In this document: positions 1 to 64,000 of the stretch, piece by piece
How the letters are laid out: the number at the start of each line of letters is the position of its first letter
Numbering within the stretch: the first letter of the stretch is position 1
DNA from: a virus
Strand: one strand, 5' to 3'
DNA length: 64,000 nucleotides
IMG/VR virus record: IMGVR_UViG_3300009593_000015
Location: 14,251-78,250 of that record
Program-made: the position numbers and the translations under genes
The notes under the pieces: generated by a model
The model's database searches: none
Seen by the model: the letters and a program-made list of their open reading frames with translations, nothing else
Told to the model about the DNA's origin: nothing

Positions 1-4
1 TAAA

Positions 5-1306
5 ATGAAGATTTTACTAGAAGGACCAATTCTCACACAGTCCGGATACGGCGAACATACACGTTTAGTCTATAAATCTCTTAAACTAAATGATAAAAAT
101 AAAGTATATGTAAACCCTCTTCGATGGGGTAATACTACTTGGAGTTTGGAAGAAAATCCTGTAAATAAAAATATAGAAAAAGACATAAGAGCTTTGGGAG
201 ACATTTCCCTGAAAGCTCAAAAGGAAAATAGTGATACAAAATTTGATTTACATGTGCATGTAGGAATTATAAATGAATTCGTTCCAAAAGCACTAAAAAG
301 TATTTGCATAACTGCAGGTATAGAGACAGATAGGGTATCTGACGACTGGCTTTTGCGAACATACCAAAACCAGCCGTCAAAAATAATAGTCCCATCATCA
401 CACGCAGCAAACGGATTCTTAAATAGTCGACATGCCGTCTTAGAACCGAAAACTAACACCCAGCATGAAATTGGATATAACATGGATTGCCCAATGGAAA
501 TTATACCTTATCCTGTGAAAAAAGTCTCACCTGAAGATATAGATATTGACTTAGAAACTGACTTCAATTTTCTTTCAATAGCTCTATCAGGCCCCAGAAA
601 AAACTTAGAAGATTTGGTTCGTTGCTTTTTGGAAGAATTCAAAGATGAATCCGTCGGCCTAGTACTCAAGACGGCAGGAGCAAATGGTTCGATTATTGAC
701 AGACACTTTACAATTGAAAGACTCGAAAAGCTGATCAGAAAAGACAAAAATAGAAAATGTAAGATATATTTATTACACGGAGATTTATCCGAGAGTCAAA
801 TTCATTCCCTTTATCAAAGAGATGATATACATGCCTACGTTACTGCCACTCGCGGAGAGGGATATGGACTTCCAATATTTGAAGCAGCATATAGCGGAAT
901 GCCAGTTGTAGCAACAGACTGGTCAGGGCATTTAGATTTTCTTCAGGCTCCCTTTAAAGAGGGAGGAAAAGTAAAAATAAAAAAACTCTTCGCAAAAGTA
1001 AACTATAAATTAGAAAAAATACACCCATCAGCCGTGTGGGATAAAGTTCTCATAGCAGATTCAAAATGGGCCCAAATCGATGAATCTTCCCTTAAAAGAC
1101 AAATGAGAAATGTACTAAAATCGCACGGAAGATATAAGAAGTGGGCAAAGGCACTACAAGAGTATATACTAGAAAACTACGAAGAAAAGAAAATTTTGAG
1201 AAAATTAGAAGAATCTTTGACAGGTAAATCGATGTTTTCTACAGAAATGCATTATAAAAAATTAAACAAGAGAAAGCAAAGTTTAGAAATTTCAGGAACA
1301 CTTTAA
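5..1306 (+). CDS. glycosyltransferase, GT-B fold (GT4 / group 1)
   Basis: N-terminal SGYG motif and C-terminal RGEGYGLPIFEAAYSGMPVVATDWSG (E-x7-E GT4 signature). Confidence 0.85.
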   Translation: MKILLEGPILTQSGYGEHTRLVYKSLKLNDKNKVYVNPLRWGNTTWSLEENPVNKNIEKDIRALGDISLKAQKENSDTKFDLHVHVGIINEFVPKALKSICITAGIETDRVSDDWLLRTYQNQPSKIIVPSSHAANGFLNSRHAVLEPKTNTQHEIGYNMDCPMEIIPYPVKKVSPEDIDIDLETDFNFLSIALSGPRKNLEDLVRCFLEEFKDESVGLVLKTAGANGSIIDRHFTIERLEKLIRKDKNRKCKIYLLHGDLSESQIHSLYQRDDIHAYVTATRGEGYGLPIFEAAYSGMPVVATDWSGHLDFLQAPFKEGGKVKIKKLFAKVNYKLEKIHPSAVWDKVLIADSKWAQIDESSLKRQMRNVLKSHGRYKKWAKALQEYILENYEEKKILRKLEESLTGKSMFSTEMHYKKLNKRKQSLEISGTL

Positions 1307-1322
1307 ATTTTAGGAATAAATT

Positions 1323-2021
1323 ATGGAAGAAAATATAAAAAAAGAAAAAGATATACCATTCAGTTTTTGCATCATAACAGATAATTCAGATGAAGCCATT
1401 CCAAGAATAGAGGAGACAATTGATTCAATCCGACTATTAAGGATACCAGAATTTGAAATCTTAATAATAGGAGGCACCGGAAATAAAATCACCAGATCTG
1501 GCAGTAACATAAAAAAGATAGATTTTAATGAGTCTACAAAATCTGCTTGGCTAACTAAGAAGAAGAATACAATCGCAAAGCATTGCAAATATGAAAACAT
1601 AGTCATGTTTCATGATTATTTCATTTTTCACTTTAGTTGGTACTTTTATTACAAACAATTTTTTAACAAATATGAATATGATATATGTTGTAACCCTATT
1701 CTAATGATGGACGGAAGAAGAGATTACACTGACTGGCTTACTTGGGACCACCCAACAATTGGCCAACAAATCAGCTTACCATATAGTGACTGGAAATATA
1801 CTAAAAACCAATATGTTAGTGGTGGTTATTTTTTAGTTAAAAAACAGTTTTTGATTGATAACCCCTTCGATGAAAGCCTTGCCGCCGGCGACCCTGAAGA
1901 TGTTGAGTGGAGCCTCCGAGTTAGAGATAAAGCAAAAATAATTTGTAACCCTTATTCTTACTGTAAGCAAACAAAGGAACATAGAAATCTAAGAGTAGAT
2001 TTATGGAATAGATTATTATGA
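1323..2021 (+). CDS. glycosyltransferase, GT-A fold (GT2-like)
   Basis: FSFCIIT start strand, KKN..A, MFHDY (DxD-like), SGGYF and EDVEWS motifs typical of GT2. Confidence 0.7.
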   Translation: MEENIKKEKDIPFSFCIITDNSDEAIPRIEETIDSIRLLRIPEFEILIIGGTGNKITRSGSNIKKIDFNESTKSAWLTKKKNTIAKHCKYENIVMFHDYFIFHFSWYFYYKQFFNKYEYDICCNPILMMDGRRDYTDWLTWDHPTIGQQISLPYSDWKYTKNQYVSGGYFLVKKQFLIDNPFDESLAAGDPEDVEWSLRVRDKAKIICNPYSYCKQTKEHRNLRVDLWNRLL

Positions 2022-2542
2022 TTAAATTAGTTATTTTAGATATTGATGGCGTCTTAACCGACGGCCGTAAATACTACAACGAATCCGGCATGCCTTTCGC
2101 AAAGACTTACTGTGATAAGGATTTTACTGCCATCAAGCGCCTTCGAGGCGCCGGAATCGATGTGTGTTTTCTATCGGGGGACGACTTTGTAAACAAGGCC
2201 ATGGCCAAGAATAGAAATATTGATTTTTATTCAGCAAGAGGAAAAGACAAGGCAGACTTCATCCCAGAATTTGAGAGTAAGTATTCGACCCACAGGGCTC
2301 ATATGGTATATATTGGTGATGACTTGTTTGATGCTAGTATGCTAAAAAATGTGGGACACCCTTTTTGCCCAGCCGACGCGTGCTTGGATGTTAAGGAAAT
2401 TTGCGGCGCGCGAAATATTTTGCAATCCCCCGGCGGTCACAACGTGATAATGGAACTTACAAGGGTCCTTCTTGATCGAAAATGGGTTCCTGACGCCAGT
2501 ATGAAACAAATCGAGAACCTGGATAAGGAAGAGAAGTTTTAA
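2018..2542 (+). CDS. HAD phosphatase, KdsC/YrbI-like (sugar-phosphate phosphatase)
   Basis: LDIDGVLTDG motif I, LSG motif II, YIGDDLFD motif IV and C-terminal PADA..GG. Confidence 0.85.
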   Translation: MIKLVILDIDGVLTDGRKYYNESGMPFAKTYCDKDFTAIKRLRGAGIDVCFLSGDDFVNKAMAKNRNIDFYSARGKDKADFIPEFESKYSTHRAHMVYIGDDLFDASMLKNVGHPFCPADACLDVKEICGARNILQSPGGHNVIMELTRVLLDRKWVPDASMKQIENLDKEEKF

Positions 2543-3249
2543 TGACCCCACGGCCCCATCAAACCGGCCTGCTTTTAACTCACCTATTCGTCCGCCCGGG
2601 CCAAGAATACAAATTCCAAATGTTAAAATATGTAATAGATTTCTATAAAAATATAGACAATAATTTTTTTATAGTCATTTCAGGCCACGGCCAGGTGCCA
2701 CCAGAAGATATACAATCCCAGGTAGATGGGGTATACTGGGAACAACAGATAGATGAACGCCAAATAGGCCGCGGCCACGCAAAGCTCTGCATAGAGGGGT
2801 TTAAGATATTAAAAAACAACAAAATAGACAATTGCATAAAGGCTAGATATTGTGATGTTGTTCAAAATGTAAGTTTAATCACTAAAGCAATATCTCAAAA
2901 TAAACTAATGTTTACTGAGCAAACGTGTTTAGCTGATAGGATGTTGGGTGATCTACTAATGTCTGGCAATACAGAAGCTCTGTATGATCTATGGTCTATG
3001 TGTGATTGGGACTATTCTAAAAGTGGATTATATAATCTTTATGATAATTTAGAATCTTATGCAAGAAAGATAAATTTATCACCAAAGAAATACTTAGAGT
3101 GTAATTGTGTTTTTCACAAGCCAGAAGATCTATTGTGGTTTACGATTGAACACAATTGGTCTCAGCACGAATCCACCCTTGTAGAGCCTTTGTGTGATAA
3201 GCATTTATGGGGAAGGAAATTAAATTATGAATACTATGGAGGTTTTTAA
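2542..3249 (+). CDS. hypothetical protein, possible glycosyltransferase-like/WavE-like
   Basis: 235-aa ORF coupled to the upstream gene (TAATG) inside the glycan cluster; weak IKARYCD resemblance to the WavE-type K-x-R-x-D motif. Confidence 0.4.
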   Translation: MTPRPHQTGLLLTHLFVRPGQEYKFQMLKYVIDFYKNIDNNFFIVISGHGQVPPEDIQSQVDGVYWEQQIDERQIGRGHAKLCIEGFKILKNNKIDNCIKARYCDVVQNVSLITKAISQNKLMFTEQTCLADRMLGDLLMSGNTEALYDLWSMCDWDYSKSGLYNLYDNLESYARKINLSPKKYLECNCVFHKPEDLLWFTIEHNWSQHESTLVEPLCDKHLWGRKLNYEYYGGF

Positions 3250-3259
3250 ATAAAAAATT

Positions 3260-3889
3260 ATGCCATTTATAAATCATACTCATAAGTTTGTATTTCTCGG
3301 CAATGCTCGATGTGCTAGTACAAGCATGTATCAAGAGATAGCAAAGAACTCGAAAGAAGATTCTACATCCTGGCCAGGAGGAATAGCTGCAAAACCTAAT
3401 TCTTATCATATGGGTGTAAAAGAATTACTAAGAAAACACCCCTATACCGAGACATACTATAAATTTTGTTTTGTGAGGAACCCTTGGGATCGCTTTCTTT
3501 CATCATATAGAGAATTTAAAATGGATCGTCACTCCGAATGGAACTCTGAAATAAAAACATTTAAAAGTTTTGAAGAGTTTTGTATTGGTTTTAGAGACAC
3601 GTCTTTAGTTTCTGATATACATTTTGTGCCACTATATGATCAAATTTGTAGTTTTGAAAGCACAATGGCAATTGATTACGTCGCCAGATTTGAAAATTTA
3701 ACAGAAGATTACGCAAATATAATGAAAGTACTCAACAAGCCACAGGAATTAAGCTTTCACTCTAGGCACCAGAAAGAAGAAAAGCACTATACAGAGAATT
3801 ACACATCCAAAACTAGAGATATAATAGGCAAAATTTATAGCAAAGATATCGACGCTTTTAATTATTTTTTCCAAAAGGCAGATAGTTGA
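3260..3889 (+). CDS. sulfotransferase (Sulfotransfer_2 family)
   Basis: FVFLGNARCASTS (5'-PSB-like), FVRNPWDRFLSSY (3'-PB), RFENL and YSKDIDAFNY end motif. Confidence 0.8.
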   Translation: MPFINHTHKFVFLGNARCASTSMYQEIAKNSKEDSTSWPGGIAAKPNSYHMGVKELLRKHPYTETYYKFCFVRNPWDRFLSSYREFKMDRHSEWNSEIKTFKSFEEFCIGFRDTSLVSDIHFVPLYDQICSFESTMAIDYVARFENLTEDYANIMKVLNKPQELSFHSRHQKEEKHYTENYTSKTRDIIGKIYSKDIDAFNYFFQKADS

Positions 3890-3891
3890 CA

Positions 3892-4596
3892 ATGAGAGTC
3901 GCCCTGCTAGGAAAAAAATATAAAGACAAAATATATCACATAAAAAATTTAAGAAAAGGAGAGACCAACGTTTCTGATTTTTATAATGAGAGGTTAGGAG
4001 GAGCGCATAATTTCTTAAACAAAGAATCAGAAAACAATAATTTACTATTTGAACCTTTTTTAAGGGGCGAAAAAATAGCAACAATTATTAATGACAAAGA
4101 AGAGAGTACTAGAACCTCTTTCACCTATGAAGTGGAAGAGTCAAACATTACAGGTGATGATATAGATAAGATTAACTCTGACTATGATTGGCTGCATGTG
4201 TGCTATATTGATGACATTGGCCCTTTACAATCGCTACAAAAAGTAAAAATACCTATCAGTTTGGACTTTTGCACTTTAACTCCTCGTTCTCGATATATGA
4301 ATATTATAATGAGGTCTGAATTTGTATTTGATTCTAGGGAAAGGCTTAACCTATATGACACATTAAAGTTTAAAAATCCTTTAATTTTGCATGACCCTTG
4401 CGGGGTAGATGTTAGAATATTGGGCGAAATAAAGCACTCGGCTAAAATGGTCCCAGTCCAGGGACTTTCAGTAAACGGCGCCGGCGACATGTTTGCTAAA
4501 AATTTTATTAAAAATTTTACAAAACATGGTATACTTAAATCATCAACAATGGCCATGACGGAGACGACTAGCCAATTACTGAGGAGAAAACATTGA
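3892..4596 (+). CDS. PfkB/ribokinase-like carbohydrate kinase (divergent)
   Basis: GGAHN near the N-terminus and C-terminal VNGAGDMFA anion-hole motif; alternative TTG start at 3886. Confidence 0.6.
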   Translation: MRVALLGKKYKDKIYHIKNLRKGETNVSDFYNERLGGAHNFLNKESENNNLLFEPFLRGEKIATIINDKEESTRTSFTYEVEESNITGDDIDKINSDYDWLHVCYIDDIGPLQSLQKVKIPISLDFCTLTPRSRYMNIIMRSEFVFDSRERLNLYDTLKFKNPLILHDPCGVDVRILGEIKHSAKMVPVQGLSVNGAGDMFAKNFIKNFTKHGILKSSTMAMTETTSQLLRRKH

Positions 4597-5756
4597 AAAA
4601 ACGATTTAATTTACTTTTACCCATTGCTGGAGCCGCAAAAAGGTTTTCAGACGTGGGGTACACGATGCCAAAGCCACTTATTATGGCGAACAACAAACAC
4701 ATTATTGATTGGTCAATGGAATCAATGAAGCTTGACGAGTGTAACATTACATTTGTTGTGAGGGCAGAACATGTTTATAACTTTTCTATTGATGAAATTT
4801 TAAGACAAAAATTTGGAAAAGATGTAAATATAGTTGTTTTAGACAGGATGACTAGAGGATCCGTCGAGACTTGTCTCAAGGCTAAGGAGTTTATTGACAA
4901 TGATATGCCCCTAATTATTTACACACCTGACGTCTACTTTGAGAACCAACTAGACCCTGCTTCTATAGATCCGGATTTAGATGGGTTTGTTCTAACATTT
5001 AAAGCTAACTCTCCAGCCCATAGCTATGTGAAGATGGGTGAAGATGGGTTCGCAACTAAGACAGCCGAAAAGGAAGTTATTTCACAAGATGCTGCGGTAG
5101 GGGTCTATCACTATAAAACAGGAAAAATGTTTATTAAATATGCAGAAGAACTTATAGACGAAAACATAACCGTAAAGAATGAATTTTATTTGTGCCCTAT
5201 GTACAACTTAATGATCAAAGACGGATTAAAAATAAAGACCAGATCTGCCGAAAAGATGCATGTACTGGGGACCCCTGCAGAATTAGAATTTTTTACTAAT
5301 TATGTTGTTCAGCGCTTTGGCGAAAAGCCAGTTGCGTTATGTTGTGACCATTCAGGTTATGAATTGAAGGAGGCTTCAAAAAAGCTTTTAGAGGATAATG
5401 GGGTTCCGTTTATTGATTTTGGAACCCTTATGAATAAAGATTGTGACTATAACGATTATGTATCGCAGGCTATGATGGCCATAGAAACAAAGGTGTGTGA
5501 TTTTGCAATGGGCTTCTGCCGCACCGGCCAGGGTGTAAATATGTTAGCAAACACTTCGAAGCATATTCGAGGAGCTCTTGTTTTCGATGAGTATACGGCT
5601 GAACACTCAGTTAGGCATAACTGTGCAAACTTTTTCACAATACCAGAGAAGTACGTCTCAGAAGAAGAGTTAAACAATATGATCAAAGTATGGAAAGTGA
5701 CCACGTTCGACGGCGGCCGCCACATGACAAGAATGAAGAAGACTATAGAGAATTAA
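4593..5756 (+). CDS. sugar nucleotidyltransferase (BcbE-like) fused to RpiB-type sugar-phosphate isomerase
   Basis: N-terminal PIAGAAKRF..GYTMPKPLI, TRGSVET, EKEVIS, NEFY; C-terminal DHSGYELK, DYNDY, FCRTGQG, HNCAN, FDGGRH..R; TTG start with GAGGAG RBS. Confidence 0.85.
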   Translation: MKKRFNLLLPIAGAAKRFSDVGYTMPKPLIMANNKHIIDWSMESMKLDECNITFVVRAEHVYNFSIDEILRQKFGKDVNIVVLDRMTRGSVETCLKAKEFIDNDMPLIIYTPDVYFENQLDPASIDPDLDGFVLTFKANSPAHSYVKMGEDGFATKTAEKEVISQDAAVGVYHYKTGKMFIKYAEELIDENITVKNEFYLCPMYNLMIKDGLKIKTRSAEKMHVLGTPAELEFFTNYVVQRFGEKPVALCCDHSGYELKEASKKLLEDNGVPFIDFGTLMNKDCDYNDYVSQAMMAIETKVCDFAMGFCRTGQGVNMLANTSKHIRGALVFDEYTAEHSVRHNCANFFTIPEKYVSEEELNNMIKVWKVTTFDGGRHMTRMKKTIEN

Positions 5757-5757
5757 T

Positions 5758-6495
5758 ATGAGAGATAGATTTGACGTCGAGAATGGTGATATAAAACAAT
5801 TAGAAGCAAACCTGTTTAGAGAATATAACTTATTTTATATACATATTCCAAAAACAGGGGGAAACACAGTTTTAAGGACTCTTCGAAAAGAAGTGGGAGA
5901 AGACATTTCTGAAGATATCGATAACGAAAATCTTATTAGACGCTTCGGCGCCGAAAACAAAAGAGCGCATACAACAACCGATGAGCTGTTCACTAGTCAT
6001 CTTAAGATGACAAAGGGATTTAAAAATACTTTAGACGACAATATTATGGTGTTTTCAACAGTTAGAAACCCATTCGACCGCGCCTATTCGCTTTATATGT
6101 GGTCAAAATATGGTATTGATAAAAATATTTTTAAAACCAGTGAATATAATAAATTTTTCATGCGCATAAGCACTTTTGAACAATTTCTTGAAGATTCTCA
6201 AAAAGTTAATTATCCTTTATTTGAAATGTGTAAGCCCCAGAGCGACTGGTTATATGACAGTACCGGTCAAAAACTGTTCGATATAGCTTGTAAACTAGAA
6301 AACTTAAGAGAAGATATGAGCACTGTCTGCCAGCATGCTGGCATAAAAATCAGATCTAATATGTTTAAGTATAAAATTAATATGAACCCCTTGAGAGGAA
6401 ACCTGCATTATCATGATGCATATAATATGACAACTAAAAATATGGTCCAAGAAATTTACAAAAAAGACCTAGAGAATTTTAATTATGATTTTTAA
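5758..6495 (+). CDS. sulfotransferase (Sulfotransfer_2 family)
   Basis: YIHIPKTGGNT, VRNPFDRAYSLY, KPQSDWL and YKKDLENFNYDF motifs. Confidence 0.85.
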   Translation: MRDRFDVENGDIKQLEANLFREYNLFYIHIPKTGGNTVLRTLRKEVGEDISEDIDNENLIRRFGAENKRAHTTTDELFTSHLKMTKGFKNTLDDNIMVFSTVRNPFDRAYSLYMWSKYGIDKNIFKTSEYNKFFMRISTFEQFLEDSQKVNYPLFEMCKPQSDWLYDSTGQKLFDIACKLENLREDMSTVCQHAGIKIRSNMFKYKINMNPLRGNLHYHDAYNMTTKNMVQEIYKKDLENFNYDF

Positions 6496-6515
6496 AACAA
6501 CGAGAAAGAATTAAT

Positions 6516-7163
6516 ATGAGAGATATAGAATTAAACAAGAGGCTTTTAAAATTGCTATACGACCACAACGAAGAACATGTGGGTAGTTGTTTTTCTTGCA
6601 TAGATATAATTGATGATATCTTTTCTAAAAAGCACGAAGATGATATTTTTATATTATCAAACGGCCATGCCGCATATGCTCTATATACTATATTAGAAAA
6701 GTATTACGATCATATCGACGCCGATGATCTTGTTAAAAAGCACGGTGGCCACCCTAATTGGGATGAAGACAATCACATTTATTGCTCAACAGGGTCATTG
6801 GGTATGGGCATCATGATGGCCATCGGACGAGCTTTGGGAAACCCAAACAGAACAGTGCACGTTATGATTAGTGACGGAGAATCCACAGAGGGATCAGTGT
6901 GGGAAGCTCTTCGATTTATAGAAGAGAAGGGTGTTAAAAACATCGAAGTACATGTGAACGCAAATGGGTATGCCTGTTATGACGAAATGGATGTTGATTA
7001 TCTTGAAAGAAGATGTAAAGCTTTCTTGCCAAGAATTCATTACCACAGAACAGAAAAAGAAACTTTTCCGTTCCCTTTCTTACATGGCATTGATGCACAC
7101 TATTTAAAAATCAATGACCAACAATATAAAGAGGCTTTGGAGATTTTAAATAATGAGTGTTAG
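6516..7163 (+). CDS. transketolase-like, N-terminal TPP-binding subunit
   Basis: HVGS, LSNGHA, GHP, STGSLGMG, SDGE..EGSVWEA...NANG. Confidence 0.85.
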   Translation: MRDIELNKRLLKLLYDHNEEHVGSCFSCIDIIDDIFSKKHEDDIFILSNGHAAYALYTILEKYYDHIDADDLVKKHGGHPNWDEDNHIYCSTGSLGMGIMMAIGRALGNPNRTVHVMISDGESTEGSVWEALRFIEEKGVKNIEVHVNANGYACYDEMDVDYLERRCKAFLPRIHYHRTEKETFPFPFLHGIDAHYLKINDQQYKEALEILNNEC

Positions 7164-7632
7164 AAAAGTATTTGCAAAGTGCCTCTACGACGAGATGAAA
7201 GAAAATGAGAATATAGTCTTTGTTATAGGGGACTTGGGTTATAAACATTTCGATAAGATAAGAGAGGATTTTCCTGATCGGGTTCACAATCCCGGCGCAG
7301 CCGAGCAATTAATGCTAGGCATGGCTTGCGGTTTAGCAATGGAAGGTAAAATACCAGTGTGTTATTCTATGACCCCTTTTATACTTTATCGGCCATTTGA
7401 GATCATAAGAACATATATTGATCATGAAAAAATACCAGTTATCTTAGCAGCCGGCGGCCGCGGCAAAGATTATGGCGCCGCAGGATTTTCTCACTGGGCA
7501 ACTGACGACAAGGAACATTTATCGGGGTTTCATAATATAGAAAAGTCTTGGCCTTCAGAAGAAGAACTTGAAAGAAACTTCAGTGAAATTTTGAAATCTA
7601 AGACACCGCATTATATAAATTTATCAAGGTAG
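7153..7632 (+). CDS. transketolase-like, pyrimidine-binding subunit (no C-terminal domain)
   Basis: GDLG, FPDR..N.GAAEQ..LGMACGLA.EG, YRPFEIIR and G.SH motifs; only 159 aa. Confidence 0.8.
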   Translation: MSVRKVFAKCLYDEMKENENIVFVIGDLGYKHFDKIREDFPDRVHNPGAAEQLMLGMACGLAMEGKIPVCYSMTPFILYRPFEIIRTYIDHEKIPVILAAGGRGKDYGAAGFSHWATDDKEHLSGFHNIEKSWPSEEELERNFSEILKSKTPHYINLSR

Positions 7633-7635
7633 AAA

Positions 7636-8385
7636 ATGACAATAAACAAAAAAGACATAACTATAATAATTCAAGGCCCACTGAACAAGACAAGTTTAGA
7701 TAAATTAGAACATTACGTTGAATTTGGAAAAATTATCGTATCTCACTGGGCGGAAGATTCCTTAGACCTTCAGCAACAACTTATAGAAGCACAAGTTAAA
7801 TATTCTAACATAAGTTCTATCTCTTCAAGCGACCCTCCGGATCCATATGATCATCCTGGTCTGATAGGTTCGGTACAAAAGAAGGATTATAGATACCATC
7901 AATTTCAATCCACGCACGAAGCTTTAAAAATATGCAAAACAAAATACGCGATAAAAACAAGAAGTGATGAGTATTGGTTGGGTCTAGAGCCCTTGTTAGA
8001 AAAATTCTCAGAAGATGATAATAAAATGGTTACATCAAACGTTTTTTGTAAACCATATTACCCTCAGCCTTATCATATTTCTGATCACTTAATGCTGGCT
8101 AAGACAGACTTGTTTCTTGAGAGTCTAGAAATGATAGCTATAAACGAGAGAGAAACTTTAAATGTTGTAGCAACGGAATGTACTTTTGGGATTGGGTTTT
8201 TGCACGCAAAACACGGAGAAAAACTACCCACCAACAAGGAATCGTTTGAGAAAGATTTTGCATATGTCAACATAAACGAATTTAAAGGTTATCTTGTTAG
8301 ATGGAATACACCCCCCCGCGGCCCAAAGTTAGTTTGGCAAAAGCCCGAAGGTCTAGAATATATGGGAGAAAATGGAGTTGTCTGA
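7636..8385 (+). CDS. WavE-like lipopolysaccharide-synthesis protein
   Basis: DITIIIQGP, IIVSHW, QFQST..AL, YAIKTRSDE and HISDH motifs. Confidence 0.6.
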   Translation: MTINKKDITIIIQGPLNKTSLDKLEHYVEFGKIIVSHWAEDSLDLQQQLIEAQVKYSNISSISSSDPPDPYDHPGLIGSVQKKDYRYHQFQSTHEALKICKTKYAIKTRSDEYWLGLEPLLEKFSEDDNKMVTSNVFCKPYYPQPYHISDHLMLAKTDLFLESLEMIAINERETLNVVATECTFGIGFLHAKHGEKLPTNKESFEKDFAYVNINEFKGYLVRWNTPPRGPKLVWQKPEGLEYMGENGVV

Positions 8386-8388
8386 AAA

Positions 8389-8853
8389 ATGAGAATAATT
8401 TCCCACCGAGGATGCCAAGAAGGCCCGAACAAAGAAATAGAAAATAATCCAAAACAAATCAGCAAGATGATCAACGAAGGGTTTGATGTTGAAATCGATG
8501 TATTTTGCGATGATAAAACAGGGTTTTATTTAGGACACGACTCACCAACTCATCGTGTCGATATAGACTTTCTTAAGACACCCGGCCTATGGTGTCACGC
8601 AAAAGACCCTCACTCGCTGTCAAACATGTTACAAAACAACATACATTGCTTCTGGCACCAGCAAGACGACTTTACGATAACTAGTAAAAACTATATTTGG
8701 GCTTATCCTGGAATTGAAACATCCGGAAAAAACACGGTAATGTTGTACCCTGAAAAGTACCCCGATATAGATTGTTTTAAATATTACGCTATTTGCACTG
8801 ATTACCCATATGAATTTTTAAAAAAAAGGAGACAAGTTCATGAAATTATCTAA
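8389..8853 (+). CDS. short glycerophosphodiester phosphodiesterase-like protein
   Basis: IISHRG..G...ENNP, GFDVEIDV, LGHD, WCHAK and ICTDY motifs. Confidence 0.75.
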   Translation: MRIISHRGCQEGPNKEIENNPKQISKMINEGFDVEIDVFCDDKTGFYLGHDSPTHRVDIDFLKTPGLWCHAKDPHSLSNMLQNNIHCFWHQQDDFTITSKNYIWAYPGIETSGKNTVMLYPEKYPDIDCFKYYAICTDYPYEFLKKRRQVHEII

Positions 8854-9046
8854 CCAAGCAATGGGAGCTATTATGATGGCTTTACAAAAATCACTTCTGG
8901 AGCAGACGGACATCACTCCAACACTCAAAGGTTTTATTTTTGAGCGAAATGAGAATGAAGAGCTCATCGTTAGGAATCCTCCAACTTTTAAGATAGGAGA
9001 GGAAACCTTTACTCCAGAAATAAACAAAACAGCTGGTTCTGATTGA
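8840..9046 (+). CDS. hypothetical phage protein
   Basis: 68-aa ORF with AGGAG RBS, overlapping its neighbours. Confidence 0.6.
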   Translation: MKLSNQAMGAIMMALQKSLLEQTDITPTLKGFIFERNENEELIVRNPPTFKIGEETFTPEINKTAGSD

Positions 9047-9294
9047 TGCCGGTATATTGTTATAGATGTGTTGACTGTTCGTGTGAATTCGAAATTAAAC
9101 ACAAAATGTCTTTCGATTCGCAGCTTTGTATAAAGTGTGAATCGGAGAATATATTTAAAGTACCAGCTCTTCTAAAAAAGAAGAGTCAGGTTTTTTCTTC
9201 ACCTCGAACGGGGGCTATTGTAGACGAATATATTAAAGACACCAAAGAAGAAATAAAAAAAGAAAAGAAAAACATGAAGTTAAGAGAGGTGTAG
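9046..9294 (+). CDS. FmdB-family zinc-ribbon protein
   Basis: MPVYCYRCVDC..EFE and CIKCES cysteine pairs. Confidence 0.7.
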   Translation: MPVYCYRCVDCSCEFEIKHKMSFDSQLCIKCESENIFKVPALLKKKSQVFSSPRTGAIVDEYIKDTKEEIKKEKKNMKLREV

Positions 9295-9297
9295 AAC

Positions 9298-9600
9298 ATG
9301 TGGTTTTGGTTTTTTGTGTTTAGTTTTTTAATAAACATATTGTCGCTTTTTTATGTTAGATGGCTTTTGAGATCATTGGCAATAATAAATGAAGACGTCG
9401 CAAGTGCAAATGAAATAATATTAAATTTTACTCTTCATACGAAAAGTATTTATGAGATGGAAATGTTTTACGGAGATGAGACTCTTAAGTCTCTCATCGA
9501 TCACGCGACAGAAGTATCTAAGCGTCTTGAGGACCTAGATCTTCTTTTGGACGAAACAGGAGATTCAAGTGATAAAGAAGAAGAGAAAAAAGAGAACTAA
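9298..9600 (+). CDS. hypothetical membrane-anchored protein
   Basis: N-terminal hydrophobic helix, YEMEMFYGDETL segment, GAGG RBS. Confidence 0.6.
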   Translation: MWFWFFVFSFLINILSLFYVRWLLRSLAIINEDVASANEIILNFTLHTKSIYEMEMFYGDETLKSLIDHATEVSKRLEDLDLLLDETGDSSDKEEEKKEN

Positions 9601-10264
9601 AAACAATTATTTTACAAAAGTTCATGAAGATGCCATAGTAAAATATGCGTCTTCATCTAGTCGTCAAGAAAAATCAGAATTATACATGAAACTTATTCAA
9701 CCGGCCTTTGATGAGATGGTTAATAAAATAATTTTTACTTATAAATTCAACAATCTTCCGAATATAGATTATCTTAGGGATGATTGTAAGATATGGTTGA
9801 CAACTATTCTCGATAAATATGACCCAAATAAGGGATCAAAGGCATTCTCATATTTTTCAGTGGTGACAAAAAACTGGTTTATTCACAAAGTGAAGAAAAA
9901 TTCTAAACAACTGAGAAGAGAATCCTCTTATGAGGAAATAGTTTCACGAGGAGGATCCGACTCACTGGGGACATCATCCAATATCGCCGATTACGCATCG
10001 CAACGCGAAGAAATGGAATTTTGGTCTTCTCTCTTGGAACAAATTGAAAAATGGGATACAGGAAATTTAAAGACAAACGAGAAAGCAGTTTTACAGGCTG
10101 TTAAGGTTTTGTTAACAAATGTTGATGATATTGAAATTTTTAACAAAAAGGCAGTATACCTTTATTTGAGAGAACTCACTGGCTTAAATACAAAGCAGGT
10201 TGTAAACAATTTGAACAAATTGAGAGAAAAATATAGAATATTTAAAACAAAATGGGACAGGTAA
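9569..10264 (+). CDS. phage sigma-like factor for late transcription (T4 gp55-like)
   Basis: NYFT..HEDAI..Y and YDPNKGSKAFSYFSVVTKNWFI resemble sigma region 2 and gp55; lies just upstream of the structural genes; GTG start with AGGAG. Confidence 0.65.
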   Translation: MIKKKRKKRTKNNYFTKVHEDAIVKYASSSSRQEKSELYMKLIQPAFDEMVNKIIFTYKFNNLPNIDYLRDDCKIWLTTILDKYDPNKGSKAFSYFSVVTKNWFIHKVKKNSKQLRRESSYEEIVSRGGSDSLGTSSNIADYASQREEMEFWSSLLEQIEKWDTGNLKTNEKAVLQAVKVLLTNVDDIEIFNKKAVYLYLRELTGLNTKQVVNNLNKLREKYRIFKTKWDR

Positions 10265-10291
10265 TAATTTTTTATTATTTCTAATTAATGT

Positions 10292-10606
10292 ATGACAAAA
10301 AACACAAAATCTTTAGAGAAATTTATTGAAAGGGCTACAAAAAACGTGACCGATGACCGTGCTGCAACTCAAACTTTGCTTATGAGTTTGATGAAATATA
10401 TGCAGTCCGGCGATGACCGACATAGAGAGTTCGGCCTAATTGCGGCCAAATACCTTGAAACGCTCCAAAGATCAAACGAGCAGCTTGTAAAAATAGCAGC
10501 CTTAGTCCAAAAAGAGGCTAAATCAACTGAAGGGATTACCGAACAGGACAAGAATGATCTGTTTGACTTAATAAATTCAAAAGGACAAAAAACGGATAAA
10601 CAATGA
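10292..10606 (+). CDS. hypothetical phage protein
   Basis: 104-aa helical ORF directly after a late-promoter-like motif. Confidence 0.6.
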   Translation: MTKNTKSLEKFIERATKNVTDDRAATQTLLMSLMKYMQSGDDRHREFGLIAAKYLETLQRSNEQLVKIAALVQKEAKSTEGITEQDKNDLFDLINSKGQKTDKQ

Positions 10607-11280
10607 GTCAAGAAGATAAAGATAATAGATCATTAGGGATCCAAAACCAAACATCAAATCCAGCACCAGAATCGACATTAATAAGCCCCAGAGGCTTGGT
10701 GAGTCCGGTTGAAAAAGTCATTTCGGCTATAAAAGAGGTCAGACAATCACAAGCAATAAACTCAAAAGCCGCAGAAACTATGATAGGAGTAGTCCTAATG
10801 ACTAGTCCCCCCCTCTCTCTTTCGGTTGATTCTTTCGCTGCAATCTACCCTAAAAATACTAGTTTTTTTAAAAGTGTCGTACAGAAAGATGGCAAAGCAA
10901 TAAATCCTAAAAAGGATGCATCTGTGATTAGAGCCTACTGTTATATACCAGAAATATCTGGCTCCCTGCCGTTTCCAGATTTGAAAAAGCTGCACCAATT
11001 CTTATCGCTGTGGAATGAGTCAGACATTCCAAAAGATTCTGGCAAGCATGAAGAATATTATGTAAATAGGGAAAAAAGTATAATAAAGATGTACCCGGAT
11101 TTATATAAAGAATTTAAGAAGGTGGTGATGCACCCTATCTTCTACAAATATGTAGAAAGGCCAATTACTATCAGTCCACTTCAGTTTGTGTCGTTAAGTT
11201 TTACAAAAGATTTTGATACTTATCACACCGGAGTAATTGGGGAAGTATACGGAGACTTCTTAAGAGTATCCCAAGAATAA
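10603..11280 (+). CDS. hypothetical protein, possible baseplate hub/spike N-terminal part
   Basis: ORF context; VIRAYCYIPE loosely resembles the gp5/gpV OB-fold strand. Confidence 0.35.
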   Translation: MSQEDKDNRSLGIQNQTSNPAPESTLISPRGLVSPVEKVISAIKEVRQSQAINSKAAETMIGVVLMTSPPLSLSVDSFAAIYPKNTSFFKSVVQKDGKAINPKKDASVIRAYCYIPEISGSLPFPDLKKLHQFLSLWNESDIPKDSGKHEEYYVNREKSIIKMYPDLYKEFKKVVMHPIFYKYVERPITISPLQFVSLSFTKDFDTYHTGVIGEVYGDFLRVSQE

Positions 11281-11311
11281 CACAGCGCACACACAATATA
11301 AGGAGAAAAAA

Positions 11312-12397
11312 GTGTCACAAGGACAAGATAAATCAAAAAACAGGAATCATATACCATGGCCCAATTCTCTAAATACGGGAAGAGGTAACACGCCACTTGA
11401 AGAGCCTGTCCCTAAATATTTGTCTCGTAAGGGAGATGGAATCATATTGCCGCCTGTTGACAACAACGCGGCCATAATACTTGGGAGAGACAGAAATCCT
11501 TTCGGTCCACCACGCTCTCGGGTTCCACATGGATCTGAAGAGGATCCAAATAATCCAAAAGCATCACGAAGCGAAGTTTCAGGTTTCTCAGACCACATGG
11601 GCGCCGGAGCGATTGATATCGTCGTTGGCCGCGGCGCCCCATTCGCGCTCGAAATGTTACAACACGATATGTTTCCTCAGGGATTACCACCTCTTTACAC
11701 CACGCGCAAACCAGACGAAATCGGCGCAAAGAAATTGACATCCGGCAACCACCCGGGGCACATTATGGATGCTGCAAGAATTTATATGTCTCAAATGTGT
11801 CAAATAGATGATTACTTTAAAATAAAAAAAGTAAAAACAGAATTTGAAAAAGGTAAAACAACCACATCAATAAAAGAAGACAAGGGCCCTTGCAGCGCTA
11901 TTATGTTAAAGGCTGATAAGTTGCGAATGCATTCAAGAAGAGATGTCTATATTATTGCCGGCGGAGATCCTTTAACAACTAGGGATTCAAATAATAACGA
12001 AATAACAGAATCAGGTAAGATACATCTAGTATCTACAAACGCGAAAATAAAAGAAAAAAGAGGCGCCTCGCCGGCAGTGAGATACAATGAGTTGAAGAGT
12101 TGCTTAAAGGAAATAACAAAGAGCTTGCAAGACTCACTAGAAGTGTTAAATACATTCATTTTTTGGCAAATGAAAGTTAACGCGGCCTGTGCCAACGCAG
12201 TTTATGGAACAGGTGTAGGTATGACGACATCTAATCCTATTTCTCAGGCAGTTGAGAAAATATCAACGATTGCAAATACAAAAGATTTACTACAAATACA
12301 CGCTATGAAAACATATAATATACCAAAAATCGAATTAAACTATTTAACAGATGGGGGAGAAAAATGTATGGCTAGCAGAAATGTTACGCTAAACTAA
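11312..12397 (+). CDS. putative baseplate central spike (gp5/gpV-like beta-rich) protein
   Basis: short beta-strand segments (AIILGRDR, AIDIVVGR, ARIYMSQ, AIMLKADKLRM) upstream of gp25/gp6; GTG start with AGGAG. Confidence 0.4.
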   Translation: MSQGQDKSKNRNHIPWPNSLNTGRGNTPLEEPVPKYLSRKGDGIILPPVDNNAAIILGRDRNPFGPPRSRVPHGSEEDPNNPKASRSEVSGFSDHMGAGAIDIVVGRGAPFALEMLQHDMFPQGLPPLYTTRKPDEIGAKKLTSGNHPGHIMDAARIYMSQMCQIDDYFKIKKVKTEFEKGKTTTSIKEDKGPCSAIMLKADKLRMHSRRDVYIIAGGDPLTTRDSNNNEITESGKIHLVSTNAKIKEKRGASPAVRYNELKSCLKEITKSLQDSLEVLNTFIFWQMKVNAACANAVYGTGVGMTTSNPISQAVEKISTIANTKDLLQIHAMKTYNIPKIELNYLTDGGEKCMASRNVTLN

Positions 12398-12409
12398 GAA
12401 AAAAACAAG

Positions 12410-15400
12410 ATGTCAGATATAGAACAAGTTTACAAATTAGAAATTAGAGACACTGATCAAGATAGTATAACTTTTACCCCAAGAATTTTTGGAGAAGTTG
12501 GTAAAGATATAGTCGCTATTAAGTTATCGTTAGGTACTCTTGTTGATATTGCTGGGGTCATCAGTCAGGGCCCCAACGCGTCTTCAGATCGCACTCAACC
12601 CTTGGACCCAAATGGGTGGTTTGATTGTACAACTGGGCAGCAAGTGTCAATTGAGCAGGCTGCAACTTTTGATTCTAAGATGCAAACTGCATTAACTAAT
12701 TTTCAATTGAAAAATCAGTTCTTAATTATCTCTTACCTGTTCAGTAAATATGCGGTACCTGGGATTGTAAATTCAGTAGGAGAGAATTATAATTCTAATT
12801 CAGAGCAGGATCAGGCGAGATACTTGGCAACGGCGTTATCCCAGCTTGAGTCGGTCGATCTATTATTTGAATCTGAAATAGGAAATTTGGGAGAAGCCAC
12901 AATTGCAGTTATGCACGGTTGGGTACCGCATACTAGCGCCGCCAATACAAATTATTACCACACAGGAGCGCTGCTGGATAGCCTCAATACCGACGCATCA
13001 ACGATTGTTGATATTGTTCCTTATGAAATTCTTCGTCTCCTTGCAGAAGGTCACATGGGTCAAACCATTGAGGACTTGCAAAACGCCGGCCTCATAAGGG
13101 AGTTCTCACACGAACCTCTATCGTATTCAAGTCGGTACCTTGAGGATTATCTTAAATCTGTCCCTGAGGCATCAAGGTGGCTCGGTTCTGATGGTATACC
13201 AAACTTCGAATATGGTTATGTAATATATAACACAATCAACGATCAGGAGAATAGTAGCCTTTATAATTCAACCATAATAACAATAAAAAACTACAAAGGA
13301 AAAAGTCTTGACGAAAGAGTCGTGTCGCAAGAGGAGAAATTAGGGAGACTAAGAAGGGTTTTTTACCCAGATCCATTTTCAACGGAAGATCCATTTTATA
13401 TAAGCCAGAATATAACTGGGCTCTATTTCGAAACAGATTTCATATTAGATTCCCAAGGTCCATTGCCAACAATGGAGGAAGAGGTGATAAAACAAATAGA
13501 GGAATCCGCTTTAGATCACATGTTAACTTTGACAAATAAGCCTCGTTTGTGGTTTTTGTCCACTGGTGATGATTCAACAATGAAGATATGGTTTGGAGAA
13601 GACGAAAAAATCATGCCATCACATAACGGGCAGTTTCCTGAATTTTCCAACCGGAGCTCCGACCAGATAAAAAGACAAATTCCTAAATTTTCAGAAATAT
13701 GGGAAAAAATAGAAGACATAAAAAAAGATTTAAACCTACTTCCAGAGACAGCTTTCGGTGCTGCTAATGACTACATCCAAGCACGACGAGAAGTGCTTTT
13801 AAATAATTTAGAATCTCTAGAAAACGATTTCGCACAAGAGCCGACACTAGAAGAAAAAAAACAAAGCTTTATTGTTTTAGGTACACAGGAATCAATTTTT
13901 GAAAATACCTCACCTGAATCAGAAGGTCTAGACCCTCCAATTGCTGCGAACTGGAGAATTCTCGAAGGCTTCGGATCAGAACCACCTCTTGTAAGATTCA
14001 TAGAATACAAGACGCCAACTTTACGTCCAGGTCAAAGATACCGAGCTATGTTAGAATTCAGCACTCGAAAATTAGATTCTATTGTTTCGGGGGTATTGCC
14101 AGTAGCAGAACAGCCAGAAGAACCAGGCCCGCCCGATGCAGATGGTGAAGACCTTTGTATTACGGGCAACACAGACGAAACCCTGAGAACTCTAGAAGAA
14201 TATAGAGTCCACGCTAGAAAAAAGAGAAGAGAAGTAGTAAGACAACTTAGGGAAGAATTCAAACAAGAGCCAGCTCTCCGAGGGTCTAACAACATTACTC
14301 GTGGGCAAATTGGTCCCTTCGATTTAAACCGAGCCCTAAACCAATTAATGGGATTTGACATTAATGGAGCATCAGACTATGAATATACGAAAGGGGTATT
14401 ATCTCGACTCGGCGACGTCGGCGCAGCGGCCATGGAAAAACTAGGCATGCTCGATACCGATATAGATTATTTTAACAGTATTGCAAATGATACGAACAAA
14501 GAATTAGCGAAAAAAGATGCTAAAGGAAAGCCTCAAAAAAACGTAATAAGAATAACCCTAGAAGAATTAGAAGAAAGAACTAACACAATAGTAAAAGATT
14601 TACAGGAGTCTAGTGAGATCGTTTCATCGGAAGGTATTGCTTTTAAAAAGGGTAGTTCGTTCAACGCATCAAAAGAATCTGGATTAGTAAAACAGTTTTA
14701 CACGCAGATGAAGGACCTAGTTCTCAACGCTGCAGCTGAGCGTTATGGTGCCGGCGTCGCGCACGCCATGTCTGTGAACCCTGATAAAGCGCTCGTGATG
14801 TTAGAGTTCCAAACGACCACTTCTAAGGGTCCAAATCCGCACATGGGCCCTGATTTTGGAAAGAAAATTATATCCTTTGGAATTGCACTACCGGAAAAAT
14901 TTAAAATAAAAGGAAAACTATGGCCCTACGCATATAGACCATCGGACAAGGTCCCCGGTGGAGCAATTATGCCAAATTTTCTCAAAAAAGGATCCGCAAC
15001 ACCAGAAAAAATAAAGCTTTATCGTGGTAAAATTAAAAACTCAAAATCACTCGGGCGCGCCCGAACAGTTAATTATATTAGTAATATATACGAAATGACA
15101 GGCCTGTTAACAGATAAGCCAAATGAGATAATATCAGTTTTTGATGATGGCAGGGGAAGTTGTAAAGATTTGGGGATTAATTTAGATAAAAAATTAGCCT
15201 CTTCTTATGTGGCTAACTTCACAACAGGAGTGCAAGTTGAACACCCACCTGGCGCCCCAAGTGGTTTTTCTTGGAAAAAGTTTGGAAAAGACAATTTTGT
15301 AGATCCTGCTAAAGACTGGGCAAAGACCAGCGCCAAAAACTGGGAAAATTCTTGGAATGATACATTCGATGAACAAGAGGCTCTACAGATGCTTGGAGAT

Positions 15401-18400
15401 ATGTGTACTTTAGAAGATTTGTATAGAGAATTTTTCGATAAACTTGACTTAGTGTCGCTTCTTTGTGACTGGCTGAAATGTATCAGGTTACCTAATTTTA
15501 ATTTAAAGCTTCCTAGTTTTTACCTACCTCCACTTCCAAGTATTCCAATACTGGGTTTGTATGGTGCCATGATTAAATTTTTTATGGAAAATTTAAAACA
15601 AATATTGATTAGAATAATCTGTACATTTGTCAGGACGATCATTGATAAGCTTGCTATACCATTTTGTGAGGAACAGCTGCGAGAATTCATGGCTGCCGGC
15701 TCGCTTAGTGGGTCTCCAATAATGGATGAGGCTCTAGCTGAAGCGCTCTTGAATACTGGCGTGCCAAAAGAAAAAACAGAACAAGCAAAGACATTTTTTG
15801 ATGACGTAGCTAGTATAACAACTGGGCAAGAATTGTGCCACCTTTTGACTGGAAAATCACTAGACGCCGCGACCATGAAAATGATACAAAGACTGTTGGA
15901 GAAAAACGACCTTCAAAATGATCTGGACACTCAAGAATCGCTGATGAATTATTTTGACCTTCTCGGAACTTTCCTTCCAGATGGTTTGTGTGAGGAGTTG
16001 CAAAATTCAACATCACTGCCGGTACCCAAGGATTGTTTAGAAATATCCGGATACCTGCACAGTATCAGAAATCGACTTCAAACTGGTGACGGCTCGCTAA
16101 GCGACGAAGAAATAGAAGAAGTGCTCCAAATGGCGAAGGAAGAGATGAACAATCGAAAAGCCGACTTGGAGGCACTTTCTGGAAACAACATTGGAAGCTT
16201 GCTTCCTGAAACTTATGCTCCTGGTAACCCAGATGCTATCATCTCGTCTTATCCTGACTTCTTAAAAGAGCGTATCGATCAAACTGCAAAAGACTCTTTT
16301 ACTGCGGCAAGAATGGATTATATTAATGCAATGGATAGTTATATTCCATCCCTCTCTATTGCAGCACCAGCGACTCCGCGCGCCGGTACGGACCGCTATA
16401 ATGATATTCAAAATTTAGAATTCGAAGCAGCAACAGCACAACTTGCTCTCTATAGTCAGGGAGTACACTCTAGTAGAGTATTCGCCCAAAGAAACACTTT
16501 ATCAAAACTGGGCCTCCCACCAGAAACAACAGCAGAAGAATTAGAGGAAATAAGAGACAAAGGTCTTATACTTCACGATTTGGCTAAATCTTTAAAATCT
16601 TGGATAACAAGAAGTCAAAACATCTCTTCTGCGTACTCGCGAGAAAACGGGGGCCCCTCTCTAGGGTATATACGCGGATCCTTGACCCGGTCTCATCGAT
16701 CCAATTTTGTCCCGGCCATGGGCCCAGACTTTCATCAACATATAGAATTCTTGGACAAAATCTTGTTAACGAGTACTGACGGTACCCGTGATGGAAACAC
16801 GATGTACACTCATGACGTCGGTAGTAGACAAGACCCAAACCCGTTCTTTGGAGATGAAAATGAAGAAATAAGAGAGAAGATAACTAATCTTGTAAATGCC
16901 TTAAGGGTACAATTCAATTCCGGCGCAGCCGCCGATCTGTACGGCGCGGGATGGGGATCATCTGCCTTGGAATGGCTAGATTTCCGCTTTAACCTCCATA
17001 GCGGCGACGCCGCACTCTTTGCGCATCAAGGGTCGGGTATTCCCGACCCTCTCGGTCAACCAGGCGCTTGGTCTCAGTTAGGAATAGAACCTTTTGATCT
17101 TACCCTCGAACAGCTTTCTTTTATTTATGTTTTAACTACGCCCAAATCTGATCCGACTTATTATTCTCAAGGCACCCGGACGGAACTTGGAAGGCACATG
17201 GAGAACACATTCGAAAACCTTTTTTATATTGAGAAAGGTTACGTGGGGGGTATTCTCGGCGAGTTCGATCCCTTCGACGAGCTTATAACTAGGTTCGCAG
17301 CCATTGAAACACTCAAAGTAGAGCTTGGTGAGAAATTATATTACGCAAATTGGAAAAACGAACACACCGGTTCAAGATATTCTGACCGAAACTCCACCGC
17401 AGTGGTCGACCGAGAGCCCGGTTGGCTTGGTCAATTTAAATGGACTGACGATGGTACCAATTGGTGGAACCCCTTCCTCGAAAACATGAGACAGTATAGG
17501 TCCATTAATCTAGAGGATACTATTGAAGTAATGAGAATGCTTTTGAAAGAGTATATAAGTAAAACAGGGTATTTTCCTGATGAAGTTGTGGACTTAGGGA
17601 AAGATATTTCATACGAAGACTTTCTCACTGAAATGCGCAATCAATGGGGTTCAACTTACTCTGCCAATTCCAATATCCTGGACCAATATTGCTGGGGCGC
17701 CGACGGTTTCTCGAAAAACACTCTTGCCGGCAAGCCGGATAAACTTTGGACAAGCGCCTGGGCAGTTTATGACAAGTTTCGAGGTAGATATTTCGATGGC
17801 GACGACAGACGCGCCCGGAATAAAGCCGATAAGCTCTGGCTCTGGAATCCAAATATCGATAGTGAAGATGGAAACTACACGGAAGAGCAGTTCGTGGACA
17901 ACTGGATCGGCGCCGCGCTGAAAACAGAAGAAATGGGTATTGAGTGGAATCATGAGTTAAGGTCTCTTAAAGTCTTGGATGCTATAATACACCTCACTGA
18001 TCCGATTCGAGATCCTTATTCTGCCGCAATACGATCTATGGATGAAATCGGCGGGGTGTCTTGGTATAATACTTTATTGCTTTTTTCTGTATTTGAGACA
18101 GAATCTGTACCTTTTGATGATGACCGTGATAAAACTCACAAAGTCTTTAAAAGAGCAAAATTACCAAACAGAAGAAGAGAAGACCAAAGAGAGGAATGGA
18201 ACCCCTACAAACCTTTTGTAAGTTACTACAGAAGGATCCCTTCAGAAGGGACAGTACACGATTATGTTCAAGGTGATAGATCCTTTCAGTATGTTTCTGT
18301 TGGTTCGTTAGATGTGCCGACGTTCATCCAAAAGGGGGCAGTATATGATAATGTTTTTAATAAAATCATAGATACGGATCCCTACCCTATAGAAACTTCC

Positions 18401-21400
18401 TATGCGCCGTACAGAGTGTTTCACGAATCTTTCAATGACCCGCTTGATAAATCTGAATACGCCATGATTGTACCAGCTTTTGTCTCAAGCGCTGAATTGA
18501 CGTCAGACTTTATGGTGGAAAAGTTTATAACAGAGTTATCTACAACATCCGCCGCGCGCATCTCCGCTGCGTACGACGCGTCGATAACCACCGTTGGCGA
18601 AGTCGTGGATTTTTTCTCCGGTGGCCAGGTAAGAGACCAAATTAACAGGCGTAAACGCGCCGCGATACGTAGGAGCAACGCCCGGATCAGGAGTCAACAA
18701 GAGAATCTCAGAGATACTATAGAAGCTCAGCAAGCCTTTGCTGTCGTCGCAATTGATCAAACCGAGGCTTTCCTACGCGCCAAATACCTTCGAGATTATC
18801 CGAGTAATCACCCCGAACGACTGGCTAGGGATGGAAAATGGACTGGTTCGGATAACACATCAACGCATGCTGTGGAAATTTTTGAGAATCTACAGATAAT
18901 CATCGAGAGGAATGCAACCTTGAATCCAGACGAGGATTACCTTGGAGATTTATTAATTAATGTCATGGGCGCCCTGAGTGACATCATTAGAAATGAACCA
19001 CATAGGGCTTATGGGGCTCTTAGGACCATGGCCTCCGGAGAGGCCGGCCTTTACAAGGTTATGGACCCTGTAATTGACGAAGATGAAATGGTTCCGATAT
19101 TTCCAATTAGTATGCAAGATGCATCCATAGAACCCACAAAATGGATGCAACATTCATACAATACCTTAAGCGCAATGGCGCTTGCCGTTCACGGAGGGGT
19201 CCCAGACTTCTTTGAACACGAGGTCAATCAGCCACTCCGCGATGCAGAAAAAGAGGTTTTGACCAATGAAGAATTGATGGCCAGATTCGTAGATTGGAGA
19301 TTGCAAGGAAAAACCGCGGCAAAAACAATAAGTCAAATATGCACCAGCCTCTCAAACAGTGTTAATAATCCAAATTTAATAAAATTCACCACAGATAGAG
19401 TGAAATACCTTTCAGATATTGTGACAAGGGGAATAGAATATCGTCCCAACTTTGTAACAGAAAGACACCTTCTGATGTTGGACAAGGTTCTCAGAGATAC
19501 ACCTGTTTTCAGCGCAGATAGAAATAAGATCAATCTGGGAGTTCAATTTGGTCAATATCAACCTCAAGTTTCTATGGAGGAAATCCCTGCAGAAAAACAA
19601 TTTGATAGGTATACTGTAACGGTAAAAAGTGATTTTCACTTGAGGATGTCAAACCAAAACATTCAACCAAAAAGTTTTCAAATGTGTGAGTTTCTCCCGC
19701 CAAGCCTTATAAATAATAATGGAACAGATAGAGGAGAAGGTCGCGAGCATCCCTGGGATCCTTCTTCTGTAAGATATTTTTCGAAAAGAGAAGCCTTCTC
19801 TGAATTGGGCGCTGCAGCCCTGCGCTCAGCTGGAGTAAATGGCAATATCAGCCATATAAAAGATCTGCTATATGAGGATGCATACATAAATATTCGAGAC
19901 TCTATTTTTTCTAGTTTCTCATCGATGATATCTGAATCTAAACTTTTCGACCTAGAATATGCACAAAACATAGACGCACGACTCTCCGCGGATCCGATAT
20001 ATCAAGAAGAGTGTGTCAAGAACAGGTATGGTCTAGTTGAGTCAGCTGTGCTTTCATATAATAAGACAATCATTAATACTGCCTATGACGAAATAATGAA
20101 AGAGATGTCCGATCCTAAAAACTCACCTTTTAACAGGGATTTCGACGACCCACATCCACTAGAACTAGCCCTCCAATCAATATCTTTAAAAGCTTTCGTT
20201 AGAATTTGTCTTATAGACACTCTTTTCAAAGGAGGTTTAGCCTATTCAATATGGGACATAGAACCGATAGTTTCAGAACAAATATTCAAAGATTATGTTT
20301 ATGAACACGTTTTTAGAGAACTTACATCGTCACGATTCTTCGCATCAAAGTGGAAGCAAATAATTGAAAGAACGGTTGGAATAACAAACCCAACAGCCGC
20401 GCTGAAAAAACTATTAGAATTGGAAATGGTTAAACTTCCAGACTATTCCAAGCAGGTTTTCAACTTTTCCGCAGAAGATAAAGAAAAAGATTATTACAAT
20501 TGGATAACATCTCATTCAGAAACTATACCGTTTAAAAAATTATATTTTACAGCCAACATTAATTATGATAATACTTCATGGCGAATTGCCAACCTTCCGG
20601 AAAGTAATACGGCCCGGGCATTTGCCGAAAGCTTAGGCGAAGACGTTGACTTTATGAGCATACATCTATCGGAGCTACCTCCTGGTGACGGTCTCATCGT
20701 AGAAAATTATATACGACTTTCTGGTGAAATCGTAGAAAAAGCCAATGACATTTGGAAAAAGATGTTTTCTCAAATAGGAGATGACCCCGGAGCGCGCCAC
20801 CAGATATACGAAGTCTGCAAGGAGCGCCGCACCCGCGAAGGCGGCAGAACTGGTACCAGTCACGTCGATCCCCAATTCGCGAATGATAGGGGCCTGTTAC
20901 CAACAGGCGCCTTGTTAGATTGGTGCAACGACACCCACTTGCGGTCCGTCGGCTTCGGGCCCGCTAATCTCTCCACCCGGGTTGATGTGCCAGAAACTTA
21001 CCAAATAAGAGAAGGTGACTCTTTAGTGGTGTCTCCTTATGATTTTGATATGTATTTGGCTTTCTTATGTTATTGTTTGACTAGGCCCGAATTTGAAAAT
21101 TTGATAAATAATTCAACTATTCACCATGGCTCAAGAATTTCGGTAACAACAAGGAATCAGCAAATAGTAGATCAGTTAACTCTGGCTCCAGACATTAGAA
21201 GAAAAAGTTTTTTGGAGAAATCTTTTCTTTTTGTCGTGCGATCCAGCGGAGCCGACGATGAAGATCGCGCCATTGAACTACCAGAATGGCAAATTGCCAA
21301 GCTACCTTTGGCAAATTATGAACACGAGCTAAGATTAGAAGATTGTGGATATCCATCTGGAAACTTATTTGCTGATGAACAAATATTATCCATTGAATTT

Positions 21401-22372
21401 CAAAGCACAAACAGTCAGAGACCAATACACACCGACTACGTAACGAATGCGTTTTTCGACTCTCAATCATATAAAAATGTCACTGAACATATTTTTCCGC
21501 TAAGACGATTCCTTGCTATAAACTCTATTTTCGCAACTAGTATCATATCTGGATACAATGGTATGCCTACTTTATTTGATTCGGTAAAAACATCCATTGC
21601 GTTTGTCGCAGAAGTGGCCTCGACACCATCATCACAGCAGACAAATTTGATTCAAGTCACGCCGGAACAGTTTATGTCCACGGTTCAAAAAAATTGGCCA
21701 TCCCATCCACACTCTGCCGATTGTTTTGACTTCCCGCTACCTGGGGGTGAATTTTTTAAGAAATTTATTGAAGATTTGTGGAAACTTATAAAGCAGTTGC
21801 CATCAATCCTGTTCAGGGGTGTGGCAAATCAACTTGATCCAGCGTATAAAGAGATGAGACAACATTATCTAAATTGTGACATTAAAAATTTAGATTGGGA
21901 TGGCATAAGAATATTGTCAATGGATGCCACAAAGAACCAGGGCTTAGTAAATGGATTATATTTTCCAGATGGAAACATAGAAGCTAACAAAGGGAAAGGC
22001 AAAGCTTCTTATGTACCGATTGTACCTTCGATTGTGTTGGACTATCAAGCATCGCTTGCCCATCTGATGATAGGGGAGGCCGAACCATTAGGTAGAACTG
22101 TTGCAAGGACTATAACTTATGCTTTTAATGGAATGGCCCCGTTCTTCGACCTCTCGATGGCCTTTCAAGTCCCTTGTGCTGGTATAAATGAAGACTGGTG
22201 GAACGATGCTAAATTTGATATTGGAAAATGGGGCCGTTACGGACACCCGCTAAGTCCATTCACCATCATGGCGCTAAGTACTCCTCAATTAGAGTCTGAC
22301 AAAAAGTTAAAGAGACCAAATTGTGTCCAGGGCCGCGAAAATCTGGCTAAACTAGATGAATGTGATGAATAA
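12410..22372 (+). CDS. giant (3320 aa) putative baseplate/virion protein with degenerate N-terminal peptidoglycan-binding motif
   Basis: uninterrupted 10-kb ORF between the spike-like and gp25-like genes; GEVGKDIVAIK..L, FDSKMQTALTNFQ and GNLGEAT resemble PG_binding_1. Confidence 0.6.
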   Translation: MSDIEQVYKLEIRDTDQDSITFTPRIFGEVGKDIVAIKLSLGTLVDIAGVISQGPNASSDRTQPLDPNGWFDCTTGQQVSIEQAATFDSKMQTALTNFQLKNQFLIISYLFSKYAVPGIVNSVGENYNSNSEQDQARYLATALSQLESVDLLFESEIGNLGEATIAVMHGWVPHTSAANTNYYHTGALLDSLNTDASTIVDIVPYEILRLLAEGHMGQTIEDLQNAGLIREFSHEPLSYSSRYLEDYLKSVPEASRWLGSDGIPNFEYGYVIYNTINDQENSSLYNSTIITIKNYKGKSLDERVVSQEEKLGRLRRVFYPDPFSTEDPFYISQNITGLYFETDFILDSQGPLPTMEEEVIKQIEESALDHMLTLTNKPRLWFLSTGDDSTMKIWFGEDEKIMPSHNGQFPEFSNRSSDQIKRQIPKFSEIWEKIEDIKKDLNLLPETAFGAANDYIQARREVLLNNLESLENDFAQEPTLEEKKQSFIVLGTQESIFENTSPESEGLDPPIAANWRILEGFGSEPPLVRFIEYKTPTLRPGQRYRAMLEFSTRKLDSIVSGVLPVAEQPEEPGPPDADGEDLCITGNTDETLRTLEEYRVHARKKRREVVRQLREEFKQEPALRGSNNITRGQIGPFDLNRALNQLMGFDINGASDYEYTKGVLSRLGDVGAAAMEKLGMLDTDIDYFNSIANDTNKELAKKDAKGKPQKNVIRITLEELEERTNTIVKDLQESSEIVSSEGIAFKKGSSFNASKESGLVKQFYTQMKDLVLNAAAERYGAGVAHAMSVNPDKALVMLEFQTTTSKGPNPHMGPDFGKKIISFGIALPEKFKIKGKLWPYAYRPSDKVPGGAIMPNFLKKGSATPEKIKLYRGKIKNSKSLGRARTVNYISNIYEMTGLLTDKPNEIISVFDDGRGSCKDLGINLDKKLASSYVANFTTGVQVEHPPGAPSGFSWKKFGKDNFVDPAKDWAKTSAKNWENSWNDTFDEQEALQMLGDMCTLEDLYREFFDKLDLVSLLCDWLKCIRLPNFNLKLPSFYLPPLPSIPILGLYGAMIKFFMENLKQILIRIICTFVRTIIDKLAIPFCEEQLREFMAAGSLSGSPIMDEALAEALLNTGVPKEKTEQAKTFFDDVASITTGQELCHLLTGKSLDAATMKMIQRLLEKNDLQNDLDTQESLMNYFDLLGTFLPDGLCEELQNSTSLPVPKDCLEISGYLHSIRNRLQTGDGSLSDEEIEEVLQMAKEEMNNRKADLEALSGNNIGSLLPETYAPGNPDAIISSYPDFLKERIDQTAKDSFTAARMDYINAMDSYIPSLSIAAPATPRAGTDRYNDIQNLEFEAATAQLALYSQGVHSSRVFAQRNTLSKLGLPPETTAEELEEIRDKGLILHDLAKSLKSWITRSQNISSAYSRENGGPSLGYIRGSLTRSHRSNFVPAMGPDFHQHIEFLDKILLTSTDGTRDGNTMYTHDVGSRQDPNPFFGDENEEIREKITNLVNALRVQFNSGAAADLYGAGWGSSALEWLDFRFNLHSGDAALFAHQGSGIPDPLGQPGAWSQLGIEPFDLTLEQLSFIYVLTTPKSDPTYYSQGTRTELGRHMENTFENLFYIEKGYVGGILGEFDPFDELITRFAAIETLKVELGEKLYYANWKNEHTGSRYSDRNSTAVVDREPGWLGQFKWTDDGTNWWNPFLENMRQYRSINLEDTIEVMRMLLKEYISKTGYFPDEVVDLGKDISYEDFLTEMRNQWGSTYSANSNILDQYCWGADGFSKNTLAGKPDKLWTSAWAVYDKFRGRYFDGDDRRARNKADKLWLWNPNIDSEDGNYTEEQFVDNWIGAALKTEEMGIEWNHELRSLKVLDAIIHLTDPIRDPYSAAIRSMDEIGGVSWYNTLLLFSVFETESVPFDDDRDKTHKVFKRAKLPNRRREDQREEWNPYKPFVSYYRRIPSEGTVHDYVQGDRSFQYVSVGSLDVPTFIQKGAVYDNVFNKIIDTDPYPIETSYAPYRVFHESFNDPLDKSEYAMIVPAFVSSAELTSDFMVEKFITELSTTSAARISAAYDASITTVGEVVDFFSGGQVRDQINRRKRAAIRRSNARIRSQQENLRDTIEAQQAFAVVAIDQTEAFLRAKYLRDYPSNHPERLARDGKWTGSDNTSTHAVEIFENLQIIIERNATLNPDEDYLGDLLINVMGALSDIIRNEPHRAYGALRTMASGEAGLYKVMDPVIDEDEMVPIFPISMQDASIEPTKWMQHSYNTLSAMALAVHGGVPDFFEHEVNQPLRDAEKEVLTNEELMARFVDWRLQGKTAAKTISQICTSLSNSVNNPNLIKFTTDRVKYLSDIVTRGIEYRPNFVTERHLLMLDKVLRDTPVFSADRNKINLGVQFGQYQPQVSMEEIPAEKQFDRYTVTVKSDFHLRMSNQNIQPKSFQMCEFLPPSLINNNGTDRGEGREHPWDPSSVRYFSKREAFSELGAAALRSAGVNGNISHIKDLLYEDAYINIRDSIFSSFSSMISESKLFDLEYAQNIDARLSADPIYQEECVKNRYGLVESAVLSYNKTIINTAYDEIMKEMSDPKNSPFNRDFDDPHPLELALQSISLKAFVRICLIDTLFKGGLAYSIWDIEPIVSEQIFKDYVYEHVFRELTSSRFFASKWKQIIERTVGITNPTAALKKLLELEMVKLPDYSKQVFNFSAEDKEKDYYNWITSHSETIPFKKLYFTANINYDNTSWRIANLPESNTARAFAESLGEDVDFMSIHLSELPPGDGLIVENYIRLSGEIVEKANDIWKKMFSQIGDDPGARHQIYEVCKERRTREGGRTGTSHVDPQFANDRGLLPTGALLDWCNDTHLRSVGFGPANLSTRVDVPETYQIREGDSLVVSPYDFDMYLAFLCYCLTRPEFENLINNSTIHHGSRISVTTRNQQIVDQLTLAPDIRRKSFLEKSFLFVVRSSGADDEDRAIELPEWQIAKLPLANYEHELRLEDCGYPSGNLFADEQILSIEFQSTNSQRPIHTDYVTNAFFDSQSYKNVTEHIFPLRRFLAINSIFATSIISGYNGMPTLFDSVKTSIAFVAEVASTPSSQQTNLIQVTPEQFMSTVQKNWPSHPHSADCFDFPLPGGEFFKKFIEDLWKLIKQLPSILFRGVANQLDPAYKEMRQHYLNCDIKNLDWDGIRILSMDATKNQGLVNGLYFPDGNIEANKGKGKASYVPIVPSIVLDYQASLAHLMIGEAEPLGRTVARTITYAFNGMAPFFDLSMAFQVPCAGINEDWWNDAKFDIGKWGRYGHPLSPFTIMALSTPQLESDKKLKRPNCVQGRENLAKLDECDE

Positions 22373-22384
22373 TGCCAAAAACAC

Positions 22385-22392
22385 ACTATTTA
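22385..22392 (+). promoter_or_regulatory. putative late promoter ACTATTTA
   Basis: recurrent motif, intergenic upstream of the gp25-like gene. Confidence 0.55.
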
Positions 22393-22414
22393 TTTTAAAA
22401 TATAGGAAAACAAG

Positions 22415-22942
22415 ATGTCAATTCTAAATGATATAATATCTTCAAAAGCGAAAGGAATCATAAAGACTCAGCAGCAGCCTAGCTTTCCGTTAAGGTATGA
22501 TGCTAAATATGGTCCTTATACTCCAATTACTTCAATAGAAGAGTCATACAAAAAAGACTTTATAAACCTTCTCTTGACGAGCCCCGGTGAATGGCCGATG
22601 CAACCAGGCCTCGGAGTCGGACTAAAGCATTATCTGTTTGAGTTTAGGGGGTCCGAAAAGTTAAACAATTTAGCACCAGAGATAAAATACCAATTAAAAA
22701 CAAATTTACCAGTAGTAGATTTGTTGGGATTAAAATTCGACTATAACGATAATGATATTGATAAGAACAAAGTTAGAATAATTCTGGCATATACAATCTT
22801 GGAAACCTCAAGGCATGTAACTTCTTTTGGTCTTACACCCTCTTCAACTGTGGCGATCGAAGAAATAGAAAGTTCAAGAATTCAAGCTGCTGATTTATTT
22901 AATAGGAGGAATAGTATCATAAGCTCTGTAGACGAGCTGTGA
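22415..22942 (+). CDS. baseplate wedge protein, gp25/GPW-like
   Basis: NLLLTSPGEWPMQPGLGVGLKHYLFE and I..QL...LP.V motifs. Confidence 0.8.
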   Translation: MSILNDIISSKAKGIIKTQQQPSFPLRYDAKYGPYTPITSIEESYKKDFINLLLTSPGEWPMQPGLGVGLKHYLFEFRGSEKLNNLAPEIKYQLKTNLPVVDLLGLKFDYNDNDIDKNKVRIILAYTILETSRHVTSFGLTPSSTVAIEEIESSRIQAADLFNRRNSIISSVDEL

Positions 22943-22954
22943 GAATAATAAAAA

Positions 22955-24766
22955 ATGACCGAAAATAACAGAGGACTACAAAATACAGAATACTTAAGTG
23001 TTACTTTTGAAGAGATAAAACAAAAATTATTAGAAAGGGCCGAAACCTATTATCCTGATACCTATAGGGATTTTAATAAAAGCAGTTTTGGATCTCTTAT
23101 GTTCGACCTCGTAGCTATGGTCGGTGAGCAATTGAATTTTTACGCTCAGTTTGTCGCAAATGAAGGATTTATAGAATATGCAAGAACAGGAATAGGTCTC
23201 ACTACTGGGGCGAGAAGATATAATGTTACACTTGGGAATACGGCCCCTCGCGGTTATGTAACTCTTCAACTCCCAATGGTAGTTTCCGAAGACCAAATAA
23301 CCCCGGATCCAACAGGAAAGTATTCTTTCTTGAAAGGAGCCTTAGCTACAGGTCCAGGAAATGCGGTGGTGGAACTACAAGAAGATGTTATCATAGACCC
23401 CTCGATTGAGTTGTCCCATGGAAAAATAACCACATCCTTTAATCCCGATGGGTCCCGTCCGTTGGTATATTTTGTAGAAAAACAGTGTCCTGCAATTGCA
23501 GGGCAAATACAAACTTTTGTTGTGGATATTGAAAAATATAGTAATTTTCTTTCAATAGAGGTCCCTGATCGCTCATGTACAGATATTCTAAGTATAATAG
23601 ATTCGGAGGGCAATAGGTACTATCAAGTAGATAGTCTGGGAATAAACTCAATAGAAATAGGACTCAGATATACTAATTCGGATAGTGGCCAAGAAGTTGA
23701 AAAAATGATAGATTTACCGGTCCCTAGGAGGTTCTCGGTTAAAGAAGAGGGGGAGGCAAAATTTATAGAGTTTGGATACGGCTCAGAAGACACGTTGAAA
23801 CTTATAGATACGCCCGCAAAATCTTCAGAATACTTCTTAGACAAACAAGGTCACCAGCATCCGTTGTCAAAAGAAGTGACCCCTGGCAAGCGACTTCAAA
23901 ACGACAAATATGGAGTATCACCAAGCAACACTACTCTGACAATAGTATATAGGTCTAACACGAGCGACAACTCTAATATATCGATAGGAGAAATAAGCAC
24001 TATTCAATCCGCAGAAATAGTGTTTGATGATGAAGTTGGCTTCGGCGAGGCTAATATGCAATTTGTTAGGAATAATATTTCTTGTACCAACAATGAACCA
24101 TTTAATGGAGTTGTCAGATATCAGTCAACAAAAGAAATAGCCTTAACGTGCCAAGCTGCAGCAGGCGCCCAGGCCCGGGCTGTGACAGAAAAAGACCTAG
24201 TCTCTATGTGCTATGTTATGCCTCCGCAGTTTGGCAAAATTACAAAAGCATCAGTGCACAGAGACTCAGAAGGGTTGAGAAAAATGTTGAATCTGTATTG
24301 TATTTCAGAAGACTCCGAACAAAATCTGGAAGCAGCATCGATGCTGATGAAAGAAAATTTAAAAAAATGGATAAACTCAGTTAAAATGATGACAGATAGG
24401 ATAGATATCTTTGACGCTAAAATATTGAATTTAAATCTGTTTTTAGATATAACTCTTAGAGATGAAGCAGACGTACAGTCTGCTGTTCCACGTATCAGAG
24501 AATTTTTATATAATGAAATTAATCTGACTAGGCCGGAAATTGGACAACACTTCTCCATAGGAGAAATAGAGAGAATATTGACAAAAATGCCTATCATACA
24601 GAGAATCAACAGGGTTCAAGTGGGTGTCAAAAACGGAAAGGGGTATTCTAGTGTGAGATATGATATTATGCCAAACGCAGCGCCAGACGGCTCAACAATT
24701 TACATGCCAGAAGATTTCATTTGGGAAATAAAAAACCCAACAGATATTACAGGAATTATTAAATAA
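22955..24766 (+). CDS. baseplate wedge protein, gp6/J-like
   Basis: FEEIK..L...YYPDTYRDFN.SSFG..DLVAMVGEQLNFY, IEFGYG and AQARAVTEKD motifs. Confidence 0.8.
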   Translation: MTENNRGLQNTEYLSVTFEEIKQKLLERAETYYPDTYRDFNKSSFGSLMFDLVAMVGEQLNFYAQFVANEGFIEYARTGIGLTTGARRYNVTLGNTAPRGYVTLQLPMVVSEDQITPDPTGKYSFLKGALATGPGNAVVELQEDVIIDPSIELSHGKITTSFNPDGSRPLVYFVEKQCPAIAGQIQTFVVDIEKYSNFLSIEVPDRSCTDILSIIDSEGNRYYQVDSLGINSIEIGLRYTNSDSGQEVEKMIDLPVPRRFSVKEEGEAKFIEFGYGSEDTLKLIDTPAKSSEYFLDKQGHQHPLSKEVTPGKRLQNDKYGVSPSNTTLTIVYRSNTSDNSNISIGEISTIQSAEIVFDDEVGFGEANMQFVRNNISCTNNEPFNGVVRYQSTKEIALTCQAAAGAQARAVTEKDLVSMCYVMPPQFGKITKASVHRDSEGLRKMLNLYCISEDSEQNLEAASMLMKENLKKWINSVKMMTDRIDIFDAKILNLNLFLDITLRDEADVQSAVPRIREFLYNEINLTRPEIGQHFSIGEIERILTKMPIIQRINRVQVGVKNGKGYSSVRYDIMPNAAPDGSTIYMPEDFIWEIKNPTDITGIIK

Positions 24767-25863
24767 TGTCTATAAAAAGATTTTTTGCAACAAAGGACAA
24801 CACCATCACGAACGCATATAAGGAAAACCTCGCTTCAACTGCTTCGTATTCAAACATGGGTGCATCTGATATACTTGAACTATTCTCTATATATGCACAA
24901 GCGACAACATCTTCTGTGGAAAAATCAAGAATTTTATTGCAATTTTCGACTAGCGAGTTATCAGAAGCCCGATCCTCAGGTGCCCTCCCCGCATCCGGAT
25001 CGGTTTCGTTTAAATTGAAATTATTTAACGCAACACATTCCGAAACTATACCAAAAAACTATACAATTTCCTCTCATGTCTTATCTAAGGAGTGGGACGA
25101 GGGAGTTGGCTTAGACATGGATGATTATTCAGATCTGGATGCAAGCAACTGGATATCTTCTAGTTTCGAATCATCATGGTCTACCCCCGGTGGCGATTTT
25201 ACAACTGGCAGCTATGAGGGTTCCTGTATTGTTTCGAAAGGGACCGAAGATTTAGAGATCGATATTACTTCTACAGTTGAAGCTTGGTTAGCGGAAGCAA
25301 TAGACAATCATGGAATAATTTTAAAATTATCAGGCTCTCTAGAGACAGGGGATCAGAAGCGGTCTTATTATACAAAGCGCTACTTTGCGCGCGGCTCAGA
25401 GCATTTTTTCAAGCGCCCGGTATTGGAAGCCCAGTGGGACTCATCGACACAAAATACGTCATCTTTGCCAAGCCCATATTCGCAAGCGGATAACTACGTG
25501 TTTAACATAACGAATCTCAAGAAAAAATATAAAACTCACGAAAAAACAAAAATGAAAGTCTATACTAGAAACAAAAACTGGCAGCCGAACATATACGCAA
25601 AGGCTAGTATATTTGCTCCTGTTGATATAGTCGACGAAGCTTATTACAAAATCACAAGAGTTGCTGATAACTTGGAGATAGTGCCATATTCACACAATAA
25701 GAGTCCATCTTTCTCTAAAATGTCCTACAATTCAAGCGGGTCTTTTTTTGATTTGGACATGTCTCTCTTGGCTCCAAACTATTTATACGAGGTAAAATTT
25801 TTGAGAAAGACCGGAAGCATGCATATTGAACAAGAGGAAAGCTTTAGATTTAGAGTAGAATAA
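24766..25863 (+). CDS. virion structural protein (DNRLRE-like beta domain)
   Basis: KDNTI, SRILLQF, WDEGVG, W...GGD, EIDITS.VEAW, NHGIILK, RPVLEAQW pattern; located in the baseplate operon. Confidence 0.55.
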   Translation: MSIKRFFATKDNTITNAYKENLASTASYSNMGASDILELFSIYAQATTSSVEKSRILLQFSTSELSEARSSGALPASGSVSFKLKLFNATHSETIPKNYTISSHVLSKEWDEGVGLDMDDYSDLDASNWISSSFESSWSTPGGDFTTGSYEGSCIVSKGTEDLEIDITSTVEAWLAEAIDNHGIILKLSGSLETGDQKRSYYTKRYFARGSEHFFKRPVLEAQWDSSTQNTSSLPSPYSQADNYVFNITNLKKKYKTHEKTKMKVYTRNKNWQPNIYAKASIFAPVDIVDEAYYKITRVADNLEIVPYSHNKSPSFSKMSYNSSGSFFDLDMSLLAPNYLYEVKFLRKTGSMHIEQEESFRFRVE

Positions 25864-28487
25864 TGACAACTAAAAAAAACAAAAGAAAAGAAAAATTTTT
25901 AGAAACTTTTAAAAAAAGTAAAGTAAATGAAAAGACCGGATTAATTTCGAAAAAAATAGAGTCTGATACCTTGGCATCAGAATTCGATAAATATTCGAAA
26001 ACATATAGACCTTCGGTGCGGATAGAAAAACCTGAAGATTTTTGCTTCTTTGGTAGTGCACAGCAATATTACCTTCGATCTTATGATTATATTTCAAACT
26101 ATTATCCCTTTGATGGGACAAGGGAGGGGGTGATAAAGTGGCATAAAGACGCATCTACCGTTGACTTAGCGATGTTCCGTCAAGCTTGGCCCAGCACAGT
26201 TGGCCATTTGAAGCTCGATTATTCGGAAAAAGTATTTTTCTATGCGGGCCCGAATAAAATTCCAGAATCGGAATTCACAGCAAAAAATATAAAATCAGAA
26301 CCGGGGATATTGATTGATCCTAAAATTGGAAGCACAATAGAATTTTGGCTAAAAAAAGATTCTTTCGATAAAATAAATTACCCACAAGAAACCATTACTC
26401 ATATTGGGACGTATCCTGGGAAAGAGGTATCCTCAAAATCAAGCGAAATAAAAATTTTCTTATCTTCAGATTCTGGCAGTCCTTTTTATATAAATTATAA
26501 GTCGGGAAATTCTTCAGTCAATAATGTGCAAATTGGTTCAAGTGCCGTTACTGATTCGGCTATTGCGGATTCAAAATGGCATCATTATGCGTTTAAATTT
26601 TGGAAATCAGATTCTTTGCTTTATATAAAATTGTTTATTGATGGTAAGCCTGATTCTATAAAGAGTGTATCCTTCGGAGATACAATAGAGGTAAAGAGTT
26701 TCCTGGCCGGCTCGATAGGGGGTAACATGTCTTCTTCTTCTGGGAACCTATCAGCATCAATAGATGAATTTAGATTCTGGAAGGGTCAGAGATCGACCAG
26801 GGAAATAGCAAGATTCTTTGATAAGAAGATTTATGCTTCGCATGCCGCGGAGAGCGAATACACCACTCGGTTGGGGGTTTATTACAGATTTAATAAGATT
26901 AAGGTAGGAGATATAAATTCTGATAGCTTAATTATCGACCACTCTGGTCATGAAATTTTCGGAAGAATACAAAATTATAATGAAAATTCAAAAATTGAGC
27001 AGTCTGCGATTACGTTATCCGAAACTAGTGAAAACATCGAGTCCCCCGACCCGATATTGGATCGAAGAGCTGAAGCTGTTATATCACTTGAGGAGAGTTT
27101 TAATAGCATTGCGAAATCTTACGATGAAAATAACCAGAGCATGTTGCAGAGGTTCATCCCGGAATGGGCAAGAGAAGAAATTCAAAACTCCTCTGCGGAT
27201 AACCCTTCAGAATTTCAGGTTTTACTTCATCTTTTGTCTTCTGAATTTGATGAAATAAAGGTATTTTTAGATTCGATATCAACTGATTACGTCCCTAACT
27301 GGCAAGAAACAAACCAAATCATCGCTCCCACGCCAGAAGCTTCAGGGTCGGTGTCTGTAAATTATGCAGATAATATATACATTGGGTGCAAAGACGACGG
27401 CCTACCATCATACAGAGGAAGCGGGTACCGAGGGGACAGGTATCAGAGACAAATGAAAGCTGCCGGTTTGATGTATAAGAAGTTGTTTCAAAAGTCATAT
27501 AAACTAGAAGATGATGTAGAGGGGACCCAGGATTTTATTTCGGCCGATTTATTAGTTGAAGAAGCAAGACACGCATTTGAGCAGCGACTTGCATCAGAGG
27601 CTCCAAGCTTAATGAAAGCTAAGGGGACACAATCATCTCTTGATAGATTGTATGAGACTCTTGGCCACAATAACACTGACATAACAGATATGCACCTTAT
27701 ACCAGAAGAAGACTTATTGTTAGAGGACAGTAAAGTAGAAGCTCACACATCTACAATGAGTTCTGTCAGTTTTGTGGACAATAACGAAGGCACTCTATTT
27801 ATGGCAGCCTCAGCAGACGATGAAAGGACGCACATGGAGTCGGATTCTTCGCATAATTCGAGAGAGTACACCTTTGAAGGTTCTTATATTATGCCATCTC
27901 AGGAGGTTTATTCTTTTGAAAACAAGGAGACTAGCCTATTCGGGTGCAGAGAAGTAGAGGGTATAAAAAACAATCTCACTCAGACTTCTCCAGACGATGC
28001 TAACTTTACAGCTGTAGTAGAAAAACAGAATCTTGAGTCAAAAAGAGCAAGATTTGTACTCAAGTCACCAGCACTTTTGTCAAGTGACATACAGACACAA
28101 TATTTTAACAATGTTTATGATAATTCTAGGTGGAATATATCGGTAAGAATAAGAAAAACATCGGCAGAACCATTCATAGAGACCACTTCTGAATCTTATG
28201 AAGTTTCGTTCCAAGGGTACAATTATGTTCAAGATTCACTAGTCCAAGCATTTCAGAAGGTCTCTCCAATATCTAAAAGCGAGTATGACGATTTCAAAGA
28301 CTCTTACAAAACTGTGTTTTTAGGAGCAGCCCGCGAAAATATTACAGGATCCGTATTAATAAAATCAGACGTGAAAATGTTAACATTCAGCGCTTGGCAA
28401 GCCGCTCTGTCTGACGGAGAGCTTAAATTAAGAGCCCAAAACCCACTTGTAAGTGGAGGTTCGTTAACCCATATGTTGGAAAGGTAG
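25863..28487 (+). CDS. LamG/concanavalin-like domain virion protein
   Basis: TIEFWLKK, DSKWHHYAF, KLFIDG and SIDEFRFWK LamG motifs; second LamG-like region near the C-terminus. Confidence 0.7.
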   Translation: MTTKKNKRKEKFLETFKKSKVNEKTGLISKKIESDTLASEFDKYSKTYRPSVRIEKPEDFCFFGSAQQYYLRSYDYISNYYPFDGTREGVIKWHKDASTVDLAMFRQAWPSTVGHLKLDYSEKVFFYAGPNKIPESEFTAKNIKSEPGILIDPKIGSTIEFWLKKDSFDKINYPQETITHIGTYPGKEVSSKSSEIKIFLSSDSGSPFYINYKSGNSSVNNVQIGSSAVTDSAIADSKWHHYAFKFWKSDSLLYIKLFIDGKPDSIKSVSFGDTIEVKSFLAGSIGGNMSSSSGNLSASIDEFRFWKGQRSTREIARFFDKKIYASHAAESEYTTRLGVYYRFNKIKVGDINSDSLIIDHSGHEIFGRIQNYNENSKIEQSAITLSETSENIESPDPILDRRAEAVISLEESFNSIAKSYDENNQSMLQRFIPEWAREEIQNSSADNPSEFQVLLHLLSSEFDEIKVFLDSISTDYVPNWQETNQIIAPTPEASGSVSVNYADNIYIGCKDDGLPSYRGSGYRGDRYQRQMKAAGLMYKKLFQKSYKLEDDVEGTQDFISADLLVEEARHAFEQRLASEAPSLMKAKGTQSSLDRLYETLGHNNTDITDMHLIPEEDLLLEDSKVEAHTSTMSSVSFVDNNEGTLFMAASADDERTHMESDSSHNSREYTFEGSYIMPSQEVYSFENKETSLFGCREVEGIKNNLTQTSPDDANFTAVVEKQNLESKRARFVLKSPALLSSDIQTQYFNNVYDNSRWNISVRIRKTSAEPFIETTSESYEVSFQGYNYVQDSLVQAFQKVSPISKSEYDDFKDSYKTVFLGAARENITGSVLIKSDVKMLTFSAWQAALSDGELKLRAQNPLVSGGSLTHMLER

Positions 28488-28559
28488 CTCAAAAAATGAA
28501 AAATTTGAATATTTATAGAAGCACAAGAAGTATAATTTTTATTTTAAAGAGGGGCAATA

Positions 28560-31500
28560 ATGTCTAACAAAGAGAGGTCACATCTTGAAAACTGTATTTT
28601 TAGAATACAGTTTTCAGAGTTGAATCAATTAAAAGATAGTACACCATTCATCGTCAAAGACGAATCGGGCGGAGACCATCTTATACAAAACTATGGCAAT
28701 GATCATCCAAACTATAAATATAACTTCAAATCAATGGGGTTCTCCAATAAGATAGAAAAAGTAATTCAAGAAGAAAAGATATCACATGTAAGACAGACAC
28801 CGATAGCAAGTATAAAAGGTTTAGATCAGGTAAGCGTAAGAGACTCCAAGCATGAAAAGTTCATTCCGATAACAAAATCAAGTGTTAATATATTTTCATT
28901 TGAAAAGAGTGTATTTCAGGCTATATCAAGAGACATGCTTAATTTCATATCAGGAGTGAAAAGTTTTAATAATTTAATAGGAGAGCCAGTCAATAAATAT
29001 AGGAAAAATTATAAATTATTGAACCACGTAAGAGAGAGGTACTTTTCAAACGTTCTCAGCGAGCCTGATTTCGAAAGATATTTGAATTATTACAAATGGG
29101 TTGACGCGTCATTTGGGTATCTGCTTAAGCAAATGGTCCCGGCGTCTGCATTTTCTAATACTGGGATAGAAGATGTGATTGAATCTCATGCTTTCGAGAG
29201 AAATAAATATGATTACAAGTATAACCGTTTCGAGCGTAAAGAACCAATACTGGAAACAAGTATATTATCAATTAACGAACTTCTATATGATTGGGAACAT
29301 GGCCACGGCTCTCAAAACGAAAATGAGCATTGCCTGTGGCAACAAGATAGAAAAACAAGAGAAGAAGAAAACAGAGAAACTATAAGAAAAGTGTTGACAA
29401 CGGTAGTAACCGGGTCAGGCGAAAAACTAGCCAGAAATTATGTTTTAAGAAATCTTGTAAAGCCGTACAAACACGATTCTTCGCGTCAGTTGAGCTTAAA
29501 AATTGGTCACAACCGGCAAGCTAATAAGATTAAAGATTTATACAAAATAATAAATACAGGTAAAGAGATAACAATCAATTCAGAAGATATATACGAGTTC
29601 AAGAGGTGTGATGATATAATCAATCCACAAAAGGATAAAATTTATACAGCTAAAACAAACACTTCAGATACAGATGGTTACCTGGACGCAGATCTCGATT
29701 TAATTTTGCCTTTAAATTTCTATAGTTCTTCTGTTGGGGTTGATTTTTCTGAATTTAAGCAAAATTTAAAAATCACGAACAACCTAGAGATGAAGGAATC
29801 GTTTGATTCTGTCGCTACATACTTGTTTGATCAAGGCGCGCCTCATCGAAACGTAAAAATAGGTACACCTAGTGATAATCGACCTGAGGCGTATGAGATA
29901 TCATCATCTCCTGAGAAGTTGGTTATTAAGAGTCCTGCAAGTGGGCCTAAGTCTCTTTTTCACAAAGGTCATCTTGGCAATAGGCTTTATAGACTATCAA
30001 ACACAAAAACGCAGATTTCAGACACGCAGGTTTTAGTTCAAGGTAATTATTCAAAAGATTATGAAATTGTCATGACAAATGGCAGAAATCAAAACAACAA
30101 TTTCCTAACAGAAAACGAGGGCCGCGGCCTGACAGGTTCTCTGAGTCCTTCGGGTTGGCTCAGTGGTCTTGTAGATTTTGAGGTGCCCAGCAGACCAAAG
30201 AGAGAGCATGTTATTGTTAATCGTTTCTCTGCGATAGGCTCTCCGGACACCTCCGGGAAGTATGGTTTAGACAGAGTTTCAGAAGAGCATTCGGTATATA
30301 ACACAGTAAATTATCGAAGTTTACTAGTCAGGGGCGTCTACAACACTTTATCGAAAGAAAGATCAGAGCAATTCGGTTTTCGATCCGGATCAGAAACACA
30401 AGGATCGATACACAAGACAAACAGAAATTATAATAGGTTTACTGGATCTTACGGAAAGGAAGTTACTCCTGACAACTTCTTTGCGACACATCAGATACCG
30501 CATCATGATTTCGGATACTCATGGATTACGGCCTCTGCCAATGAAAATGTGTATTCATTTCTCAATAGAAACGGAAACATATCACACCAACACAGTTTTG
30601 AAGTATCAGGTAGTTTAAAATCTTCTGAGACCATATTATTCCTAACAGCTAGTGTCTTGGGTACAGACAGTCAGCCGGCTGGCCCCTATTATGCGATTGA
30701 AAACACAGACCTCGCGCTGCCTCCGTGGAGCCCTGTATCTTTTGTGGGGCTCAATACAGTAATTCAGGAACCAATCTCTGCCGATTTAAATCACTTGGGC
30801 TTCCCAATGGGGACCCCCTTCGGAAGAACCGACGTTGATATATCCACGTTAGCTGGCTCCCGCGTAATGACAAATATAGACGGTTATTATGAATATTATC
30901 TTAATAACGATACCTTGGCAGGGATCCAGTCCCCACATACAGATCTCGCTTCTGGTTTAAATTCTCTCATATTAAAGCGTCAAGGCCCTTACGGCTGGCC
31001 AACGTGGAAACAGGTGAGAGCCTCACATAACCCGATAGTGAGAAACCACCGAAGAAATAATATAATATCAGCTGTGTTCAGGGGTACAACGCCATTTCCT
31101 TCTTGTTATCCCGGTACAAGTTTTGAATATCAAAACACGAATGAGAACAAAAATACCATTACGAATAGGAGAGTTGTTAAAAACTATGACGAGATATTAG
31201 CAACATGCAAGTTCAACCCAATTACGGTGAGTCGACACACATATCGAACCGAGACTGGAATAGAATTTTTGATGGAACATCTACAGCTCCCTGTTAATGT
31301 TCCACAATGGGCATTAGCTTTGATGTGGTGGAACGACGAGTTCTTACATGAGTTTATAACAAAGACTGAATCGTTAAACACAGTACTACAACTTCCTAGT
31401 ATCTCCATGAGAGTACCTCTCCAAAATACTGTTACGGGATACGCAAACCAAGATATGGCAGATGATTTTTTCTTTAAAGAAAAATCAATACTAAACACAA

Positions 31501-34500
31501 CAAACATTGGAATAATAAATAGCTTCATCAAAACTGAAGCCAATAATGCTGATTCTACATTTCTTGAGGTGAATTATATAGAGACAATCTATCCTAGAGA
31601 GATTAATACATTTACCAAAGAGGCTAGAAATAGAGAGTTGTTTGACTTTTTTGGGTGGAATTCAAACAGAACAAAGAGAGAATTGACCTTATCTGGAAAT
31701 ATAACTTATGGTGATTGGATTTGGTCTACAACAGTCTGGCCGGGTGTCAATCTGTTTACTTTTTCGTTAGAGTCTCCGACCCAACTAGAGGTAGATTTTG
31801 AAAAAAGCTATTTCAATTCATATGAAAAAATAGATAGGTTATACTTTCCAAACACCGCAAGCGAATATTCTGAAAATCTAAAAACAAGTAAATGGGTACT
31901 CGACTCGCGCAAAGACTATTCATCTTTACCAACAGAAATTACAAACCCTAGAAGCTGGGTTCAGATCGATGCAACCAAGCCGGGTTCGTTAGTGTCGCGA
32001 GCTCAGATGCAGACAGGTATTCTGCAAAACGAATTTAGTATGTTCCCGCTCGGCGGAAACGCTCTTAGGGGTCAACCTCCCTTTGCACCAGTATACAACA
32101 GGAGAATCCCACAAGAATATCTTTCTTCTAGTACAAGGAGGGTTCTTCTCGCTGGAGAAGCAAAGTGGGAAACACCTGAGCCCGCCCCAGGTACAACAGG
32201 TCCTTTTTTGGACGAATATGAGGAGTTTCAGAAAGAGGCACGCTTAGTGGGACAACAATATTCACTCATACCAGAATTTACCATCTCTAGGTATATTGAA
32301 GATATATATGCTTCTGGAAACTTCACAACCCCATCTGTAGGGGATGACTTTTTGCAATTAACAGGAGCAGTGTACCACAGTTCATCAGGGGAAGTATCAA
32401 TAGGTACTCAATTTTTCAAAACTTATTCAAATTCGGATTTTATGAAATATTTTCAACCTTTCAAAGATAATATAACGGAAAACGGCTTTGACTTGTCCGC
32501 TGGAAAACTGTCACTAAGGTGCACAGCTGTAAAAAGGTTGCTGCCATATAGAGGCTTTTACCCAGCAGAAAGAGCGGTTCAAATTGTCGATATTTTTCAA
32601 AAGAATTATTTAAGCGAAGGTACATATGAGATCGATTATTTGCAGAACGGGTTTTTAACAGAGCAGAAAGCAAAAGATTCACTAAAGATAAAAATAAATA
32701 ACACGAAAGCGAAGGTGTCAAAGCCTCTATTTTCACCCGGAGTGCTTTTTAATTCTATTAAATCTGGGCTAGCAGTAGATTATCCACTCTTCCAATCGAA
32801 CACTGACACCTATAGGCAGGGGCTGATTGATAATTCAGTATCAACACACACTGAGCCATTTGATGTATATAACTATTTGGATTCCCCTGGTGATTTATGT
32901 TATACAGGATCTTTGATAAATAATACCGCAGACTTGGGTATACCAAGAATTAAAGGGGTAGTCCCAAGGCGAGTAACATTTGAAGATTTGCTAGATCCAG
33001 TTAGGTTATTCGGCCAAACAATATTTGAAAATGAGCCACACTCAAGTGCAAGTTTCCTATACGGTACGCCACTAAATTATGTGATTAGAGAGGATCAGCC
33101 AAAGTTTGGAACCTTAGATTCAGATTATGTCCGTCTTGGAAATACATTAAATTTTAGACAAAATTATCAATCTTCTGTAGAATCTTTGAGAGGATATACG
33201 AGCGCTATACATAACTTTGCATCGGAAACCGTTAAATTTTTTCTGGAGGACGAATCGCTGCAAACTGCAATTTCACTACCATCTAGGCCAACACTTCAAT
33301 CCGGTACAGACTACAAGATGAGAGTATATGTTAACAATAGAAAAACAGTCATGTATGACAGGCATTCTGCTTTTGGTCCCCCGGTAGACGACGCCGACAC
33401 GCCGGTTATTTCCTATGGGGACGATGTTAAGACCCCTGGAGCTCAAGCATCAGGGTCAGTTGCTTTCCGCGGCGCAATGGTGACAGCACTACGAAGCGGC
33501 GGCAGTGCCAGTGGAGGAGAAGAAATAGTAATTACGGATTACGAAAATACAACAATTAATTATACATTTTTTAGCGGATCTAGTAACAAAACCGGCGACG
33601 TTGTCGGTACCGATCCATATGCAGTGGCAGTAGAGATCACAGATGCAGGTTCTGAGGCCGATTTATTGGTCCAAGCCATGAACGCCGATGGCCACAAAGA
33701 CACAATCAGTAAGAGTATAACAACTGGATTCGAGGGCATGAGCTTTCTTAGTGACTTTTATACCGTAGTGTTACACCAATCAGCCACTGGTTCTGCTGGG
33801 AACAAGGATATGCAGGGCACTTCTGCTATTGACAGTTATGTTGTTGGTCTTCTAGGGGGAGTAGATCAGGTTTTAAATCCACTATTAAAAAGTACTAGTA
33901 CGATAAAGTCTGGCTCGCATGGTCACTTGCCTTATGTCCCGCCATTCCTAGATCCGGAAACCGCACCGTATGCACAGATCTCCTTCACACCGGGACAAAC
34001 AAGAGAATACACAATTCCAGAAATAATTGAAGGAATGCAAGTATCTTATTATAATATGCCACCTCCAGATAATTCTAACACAAATACAAATTATCGTGAA
34101 GCAATGGTGTTGTCCGCAAGTATAAATTTTAATAATTCAGTTTTACTATATGGTGATAACTACGTTCACCTAGGTTCCGCGACAGGAGAAAAAACAATAG
34201 TAAACAATCCAGACCCGACTCTTTATAGGTGGGTAATGCAGCCAAAATGGGAAACTCCAATAATAGATTTTATGGACGCAAAAGTTACAGCTTTGGATTT
34301 ATCGACCGAAAAGGAGGAATATGTCCAACACTCGCCATGGAAGAACAGGTACCAAACTGACTATTATAAAGAGATTAACGAATCCAAAACTCTATATTTA
34401 ACATCTTCTACTGGCATGTGGCATCAACATGGAAGCCCAACAGTACTGGATCCAAATAAAGGATATTACCTGACAATTGTTGGAGCATCTGAAACAACAG

Positions 34501-35873
34501 GGAAACAAACAATAGGAAACCTTGCAGAAAAAGTTGGATTCATCAGCGGCTATGCCAATAATCCAATTCCAGCATCCCTTACTTACTCGGTGCCACAAGA
34601 AGCCCAGCCATTTAGGTCTCTAGAACTCGGCCGAGTTGCAAAAGAGAAAGTCATCAGCGAAGCAGTTGTTGCTATTCCTTATTATTTAACAGATGATTGT
34701 GATATGAAGTTTTTTCCCATGAGAGAAGACATGATGCTCGCAGCGACTCAAAAGAACGCCATGGCCCGCGAAGAATATGTTAACTTGACTAGGCTAGCCG
34801 GGACAGATCAGGAAAGAAAAAATATAAAAAATGAATACGAAAAGTTTTTCGAATCAGTAGGCCTTGAGTCTATAGACGCCGCGGCGTACCAGATGAGAAT
34901 GATGGACAAGTATATATTGCCACCGCAGTTTGATTTTCTGAGAAATTCAGAAATTGATCCATATGTTTCTTATATTTTTCAGTTTAAGGCTACTTTGAGC
35001 AGAGAAGATCTTTCAGAAATTTGGCAAAATTTATATCCGTCAACCAATCGCCCCGGAAGACCAGCTGATAGTATTTCGACAACACAACATTCAAATCCCC
35101 TGAAGGATGAAATAAAATCGGACATTGAGTATATTACCCATATATTGAATCATTCGCGTGCCCCGTTTATAAAAGGGAAGCCATCTTTGTACCGAGATCC
35201 AGAAACCTTTCTAGAGAATGATGTTAGGTGGCTAATCTTTAAAGTAAAATACAGGGCCGAAGGGCACTATTCGAATGTAATAAAAAATTCCATAACAGAT
35301 TTAGATGAAGATATCATGGAGATTTCAGCGTCCCGAACATTCGGCCCGGGCCCGACTTACGGAAAAATGGGAGACCCAGTTGAAAATGAAGAGTTGTTTT
35401 CTAATTATTCATACAATTGGCCATATGATTTCTTTTCAATAATAGAGATGATCAAAGTAGAAAGTAAAGTAGACTTCTTGACAACAAAAGAAAACATTCA
35501 AACCACAGCGCGCCTCAGTAGTGAAACTGCATCGCCGTCTTCTCCTCTTTCGGACACAATAAACGCCGCAGAGCAAGTTTATAGCAACAATGTAAGCGAC
35601 ATAACACAAAACTTAAACAGCACAGTGTTGAATAACATAGTCTCAAGGGAGTTGATAAAATCAGATTCAGAAATTTCTTCTACGCCTGGTGTCCTTGATA
35701 TACCAGTGGCCTCTGGGTTTTCGATAAAGAAAGACACGGAGACTATTTTTCTAAATGGTCAATTATTAGTGGCAGGTTCAGGCAACGACTACGTAGTATC
35801 AGGAAACAGGATAACATTTTCGCAAGATTTAGAAATAAATGATAATGTGCAAGTTTCTTACATAAGAGAATAA
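28560..35873 (+). CDS. giant (2437 aa) virion/tail-associated protein
   Basis: long ORF with GAGGGG RBS; C-terminal IFLNGQLL...DY..SG..ITF repeat typical of phage tail/baseplate proteins. Confidence 0.6.
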   Translation: MSNKERSHLENCIFRIQFSELNQLKDSTPFIVKDESGGDHLIQNYGNDHPNYKYNFKSMGFSNKIEKVIQEEKISHVRQTPIASIKGLDQVSVRDSKHEKFIPITKSSVNIFSFEKSVFQAISRDMLNFISGVKSFNNLIGEPVNKYRKNYKLLNHVRERYFSNVLSEPDFERYLNYYKWVDASFGYLLKQMVPASAFSNTGIEDVIESHAFERNKYDYKYNRFERKEPILETSILSINELLYDWEHGHGSQNENEHCLWQQDRKTREEENRETIRKVLTTVVTGSGEKLARNYVLRNLVKPYKHDSSRQLSLKIGHNRQANKIKDLYKIINTGKEITINSEDIYEFKRCDDIINPQKDKIYTAKTNTSDTDGYLDADLDLILPLNFYSSSVGVDFSEFKQNLKITNNLEMKESFDSVATYLFDQGAPHRNVKIGTPSDNRPEAYEISSSPEKLVIKSPASGPKSLFHKGHLGNRLYRLSNTKTQISDTQVLVQGNYSKDYEIVMTNGRNQNNNFLTENEGRGLTGSLSPSGWLSGLVDFEVPSRPKREHVIVNRFSAIGSPDTSGKYGLDRVSEEHSVYNTVNYRSLLVRGVYNTLSKERSEQFGFRSGSETQGSIHKTNRNYNRFTGSYGKEVTPDNFFATHQIPHHDFGYSWITASANENVYSFLNRNGNISHQHSFEVSGSLKSSETILFLTASVLGTDSQPAGPYYAIENTDLALPPWSPVSFVGLNTVIQEPISADLNHLGFPMGTPFGRTDVDISTLAGSRVMTNIDGYYEYYLNNDTLAGIQSPHTDLASGLNSLILKRQGPYGWPTWKQVRASHNPIVRNHRRNNIISAVFRGTTPFPSCYPGTSFEYQNTNENKNTITNRRVVKNYDEILATCKFNPITVSRHTYRTETGIEFLMEHLQLPVNVPQWALALMWWNDEFLHEFITKTESLNTVLQLPSISMRVPLQNTVTGYANQDMADDFFFKEKSILNTTNIGIINSFIKTEANNADSTFLEVNYIETIYPREINTFTKEARNRELFDFFGWNSNRTKRELTLSGNITYGDWIWSTTVWPGVNLFTFSLESPTQLEVDFEKSYFNSYEKIDRLYFPNTASEYSENLKTSKWVLDSRKDYSSLPTEITNPRSWVQIDATKPGSLVSRAQMQTGILQNEFSMFPLGGNALRGQPPFAPVYNRRIPQEYLSSSTRRVLLAGEAKWETPEPAPGTTGPFLDEYEEFQKEARLVGQQYSLIPEFTISRYIEDIYASGNFTTPSVGDDFLQLTGAVYHSSSGEVSIGTQFFKTYSNSDFMKYFQPFKDNITENGFDLSAGKLSLRCTAVKRLLPYRGFYPAERAVQIVDIFQKNYLSEGTYEIDYLQNGFLTEQKAKDSLKIKINNTKAKVSKPLFSPGVLFNSIKSGLAVDYPLFQSNTDTYRQGLIDNSVSTHTEPFDVYNYLDSPGDLCYTGSLINNTADLGIPRIKGVVPRRVTFEDLLDPVRLFGQTIFENEPHSSASFLYGTPLNYVIREDQPKFGTLDSDYVRLGNTLNFRQNYQSSVESLRGYTSAIHNFASETVKFFLEDESLQTAISLPSRPTLQSGTDYKMRVYVNNRKTVMYDRHSAFGPPVDDADTPVISYGDDVKTPGAQASGSVAFRGAMVTALRSGGSASGGEEIVITDYENTTINYTFFSGSSNKTGDVVGTDPYAVAVEITDAGSEADLLVQAMNADGHKDTISKSITTGFEGMSFLSDFYTVVLHQSATGSAGNKDMQGTSAIDSYVVGLLGGVDQVLNPLLKSTSTIKSGSHGHLPYVPPFLDPETAPYAQISFTPGQTREYTIPEIIEGMQVSYYNMPPPDNSNTNTNYREAMVLSASINFNNSVLLYGDNYVHLGSATGEKTIVNNPDPTLYRWVMQPKWETPIIDFMDAKVTALDLSTEKEEYVQHSPWKNRYQTDYYKEINESKTLYLTSSTGMWHQHGSPTVLDPNKGYYLTIVGASETTGKQTIGNLAEKVGFISGYANNPIPASLTYSVPQEAQPFRSLELGRVAKEKVISEAVVAIPYYLTDDCDMKFFPMREDMMLAATQKNAMAREEYVNLTRLAGTDQERKNIKNEYEKFFESVGLESIDAAAYQMRMMDKYILPPQFDFLRNSEIDPYVSYIFQFKATLSREDLSEIWQNLYPSTNRPGRPADSISTTQHSNPLKDEIKSDIEYITHILNHSRAPFIKGKPSLYRDPETFLENDVRWLIFKVKYRAEGHYSNVIKNSITDLDEDIMEISASRTFGPGPTYGKMGDPVENEELFSNYSYNWPYDFFSIIEMIKVESKVDFLTTKENIQTTARLSSETASPSSPLSDTINAAEQVYSNNVSDITQNLNSTVLNNIVSRELIKSDSEISSTPGVLDIPVASGFSIKKDTETIFLNGQLLVAGSGNDYVVSGNRITFSQDLEINDNVQVSYIRE

Positions 35874-35894
35874 TTATAATATGGAGCCAAAAAT

Positions 35895-36749
35895 ATGACT
35901 TTTTTCGATCAAAAACAGGAGGTGATAGACGTCACGTTAACACAATTTGGAAAAGAATTGTTTTCGCGAGGCGCTTTCCGACCAGCTTTTTATCAATTTT
36001 TTGATGATGGTATATTGTACGATTCTAACTATGCAGACATAGAGGAGACTCAAAACGAAGCTGAGGTCCGGATCCTCAAAAACACTCCTAGACTTAAAAC
36101 ACCTCACTTAACTTTTTCGGTAAACGAGAGATACAGCATAGAAGAAAAGGAAATCGAATCCGGAGAAAGAGGGAGGTTTGAAACTCTTCGCCGGTTCGCG
36201 GCGCCGGATATACAAGATAGGATACTTCTATATCCCCTCGCTAGTCAAGAGATTTCAAACCAAAATATAGCAAAGTTTGATATTTTGTCACTAGAGGCGC
36301 CTATAGAAGAAGTTATAAATTTAAGCTCTACGGAAAAAGGAATTCAGAAAAATACACCAACCCTGCGCATGTCGCCAAAGTATCGCTTACTGGAAGAGAG
36401 AAAAGATCTACTTCCAGAAGAAAGACAAACTATAATAACTAAAGAAGATTTTGTAGATCTAATGTCGGAAGAGATAACATTTTCAGATAATTCAAAGTTA
36501 ATAGTGGATACTCAAAATATAGTAATTGACATAGAGGAATTGAATTGCTTTGATGGCCCCGGCAACTTTTATTTAAACATATACGAGGTTTCAAACAACG
36601 ATTCCGGAAATACCGAGAGGGTAATAAGAAAAATAGATTCCATGGAAATGGCCGAAAGATTTTTCAAATTCAGAAAAGATAAAGAAATTGAAAAATACAA
36701 AATGAAAGAGGCTCACGAAAAAAATTATCAAAAGAGAGGTAAAAATTAA
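35895..36749 (+). CDS. virion protein with tail-collar/fibre-attachment-like N-terminus
   Basis: EVIDVTLTQFGKELFSRG.F....YQFFDDGILY, paralogous to the N-terminus of 42882. Confidence 0.5.
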   Translation: MTFFDQKQEVIDVTLTQFGKELFSRGAFRPAFYQFFDDGILYDSNYADIEETQNEAEVRILKNTPRLKTPHLTFSVNERYSIEEKEIESGERGRFETLRRFAAPDIQDRILLYPLASQEISNQNIAKFDILSLEAPIEEVINLSSTEKGIQKNTPTLRMSPKYRLLEERKDLLPEERQTIITKEDFVDLMSEEITFSDNSKLIVDTQNIVIDIEELNCFDGPGNFYLNIYEVSNNDSGNTERVIRKIDSMEMAERFFKFRKDKEIEKYKMKEAHEKNYQKRGKN

Positions 36750-39700
36750 ATGCCATTCCAGTCAGAATCAGCATCTTATGGTGTCAGCGTATTACCAATA
36801 ATAACCACAAAAAAGATACATTTATCTTCTAAGGAAAAAACAATTAAAGTTGATTTCTGTTTGAACTTACCAGCTTCCGCCTTCGCACACCACGCTGTCG
36901 TAAACGCAGACATTGCAGAAATGTATTATTTTTATTTCGTTGTTTTAACTGAAGAACAGTCTGGGTTAATACCTCTTTTAAAGAACCCGGACACCCGAGG
37001 TCGTGCAATTAAAAGAATTTATCTCGGCCATGAAGACGATATTTTTCAAGAGGGCGCAATAAAAAAAATCAGTTTCAAAGAGGTACTAGAGAATCACAAA
37101 ACATTGCAATATAACACAACTGATCTGTCAAATGATTATAATAATGAATTTAGATCTTCGACTACCATTGAATATACTCCTGCTCATCTCGCCGAACAAC
37201 GTAAGATCCCCTACGAGGACATAAAGACGGATAAACTCTGTATGGTATGCTTCATAGACATTGACTTGGTCCAAGATTCTAGCATGGGAAACAATACGAT
37301 ACATTATGATTTGCTGCTTGAGAGGTCTTCTTCAACTGGTCGCTTAGACATTCCAAAAACAATAAACAGTTTCTATGTCAACCACCCAGGATCTTCTGAT
37401 GATGCATCCGTTGCCGCCGGCGCAAGTAACATAAGGCCATACTACGGACCTACTCATTATCACGCACCAGACCCATCTGATCCTGAGGCTTATGTCGGCT
37501 GGATGGCCGGCCACATCGACGGAGAAATGGGACCGCGCTTAGAACTGGTAGAGACGCCAAATTATAAGATAACTTCGGACTTGAAAATTTATGAATCTCA
37601 AGCAGATGCTACCCAGACCGGTCATCACGGGTCAATTGGTCCTTCCTGGGCTAATGATAGACTTTTGCCGACATCGAATTTAAAAAATGAAATCAGACAC
37701 AATAATTTAGCAAAAGATGTTAACCAGCTCCTGGAAGACGCGAGAAGGTATTACGCGGCCAACGCTCTCAGGGTTCCGAATATAGTGGACTACGAATCAC
37801 AAGAAATGTCATTTGTAAATTATGTAGCAGACCCACAAAGTTCAGATAATCGTCCCATGGGTCATTCGCACCATGGCTTCGCCATCAGTATAGATTTTTT
37901 AGAAATAGTTAAACACCGATCTCGACTCGGGTATTTGCTGGATATTCATTCTCAAAATGAAAGTGAAAATTTTATATTTGAGAGTATTTTTAAGAGTAGA
38001 ATAAAACACATATCCTTTTTCCGCCAACGCGCTGTCAATGTTCCTTATGAAATAAATGAAAGACAGGGCAAAATTTATTCTAAATATGACGAAAATGAAT
38101 ACGGTGATTATATAATATCATCTTCAGATTTTGCAGTCTTCGCTAGTCCCGGTGGTTCCGGGCAAAATAGAATACTTAATGCCACTTCAGAGCTAGGTTC
38201 ATTAGAAGAGGTTGAGATATTACAGTCAGCACCACCAGAACTGCAACGCCCGGATGGACTCATCATGATCCCTCCCCCTAAACATTCCAGACAGTTTATT
38301 GTCCGAGATAGAGATTTGTTCCATAATATAAATTATGGTAAATACACCTATACAGTTAAGATAATTTTAGAAGATGGGATAGAGAAAACAATAAATGACA
38401 TGTTAATCAGAAACAATATGATATTATCTAATTATGAAAAATTTTTGTTTTCGGCTTCAATCCCGTTGAACCCATCTTCTGATGAAAATTCATACGAAGG
38501 AGGATATGATTATGCAACAGAATCTTTTACGCTCTCCTTTCGATCTGACTTGGTAAATAACCAGACCGCTTCAGCAGTATGTACTTTATATGGCAGAATG
38601 AAAGCGTTTTTAACGGGAGTTGAGGAGTGGAGAATACGGCCAGAAGTTGAAGAATTAAAAAGAAAATTAAACCTAAACTCAGGAAAACTTCAAGATTTTT
38701 TGCAATTTAATCAAATTTTAAAAGAAATGAACAACATGATAAAATCTATTTTATCATCGGGGGTTGACCTAGCTTCTCCCCGTCCGATCGAAAACTTCAA
38801 GAGCTCAATAGAGAATGTAAAAGGCGCGAATCTAAAATCTATAGAAATAGTGGCAAAGACAAACGTCATTTCGGAAGCGATATCAGAAGGTACAATCGTT
38901 GAAGATTTTAACCCTCGTCCACGACGGCTGCCAAACTTCTTGTCTTTCGAAGATTTCCGCGATTCATTAGGCGATGTGTTTGATGGTGGTTTTATCCTGC
39001 CAACGCAATTTTTAACTCTAGTGGGTTCCTCTTATGATACGTCATCCAGTGGACTTGCAACCGCGGGTCTTAGCAAAAAGGACGCCGAACTAGAAAAAAA
39101 ATCAAAATCAACAACAAAAAAGATACCAAAACCTAAAGGTACATCGAACATTGTACTTAATATAAAATCTTATAATCGCATGTCCAAGATTAAAAAGTCA
39201 AACAATAATGTTAAAATTAATTTTCTTTTACAATCTCAAAATGATAATTTCGATCCTGAATCCGGAGTGGCTGATTCTGATAGGCCTATGTCATATTATC
39301 CTTTGGCATCTCAAAGGTATTTCGGAGGACTGGCCATGGGCGTTAGTAACGGTTCTTCGTTTAATTTTCGAGGAAATGGATCGATTAGGGACCTCACTGA
39401 AGCACTTGATTACACGGATTCAAACTTAAGTGACGAGGTGAAAAAAGTGATATGTGATTCGGTATACAAACAAGACGATCGCGATCATTTCTTGGGGGAA
39501 ATAGAAAGAAGATATGAAGAGTTGTCAGAATTAAGAGACACTCTGGGTTCTTTTTACGATTTCGCACACAGTTTACTTACAGTTAATAAGAATTTGTTAG
39601 ATTTTTCAAATGAAAACATAAGTTTTCAGGACAAGTTTGAAGATAACGTGGGACCCTCTATCCGTACGGGTTTTGTGACTTCGGATATTTTCAAGCAGCG

Positions 39701-39893
39701 CCGCCGGCGCCCTTCAATATTGTGTCCCGGAAGCCCACCAAGACCAGTAAACCTTATGCAAACTCGAATTATCCCTCCACCAGCACCAGAGGTACAATAT
39801 GAAGAGGGGATTAAGAGGGTGGTGTGCATCAAAATGAAAGAATATAACAACACAAACACATCAGTTAATGATGTGGTTTTCCTGGAGGTTTAA
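36750..39893 (+). CDS. hypothetical large virion protein (1047 aa)
   Basis: long ORF in the structural cluster; GKYTYTVKI Ig/FN3-like strand and His-rich YYGPTHYH..WMAGH motif. Confidence 0.5.
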   Translation: MPFQSESASYGVSVLPIITTKKIHLSSKEKTIKVDFCLNLPASAFAHHAVVNADIAEMYYFYFVVLTEEQSGLIPLLKNPDTRGRAIKRIYLGHEDDIFQEGAIKKISFKEVLENHKTLQYNTTDLSNDYNNEFRSSTTIEYTPAHLAEQRKIPYEDIKTDKLCMVCFIDIDLVQDSSMGNNTIHYDLLLERSSSTGRLDIPKTINSFYVNHPGSSDDASVAAGASNIRPYYGPTHYHAPDPSDPEAYVGWMAGHIDGEMGPRLELVETPNYKITSDLKIYESQADATQTGHHGSIGPSWANDRLLPTSNLKNEIRHNNLAKDVNQLLEDARRYYAANALRVPNIVDYESQEMSFVNYVADPQSSDNRPMGHSHHGFAISIDFLEIVKHRSRLGYLLDIHSQNESENFIFESIFKSRIKHISFFRQRAVNVPYEINERQGKIYSKYDENEYGDYIISSSDFAVFASPGGSGQNRILNATSELGSLEEVEILQSAPPELQRPDGLIMIPPPKHSRQFIVRDRDLFHNINYGKYTYTVKIILEDGIEKTINDMLIRNNMILSNYEKFLFSASIPLNPSSDENSYEGGYDYATESFTLSFRSDLVNNQTASAVCTLYGRMKAFLTGVEEWRIRPEVEELKRKLNLNSGKLQDFLQFNQILKEMNNMIKSILSSGVDLASPRPIENFKSSIENVKGANLKSIEIVAKTNVISEAISEGTIVEDFNPRPRRLPNFLSFEDFRDSLGDVFDGGFILPTQFLTLVGSSYDTSSSGLATAGLSKKDAELEKKSKSTTKKIPKPKGTSNIVLNIKSYNRMSKIKKSNNNVKINFLLQSQNDNFDPESGVADSDRPMSYYPLASQRYFGGLAMGVSNGSSFNFRGNGSIRDLTEALDYTDSNLSDEVKKVICDSVYKQDDRDHFLGEIERRYEELSELRDTLGSFYDFAHSLLTVNKNLLDFSNENISFQDKFEDNVGPSIRTGFVTSDIFKQRRRRPSILCPGSPPRPVNLMQTRIIPPPAPEVQYEEGIKRVVCIKMKEYNNTNTSVNDVVFLEV

Positions 39894-39899
39894 TGTAAA

Positions 39900-42806
39900 G
39901 TGACTGAAGAAAACAACAACCCATGTCAAGCGCCCGCCTTGCCACACGCAAGTGGATCCGGCGAGCTGCCTGTACCTGAATTAGAGGGCTTTCAATTTGA
40001 CCCCCCTAAGTTCCCGAATCTAGAACCCACTTTTCCAGGCAACCCAGTTGCTAGGAGGTGTATTATGGTGCCTAGGTATCTATCTTATGGTGTCCACTCG
40101 CGCAGTACCATAATCACCGGCAATGGTACCGACGAGTCCCCGGATAGAGCTGACAACCCGCGCTTAACTAACAGCAACCCTGACAGGAATCCACAGAGCT
40201 ATGACGCTTTAAGGTTTTTGTTGAAAAAGGTGTATGATTTTGAATACACTGGTAATAAAAATTTTGTAGCCAACCCATCACCTGAGGAAAATCAACGCGT
40301 AAACACATATACTTGGCTTTCTGATTCACCCCCGGTTGATATAGTTTTATCTAAGCTTGGTACACAGCTGCCTCCGCCCGGATTCCCCCAACAACAACAC
40401 CCGACATTAATGGTTTCAGTACTGATGCCTGGAAATGCAGTTCGGAGCAGGTGGAATGTTGAGCTCTTCGAAAATGACTTCGTCCGGCAAAAACCAGAAA
40501 TTTTTGACTTTTATCTTCAGATGATAAATTTAAAATTCGGACACAATGGTGAAGTGCGCGAGACTAGTCCCTGGTATGTTGACACTTCCTTTTCTGCACC
40601 CGCGGCTTTTTTTGCTAAAGAGGCCGACGGCCTAAACTTAAGACTGCCAGAAACAGTGTCGATGCAAACATTTATACCAAACATGTTAACATATGATGAC
40701 ACCGGAGCTGACTATAACAATCTTTACAATGAAGGTACAAGAGATCCGATTCTCAAAAAAAGCTTATATGAAAGGTATTCTATTGAGTTCGACGGCCGCC
40801 CAGATTATTGTAACTTTTCAGGGGACGTTTTTCAGGGGGATATGGATTCTGGTAACTCTGCAGTAACTGTACATAAATTTCCAGCTGATAAAATATCAAA
40901 ACTAAACTCGATCACGGCCATGGCCACGCCGCCACCGGGACAAACAGAGTTCAGTTCCTTTCAGAGAATTTTCGAATCAGAATATAAATATTATACAAAA
41001 ATTTCATTTGATATAAACCACGAAAGCCCTATCGCCGCGAAACTGAAAGAGAAGAATCTTGACCACTTACTAATGGGCGTCATAGATATAGAATCACCCT
41101 CAAAAGATCAAATCTTTACGCAGTTTTTAGATGAAAGGGTACAGAATTTTACAGGCGTTTCAGACAATGATGGAACTCATTTGAACACGCGACCAAATTG
41201 TTATCCAAGAGATATAAGACATCAATTAATGAAATATCTAAACCCAGATCACCCCCATAGTCATACAGATCGTATGGAATTCGTACTAGACCCAGCAACT
41301 TACCCTTTATCATTCAAACATGAAGATGGTTGGCTTGCAGAATTCGAGTCATTATTTGGACAGTGGAACCCAATGCTTTACACTATGCAGCACTGGGGCT
41401 GTACTTCACAGTTTCATAGTTGGCTTAGTGAATACATGTTAGATAAACATCCACAATTTATTGGGAAAATGAAAGAAGACTTAAGTTATTCAGAAGTCCT
41501 TGCCTATCGGCTCGAAAAGAGAGATGCATCATCAGGGGAAGTCATACAGAATTTTTATTTCTTTAACGATCCAGAGACGGAAAAAATTAACTTTATCGAT
41601 ACACAGGTTAGTTTTGGAAGTAAATATACATACTCAATATATGTTATAAATTTTGTCCGCGGACTGAAATACCGCTACAGACCTAGGAAAGATCCAATAA
41701 GGAGGAACATTTCAAGGTCATCTCACTTGAACCCCGAAACCGGCAGCGGCCTTATGTTCGAGTTTTTAATTGATCAAATGGTGCACGATCATATTATCGA
41801 AACCCCTTATCATCAACAGGATCTGTTAGTAGCTGATGCTCCGCCGTTACCGCCAGACGTAACATTTTTACCATGGGAGACATTATCTGAAGATTTGGCA
41901 TTATTCTGGTTTACTCCTAGAATTGGCGAATACCGAGAACAGCCAATAGCTATTTTGGAGGGAGACCAGGAAGTGATAGAAAGGATGAAGCTAGCACAAA
42001 ACGCTAGCTACGGAGGGTTCGCGTTAGCTAACTCGGAAATCCTTTACAGGTCTGATTCGGACCCGACACACTACGAAATGTTTGTTTTGGATAGCCCACC
42101 GCTTAGTTACCATGATTTCTTGCACGCTCGACACACTGAGACGACGATATCCTCTCCAACGATGTTGAAGAGAGTTCAACCAAATCAAGATTATTACATC
42201 ACATTCAGGGCCCGAGATCTCGGAGGTATTTCACAACCAACAAAAGTCTTCAGGTTTAGAATTAGTAGTTTTGGAGACGGCATTGAACATGAAATAGAGG
42301 AATATATATTCCCGCAGCCATCTATGGATTATTTGATGGAGTTTAATCAAATGTTGGAAATAATGCCAAATTCTGAACAAACCGCAATAAATTTTGAAAA
42401 TTCTGAAACCTACCCGAACCAGTCAGAAGATATCTCAGAATTTATGAAAACAACAAGAGGTACAACTGGTCTTTCTTTGGGCTCAGGACCGCAAGAAGAT
42501 TCTGTGTGGGACAAAACATATATATTTGAAATAATATCATCCCAAACTGGAAAAAAAGTAAAGATAGAGGCTACTTGGTCACAAATAGTGGATGGCAACC
42601 TGCCAGGATCTGAAGAGCTCATGTCTGGATTTACCCTGCGCACCGGCTGCTACGAGCCAGAAAGAAAGTTTATCTACCGGAGTAATAGAGAAGATGCTGA
42701 TAGTGCTATCGGAGAGTCTATAAGCAGGGCAATAGACGAAACAAGTGACTCGTTGCCATCTAGAAGGGGAAGCAGATATTCTAGAGACAGCGAAAACTAC
42801 GAATAG
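39900..42806 (+). CDS. hypothetical virion protein with FN3-like repeats (968 aa)
   Basis: AYRLEK...FIDTQV..G.KYTYSIY and QDYYITFRARD..G.SQPT FN3-like strands; GTG start with GGAGG. Confidence 0.5.
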   Translation: MTEENNNPCQAPALPHASGSGELPVPELEGFQFDPPKFPNLEPTFPGNPVARRCIMVPRYLSYGVHSRSTIITGNGTDESPDRADNPRLTNSNPDRNPQSYDALRFLLKKVYDFEYTGNKNFVANPSPEENQRVNTYTWLSDSPPVDIVLSKLGTQLPPPGFPQQQHPTLMVSVLMPGNAVRSRWNVELFENDFVRQKPEIFDFYLQMINLKFGHNGEVRETSPWYVDTSFSAPAAFFAKEADGLNLRLPETVSMQTFIPNMLTYDDTGADYNNLYNEGTRDPILKKSLYERYSIEFDGRPDYCNFSGDVFQGDMDSGNSAVTVHKFPADKISKLNSITAMATPPPGQTEFSSFQRIFESEYKYYTKISFDINHESPIAAKLKEKNLDHLLMGVIDIESPSKDQIFTQFLDERVQNFTGVSDNDGTHLNTRPNCYPRDIRHQLMKYLNPDHPHSHTDRMEFVLDPATYPLSFKHEDGWLAEFESLFGQWNPMLYTMQHWGCTSQFHSWLSEYMLDKHPQFIGKMKEDLSYSEVLAYRLEKRDASSGEVIQNFYFFNDPETEKINFIDTQVSFGSKYTYSIYVINFVRGLKYRYRPRKDPIRRNISRSSHLNPETGSGLMFEFLIDQMVHDHIIETPYHQQDLLVADAPPLPPDVTFLPWETLSEDLALFWFTPRIGEYREQPIAILEGDQEVIERMKLAQNASYGGFALANSEILYRSDSDPTHYEMFVLDSPPLSYHDFLHARHTETTISSPTMLKRVQPNQDYYITFRARDLGGISQPTKVFRFRISSFGDGIEHEIEEYIFPQPSMDYLMEFNQMLEIMPNSEQTAINFENSETYPNQSEDISEFMKTTRGTTGLSLGSGPQEDSVWDKTYIFEIISSQTGKKVKIEATWSQIVDGNLPGSEELMSGFTLRTGCYEPERKFIYRSNREDADSAIGESISRAIDETSDSLPSRRGSRYSRDSENYE

Positions 42807-42841
42807 CTTGACAAATAAAAAGAATTATTCTTTAGTAAAAT

Positions 42842-42849
42842 ACTATTTA
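42842..42849 (+). promoter_or_regulatory. putative late promoter ACTATTTA
   Basis: recurrent motif, intergenic upstream of 42882. Confidence 0.55.
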
Positions 42850-42881
42850 CTAATGATTTTAAAGATAAAAGGAGCACCATA

Positions 42882-43922
42882 ATGGCATTTTTGGACAATT
42901 CAGGAGATATTATACTAGATGCAGTATTAACTGACCTAGGTAGAAAGCGGATGGCAGCAGGTAATTTCAACATTGCAAAATTCGCTCTTGGAGATGAAGA
43001 GGTAAATTATGAGCTTTGGAACAGTGAAGATGCGAGGGGCTCTGCTTTTTATGACCTAGAGATTATGCAAACACCAATTCTAGAGGCATTTACTAGTGAT
43101 CAATCATTAATGAAGTCTAGATTAGTTACGCTTGTGGACGATAGCTTGCTGTACATGCCAATAATGAGAGTTAATGACCGTTCAGGAACAAAACATAGCA
43201 AATATGCAACTTATAACGGTTTTTACCTGTCAGCCGACACGAGAACTTTCGACTTAGACAACCGCGAAAATTTAACCAATGCAAACACAGAAGGTTTTCT
43301 CCGAGGGACTCGCGGATTTTCTGGTCCGACTAGTCACGTATGTATAGACCAAGGAATCGATGCTGGGGATTCAAACATGACAATCGCTGATGGCATGTCA
43401 GGAGAATTATTAGAGAGGGCGTATATTGTGAAGGTCGACCATCGCCTGCTTGTGCTTGACGGTTTTGTGGGGGTAGCTGACAACAATGAGTACGTCACAT
43501 TAAGAGAACAATTTATAGACGATGACGGTATTGCAACTTACTATATAGTAGATTCCCAGAACAGATCGCCTATCTCAGGCCCACGCGATCAAATAGGGGA
43601 CAGAGAGAGGCACCTAATCAACGAAGCAGGAAGAGATTCTACAAGATTAGGAGTAATCCAGGCAAAGGAGAAGTTTTCAGGTCCCCTGGGAAGCGTTCTT
43701 CGATTGTCCCCTAGAGCATCAGTTCATGTAGCTAGAGGGGACTCGCTGTTTACTGAAATTGGAAACTTTACTAACGCGGAGGCAGATAAAATAGCCATGC
43801 GCGGTGGGACCATAGATGAATACCATTTTATTGACACTGTTATGTCAATATCCGGAGCAACGACTGGGTTTTCAGTAGATGTTCCAATAAGGATAATAAA
43901 AGGGACCAAGTTTAATCAATAA
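42882..43922 (+). CDS. virion structural protein (tail-collar/DUF3751-like N-terminal half)
   Basis: IILDAVLTDLGRKRMAAG.F.IAKFALGDEEVNY; AAGGAG RBS; late-promoter motif upstream. Confidence 0.6.
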   Translation: MAFLDNSGDIILDAVLTDLGRKRMAAGNFNIAKFALGDEEVNYELWNSEDARGSAFYDLEIMQTPILEAFTSDQSLMKSRLVTLVDDSLLYMPIMRVNDRSGTKHSKYATYNGFYLSADTRTFDLDNRENLTNANTEGFLRGTRGFSGPTSHVCIDQGIDAGDSNMTIADGMSGELLERAYIVKVDHRLLVLDGFVGVADNNEYVTLREQFIDDDGIATYYIVDSQNRSPISGPRDQIGDRERHLINEAGRDSTRLGVIQAKEKFSGPLGSVLRLSPRASVHVARGDSLFTEIGNFTNAEADKIAMRGGTIDEYHFIDTVMSISGATTGFSVDVPIRIIKGTKFNQ

Positions 43923-43953
43923 AATATAACGATACCAAGATTAGGAGAAAAAA

Positions 43954-45057
43954 ATGGCAATTTCGTTTAAAACAATAACTCAAAACGACAAAACGACCTC
44001 AAGAACACTGCTTCATGAGGCTATTCCAATTACAGGAAGCCTTATAGTGGGCTCTTATGCCACAGGTTCAGACGGCCGTGGCACAAACATTAAGACATTC
44101 TCACATGGGATGTTTCAATCAATATATGATTATCCATACACTAGTTCATCGGCGAACCACATCTTTGATGTTACATGGGGTTACAGCTCCGCTTCGTCCA
44201 TAGACGGAGTATTAGAGGGCAGTCAGATCAAGGGAGCAGTGACAGAGCAGGATAGCAAGAAAAAGAATTTATATTCTCAAATGGCCCAGGTTCTATCTGG
44301 ATATGATATGAACGGTACTGTACGACCTTTTGATTTTGATGGCAAACACGACTCTGGGATCAAAATAGGCGCCGCAGCCTTTTTGACTTTTTCTAGATTA
44401 TTAGTAAAAGACGAAATAAAGAAGGGTAGCTTTTCGTTGACACTCGGCGCTGCTGATTCATATGGAGATCCGTTTAACTCCACATTCACTCTTACAGACA
44501 CCCGCGCAACGAGTTCTTATCATACAAACTCCCCCGCGGGAGAATATGGCATACTATATACGGGATCTTCAGAGGCCCCAGGCGACAGTCGCGGCCTGAT
44601 TTTTTATCAAGCTGGGGTAGTGGTTCTTCCTTTACCGTCAACGGCGATCGCTGGCGCCACAGCAACGGCCCAGTGGATATCCAACAGCTCTGGTATAACA
44701 AACAAGCTAGATGTCCTGAAATCAAAAAATATTGATTCTTTTTCAGACGGCTTTTTGAGAAGAGTTCAAAATATTCAGTTTAATAATACGACAGAATTAA
44801 ACTCAACGATATACTTCTGCAGAGCCAACAACACAGAATTCAACTACAGCTCAAATTCAACATACTTATCAGGAAGCAAGATAAGAGTCAAGACTGATCC
44901 AGGCACCCGCGAAGAACTAAACCTGCCAAGATCATATGTAACAACTGTAGGCTTGTACTCTCACGACAATGAACTAATGGCTGTTGCAAAACTATCGGAA
45001 CCGATCAGAAAAGACCCAACAAATGAGCTGAATTTGAGAGTTAGACTGGATTACTAA
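43954..45057 (+). CDS. virion structural protein (DUF3751-like C-terminal motif)
   Basis: EFNYSSN and YVTTVGLYSHDNELMAVAKLSEPIRK...RVRLDY. Confidence 0.6.
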   Translation: MAISFKTITQNDKTTSRTLLHEAIPITGSLIVGSYATGSDGRGTNIKTFSHGMFQSIYDYPYTSSSANHIFDVTWGYSSASSIDGVLEGSQIKGAVTEQDSKKKNLYSQMAQVLSGYDMNGTVRPFDFDGKHDSGIKIGAAAFLTFSRLLVKDEIKKGSFSLTLGAADSYGDPFNSTFTLTDTRATSSYHTNSPAGEYGILYTGSSEAPGDSRGLIFYQAGVVVLPLPSTAIAGATATAQWISNSSGITNKLDVLKSKNIDSFSDGFLRRVQNIQFNNTTELNSTIYFCRANNTEFNYSSNSTYLSGSKIRVKTDPGTREELNLPRSYVTTVGLYSHDNELMAVAKLSEPIRKDPTNELNLRVRLDY

Positions 45058-45059
45058 AA

Positions 45060-46244
45060 ATGAAATTTAAAAGGTTTGAGCCCAAAGATTTGATCTACAA
45101 TACTATTGTGACCAAACCTGAATATAGTATCATAGTCAACAGCAACACCACCTACCTGCAAAAAGAAAGATTAGTGTCCGGAACTTTCGACAACAAGATA
45201 AAACATATCGAATCGGGAGAAATAAGTCTTCACGAATTGAACATAAATAGACCTGAAGATTCTCTAATATATTCGTTCATACAAAAAGACAGTACCAGAT
45301 ATGCCTCGAAGACGATTAGTACAAGCAATTTTGATGATATTTCCCAGTTTGCTTATGGTCACACCATAACTCAATCATACCCAGTAACGGCCCGCGTCAA
45401 TAGAATATACATACCCCAAGGTCAAGAAAAGAGCTCTTCTCTTGGTGAAGCTCATGCTAACAAAAAATACGTTAGGTCACTTAAAAATGTGATTAACAGT
45501 CAGGGTGATTTTTCTTATGGTCTAGAGTATGATGACCTCGGCACATCTGAAGTAAACATGATTTGTGTTCCTGGTATTTTTTATGGATCCTCTATAAACA
45601 AGGGCAGTATAAGATTAAGGTATACTATCACTGGAAGTTTGTTGGCAGAAGCCAGAGATATTAACAAAAATGGAAAACTAATACAAACTCAGGGCCCTAC
45701 TACTGGTAGCGTCGTAGGAAAAGTGATTTATAACCAAGGGCTACTATTGTTGACCGATACTACGACGCTAAACGATAGTTATGATGATTGTTATAAACAC
45801 CCAACCATTCGATCACGCCCTAGTTGGGTAAATTTTGGAACAGGCTTAGAGCAGGTGGGGGAAAAATTAGATCATGGAAGCGTCACAGGATCAACTTATA
45901 GTATTAATTTCAAAGGTACAAACAAGATCCCTACTCTAACAATGTATACTTATGCAGAACAGAATGAGTTTAACTTCTCTTCTAATCCGACATTTGTTGA
46001 AAAGAGTGATCTTCCAAAATATGACCACTCTTCTTCATATTTTCTTGAGGTCGGCCGCAAGATAAAGAAAATCAACAAATCACCATATTACGACCACGAG
46101 GAGGATTTTGAAAACACAACATACATTTCCAAGATAGGTATTTATGATAAAGGCAAAAACTTGATTGCAATTGCAACTTTAGCAAACCCTGTGAAAAAGA
46201 CAGAAAAAAGAGATTTTATGTTTAAGATAGGCATAGATTTCTAA
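45060..46244 (+). CDS. virion structural protein, paralog of 43954
   Basis: EFNFSSNPT and TYISKIGIYDK.KNLIAIATLANPVKK...KIGIDF; shares IKKGS and G.I.Y.G motifs with 43954. Confidence 0.6.
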   Translation: MKFKRFEPKDLIYNTIVTKPEYSIIVNSNTTYLQKERLVSGTFDNKIKHIESGEISLHELNINRPEDSLIYSFIQKDSTRYASKTISTSNFDDISQFAYGHTITQSYPVTARVNRIYIPQGQEKSSSLGEAHANKKYVRSLKNVINSQGDFSYGLEYDDLGTSEVNMICVPGIFYGSSINKGSIRLRYTITGSLLAEARDINKNGKLIQTQGPTTGSVVGKVIYNQGLLLLTDTTTLNDSYDDCYKHPTIRSRPSWVNFGTGLEQVGEKLDHGSVTGSTYSINFKGTNKIPTLTMYTYAEQNEFNFSSNPTFVEKSDLPKYDHSSSYFLEVGRKIKKINKSPYYDHEEDFENTTYISKIGIYDKGKNLIAIATLANPVKKTEKRDFMFKIGIDF

Positions 46245-46250
46245 AGGAAA

Positions 46251-46853
46251 ATGTCTTTATCGGATCGAAAAAGAAAATTCCTCACTTTTAAATATCAATC
46301 TCTTCGGAAAGAAAGAGAAGAATGTGACTCAATCATGTCTCTGATTACGCAAGAGGTTTATGATTTATATTCTAAAAACTTTAAAGGAAATTCACCCGCA
46401 AAAGATCAAAATGATGAAAGATCAGCTCAACTTGCGCAGTTTGTGCCACAAGAACAATTTAAAAAACCAGACGAAAATAAAAAAAATCCCCAAGACCCGG
46501 AAATTAAAAAAGTATTTAGAAGAATAGCTCTCAAAATCCACCCAGATAAACTAATAAATTGCACAAAAAAAGAAAAACAAGAAAAAATTAAACTATACCA
46601 AAAGGCAACCCTCGCAGCTGAGAACAATGACTTATTAACATTGTCAGAGATCGCAATAGGCTTGGGACTCACCCCTCCAGCATTTTCTCAACAAGCGACA
46701 GAATTTATAGAAGAAAAAATAAAAACTTTAAAAAAAGAAATAGAAAGTATACAATCGACATTGATGTGGAATTGGTATTTTACAGAAAAAAAAGAACTAA
46801 AAGACAAAATTTTAAAAAAACTATTTGAAATCATACATGAAAAAAGAAAATAA
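46251..46853 (+). CDS. J-domain (DnaJ-like) co-chaperone
   Basis: EIKKVFRRIALKIHPDK with intact HPD motif. Confidence 0.75.
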   Translation: MSLSDRKRKFLTFKYQSLRKEREECDSIMSLITQEVYDLYSKNFKGNSPAKDQNDERSAQLAQFVPQEQFKKPDENKKNPQDPEIKKVFRRIALKIHPDKLINCTKKEKQEKIKLYQKATLAAENNDLLTLSEIAIGLGLTPPAFSQQATEFIEEKIKTLKKEIESIQSTLMWNWYFTEKKELKDKILKKLFEIIHEKRK

Positions 46854-47388
46854 AACAATTCTGGGGCTTGATATCTCGACCTCTATTACTGGCGCCACAG
46901 TAATCGAACAGGGAAAGATAATCGAAACATTCGTGTGGGATACAAGAAACAAGAAATACTTCCCAACCCTGTATGAGAAGGCAATGCTTATAAAGCAGAA
47001 CCTTCTTGGCATTCAAGTACAACACGAGATAGATGAGATATTTATAGAACAGTCGCTTCAGTCTTTCCGTTCGGGATTCTCCTCAGCAAAAACCTTATCG
47101 ACATTATCCAGGTTTAATGGTATAGTATCTTGGTTATGTTACGAGAATTTTCGAATACAGCCGCAGATGATCGCCGCGTCATCAGCACGAAAGAAGGCCG
47201 GCGTAGGGATCAAGAGAGGTGAGAACTCTAAAGAAAAAGTTCTTCAATTTGTTCTTGACAACTTCCCCCAAATTGAGATACAATATACAAAGCATGGAAA
47301 TCCTAAACCCGGGATGTACGATCTATGCGACAGTATTATAATAGCACTCGCGGGAGACAAAGTTGTCGGAGAAACTAAAGTTACTTAA
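46837..47388 (+). CDS. RuvC-like Holliday junction resolvase
   Basis: ILGLDISTSITG, IFIEQ, ARKK and DLCDSIIIA catalytic pattern. Confidence 0.8.
   Translation: MKKENKTILGLDISTSITGATVIEQGKIIETFVWDTRNKKYFPTLYEKAMLIKQNLLGIQVQHEIDEIFIEQSLQSFRSGFSSAKTLSTLSRFNGIVSWLCYENFRIQPQMIAASSARKKAGVGIKRGENSKEKVLQFVLDNFPQIEIQYTKHGNPKPGMYDLCDSIIIALAGDKVVGETKVT
47255..47284 (+). promoter_or_regulatory. possible sigma70-type promoter upstream of primase
   Basis: TTGACA (47255-47260), 18-nt spacer, TACAAT (47279-47284), inside the RuvC-like gene. Confidence 0.4.
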
Positions 47389-48280
47389 AAGGGCCCTCGG
47401 CCGCTGCTGGTCTAATGATGACGAACACCAGTTTCATTGTCCAAAGTGTGACCACCGTAAACTTAAATTATCAATCAACATAGACAAAGACGTATTTAAG
47501 TGTTGGATATGTGATTATTCCGGCACAAAGATATCTCCACTTATTCGCAGGTTCGCACCGGCTTACTATGCAGATTGGCGCAGCCTCGCAGGTGAAGTGG
47601 ATCTCTCAAAATATGACGTTATCTTCGCAGACCATACACCAGAGCCCCCACAGATCATTGACCTGCCAGAGAACTTCCAAACTTTGACCGGCAAAAAAAC
47701 AAGCATAAAGAGGCGGCCCCTTAATTATCTTTATTCTCGCGGATTCACAGATAGAGATATACTAACTTGGAAGATTGGCTTTTGTAATTATGGAGAATAT
47801 CAGGATAGGGTTATCATTCCTAGTTTTGATGACGATGGCAACGCCAACTTCTTTGTGGCGAGGTCATATACAGACGACTGGATGAAATACAAGAATCCAA
47901 GAGTCAGCAAGGATATTATCTTCAATGACTTAAACATCGACTGGGACGATGATGTGATATTAGTCGAGGGTGTGTTCGATGCAATGAAGTGCAAGAACGC
48001 TGTGCCACTACTTGGCTCGACCCTGAGAGAGACTTCAAGGCTGTTCCAAAAGATATGTGAACGCAAATCGGATATATACTTAGCCTTGGATGAAGATGTC
48101 AAGGGAAAAGAGTTCGGGATAGCAAAGAAATTAAGAGAGTACGGAATCAGGGTTAGATCTATTGACGTCAGCGGCTATTCAGATGTTGGAGAGATGCCAC
48201 AAAAGGTGGTAGAACAGCGAAAATTAAATGCGGACATTGTTTCGGATTTAGACTATTTACATTATAAACTTGACTTTTAA
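47363..48280 (+). CDS. DNA primase (zinc finger + TOPRIM)
   Basis: CPKC...FKCWIC zinc finger, YL.SRG, RVIIP, LVEGVFDA and LALDED; TTG start with GGGAG. Confidence 0.85.
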   Translation: MSEKLKLLKRALGRCWSNDDEHQFHCPKCDHRKLKLSINIDKDVFKCWICDYSGTKISPLIRRFAPAYYADWRSLAGEVDLSKYDVIFADHTPEPPQIIDLPENFQTLTGKKTSIKRRPLNYLYSRGFTDRDILTWKIGFCNYGEYQDRVIIPSFDDDGNANFFVARSYTDDWMKYKNPRVSKDIIFNDLNIDWDDDVILVEGVFDAMKCKNAVPLLGSTLRETSRLFQKICERKSDIYLALDEDVKGKEFGIAKKLREYGIRVRSIDVSGYSDVGEMPQKVVEQRKLNADIVSDLDYLHYKLDF

Positions 48281-48290
48281 GGAGATCAAA

Positions 48291-48461
48291 ATGGAAATCA
48301 CAAAAAGAAGACTAAAGGAAATCATTGCAGAAGAAATGAATCACTTAGCAGAGACAGGCGATCTTAATATGATCACCGAAGCAGAAAAGAAGGCATTCGC
48401 CATTATACTTGAAAAGCTTACTCCAAAGCAATTGGAAGAGATAGGCCTTAAAAGGGTTTGA
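48291..48461 (+). CDS. small protein with N-terminal ITKRRLKEIIAEE motif (putative internal head protein)
   Basis: AAGGAG RBS, late-promoter motif upstream, N-terminal motif shared with other small proteins. Confidence 0.55.
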   Translation: MEITKRRLKEIIAEEMNHLAETGDLNMITEAEKKAFAIILEKLTPKQLEEIGLKRV

Positions 48462-48462
48462 T

Positions 48463-48906
48463 ATGAAAAAATCAGAACTCATTAAGATTATAAAAGAAGA
48501 GGCAGACTTTGTGCTAAAGGAGCTCTACATGGTGGATAGCCCAGTGGAAATTGGAGCACAAGCAAACCTTCAGACTGCCTTGAAGTCCAAAAACAAACAA
48601 AAAATTGAAAGAGCAATTGAACATATCAAGAGCCTTGGCCAAGGCCAGGGCACGGTTTCATCTGCCGCCCTTGCTATAGCTGGCGCGCTCACTGGTGCCA
48701 CTGCAGCAGAGGCCTTATTTGCAATCAAGCTAGCGCTTCAGGATATGTCTACAATGGCATTCATGAGAATTTACAAACTCTTGCCAGCAGGCATTCAAAA
48801 CACTCTCTTCACATCAGTCCGCGATTCAATCTCGTCAACCGGCAAGGGAGGCGATGCAATGCGTCAGGTGTTCATCGAAATGTCGAAAATCCTCCAAAAA
48901 ACTTGA
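48463..48906 (+). CDS. hypothetical protein with MKKSELIKIIKEE N-terminus (putative internal head protein)
   Basis: shares its N-terminal motif with 48291 and 60010. Confidence 0.55.
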   Translation: MKKSELIKIIKEEADFVLKELYMVDSPVEIGAQANLQTALKSKNKQKIERAIEHIKSLGQGQGTVSSAALAIAGALTGATAAEALFAIKLALQDMSTMAFMRIYKLLPAGIQNTLFTSVRDSISSTGKGGDAMRQVFIEMSKILQKT

Positions 48907-48931
48907 CACCCCCACCAAACCCTGCTATACT
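48903..48931 (+). promoter_or_regulatory. sigma70-type promoter for the Mre11-Rad50 fusion gene
   Basis: TTGACA (48903-48908), 17-nt spacer, TATACT (48926-48931), with extended -10 TG at 48923-48924. Confidence 0.75.
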
Positions 48932-48961
48932 TAGAACATAACAATTATTCATGGAGAATAA

Positions 48962-51900
48962 ATGAGATTTGCTCATATTGCGGATACACACATCCGAAAT
49001 CTAAAATATCACTTCGAATACAAAGAAGTATTCAAACAATTATATAAATCACTAAAAGAAGAGAAAGTAGACTACATTATCCACTGCGGAGACATCGCGC
49101 ACACCAAGACACAAATCTCTCCAGAGTTTGTGGATATGTGCAGAGACTTCTTTCAAAACCTTGCGGCCATTGCACCAACCTATATCATCCTAGGTAATCA
49201 CGACGGCAACCTTCGCAACGGCTCTAGGCAAGACGCTCTTTCGCCTATTGCAAAGGCAATCAGTGACCCAAACCTCATCCTGTTGAAAAACGCCGGCGAG
49301 ACAAAAATTAACGACAAGTTTTGTTTAAATGTTTTATCTGTATTTGATGAGGAAAACTGGACTGAACCAACAGACTACAGCCTAATTAACATAGCATTAT
49401 ATCACGGCGCTATTGATAAATCTAAAACAGACAGCAACTGGACACTAGGCGGCGACCATAGTATCGAAATTTTTGAAGAGTTTGATTTTGCTTTTCTTGG
49501 GGACATACACAAAACACAACAACTAGATAAGGAAGGTCGAATCTGGTATGCTGGTTCCACAGTTCAACAAAATTTTGGTGAGTCACTGGACAAGGGCTAC
49601 CTCCTATGGGATATTGAAGATAGGGATAATTTTTCCAACAGGCTCATTACCTTTAATAATCCAAAACCTTTCATTACTCTTACTTTAAGCGAGAAGGGTA
49701 ACTTACCCAGGCATAAACCACCAGAAGGGGCCCGCCTCAGAATTGTATCAGAAAGTAATGTATCATTAGACAAAGTGCGAAAAGCAGTTGATATTGCAAA
49801 ATTCAAATACAATCCTGAATCAGTAACTTATCTTAACAGGGCAGCCGGCAAACAAATTAAGGTCGCTGCCCCTGAAGGTTTAGAAAAGCAAGACTTACGG
49901 GATTTAAAGACTCAAGAGACTCTGATGGCTGAGTATTTAAAAGAATACGAAGCATCACCAGAGGTACTTGAAAGGGTTTACGAATTAAATAAAGAGTTTA
50001 ATAAACAAATCGAAGAGAACGAAGACGTCATGAGAAATGTTAACTGGTCCCTGCAGAATTTAGAGTGGGATAATCTTTTTAACTATGCGGAAGGCAACTC
50101 TATTGATTTTACTAAGCTTGAAGGGATTGTTGGCATCTTTGGAAAGAATTACTCAGGCAAGTCTTCTATTGTAGATACTTTGCTTTATTCTATGTACAAC
50201 TCTACTTCTAAATCTATTCGAAAGAACCTAAATATTATTAATCAAAATAAGGATGAATGCACCGCGACAGCAACAATCAAAATAGACGGAACAAACTACA
50301 TCATTGAGCGCAAGTCAAACAAATACATAAAGCGCTTAAAAGGGGTTGAAACCCAAGAAGCAACAACTGACCTAGAATTCTATTCAGAAGATACTATAGG
50401 TAACCACACAGGCTTAAATGGTACATCAAGGCAAGACACAGACAAAAACGTGAGAAAATACTTTGGAACTCTTCCAGACTTTCTAGCAACATCTATGGCT
50501 TCTCAGTTGGATTCTTTGTCATTTATTAATGAGGGTTCGACCAAGAGGAAAGAGTTTCTTGCAAAGTTTTTGGATCTAGAGATTTTTGATAAGAAATTCA
50601 AAATGGCAAAAGAAGCTTCAGCTGAAATAAAGGTAGCTTTGAAGCGCCTAGAGGGTATTGACTTTAACACAAACATCAAAACAATCAAATCAGAAATCAC
50701 AAGAGGTGAAATTGCTATTGAAAAAAACAAGGCAATTTGTGCTTCTTTGAAAGAAGAATTATCTACATTAGAGGATGGGGTTTTAAATTTAAAAGAAAAA
50801 ATCGATTCAGTTCCAGCTGAAATTATTGATCCGGTCATGACGGCTCAGAAAATTTCGAAAAAAGAAAAAACCATTCTCGAAATAAATGCAAGAAAAACTG
50901 AAGCACAAAAAAACATCAGCGAAAACAAAGCAAAGTATCAAAAAATTGAAGATTTCTTAAAAGATTTTGAAATTGAAAAATATAAAAAGAAGAAGGATTC
51001 ATTTGCAGAAACCAAAGAAGAAATAAACAGCTTAATAGTAAAATTAAGAACCTTGTCAGAACAAAAAACTTTACTTGTTATTGAGCAGGGCAAATTATGT
51101 AGCAGTTGCATTCCATTAATTGGCTCGACCGTCGACGAAAAATCAGGAGAGATAGCTTCAGTGTCCAAACAAATCAATGCAATCGGCCAAGCACACTCGC
51201 ACGAGGAACAAAGAAAAGTAAGCGACTATATAGATAACTATAATTCTCTAATTGAAAAAAGAGATAACTTAGCCAATTCTATAACAACCAGTAGCCTGAT
51301 CATCGAGCGCGCCGACAGTTTGTTGTTCAAAGAGCAGGTTGAATTAGATGCTCTAAGAGGTAAAGCAACAGAATATGAAGATAATAGAGACGCAATTGAG
51401 AATCTAAAGCAACTTATAGCAAATAAAGACTCGCTAAAAAGAGACGTTAAAGACAAGGAGTGTGAATTAACTAATTGCAATCAAAAAATTATGCAACTTC
51501 ATAAAAAGCATGGCTCTTCTGAGCAAAAACTACTACACCTACAACAACAGCACAAAGAATTTCAACAATTAGAACAGGACTTTGCTGCATATCATCTTTT
51601 CATGGTATGTTGTCATCCTAACGGAGTCTCTTATGAAATTATTAAGGAAAGATTGCCTTACATAAACCAAGAGATTTCAAAGATTTTAACAAACATTGTT
51701 GATTTCGAAGTGTTTATTTCCAACAATGAGGACAAGCTTGATATTTTTATCAAACACCCAAGCCATGATCCTCGGCCACTAGAAATGGGTTCCGGAGCGG
51801 AAAAGACAATCGCCAGCATGGCCATCAGGCTAGCGTTCTTAACAGTGTCAAGTTTACCAAAGTCTGATCTATTTATATTAGACGAGCCAGGGACTGCTCT

Positions 51901-52060
51901 CGATGAAGAAAATATGGAAGGTTTTGTGCGCATACTGGATATGATAAAGGGGTATTTCAAAACAGTGCTCCTTATTTCACATTTAGATAGCCTTAAAGAT
52001 TGTGTAGACATGCAAATCAATATCGAGAAAAGAAATGGTTACGCATACGTGAATATTTAG
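48962..52060 (+). CDS. fused Mre11/SbcD nuclease - Rad50/SbcC ATPase (gp47-gp46-like)
   Basis: ADTH, GD, GNHD, HG and GDIH phosphoesterase motifs; Walker A GKNYSGKS, CSSC hook, GSGAEK signature, ILDEP, ISH. Confidence 0.9.
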   Translation: MRFAHIADTHIRNLKYHFEYKEVFKQLYKSLKEEKVDYIIHCGDIAHTKTQISPEFVDMCRDFFQNLAAIAPTYIILGNHDGNLRNGSRQDALSPIAKAISDPNLILLKNAGETKINDKFCLNVLSVFDEENWTEPTDYSLINIALYHGAIDKSKTDSNWTLGGDHSIEIFEEFDFAFLGDIHKTQQLDKEGRIWYAGSTVQQNFGESLDKGYLLWDIEDRDNFSNRLITFNNPKPFITLTLSEKGNLPRHKPPEGARLRIVSESNVSLDKVRKAVDIAKFKYNPESVTYLNRAAGKQIKVAAPEGLEKQDLRDLKTQETLMAEYLKEYEASPEVLERVYELNKEFNKQIEENEDVMRNVNWSLQNLEWDNLFNYAEGNSIDFTKLEGIVGIFGKNYSGKSSIVDTLLYSMYNSTSKSIRKNLNIINQNKDECTATATIKIDGTNYIIERKSNKYIKRLKGVETQEATTDLEFYSEDTIGNHTGLNGTSRQDTDKNVRKYFGTLPDFLATSMASQLDSLSFINEGSTKRKEFLAKFLDLEIFDKKFKMAKEASAEIKVALKRLEGIDFNTNIKTIKSEITRGEIAIEKNKAICASLKEELSTLEDGVLNLKEKIDSVPAEIIDPVMTAQKISKKEKTILEINARKTEAQKNISENKAKYQKIEDFLKDFEIEKYKKKKDSFAETKEEINSLIVKLRTLSEQKTLLVIEQGKLCSSCIPLIGSTVDEKSGEIASVSKQINAIGQAHSHEEQRKVSDYIDNYNSLIEKRDNLANSITTSSLIIERADSLLFKEQVELDALRGKATEYEDNRDAIENLKQLIANKDSLKRDVKDKECELTNCNQKIMQLHKKHGSSEQKLLHLQQQHKEFQQLEQDFAAYHLFMVCCHPNGVSYEIIKERLPYINQEISKILTNIVDFEVFISNNEDKLDIFIKHPSHDPRPLEMGSGAEKTIASMAIRLAFLTVSSLPKSDLFILDEPGTALDEENMEGFVRILDMIKGYFKTVLLISHLDSLKDCVDMQINIEKRNGYAYVNI

Positions 52061-52073
52061 GATAGGAGGATTT

Positions 52074-52280
52074 ATGGTGGCACAAATAAAAGCATTCGCT
52101 GACAAATATACAGAAAAATTTATATCAAGAAAATTCTTGGCATGGTTGACAGCCACAGCACTGTGTGCATACGGAACTGTAACTAGCGATAATTGGACAG
52201 CAATTACATTAGCGTATATTGGAACGCAAGCTCTAGTAGACATGGCGGTTCAATGGAAACATGGACCCACAAGCCTATGA
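52074..52280 (+). CDS. putative holin
   Basis: 68 aa with SRKF followed by two hydrophobic segments; AGGAGG RBS. Confidence 0.55.
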   Translation: MVAQIKAFADKYTEKFISRKFLAWLTATALCAYGTVTSDNWTAITLAYIGTQALVDMAVQWKHGPTSL

Positions 52281-52681
52281 CTTGGATACTTTTTAAGTCT
52301 TCGGTTTCAAAATTGTGGATATGGCTTAAGGAACACTGGCAGTTACCCTTTCTATTCGTATGGACTGTTTTTGTTTATATCTTTACAAGAAGGAATACAG
52401 ATGCTGTTGTCGAAGTTTTGAACGCGAAAAAGAAATCTTATGAAAAGCAAATAAAAGAGTTAAAAAATAGGCACAAAAATGAGATCATAGAGAGAGATAA
52501 TTTGATAAAACAATATCACAAAACCGTCGACGCAATAGAAAAGAAATATAAAGAACAAGAGAGAATTTTGTCCTCGCGAGAGAAAAAGAGAATAAAAGAG
52601 ATAGTAAAAAAATCGAAAGGAGAACCCAGTGTTATTAAGACAGAGATTGAAAAAAGCTTTGGCTTTGTTTATGTTGATTAG
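52277..52681 (+). CDS. putative inner-membrane spanin-like protein
   Basis: N-terminal TM helix then a charged coiled coil; ATGA overlap with the holin. Confidence 0.45.
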   Translation: MTWILFKSSVSKLWIWLKEHWQLPFLFVWTVFVYIFTRRNTDAVVEVLNAKKKSYEKQIKELKNRHKNEIIERDNLIKQYHKTVDAIEKKYKEQERILSSREKKRIKEIVKKSKGEPSVIKTEIEKSFGFVYVD

Positions 52682-53081
52682 TTTCGCACCAACTGTTATA
52701 TATGCACAAGAAGACTCGGGTAAATTTGCTAGAGTTTTAAAAGAGACTCCGGCTCCTTTTGACGCTTGGTGTTTTGACGACACCGCTATGGCAAAGATTC
52801 AAGCGTCTGCAGAATTTGAGGAAGAAAGGTGCCAGCTCAAGATTCGGAGCCTAGTTGAAAAGGAGAGGGCAGCACACTCACTAGAAGTTGATAACCTCCA
52901 GCTAAGACTCGCTACCACGCAGGAAGAGGCAAAAAACATTATATCGATAAAAAACGATGAAATAGCGTTATTGGAGAAAGCAGCTCTCAAGAGGCCAAAC
53001 GATTATGTATTCTGGTGGGCCACTGGCGGATTCATAACTGGCGCCGCAACTGTTTTGGGAATATTTTTTTTGGTTAAGTAA
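52629..53081 (+). CDS. exported coiled-coil protein with C-terminal TM helix (spanin-like partner)
   Basis: signal peptide RQRLKKALALFMLISFAPTVIYA, coiled coil, C-terminal WWATGGFITGAATVLGIFFLV. Confidence 0.45.
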   Translation: MLLRQRLKKALALFMLISFAPTVIYAQEDSGKFARVLKETPAPFDAWCFDDTAMAKIQASAEFEEERCQLKIRSLVEKERAAHSLEVDNLQLRLATTQEEAKNIISIKNDEIALLEKAALKRPNDYVFWWATGGFITGAATVLGIFFLVK

Positions 53082-53453
53082 ATGAAAGAGCAAGATTTAA
53101 ACCATATAGCAAAATTAGAAAAAGCAATAAAAGAAAAATATGGTGACGAAGCAATACGGAACCCCAAGAGTGGCTGGGATAAAGAAAAAGAAAAGAAATA
53201 TTTGAAAGACTTAAAGTCTTTTTACGAAAAGATAAAGAAAACAAAAGAAGTAGAAAACCATGGAGGTTTTCTACTGAAGGATTCGACAAAACAATCAAAA
53301 GAAAGTAGGATTTGTCCTGAGTGTGACTCATACTCTTTCGATTTAAGAGATGATATCTACATGATAAAGTTTAAATGCTGCCTCCAGTGTTATGTTAAAT
53401 ATGTTCATGGGCGCGAAGAACGATGGAATTCCGGCTGGAGACCGGATAGCTGA
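53082..53453 (+). CDS. hypothetical zinc-binding phage protein
   Basis: CPEC and CCLQC pairs, C-terminal GWRP. Confidence 0.55.
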   Translation: MKEQDLNHIAKLEKAIKEKYGDEAIRNPKSGWDKEKEKKYLKDLKSFYEKIKKTKEVENHGGFLLKDSTKQSKESRICPECDSYSFDLRDDIYMIKFKCCLQCYVKYVHGREERWNSGWRPDS

Positions 53454-53460
53454 CTAATTA
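53453..53460 (+). promoter_or_regulatory. putative late promoter ACTAATTA
   Basis: recurrent motif upstream of 53502 and TerL. Confidence 0.55.
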
Positions 53461-53501
53461 CTACTAGTAAGGCAATTACTACACAAAGAGGAAATTATAC
53501 A

Positions 53502-54011
53502 ATGACAACAACTTTAGAGATTATAAATGGCATTTCGCAAGTTCTGGCCAATACTTACGATGGAGCTCTCGACGAGAGCGGCGAGCCTATAAAAATAGGT
53601 CTTCGTAGGGAAGAGGGTAATCCCCTTGTCGACCCAAGAATAATAGACGGCTTCGGAGCGCACATCTCAGGAGATAGATTACATATTAAATATCACGCAG
53701 AAATACCTCTCAAAGAGGTTCACTCTAACGGATTTGAATCCGAAATGGAGATTATGGTGGAGAAAGTGAGGTCCTTTATTCAAAAAGAATACAACAAAAT
53801 AATGAAGTCTTCGATTTCTTTGACGGACCCAAGTGAAGTGGATGTTCTTGTGGAATATGTTTCTAGAATAAGAACGAGCGTCAAAGTTCACAAGTGTTAC
53901 AAGATCAGTGGAGTTCAATCTGAGCCCAACGATCAAGGGATCGAAGGAAAAGAAATTGATCCAGAAATTGATAAAGCGATTAAGCTCGGCGGCTGGCGAG
54001 GTTCCAAATAA
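53502..54011 (+). CDS. hypothetical phage protein upstream of TerL
   Basis: 169-aa ORF with GAGG RBS and late-promoter motif. Confidence 0.55.
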   Translation: MTTTLEIINGISQVLANTYDGALDESGEPIKIGLRREEGNPLVDPRIIDGFGAHISGDRLHIKYHAEIPLKEVHSNGFESEMEIMVEKVRSFIQKEYNKIMKSSISLTDPSEVDVLVEYVSRIRTSVKVHKCYKISGVQSEPNDQGIEGKEIDPEIDKAIKLGGWRGSK

Positions 54012-54030
54012 ATAAGGTAATAGGGCCACC

Positions 54031-55617
54031 ATGCCAATAAAACTCACCAAACAAGAAGTGATGAAAGAGATCGTCCGATGCGGCAAGAAGCCAAATTATT
54101 TCATCAACACATACGCTAAAATAACGCACCCTCTAGAGGGATTGATTCCTTTTCATTTATATGATTTTCAAGAGGGGTTGCTAGAAAGTTTTGAAGATCA
54201 CCGATTTAACGTGATATTGAAAGCAAGACAATTAGGCATCTCCACAATTACTGCTGCTTATGTTGCATGGATGATGATGTTTCATAGAGAAAAGAATGTT
54301 TTAGTTATTGCAACAAAATTTAATACTGCAGCAAATTTAGTAAAAAAAGTAAAAGCAATAATAAAAAATCTACCGGATTGGCTCAAAATCTCGACGGTCG
54401 ATATAGATAACAGAACTTCGTTTGTGTTATCTAACGGGTCTCAAATCAAAGCTTCTTCAACATCTGGTGACGCCGGCCGTTCTGAAGCGTTGTCCCTCCT
54501 TGTGATAGACGAAGCAGCACATGTAGACGGCTTAGACGAGTTGTGGATGGGTCTGTACCCGACATTGTCGACTGGTGGCCGCTGTATCGCTCTTTCGACA
54601 CCTAACGGTGTAGGGAATTGGTTTCACAAGATATATACAGAGTCCGAAAGTAAATCAAACAACTTTCACAACACGAAGTTACCTTGGGACGTCCACCCTG
54701 ATAGAGACGAGCAGTGGTTTGAGAAAGAAACAAGAAACATGTCAAAGAGAGAAATAGCTCAGGAGCTTCAATGTAATTTCAACATGTCGGGAGAAACAGT
54801 TTTCGACAGTCAGGATCTTAAGAAATTTTATGACATGTCAAAGGATCCTAAATATAGAACCGGTTTCGATAGAAATCTTTGGATCTGGGAAGAGGCGTCA
54901 AATCAACAGAACTACCTAGTTTCAGCCGATGTAGCAAGAGGGGATGGTAAGGACTATTCCGTTTGTCATGTTTTTAGGATAGATAATATGGAAATTGTCG
55001 CAGAATACCAGGGCAAATGCACCCCTGACGTGTTCTCTAGGGTTCTTTTTGATGTTAGTAAGGAGTACAATAATGCTCTTTTGGTGGTAGAAAACAATTC
55101 TGTAGGGTACGCTGTTTTAGATAAGTTAAAAGAGATGCAATATCCTAATCTTTACCACTCAGTAAAATCAACACACGAGTATGTAGAAGAGTATCGCGCA
55201 GAACAGATGTCAAACGCAATCCCGGGTTTTTCAATGACCTCTAAAACTAGGCCCCTGATAATAGCGAAACTAGAAGAATTTATAAGAAACAATCTAATTA
55301 AGATATATTCTCAAAGGCTCTTATCGGAAATGAAGACCTTTGTATGGAAAAATGGAAGAGCAGAAGCAATGAGATCTTATAATGACGATCTAATAATTTC
55401 GTGCGCGGTTGCATGTTGGGTTAGAGACACTGCACTCTCTGCCCTCGACAGGGATTCACAGTACGCAAAAGCCTTTATAGGATCGATAACCAAAGGGACA
55501 AGCGAGTTGGATACAAGAATCACAGGAATGATAGGCACCAGAAATATGAAAATGAATGAACAGCTTAACAAGCAACAAGCGGCCCATGCAGAATTTCCAT
55601 GGCTGTTTAAAGGATAA
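54031..55617 (+). CDS. terL: terminase large subunit (T4 gp17-like)
   Basis: LKARQLGIST Walker A, LLVIDEAA Walker B, STPNG, ADVARGDGKDYS, VENN and DDL nuclease motifs. Confidence 0.95.
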   Translation: MPIKLTKQEVMKEIVRCGKKPNYFINTYAKITHPLEGLIPFHLYDFQEGLLESFEDHRFNVILKARQLGISTITAAYVAWMMMFHREKNVLVIATKFNTAANLVKKVKAIIKNLPDWLKISTVDIDNRTSFVLSNGSQIKASSTSGDAGRSEALSLLVIDEAAHVDGLDELWMGLYPTLSTGGRCIALSTPNGVGNWFHKIYTESESKSNNFHNTKLPWDVHPDRDEQWFEKETRNMSKREIAQELQCNFNMSGETVFDSQDLKKFYDMSKDPKYRTGFDRNLWIWEEASNQQNYLVSADVARGDGKDYSVCHVFRIDNMEIVAEYQGKCTPDVFSRVLFDVSKEYNNALLVVENNSVGYAVLDKLKEMQYPNLYHSVKSTHEYVEEYRAEQMSNAIPGFSMTSKTRPLIIAKLEEFIRNNLIKIYSQRLLSEMKTFVWKNGRAEAMRSYNDDLIISCAVACWVRDTALSALDRDSQYAKAFIGSITKGTSELDTRITGMIGTRNMKMNEQLNKQQAAHAEFPWLFKG

Positions 55618-55622
55618 AGAAT

Positions 55623-57623
55623 ATGGCAAAACAAAACAAGAACAACACAAGAAACCCACAAAGTGTTTTATTTAGAAGATTAACAAAACTATTATCTGGC
55701 CCTTTGACGCAATATCGTACGCAAAATAGTCACAGGCTAAAAAGAATAGATTTAGATAAGTACGCAAACAATTTCACATCAGCTTCGGGTAGGGACTTTA
55801 AGAAGACAGCTTATAATCCATACGATAATTTGCAAGCCGCATACATGACCTCCCAGCAGAGAACAGAAAGATATGTCGATTTCGACCAAATGGAATACAC
55901 ACCAGAGATTGCTTCTGCTTTAGATATTTACGCGGATGAGATGACTACGTTTTCGTCATTAAAGCCAATGCTATCGGTGGATTGTGAAAATGAGGAGATC
56001 AAGGCTATTTTGGAATCCCTATATAGCAGTGTTTTGAACATAGAACATAATATGTTTTCTTGGTGTAGAACCATGTGCAAGTATGGTGATTATTTTTTAT
56101 ATTTAGATATTGATGACACTCTTGGTGTCACGTCGGTCATAGGCTTACCTACTCGCGAAATCGAGCGCCTGGAAGGGGAAGATAAGAGTAATCCCAACTA
56201 TGTACAGTACCAGTGGAACTCAGCCGGCTTGACGTTTGAAAATTGGCAGGTGGCGCACTTTAGAGTTTTAGGGCAAGACAAATACAATCCGTATGGAACC
56301 TCGGTACTTGAACCCGCGCGCCGAATATGGCGCCAGCTGACTCTCCTAGAAGATGCTATGATGGCCTACCGCATTGTAAGATCTCCTGAGCGTAGAGCTT
56401 TTTATATTGATGTGGGAAACATCCCACCTCAAGACGTTGAGCAATATATGCAAAAAGTAATGACCACCATGAAAAGGAATCAAGTTGTTGATTCTGAAAC
56501 AGGAAGAGTCGACTTAAGATACAATCCCTTGTCAATAGAAGAAGACTATTTTATCCCTGTTAGAGGTCAGAGTAATACAAAAATAGAAGCCGTCTCCGGT
56601 GGAAAATATACAGGAGACATAGAAGACGTAAAATATCTGAGAGATAAATTGTTCTCGGCATTGAAAATTCCAGCAGCTTACATATCTTCAGACTCTGAAA
56701 AGGGAGCATCCGAGGATACAACAACTTTGGCTCAGAAAGATATAAGATTCTCAAGAACAATTCAGCGTTTGCAGAGATCTATGTTGAGCGAGATAGAGAA
56801 AATAGGAATAGTTCACCTTTACACGTTAGGGTACAGGGACGAAGATCTGGTCTCTTTCAGATGTACATTAAATAATCCATCAAAAATTTCTGAAATGCAG
56901 GAGCTTGAATACTGGAAAACTAAGTTTGATATCGTCGGCGCCGCCACTGAAGGGTTTTTCTCGAAACAGTGGTTAGCAAAAAAACTTTTCGGAATGTCAG
57001 ACGACGAGTTCATTCGCAACCGAAGAGAAATGTTTTATGATAAACGCTACGAAGCAGCACTTGAAACGGCTGGCGAGGCCGAACAAGCAGCTCAGACAGC
57101 TAATCTCAACGCTGGGCCAGACGCGCTCCCTGGAGGAGACATGGGAGAGCCCGGAGGGATGGGTACCGTTGGACCAGAGCCGGAACTTGGGGCCCCAGGA
57201 GATGACATGGGCGGAGATCTCGGCGGCGGTGATGCCGACGCCCCTGCAGGGCCCGAAGAAGGCGACCTCCTAGCGGCACCTCCAGGAAAGAGAGAAGATT
57301 CTGAAGGTAGAACCACTACTGAAAAGTCTCATGGATGGTATGAACCTAGGCACTTATTTCCAGGAGGTGATAGAAGAAAATCTTCCGGACCGCGGAAAAA
57401 AAATATGAACCGCGCTGCCAGCCCAGAAACCGGTACGACTAGAAAGCTATATCCAGGATATAGCGAACTTACTGGTTTGGCAAAGGGAACGAGTGTTTAT
57501 GAGAATCAAAAGACTAATTATAAAGTAGAAGAACATAAAATTCTAAAAGAACAAAAAGAGCTTGACGCTCTTTTCAAGAGCCTTAAGGCAAGGAAAGAAA
57601 AAGATGAGACTGAAGCACAATAA
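55623..57623 (+). CDS. portal protein (T4 gp20-like)
   Basis: EIASALDIYADE, QLTLLEDAMMAYRIVRSPERRAFYIDVGN, EDYFIPVR and DVKYLRDKLFSALKIP. Confidence 0.93.
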   Translation: MAKQNKNNTRNPQSVLFRRLTKLLSGPLTQYRTQNSHRLKRIDLDKYANNFTSASGRDFKKTAYNPYDNLQAAYMTSQQRTERYVDFDQMEYTPEIASALDIYADEMTTFSSLKPMLSVDCENEEIKAILESLYSSVLNIEHNMFSWCRTMCKYGDYFLYLDIDDTLGVTSVIGLPTREIERLEGEDKSNPNYVQYQWNSAGLTFENWQVAHFRVLGQDKYNPYGTSVLEPARRIWRQLTLLEDAMMAYRIVRSPERRAFYIDVGNIPPQDVEQYMQKVMTTMKRNQVVDSETGRVDLRYNPLSIEEDYFIPVRGQSNTKIEAVSGGKYTGDIEDVKYLRDKLFSALKIPAAYISSDSEKGASEDTTTLAQKDIRFSRTIQRLQRSMLSEIEKIGIVHLYTLGYRDEDLVSFRCTLNNPSKISEMQELEYWKTKFDIVGAATEGFFSKQWLAKKLFGMSDDEFIRNRREMFYDKRYEAALETAGEAEQAAQTANLNAGPDALPGGDMGEPGGMGTVGPEPELGAPGDDMGGDLGGGDADAPAGPEEGDLLAAPPGKREDSEGRTTTEKSHGWYEPRHLFPGGDRRKSSGPRKKNMNRAASPETGTTRKLYPGYSELTGLAKGTSVYENQKTNYKVEEHKILKEQKELDALFKSLKARKEKDETEAQ

Positions 57624-58437
57624 GAAGAGAAACACGGCCTTTGTTTATGAGGCACTAGTCAGGGAACTTACGGAATCAGTTGTTAAGAACAACAAAAATA
57701 AACAGAATAAGATAGTTTCAATAATAAAGGAGCATTTTCCGACTAATTCGATTTTAAAAGAAGAGCTGGAGCTTTATAAATCAATTTATGAGACAAAGTC
57801 CATCCAAAAGCACACAGCAGAAAAGATCGTTTTCGAAGTCAAAACAAAGAGAGACAAATTGGACAAAAAAAAATTGTTTCAAGAACAATCGGCACTAATA
57901 AACAAGATCAACAAGACTCTATCGGCAAAGCTATATAGCAACTTCGTGCCAAACTACAAAACAATTGCTTCCGTCTATTCTATTTTTCAAGATACGCTGC
58001 CAATAAAGGATAGGGTCTTGCTTGAGGAAAATATCGTAGACCAGATGTCGTCTTCAATAGGGGATATAAATGACAGAAAGCAGCCAATAGATTCGCTTAC
58101 ATACAAAACATTTGTAGAAAAGTTTAATAAAGAATACTCAGATGCTTTGAATTTTGAGCAAAAAAAGGTCTTAAGTCATTATATTTCTTCTTTTGTGGAT
58201 AACGGAATCGAATTCAAAGCGGTCTTGAACGAGGAGATCGGGGAAATAAAAGATCAGATAAAGAAATTCAAGGTCAAAAAGAGTCTTTCCGAAGACGAAA
58301 CGCTTAAAAATAAATTGGAAAAAGTTTATAATATATTGGATAATGTGAAAACACGGGAACCCGATCTAGAAGTCGTAGAGATGGTACTTAACGCACAGCA
58401 ATTAGTGGAAGAGTTGAATAATAGCGATGAGCATTAA
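57604..58437 (+). CDS. head-module hypothetical protein
   Basis: KHNKKRNT..YEAL.RE and VPNYK..ASVY; lies between portal and protease. Confidence 0.6.
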   Translation: MRLKHNKKRNTAFVYEALVRELTESVVKNNKNKQNKIVSIIKEHFPTNSILKEELELYKSIYETKSIQKHTAEKIVFEVKTKRDKLDKKKLFQEQSALINKINKTLSAKLYSNFVPNYKTIASVYSIFQDTLPIKDRVLLEENIVDQMSSSIGDINDRKQPIDSLTYKTFVEKFNKEYSDALNFEQKKVLSHYISSFVDNGIEFKAVLNEEIGEIKDQIKKFKVKKSLSEDETLKNKLEKVYNILDNVKTREPDLEVVEMVLNAQQLVEELNNSDEH

Positions 58438-58969
58438 AGCAAAAATAGAACTCGACCCGCGGGTCAAGCTGAAAGCTAGGAGAACCTTGGATGGGAACAT
58501 CCTAATCCTTGACCATGAGGATATCGATATTTTTTTCATGCCGGAAAAGAATAAATGTATAACGTTCCCAAAAGAATCTATGAGTGACAAGGTTTATTCA
58601 GCTCAGGACAGAATGTTTCACTTTTTAGCCAAAAAGGGAATCGTCGACCGGTCGACTGTGAAGGGTGGAAACGTTTTCGGAGCGCTCGAAGCAGATATTA
58701 TGGAATCTAAAATCCCAGGAATTGATCAGACACATGCATTCCTATATGTACTACAAGAATACTTAACAGATGAGAGGCCTTACTTCAAGTCTTCGGAGGA
58801 ATATGATGAAGAGCGCCTAGACAATCTATTAAGACCTTCAGAGGAAGATTCAACAGAACTTGGAGACGTCCCACAGTCAGACAAGAAGGGCTCAATGACT
58901 AAACAAATTGGACCTTATGGATATCAATATAATTATTCTCTCGTACGCGAGAGTGAAAGCGAGGACTGA
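58427..58969 (+). CDS. hypothetical head-module protein
   Basis: 180-aa ORF overlapping both neighbours. Confidence 0.55.
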   Translation: MSIKAKIELDPRVKLKARRTLDGNILILDHEDIDIFFMPEKNKCITFPKESMSDKVYSAQDRMFHFLAKKGIVDRSTVKGGNVFGALEADIMESKIPGIDQTHAFLYVLQEYLTDERPYFKSSEEYDEERLDNLLRPSEEDSTELGDVPQSDKKGSMTKQIGPYGYQYNYSLVRESESED

Positions 58970-59292
58970 TGTCGTTTATATGGTTTTGCCTTATTTCTTT
59001 TGGCTTAACACAAATCCTAGTTTATGGAAAAATTTTTGAACCAATAAGACCAAAAGAGGGCTGGTTTGGGCAATTATTCAGTTGTCCAATGTGTACTGGT
59101 TTTTGGACAGGTTTATTTTTGTGGTTCGTAAAGGATTATACACAACTATTTATTTTTGACGATTCTTTTGTGACAGCGTTCTTATTAGGTTGCGCTTCAT
59201 CAGCAGCGGCCTATTTAGGAAGTATGTTTATAGGGGATGACGGAATTAAAATGGAGAAAATAATTTATCACTACAATGTTAGCGATGAATGA
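58969..59292 (+). CDS. DUF1360-like membrane protein with CxxC
   Basis: three hydrophobic segments and LFSCPMCTGFW. Confidence 0.6.
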   Translation: MSFIWFCLISFGLTQILVYGKIFEPIRPKEGWFGQLFSCPMCTGFWTGLFLWFVKDYTQLFIFDDSFVTAFLLGCASSAAAYLGSMFIGDDGIKMEKIIYHYNVSDE

Positions 59293-59305
59293 GAGGGAAA
59301 ATAAA

Positions 59306-59374
59306 ATGGAAAACTTAGTTTGTAGAAAAAATTGGGCCCTACAACCTGTCCGTCGTTGTTGTTCGGGTAAGTAG
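59306..59374 (+). CDS. 22-aa Cys-rich small ORF MENLVCRKNWALQPVRRCCSGK, in frame with the prohead protease
   Basis: GAGAGGG RBS at 59291-59297, ATG 59306, TAG 59372-59374; not in the supplied ORF track. Confidence 0.55.
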   Translation: MENLVCRKNWALQPVRRCCSGK

Positions 59375-59379
59375 CTGAC

Positions 59380-59394
59380 GCGGGTGGCCCCCGC
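59380..59394 (+). other. GC hairpin GCGGG-TGGCC-CCCGC, 5 nt after the amber stop
   Basis: perfect 5-bp GC stem in AT-rich DNA; no U-tract, so not a terminator. Confidence 0.55.
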
Positions 59395-59407
59395 ACTGAG
59401 GAAGAGA

Positions 59408-60013
59408 ATGAAATTATTGAGAGAATATTATGAATTGTGCGACGGAGGAATCTGTCAGGATCTTTTGACAGAAGAGGAAAAGCGCAGGGTAGCAAACGGA
59501 GCTTGCATCCTTTCAGGTGTCATGCAGATGTCCGAAACCCAAAATGGCAACGGCCGTATCTATCCGCATGCAATTCTTGAGAGAGAGGTGGGAAACTATC
59601 TCAAAATGGTAAAAGAACGGCGCGCTCTCGGAGAGCTCGACCATCCAGATACGAGTGTGATAAATTTATCAAACGCCTCACATTTAGTTACAGATATATG
59701 GATGGATGGGCAAAAATGTATGGGGAAGATAGAGGTCCTTAACACACCAACTGGTAACGTACTCAAAGAATTGGTAAACGCCGGCGTGAAACTTGGAATA
59801 TCTTCTAGAGGAATGGGATCGGTTACAGAAAGTAATGGAGTAACAATGGTGGAGGACGACTTTCAGTTGATTTGTTTTGATATGGTTTCGGATCCATCTA
59901 CCCCAGGAGCATTCATGATGTCTGAGGCTAAAGAACGATCCAACATCTTCACAAAAAAAGATATGATTGATAGAAGTATAAATAATTTTCTATATAAGTT
60001 TGGAGAAAAATGA
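59408..60013 (+). CDS. prohead core protein protease (T4 gp21-like)
   Basis: NGNGRIYP, ALGELDHP, SH, TPTG, GISSRGMGS and DMVSDPSTPGA; GAGG RBS. Confidence 0.92.
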   Translation: MKLLREYYELCDGGICQDLLTEEEKRRVANGACILSGVMQMSETQNGNGRIYPHAILEREVGNYLKMVKERRALGELDHPDTSVINLSNASHLVTDIWMDGQKCMGKIEVLNTPTGNVLKELVNAGVKLGISSRGMGSVTESNGVTMVEDDFQLICFDMVSDPSTPGAFMMSEAKERSNIFTKKDMIDRSINNFLYKFGEK

Positions 60014-60411
60014 AAAAATCAGAACTGAAAAGCATTATTAAAGAGTGTGTAAAGGAAGTGCTTTTTGAAGAAGGTGTTCTTTCTAATTTGGTAGCAGAGA
60101 TAGCCTTTGGGGTAACAAAAGCTCAAGGGCTCATCGCGGAATCCAAAGTATCCGCTCCGGAAGATACAAGTGCTGATCGTCGTCTTCGTGAAAGAAATCA
60201 GAAAAAGAAGCTTCTAGAAACGAAGAAAAAAATGATAGATGCCATTGGTGGAGATAGAATGAGCGGTGTCTTTGAAGGAACAAAGCCTTTGCCAAACTCT
60301 GGCGGCTCCAACCCTCATTCTCCAATGGCAGGCCTCGCGCCCGGTGATGCCGGCGTCGATATCTCCGGTTTATTTAAGTTATCCGGCCAAAAATGGCAAA
60401 ATTTGAAATAA
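60010..60411 (+). CDS. hypothetical head protein with MKKSELKSIIKECVKE N-terminus
   Basis: shared N-terminal motif; ATGA overlap with the protease. Confidence 0.6.
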   Translation: MKKSELKSIIKECVKEVLFEEGVLSNLVAEIAFGVTKAQGLIAESKVSAPEDTSADRRLRERNQKKKLLETKKKMIDAIGGDRMSGVFEGTKPLPNSGGSNPHSPMAGLAPGDAGVDISGLFKLSGQKWQNLK

Positions 60412-60422
60412 AGGAAAGAAAA

Positions 60423-60659
60423 ATGGGTAGAAGAACACCAGTACATGTAGAAGTTGTGATTCATGATCAATCACAAGTAGAAAGAATGATAAAGAAATTT
60501 ACCAGAAAATGTAAGAAATCTGGATTATTTGACGAATTGAAGAGGCGCCGCCATCATGTCAAGAAGTCAGTTAAGTTAAAAGAGAAACGCGCTCGAAAGA
60601 AGCGCCTTTCTCAAAAGTCCACGCAGGACTATAAAGACAAGTTTAATAAGATTAATTAG
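60423..60659 (+). CDS. rpsU: phage-encoded 30S ribosomal protein bS21
   Basis: VEV......VERMIKKFTRKCKKSGLFDELKRRRHHVKKS aligns by eye with bS21 (ALRRFKR.CEKAG...E.R.RE.YEKP); located between protease and MCP. Confidence 0.8.
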   Translation: MGRRTPVHVEVVIHDQSQVERMIKKFTRKCKKSGLFDELKRRRHHVKKSVKLKEKRARKKRLSQKSTQDYKDKFNKIN

Positions 60660-60671
60660 GAGTTAAGAAAA

Positions 60672-61064
60672 ATGGCAGAATTACCAAATTCATTTCACAG
60701 ACACAGCAGTTGGGGTAGAACAAGAACTCCAAAAAATATAATCAATTCAGATCACACCACACCAGTTTCAGTAACTTTGACCGGCGCCGGTGGCGTACCA
60801 GACAAACCATCTGCAGAGTACGTAACAGAGAACCAAAGATTTCTACACCTTCAGCACATTCGATCCAACGCGTGCACCATACAAGTTCAGGCTTACCTAC
60901 ACGCATCAGGACAGTGGGCTGATTTCGGGTCTGCAATCACTGTCAATGCAGCCCGCACACATACTGTTATGGAAATTTCTGGAGTAGATAAGGTAAAGTT
61001 CATCGTTAAGGGGCTGGCTAACGGCGAGACCTGCACAATTTTTGCAGCATGTTCCACCTTCTAG
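60672..61064 (+). CDS. hypothetical protein, possible head decoration protein
   Basis: SWGRTR.PKN and TENQRFLHL, beta-rich; AGGAG RBS. Confidence 0.5.
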   Translation: MAELPNSFHRHSSWGRTRTPKNIINSDHTTPVSVTLTGAGGVPDKPSAEYVTENQRFLHLQHIRSNACTIQVQAYLHASGQWADFGSAITVNAARTHTVMEISGVDKVKFIVKGLANGETCTIFAACSTF

Positions 61065-61105
61065 AAGCATCCCAAACTTTTTCCTTCCCTTTAAAGTAAC
61101 AAAAC

Positions 61106-61113
61106 ACTATTTA
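61106..61113 (+). promoter_or_regulatory. putative late promoter ACTATTTA
   Basis: recurrent motif, intergenic upstream of scaffold and MCP. Confidence 0.55.
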
Positions 61114-61172
61114 ATAAGAGACAAATTCATTTGTTTATGTATATGTATATAAATCGTTAGGAGTCAAAAAGA

Positions 61173-62570
61173 ATGTCAAACCTACTTGAAAGGGCTATCG
61201 TAGATGCCAACGCGCTTAAAGAGGCCGCGCTCAAGAATGCCGAACAACTTGTTATAGAAAAATATTCACAAGAAGTTAAACAAGCAGTCAACAAGATACT
61301 GGAACAGGAAGAACTTGCCATGGGCGACCCTCTTGCTGCTGGTGGCATCGACGGCGGCCTGGACTTTGGAGCGGAAGAAATGGCCCCCACTGGAGAAGAT
61401 CCGATGGCCGACGCCGAAGAAGAAGAGGAAGAACCCCTCGACCCCGATTCCGTACTCGGCACAGCCCCAGACGCATTTAATACTGACGACGACGAAATAA
61501 TTTCTATAAAATTGGACTCATTAGAAGCGGAAATGGAAGATGAAATTTCAGGCCCCTTTGCATCCGGAGAGGATGAAATAACAGATGACGAAATAGGAAT
61601 TGATATCCTGGATGACATAGAGTTAGAAGATGACACAGAGGTTGAAGCAGGAGAAGAGTCTCCTGATTTGGATGTTGACCTGGGGGATGTCGGGATAGAC
61701 ATAACAGAGAGCGTGGTTCAAGAAGTTTTAAGAGAATTAGGAATCACAGCTGATGAATTAAGAGATGCTCTAATTTCTGACCTAAACGAACAAACAGAAC
61801 TCACTCCCGAAGAGCAAAAAGTAAAAGAAGAGCTAGAAGGTCGAACGGATGGATTACGCTCCAGCCTAACCAATGAACAGATCAAGGCTTTGGTGAAACA
61901 GGCCGCCGATGCAGGCATTGATCCAGTAGAGCAACATGCGATTAACACGGCCGACCAACAAACCGGCACAAATGAAGCGGTTAGGGTCGATTTCGAACCT
62001 CAAAAATCTGGATGGGCAGGTACTCCTGAACCACAAATGAGAGAATATGAATCAATGCTTTTGGCAAGAGAACAGGACACTGAAGTAAAAGAAGAAAACG
62101 AAGAACTTCGGAAGGTTGTCAAAGCACTTAAACAAGAGAATAAAACTTTATCTAAGAAAAACAAGACTTTATCTTCTGCGGCTGGTAAGTTGCAGAAGCA
62201 AACAGAGAAATATGAAACAGCTTTTAACACATTGCAAGAAAAGTTGGAAACCATGAATGTTTCCAACGCAAAGTTGCTGTACATAAATCAGGCTCTAGAA
62301 AATGCCTCCTTGAATGAGCGACAAAAAAGAAAAATTGTCGAAGCCATTTCAAAAGCCGACACTGTACAAGAAGCAAAGATCGTGTTTGATACAATGAGTG
62401 ATGCGGTTAGTACTACTTTAGACGTAAAGCGGGACTCAACCTTAAACGAAGTGGTATCACGCAAATCTTCACTACTTGTCGCGGCTCGTAATGAGCAAAC
62501 AAAAAAGGATGCTAATCCGATGTACAACAGATTACAGAGGTTAGCAGGTATAAAGACACAAAAATCTTAA
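61173..62570 (+). CDS. prohead scaffolding/core protein (gp22-like)
   Basis: highly acidic middle, coiled coil, NAKLLY.N and C-terminal RLQRLAGI; immediately upstream of MCP. Confidence 0.75.
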   Translation: MSNLLERAIVDANALKEAALKNAEQLVIEKYSQEVKQAVNKILEQEELAMGDPLAAGGIDGGLDFGAEEMAPTGEDPMADAEEEEEEPLDPDSVLGTAPDAFNTDDDEIISIKLDSLEAEMEDEISGPFASGEDEITDDEIGIDILDDIELEDDTEVEAGEESPDLDVDLGDVGIDITESVVQEVLRELGITADELRDALISDLNEQTELTPEEQKVKEELEGRTDGLRSSLTNEQIKALVKQAADAGIDPVEQHAINTADQQTGTNEAVRVDFEPQKSGWAGTPEPQMREYESMLLAREQDTEVKEENEELRKVVKALKQENKTLSKKNKTLSSAAGKLQKQTEKYETAFNTLQEKLETMNVSNAKLLYINQALENASLNERQKRKIVEAISKADTVQEAKIVFDTMSDAVSTTLDVKRDSTLNEVVSRKSSLLVAARNEQTKKDANPMYNRLQRLAGIKTQKS

Positions 62571-62591
62571 AGAAAAGGAGGTGATTTTATT

Positions 62592-64000
62592 ATGTCTGTT
62601 TTACAAACTTTAACAGAGGGCGTTCAGCATCGCGATATGCAAGCTGAAGGCGCCGCTCTGCTTAACAAGTGGGAAGCCACCGGTTTGCTTGAAGGTCTCA
62701 ATGACGGTCAAGCAAAGCAGGGAATGGCGGTGCTTCTCGAAAACCAAGCTAAGGAACTTCTTCGCGAAGCCTCAGCTATGGCTGCTGGCGATGTCGAAGG
62801 CTTCGCTGCAGTTGCATTCCCTATTGTTCGCCGTGTATTCGGTGGACTGATCGCTAATGATCTTATTTCGGTTCAGCCAATGAGCCTTCCAAGTGGACTT
62901 ATTTTCTTCTTGGACTTCACTCATTCTGATCTACGAGCTGGCCGCCCAGCTGATTCTTCACTGTATGGTGGTGGAATTGTTGGTAAGCAGGTCGTGGATG
63001 GTGTCCAGGACATCACTGAGACCGGCTTTTATGGTCTTCGATCAGGATACGCCAACGCAGAAGCTGCACCGGTTGTCCTCAAGGCAATCACCGCATCATC
63101 CGCTGTTGCAAACCCAGAAACTCAAACGTCCATGGATCATGACGTTGACCTTAAGGGTAAGAAGATAGTTAACTGTGTACCCGATGCTGCCGAGGTCACT
63201 TCAAGTGACGCAGTACTGCAGAATGTCGATCCAGGAAGTGCTAACGCAATATCTTTCCCGGATAACACTGATTTGACTGTGCCACTTCAGGTAAACTCGC
63301 TCGGACAGCGAACTCTTACAAGCAAGGACGGTGACTTGATCGTTCTTGTTTGTGGTAGACAGGCCGGCAACACCACCAACGCCCACGGTATCGGTGTCAT
63401 CGCGCATAGCACCGTTGGTTGTATGGTTCTTCGACCAGTTCGACGCCTTGTGAAGTTCGCAACTGAGAACAGTTCTGACGGCCTCAAGACCCTAAAGGGC
63501 AATGCTTTTGAACGTCTGCCATTCGAGGTGGTTGGTTCGAAGCAAGCCATCGGCCTTTCTGTCGCCGGCGCGTCCGATGCAGCAGTTCAGTCGGCTTTTC
63601 AAGCCTTGACTGCAGATGCAATCCGAGACGCAGTAGCTGGTCTCACACTTGATACGGGCGTTACTGCAGCAGATGCTGGAACTCTTTTGGCAATGGCAAC
63701 GGTGGCTCTCGGCTTCCCTGCTCGCGACGATATCGACGCACAGGGCCTCGGTGCTCTTAGAGCCGGCGCAATGCCTCTCGAAGAGCCAGGTGGAAACACT
63801 GGAAAGTCTGCAGCTGATCGAACAGGAAAGAACGATATTCCTGAGATCGACATCAAGGTTGACAGCGTAGCTGTTACCGCACAGACCAAGAAACTGAAGG
63901 CTAAGTGGACTCCTGAGTTAGGTCAGGACCTCAACGCTTATCACAACTTGGACGCTGAGGTTGAGTTGACAGGAATTCTTTCAGAGCAAATTGCTTTGGA
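62592..64000 (+). CDS. major capsid protein (T4 gp23-like), truncated by the window end
   Basis: own translation MSVLQTLTEG...KWEATGLLEG..LLENQ...FPIVRRVFG...SVQPMSLPSGLIFFLDF...KLKAKWTPELGQDLNAYHNLDAEVELTGILSEQIAL; AAGGAGGTG RBS. Confidence 0.95.
   Translation, partial: MSVLQTLTEGVQHRDMQAEGAALLNKWEATGLLEGLNDGQAKQGMAVLLENQAKELLREASAMAAGDVEGFAAVAFPIVRRVFGGLIANDLISVQPMSLPSGLIFFLDFTHSDLRAGRPADSSLYGGGIVGKQVVDGVQDITETGFYGLRSGYANAEAAPVVLKAITASSAVANPETQTSMDHDVDLKGKKIVNCVPDAAEVTSSDAVLQNVDPGSANAISFPDNTDLTVPLQVNSLGQRTLTSKDGDLIVLVCGRQAGNTTNAHGIGVIAHSTVGCMVLRPVRRLVKFATENSSDGLKTLKGNAFERLPFEVVGSKQAIGLSVAGASDAAVQSAFQALTADAIRDAVAGLTLDTGVTAADAGTLLAMATVALGFPARDDIDAQGLGALRAGAMPLEEPGGNTGKSAADRTGKNDIPEIDIKVDSVAVTAQTKKLKAKWTPELGQDLNAYHNLDAEVELTGILSEQIAL

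Follow-up and report, generated by a model that had tools for sequence, protein, structure and literature searches.

A cysteine-containing micro-gene with a terminator-type hairpin in the head module of uncultured marine T4-like phages

The reading frame at 59306-59374 of the window analyzed here (64,000 nucleotides, positions 14,251 to 78,250 of the 78-kb IMG/VR virus record IMGVR_UViG_3300009593_000015, from an uncultured marine T4-like phage) is a genuine, strongly conserved, and unannotated protein-coding micro-gene. It encodes a basic peptide of 16-22 amino acids and is part of the block of head-morphogenesis genes in a large clade of uncultured marine T4-like phages. The account that we consider probable is that the gene specifies a trans-acting micro-protein of the head module, that the stem-loop behind it is an intercistronic hairpin of the terminator type, and that its frame link to the downstream prohead protease is incidental. 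The family is undescribed; its kind, a phage small open reading frame (smORF) with a terminator-type hairpin, is already known.

Results

Genomic context of the micro-gene

A T4-type head block surrounds the micro-gene site (Table 1). The open reading frame directly upstream, which ends in a TGA at 59290-59292, encodes a DUF1360-family protein in which C39, P40, and C42 were invariant in the alignment of relatives, forming a C-P-x-C motif. Almost all relatives examined carry this gene directly upstream of the micro-gene, with its 3' end often overlapping the latter out of frame; in three loci (L011-L013), a terminator-like hairpin 5' of the micro-gene stood in place of the usual DUF1360 neighbor. 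The downstream neighbor was the protease in most loci. In about 10 loci, a core-like gene starting with MK-I-T-x-x-E-L-K-x-I-I-x-E-E followed the micro-gene, and the protease lay 300-800 nt further on.

Table 1 Features of the micro-gene locus and of the surrounding head block, with positions in the window.
Feature	Position	Strand	Evidence or remark
Portal gp20	55623-57623		Head block
Two unknown genes	Between portal gp20 and the DUF1360 gene		
DUF1360-family small membrane protein gene, 107 aa	58969-59292	+	Pfam PF07098, E 7.6e-6
Shine-Dalgarno-like AGAGGG, 8 nt 5' of the micro-gene ATG	59292-59297	+	Sequence
Micro-gene, 22 codons and TAG stop	59306-59374	+	Sequence; conservation; coding signature
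Conserved core W-A-L-Q-P-V-R-R-C-C-S-G-K of the micro-gene	59333-59371	+	
TAG stop of the micro-gene	59372-59374	+	Sequence; next base C
Stem-loop GCGGG-UGGCC-CCCGC, 5 bp, -9.2 kcal/mol, no U-run	59380-59394	+	Fold; alignment; covariation
Protease Shine-Dalgarno GAGGA	59398-59402	+	Sequence; TGAGGA or AGAGG in relatives
Prohead core serine protease, T4 gp21 type, 201 aa	59408-60013	+	Pfam PF03420, E 4.5e-30
Small core-like protein gene	After the protease, before phage bS21		
Phage bS21	60393-60659		
Further head genes, then gp23 capsid protein	gp23 from 62592		

The N terminus of the protease in this clade reads MKLLREYYELC-DGG-IC-QDLLTE, or in its variable form MKLLREYYELC-x-G-G-x-C-QDLLTE, and contains two invariant cysteines (C11 and C16) together with an L-x-E motif. 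We take it to resemble the T4 capsid-targeting sequence, which ends in an L-x-E cleavage motif. The N-terminal cysteine pair was absent from the gp21 proteins of cyanophages and Flavobacterium phages.

Reading frame and coding signature

The preliminary description had proposed a hidden open reading frame with its own ribosome-binding site, and the sequence bears this out: behind the Shine-Dalgarno-like AGAGGG, the ATG at 59306 opens a frame of 22 amino acids, MENLVCRKNWALQPVRRCCSGK, which runs to the TAG. A second, longer frame starts at an ATG at 59276 and would encode 32 amino acids; the start at 59306 was favored because relatives carry about 8 variable residues ahead of the conserved core. 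Shine-Dalgarno-like sites of the AGGAG or AAGGAG type were found at the equivalent place in relatives, with a strong site ahead of the ATG in all of them.

About 120 IMG/VR loci were compared, 80 of them fetched via the protease and 37 via the peptide motif. The frame was present in every relative with enough upstream sequence and was 16-22 codons long in most. Its N-terminal part varied in length and sequence (the first 9 residues in the window), and the last 13 codons were conserved, with the consensus W-x-L/I-Q/R-P-V-R/A-R/N/H-C-C-x-G-S/K/A. One clade carried C-K-x-G-C in place of the C-C-x-G form, so that the two cysteines were kept as C-x3-C.

The nucleotide changes within this core were those of a translated sequence. 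Across 82 distinct 39-nt cores, the entropy at the third codon position was 1.49, compared to 0.63 and 0.56 at positions 1 and 2. The pN/pS ratio was 0.28 in frame, at a nearly saturated pS of 0.82, compared to 1.67 and 1.17 in the other two frames. The core was about 70-90% identical across phages whose proteases share 49-58% identity. It was equally conserved in lineages without the hairpin, where the stop lies 2 nt ahead of the next ATG, in about seven stop-loss lineages that carry 8-18 extra residues, and in loci where the core-like gene rather than the protease comes next. Conservation of the peptide among relatives, one of the checks proposed at the outset, was in this way confirmed for the 13-codon core.

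The peptide motif gave at least 599 matches in IMG/VR and 125 matches in 596 Gb of prokaryote genomes, the latter number being essentially that expected by chance. Two of the 125 passed the filter, one on an actinobacterial contig of 64% GC and the other in a Saccharibacteria metagenome-assembled genome beside a sortase gene; both were treated as chance or unrelated matches.

Database searches

Gene callers miss the micro-gene. When a 41-residue stop-loss form was used as the query against 5.8 billion protein clusters, only two called proteins were recovered, both of them stop-loss forms whose frames extend past the protease start in another register. A longer, protease-fused form was not found among the called proteins, which counts as weak evidence. 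Pfam and PHROGs returned no family for the 22- and 32-residue peptides, and an Rfam scan of positions 59000-59700 with E-values up to 10 gave noise only. Among 50,697 cultured-phage records, tblastn with three variants of the peptide and with the DUF1360 protein yielded no true match, and the nearest cultured gp21 genes, those of Flavobacterium phage immuto and cyanophage P-TIM40, had neither the peptide nor the cysteine-pair N terminus. The sequencing runs that contained the locus sequence were marine DNA metagenome contigs only, with no RNA run listed.

The hairpin 3' of the micro-gene

As the preliminary description had noted, a GC-rich stem-loop, GCGGG/TGGCC/CCCGC, starts 5 nt 3' of the TAG and ends just before the Shine-Dalgarno sequence of the protease. 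It is the only intergenic hairpin in the window with an all-GC stem of 5 bp. The bare pattern is nevertheless within chance (0.32 expected per window, and at least one in 26 of 100 shuffles), and the case for its reality was built on conservation and covariation in relatives. An ungapped alignment running from the cysteine codons past the hairpin comprised 56 distinct sequences, and the distance from stop to stem was 5 nt in all of them. Four of the five core pairs were 100% paired, and compensatory changes from G-C to C-G, A-U, or U-A were seen in four of the five. The observed covariation, which had been suggested as a check, was reached in none of 500 shuffles; sliding the pairing partner by 1-3 columns lowered pairing from 85% to 40-55%.

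The form of the hairpin differed between lineages. In the clade with the core W-M-L-Q-P-V-R-R-C-C-S-G-S, the stem comprises 8 bp, closes a loop of 3 nt (-12.5 to -15.6 kcal/mol), and is followed by 6-9 U, and four loci (L085, L088, L095, and L099) fold as 8-bp stems with U-runs of this length; the hairpin of these sister lineages is a canonical intrinsic terminator. Within the clade of the window, five loci (L043, L017, L020, L021, and L022) keep T-rich tails. The tail of the window hairpin, ACUGAGGAAG, lacks the U-run of an intrinsic terminator, and a terminator check of the window did not call this hairpin terminator-like. Folding of the larger, 136-nt region gave no improvement over shuffled sequence (z = +1.8).

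Five near-complete relatives of 144-193 kb each contained the hairpin motif exactly once, so that it is specific to the micro-gene site and not a general terminator of these phages. Because the hairpin still follows the peptide in a locus whose next gene is not the protease (L018), we assign it to the 3' end of the micro-gene and not to the start of the protease. In the clade of the window, the stem sequence GCGGG/CCCGC was more conserved than structure alone requires. The hairpin was missing from 26 distinct contexts, in most of which only CT separates the stop from the ATG of the next gene, an arrangement of tight translational coupling.

Stop codon of the micro-gene

The stop position was compared across 86 distinct contexts, in which TAG occurred 40 times, TGA 19 times, and TAA 16 times, with a sense codon in the remaining 11. 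TAA was under-represented, at 16 of 75 stops against about 58% in the background (TAA 58%, TGA 27%, and TAG 15% in the long open reading frames of the window and its relatives). TAG was preferred in the clade of the window and TGA or TAA in others, and the base 3' of the stop was C, A, or T. The stop had been replaced by CAA, CAG, AAG, TGG, GGT, AAA, AGA, AGT, or TGT in about seven lineages, which translate through the hairpin and yield ...RVAPAL.... The stop identity, whose conservation was to be checked, is thus variable.

Frame relation between the micro-gene and the protease

In the window, the frame remains open from the TAG to the protease ATG at 59408, as first described, encoding LTRVAPALRKR without a stop (59408 - 59306 = 102, a multiple of 3). 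The same relation was examined in 40 distinct arrangements consisting of a stop, the hairpin, and the protease directly downstream. The two frames were in register and open in 19, in register but closed by a stop in 6, and out of register in 15, so the conservation of frame that was to be checked did not hold. The in-frame spacers (25 of 40) exceeded the expected one third, and the excess came mainly from a single spacer of 33 nt (12 cases), which is about the shortest that accommodates the 5 nt, the 15-nt hairpin, the Shine-Dalgarno sequence, and its spacing to the ATG. The frame is open because the Shine-Dalgarno sequence TGAGG has a fixed phase relative to the protease ATG, and the extension shows the residues A-L/V-R because these are encoded by the end of the hairpin and the Shine-Dalgarno sequence. 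None of the approximately seven stop-loss lineages was fused to the protease; each frame ended before the protease start or overlapped it out of frame. Given that about every second stop-bearing arrangement has an open frame in register, this absence suggests selection against a constitutive fusion. We regard the frame link to the protease as a by-product of the 33-nt spacer that involves no recoding.

No tRNA genes were present in the window. Three complete relatives encoded 1-10 tRNAs each, among which neither a suppressor tRNA nor a tRNA-Sec was found.

Discussion

Proposed function of the peptide and the hairpin

The most likely role of the peptide, in our view, is that of a small protein acting in trans. 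Three clade-specific features occur together at this locus, namely the two cysteines of the peptide, the C-P-x-C motif of the DUF1360 protein, and the N-terminal cysteine pair of the protease, and the peptide may partner via its two cysteines with the DUF1360 protein, the protease N terminus, or both during prohead assembly or maturation. Heads of T4 pass through a membrane-bound prohead initiation step. We favor a thiol or metal link among the peptide, the DUF1360 protein, and the protease, possibly at such a step; a complex prediction for the three proteins with Zn, with a score of 0.01, spoke neither for nor against such a link. No member of this trio, consisting of a CPxC membrane protein, a two-cysteine micro-peptide, and a maturation protease with an N-terminal cysteine pair, was found in the cultured phages searched, and it could point to a membrane-linked or thiol- or metal-dependent step in prohead initiation or maturation.

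Small proteins that partner with membrane complexes include KdpF, CydX, and AcrZ, and the 11-residue adenoviral peptide pVIc (GVQSLKRRRCF) activates the adenoviral protease through a disulfide. The likeness of the present locus to these systems is one of analogy only, in that a tiny, basic, cysteine-bearing peptide is encoded beside a CPxC membrane protein and a maturation protease with a cysteine pair. Adenain has no relationship to the gp21-type protease, which is a serine protease, and the partnership of the peptide is putative.

The hairpin can be understood as the descendant or the equivalent of an intrinsic terminator at the RNA level. Hairpins of this kind, both intrinsic terminators and intercistronic attenuators or stabilizers, occur in polycistronic phage and bacterial mRNAs. 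The element studied here shares with them a GC-rich stem placed right after a stop codon and covariation of the stem, and in the sister lineages also the 8-bp stem with its U-run. It differs from intrinsic terminators in that the window copy has 5 bp without a U-run, and in its unusually conserved stem sequence, its occurrence once per genome, and its invariant distance from the stop. In the sister lineages, the hairpin should partly terminate or attenuate transcription ahead of the protease and core genes. In the lineage of the window, the spacer would have shrunk to the 33-nt minimum that holds the hairpin and the Shine-Dalgarno sequence, with loss of the U-run, and the hairpin would probably serve only as a weak pause, an mRNA-stabilizing barrier, or a modulator of coupling.

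A plain arrangement of a small gene and a terminator leaves three observations unexplained: the conservation of the stem sequence, the invariant 5-nt spacing, and the TAA deficit. Jointly, they give a hint of interplay between the hairpin and the ribosome that terminates at the stop.

With the micro-gene, the well-studied T4-type head-assembly block gains a gene that is undescribed, very short, and very strongly conserved. The micro-gene resembles microbial and phage smORFs of the global microbial smORF catalog (PMC11364881) in being a gene of fewer than 30 codons with its own Shine-Dalgarno sequence, missed by gene callers, and under purifying selection. At 16-22 residues, however, the peptide is far shorter than most entries of that catalog, and its gene differs from them in being tied to a fixed position in the phage head module and to a hairpin at a fixed distance.

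The rival of a cis-acting leader peptide

The preliminary description had offered as one option that a leader peptide controls the dosage or timing of the protease. In the form considered here, the conserved C-terminal 13 residues would act within the ribosome tunnel as a leader or arrest peptide and slow termination at a stop, TAG or TGA, that is weak by design; a ribosome paused there would cover the 5' arm of the hairpin and thereby gate either passage of the terminator or translation of the next gene. We regard this explanation as unlikely, albeit as the strongest of the competitors. It would account for the restriction of conservation to the C-terminal part of the peptide. According to the established geometry of the ribosome footprint, a distance of 5 nt places the base of the stem at the mRNA entrance of a ribosome with the stop in its A site, and this distance was the one found throughout the alignment. 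The true terminator of the sister lineages and the lack of room for a promoter before the next gene also speak for it, as does the scarcity of TAA, which is the strongest stop.

Several observations argue in the opposite direction. A sense codon replaces the stop in 11 of the 86 contexts with the core intact, and in the 26 contexts without a hairpin, about 2 nt separate the stop from the ATG that follows, and a ribosome stalled there would obstruct, not promote, downstream expression. The fold showed no alternative, antiterminator-type pairing, a tandem duplicate of the micro-gene exists (L153), and the hairpin of the window has no U-run. Comparison with TnaC of the tnaCAB operon and with the pyrBI leader gave a similarly divided picture. 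Like them, the micro-gene is short, conserved only at its C terminus, and has its stop beside a transcription-termination signal; its tryptophan stands 12 residues before the last residue, which we take to be the position found in TnaC. In the TnaC type, the conserved C-terminal motif stands at a required stop; here the motif is conserved and the stop is dispensable. The peptide is also conserved without the hairpin, and neither an effector nor an antiterminator is evident. The leader-peptide option is accordingly weakened by the equal conservation of the core where the hairpin or the stop is missing, and a regulatory role of some kind for the hairpin is possible.

A possible combined device

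A further scheme joins both activities in one device. A ribosome at a slow stop (TAG or TGA) would control folding of the hairpin and hence the amount of protease or core mRNA. The released peptide, by analogy with pVIc, would then bind the cysteine pair of the protease propeptide or the CPxC motif of the DUF1360 protein via a metal or a disulfide, serving prohead maturation as a cofactor or timer. We hold this scheme to be improbable, more so than the leader peptide taken by itself.

Proposed recoding into the protease

The suggestion that programmed readthrough of the TAG yields an N-terminally extended protease fared poorly. Taken broadly, to include bypass of the gene 60 type or restart at a CTG or ATG, recoding would produce a minor protease isoform bearing the Cys-Cys motif, and we judge it very unlikely. 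The window itself has the expected appearance, with an open downstream frame, a TAG of the kind preferred in its clade, and an AAG take-off and landing pair; the spacing of the hairpin is typical of recoding stimulators, structured RNA being present a few nucleotides 3' of the stop in 56 of 56 sequences, and 19 of the 40 arrangements are in frame and open. Against this stand the 15 arrangements that are out of frame and the 6 that are closed by a stop, and the in-frame state is largely that of one inherited minimal spacer. Neither a downstream frame kept open nor a leaky stop with a conserved 3' context was found, given that the following base varies and that other clades use TGA or TAA. No stop-loss lineage has reached the protease by fusion, the three complete relatives lack a suppressor tRNA, another gene separates the peptide from the protease in about 10 relatives, and the hairpin persists behind the peptide in L018 without the protease as the next gene.

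Two variants were considered individually and rejected. For a bypass of the gene 60 type, a landing codon was lacking in 21 of the 40 arrangements, and the 5 productive cases involved Lys codons in an A-rich spacer. For a restart at an NTG after the stop, the corresponding codon could be a start in the clade of the window only and is CTC, CAC, AAC, or ATC elsewhere.

The readthrough sites of Qbeta A1 and MuLV gag-pol and the SECIS element of fdhF likewise combine a stop with a stable RNA structure behind it, and the frame downstream is open in the window as well. The micro-gene differs from them in that the downstream frame, the stop identity, and the stop context are not conserved, the extension is not under selection, and UGA is lacking at the cysteine columns. 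The locus thus provides a negative example, in which a stop, a downstream hairpin, and an open frame mimic recoding and yet are the by-product of a minimal spacer.

A proposed selenopeptide relationship

The third option raised earlier, that the peptide is the cysteine form of a selenopeptide family with a SECIS-like hairpin, has next to no chance of being correct. It drew on the two adjacent cysteine codons shortly 5' of a GC hairpin and on the many relatives whose frames end in TGA right before the hairpin; however, in the S-G-S clade these are ordinary stops after a complete core, followed by U-run terminators, and the hairpin loop lies only about 10 nt 3' of the stop. No tRNA-Sec was found in the three complete relatives. 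Two scans of IMG/VR for TGA at either cysteine position gave 79 matches, nearly all in unrelated sequence, and the single true family member among them was L153, which carries the micro-gene as a tandem pair. TGA occupies the second cysteine position of the leading copy; the copy behind it is intact, with the hairpin and the protease downstream, and the TGA-containing copy is for that reason regarded as a decaying duplicate.

Arrangement of the micro-gene in related loci

Around the micro-gene, variant arrangements were found among the related IMG/VR loci. In the clade that lacks the hairpin (L034, L054, L061, L063, L068, and relatives), the DUF1360 ORF overlaps most of the micro-gene out of frame, only 2 nt separate the micro-gene stop from the next ATG (TAG/TAA-CT-ATG), and the AAGGGA within the K-G-S codons of the micro-gene also forms the Shine-Dalgarno sequence of the following gene. 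In loci L011-L013 (about 2340-2390), a canonical terminator (CCCGTGCC...GGCACGGGCTTTTT) lies upstream of the micro-gene, which does not follow immediately on the DUF1360 stop there; with the terminator in this position, the micro-gene and the protease are predicted to open a new unit together.

When the distinct stop-bearing contexts of L001-L121 were compared, TAA was used at the micro-gene stop in 16 of 75, whereas about 58% of the long ORFs of these phages end in TAA. The commonest micro-gene stop was TAG in the clade of the window and TGA in the S-G-S clade.

In the related locus L153 (reverse strand), the micro-gene is duplicated in tandem, at about 4040-4260 of the reversed locus. TGA takes the place of the second Cys codon in the first copy, whose hairpin is weak; downstream of the second, intact copy lie the GC hairpin and, after it, the protease.

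Protease N-terminus and neighboring head genes

The N-terminal segment of the protease, absent from gp21 of cyanophage or Flavobacterium phage, begins like a T4 capsid-targeting sequence, holds two invariant cysteines (C11 and C16), and contains an L-T-E motif matching the cleavage rule of gp21, L/I-x-E. This suggests a removable propeptide.

Members of the small acidic protein family were also located downstream of the peptide in L025, L044, L047, L048, L051, and L063; the family follows the protease in the window and lies between the micro-gene and the protease in relatives. They probably carry a targeting sequence and are core or internal proteins of the prohead. The bS21 gene is placed within the head module, with protease/core genes on one side and the capsid gene on the other.

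Features of the head module in the window
Feature	Position	Remarks
Protease N-terminus, MKLLREYYELCDGGICQDLLTE	59408-59475	Clade-specific
Small acidic protein, start MK-x-x-x-x-E-L-K-x-I-I-x-E-E	60010-60411	Family also in relatives
Phage-encoded ribosomal protein bS21	60393-60659	Pfam PF01165, E 1e-11

Similar hairpins and motif matches elsewhere

Including the one at 59380-59394, the window contains nine all-GC 5-bp hairpins, compared to about 1.3 in block shuffles. The other eight are within coding regions (2137, 16921-17013, 36189, 38148, 39698, and 56318), and the excess may simply reflect GC-rich coding patches.

Outside phages, a Saccharibacteria MAG contig (L202, 446-560) encodes W-M-L-Q-P-V-R-R-C-C-N-G inside a 35-codon frame. 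This is probably a chance match, since the pattern occurred 125 times in 596 Gb of prokaryote genomes. A sortase-like gene lies upstream of the frame, and a strong terminator follows it.
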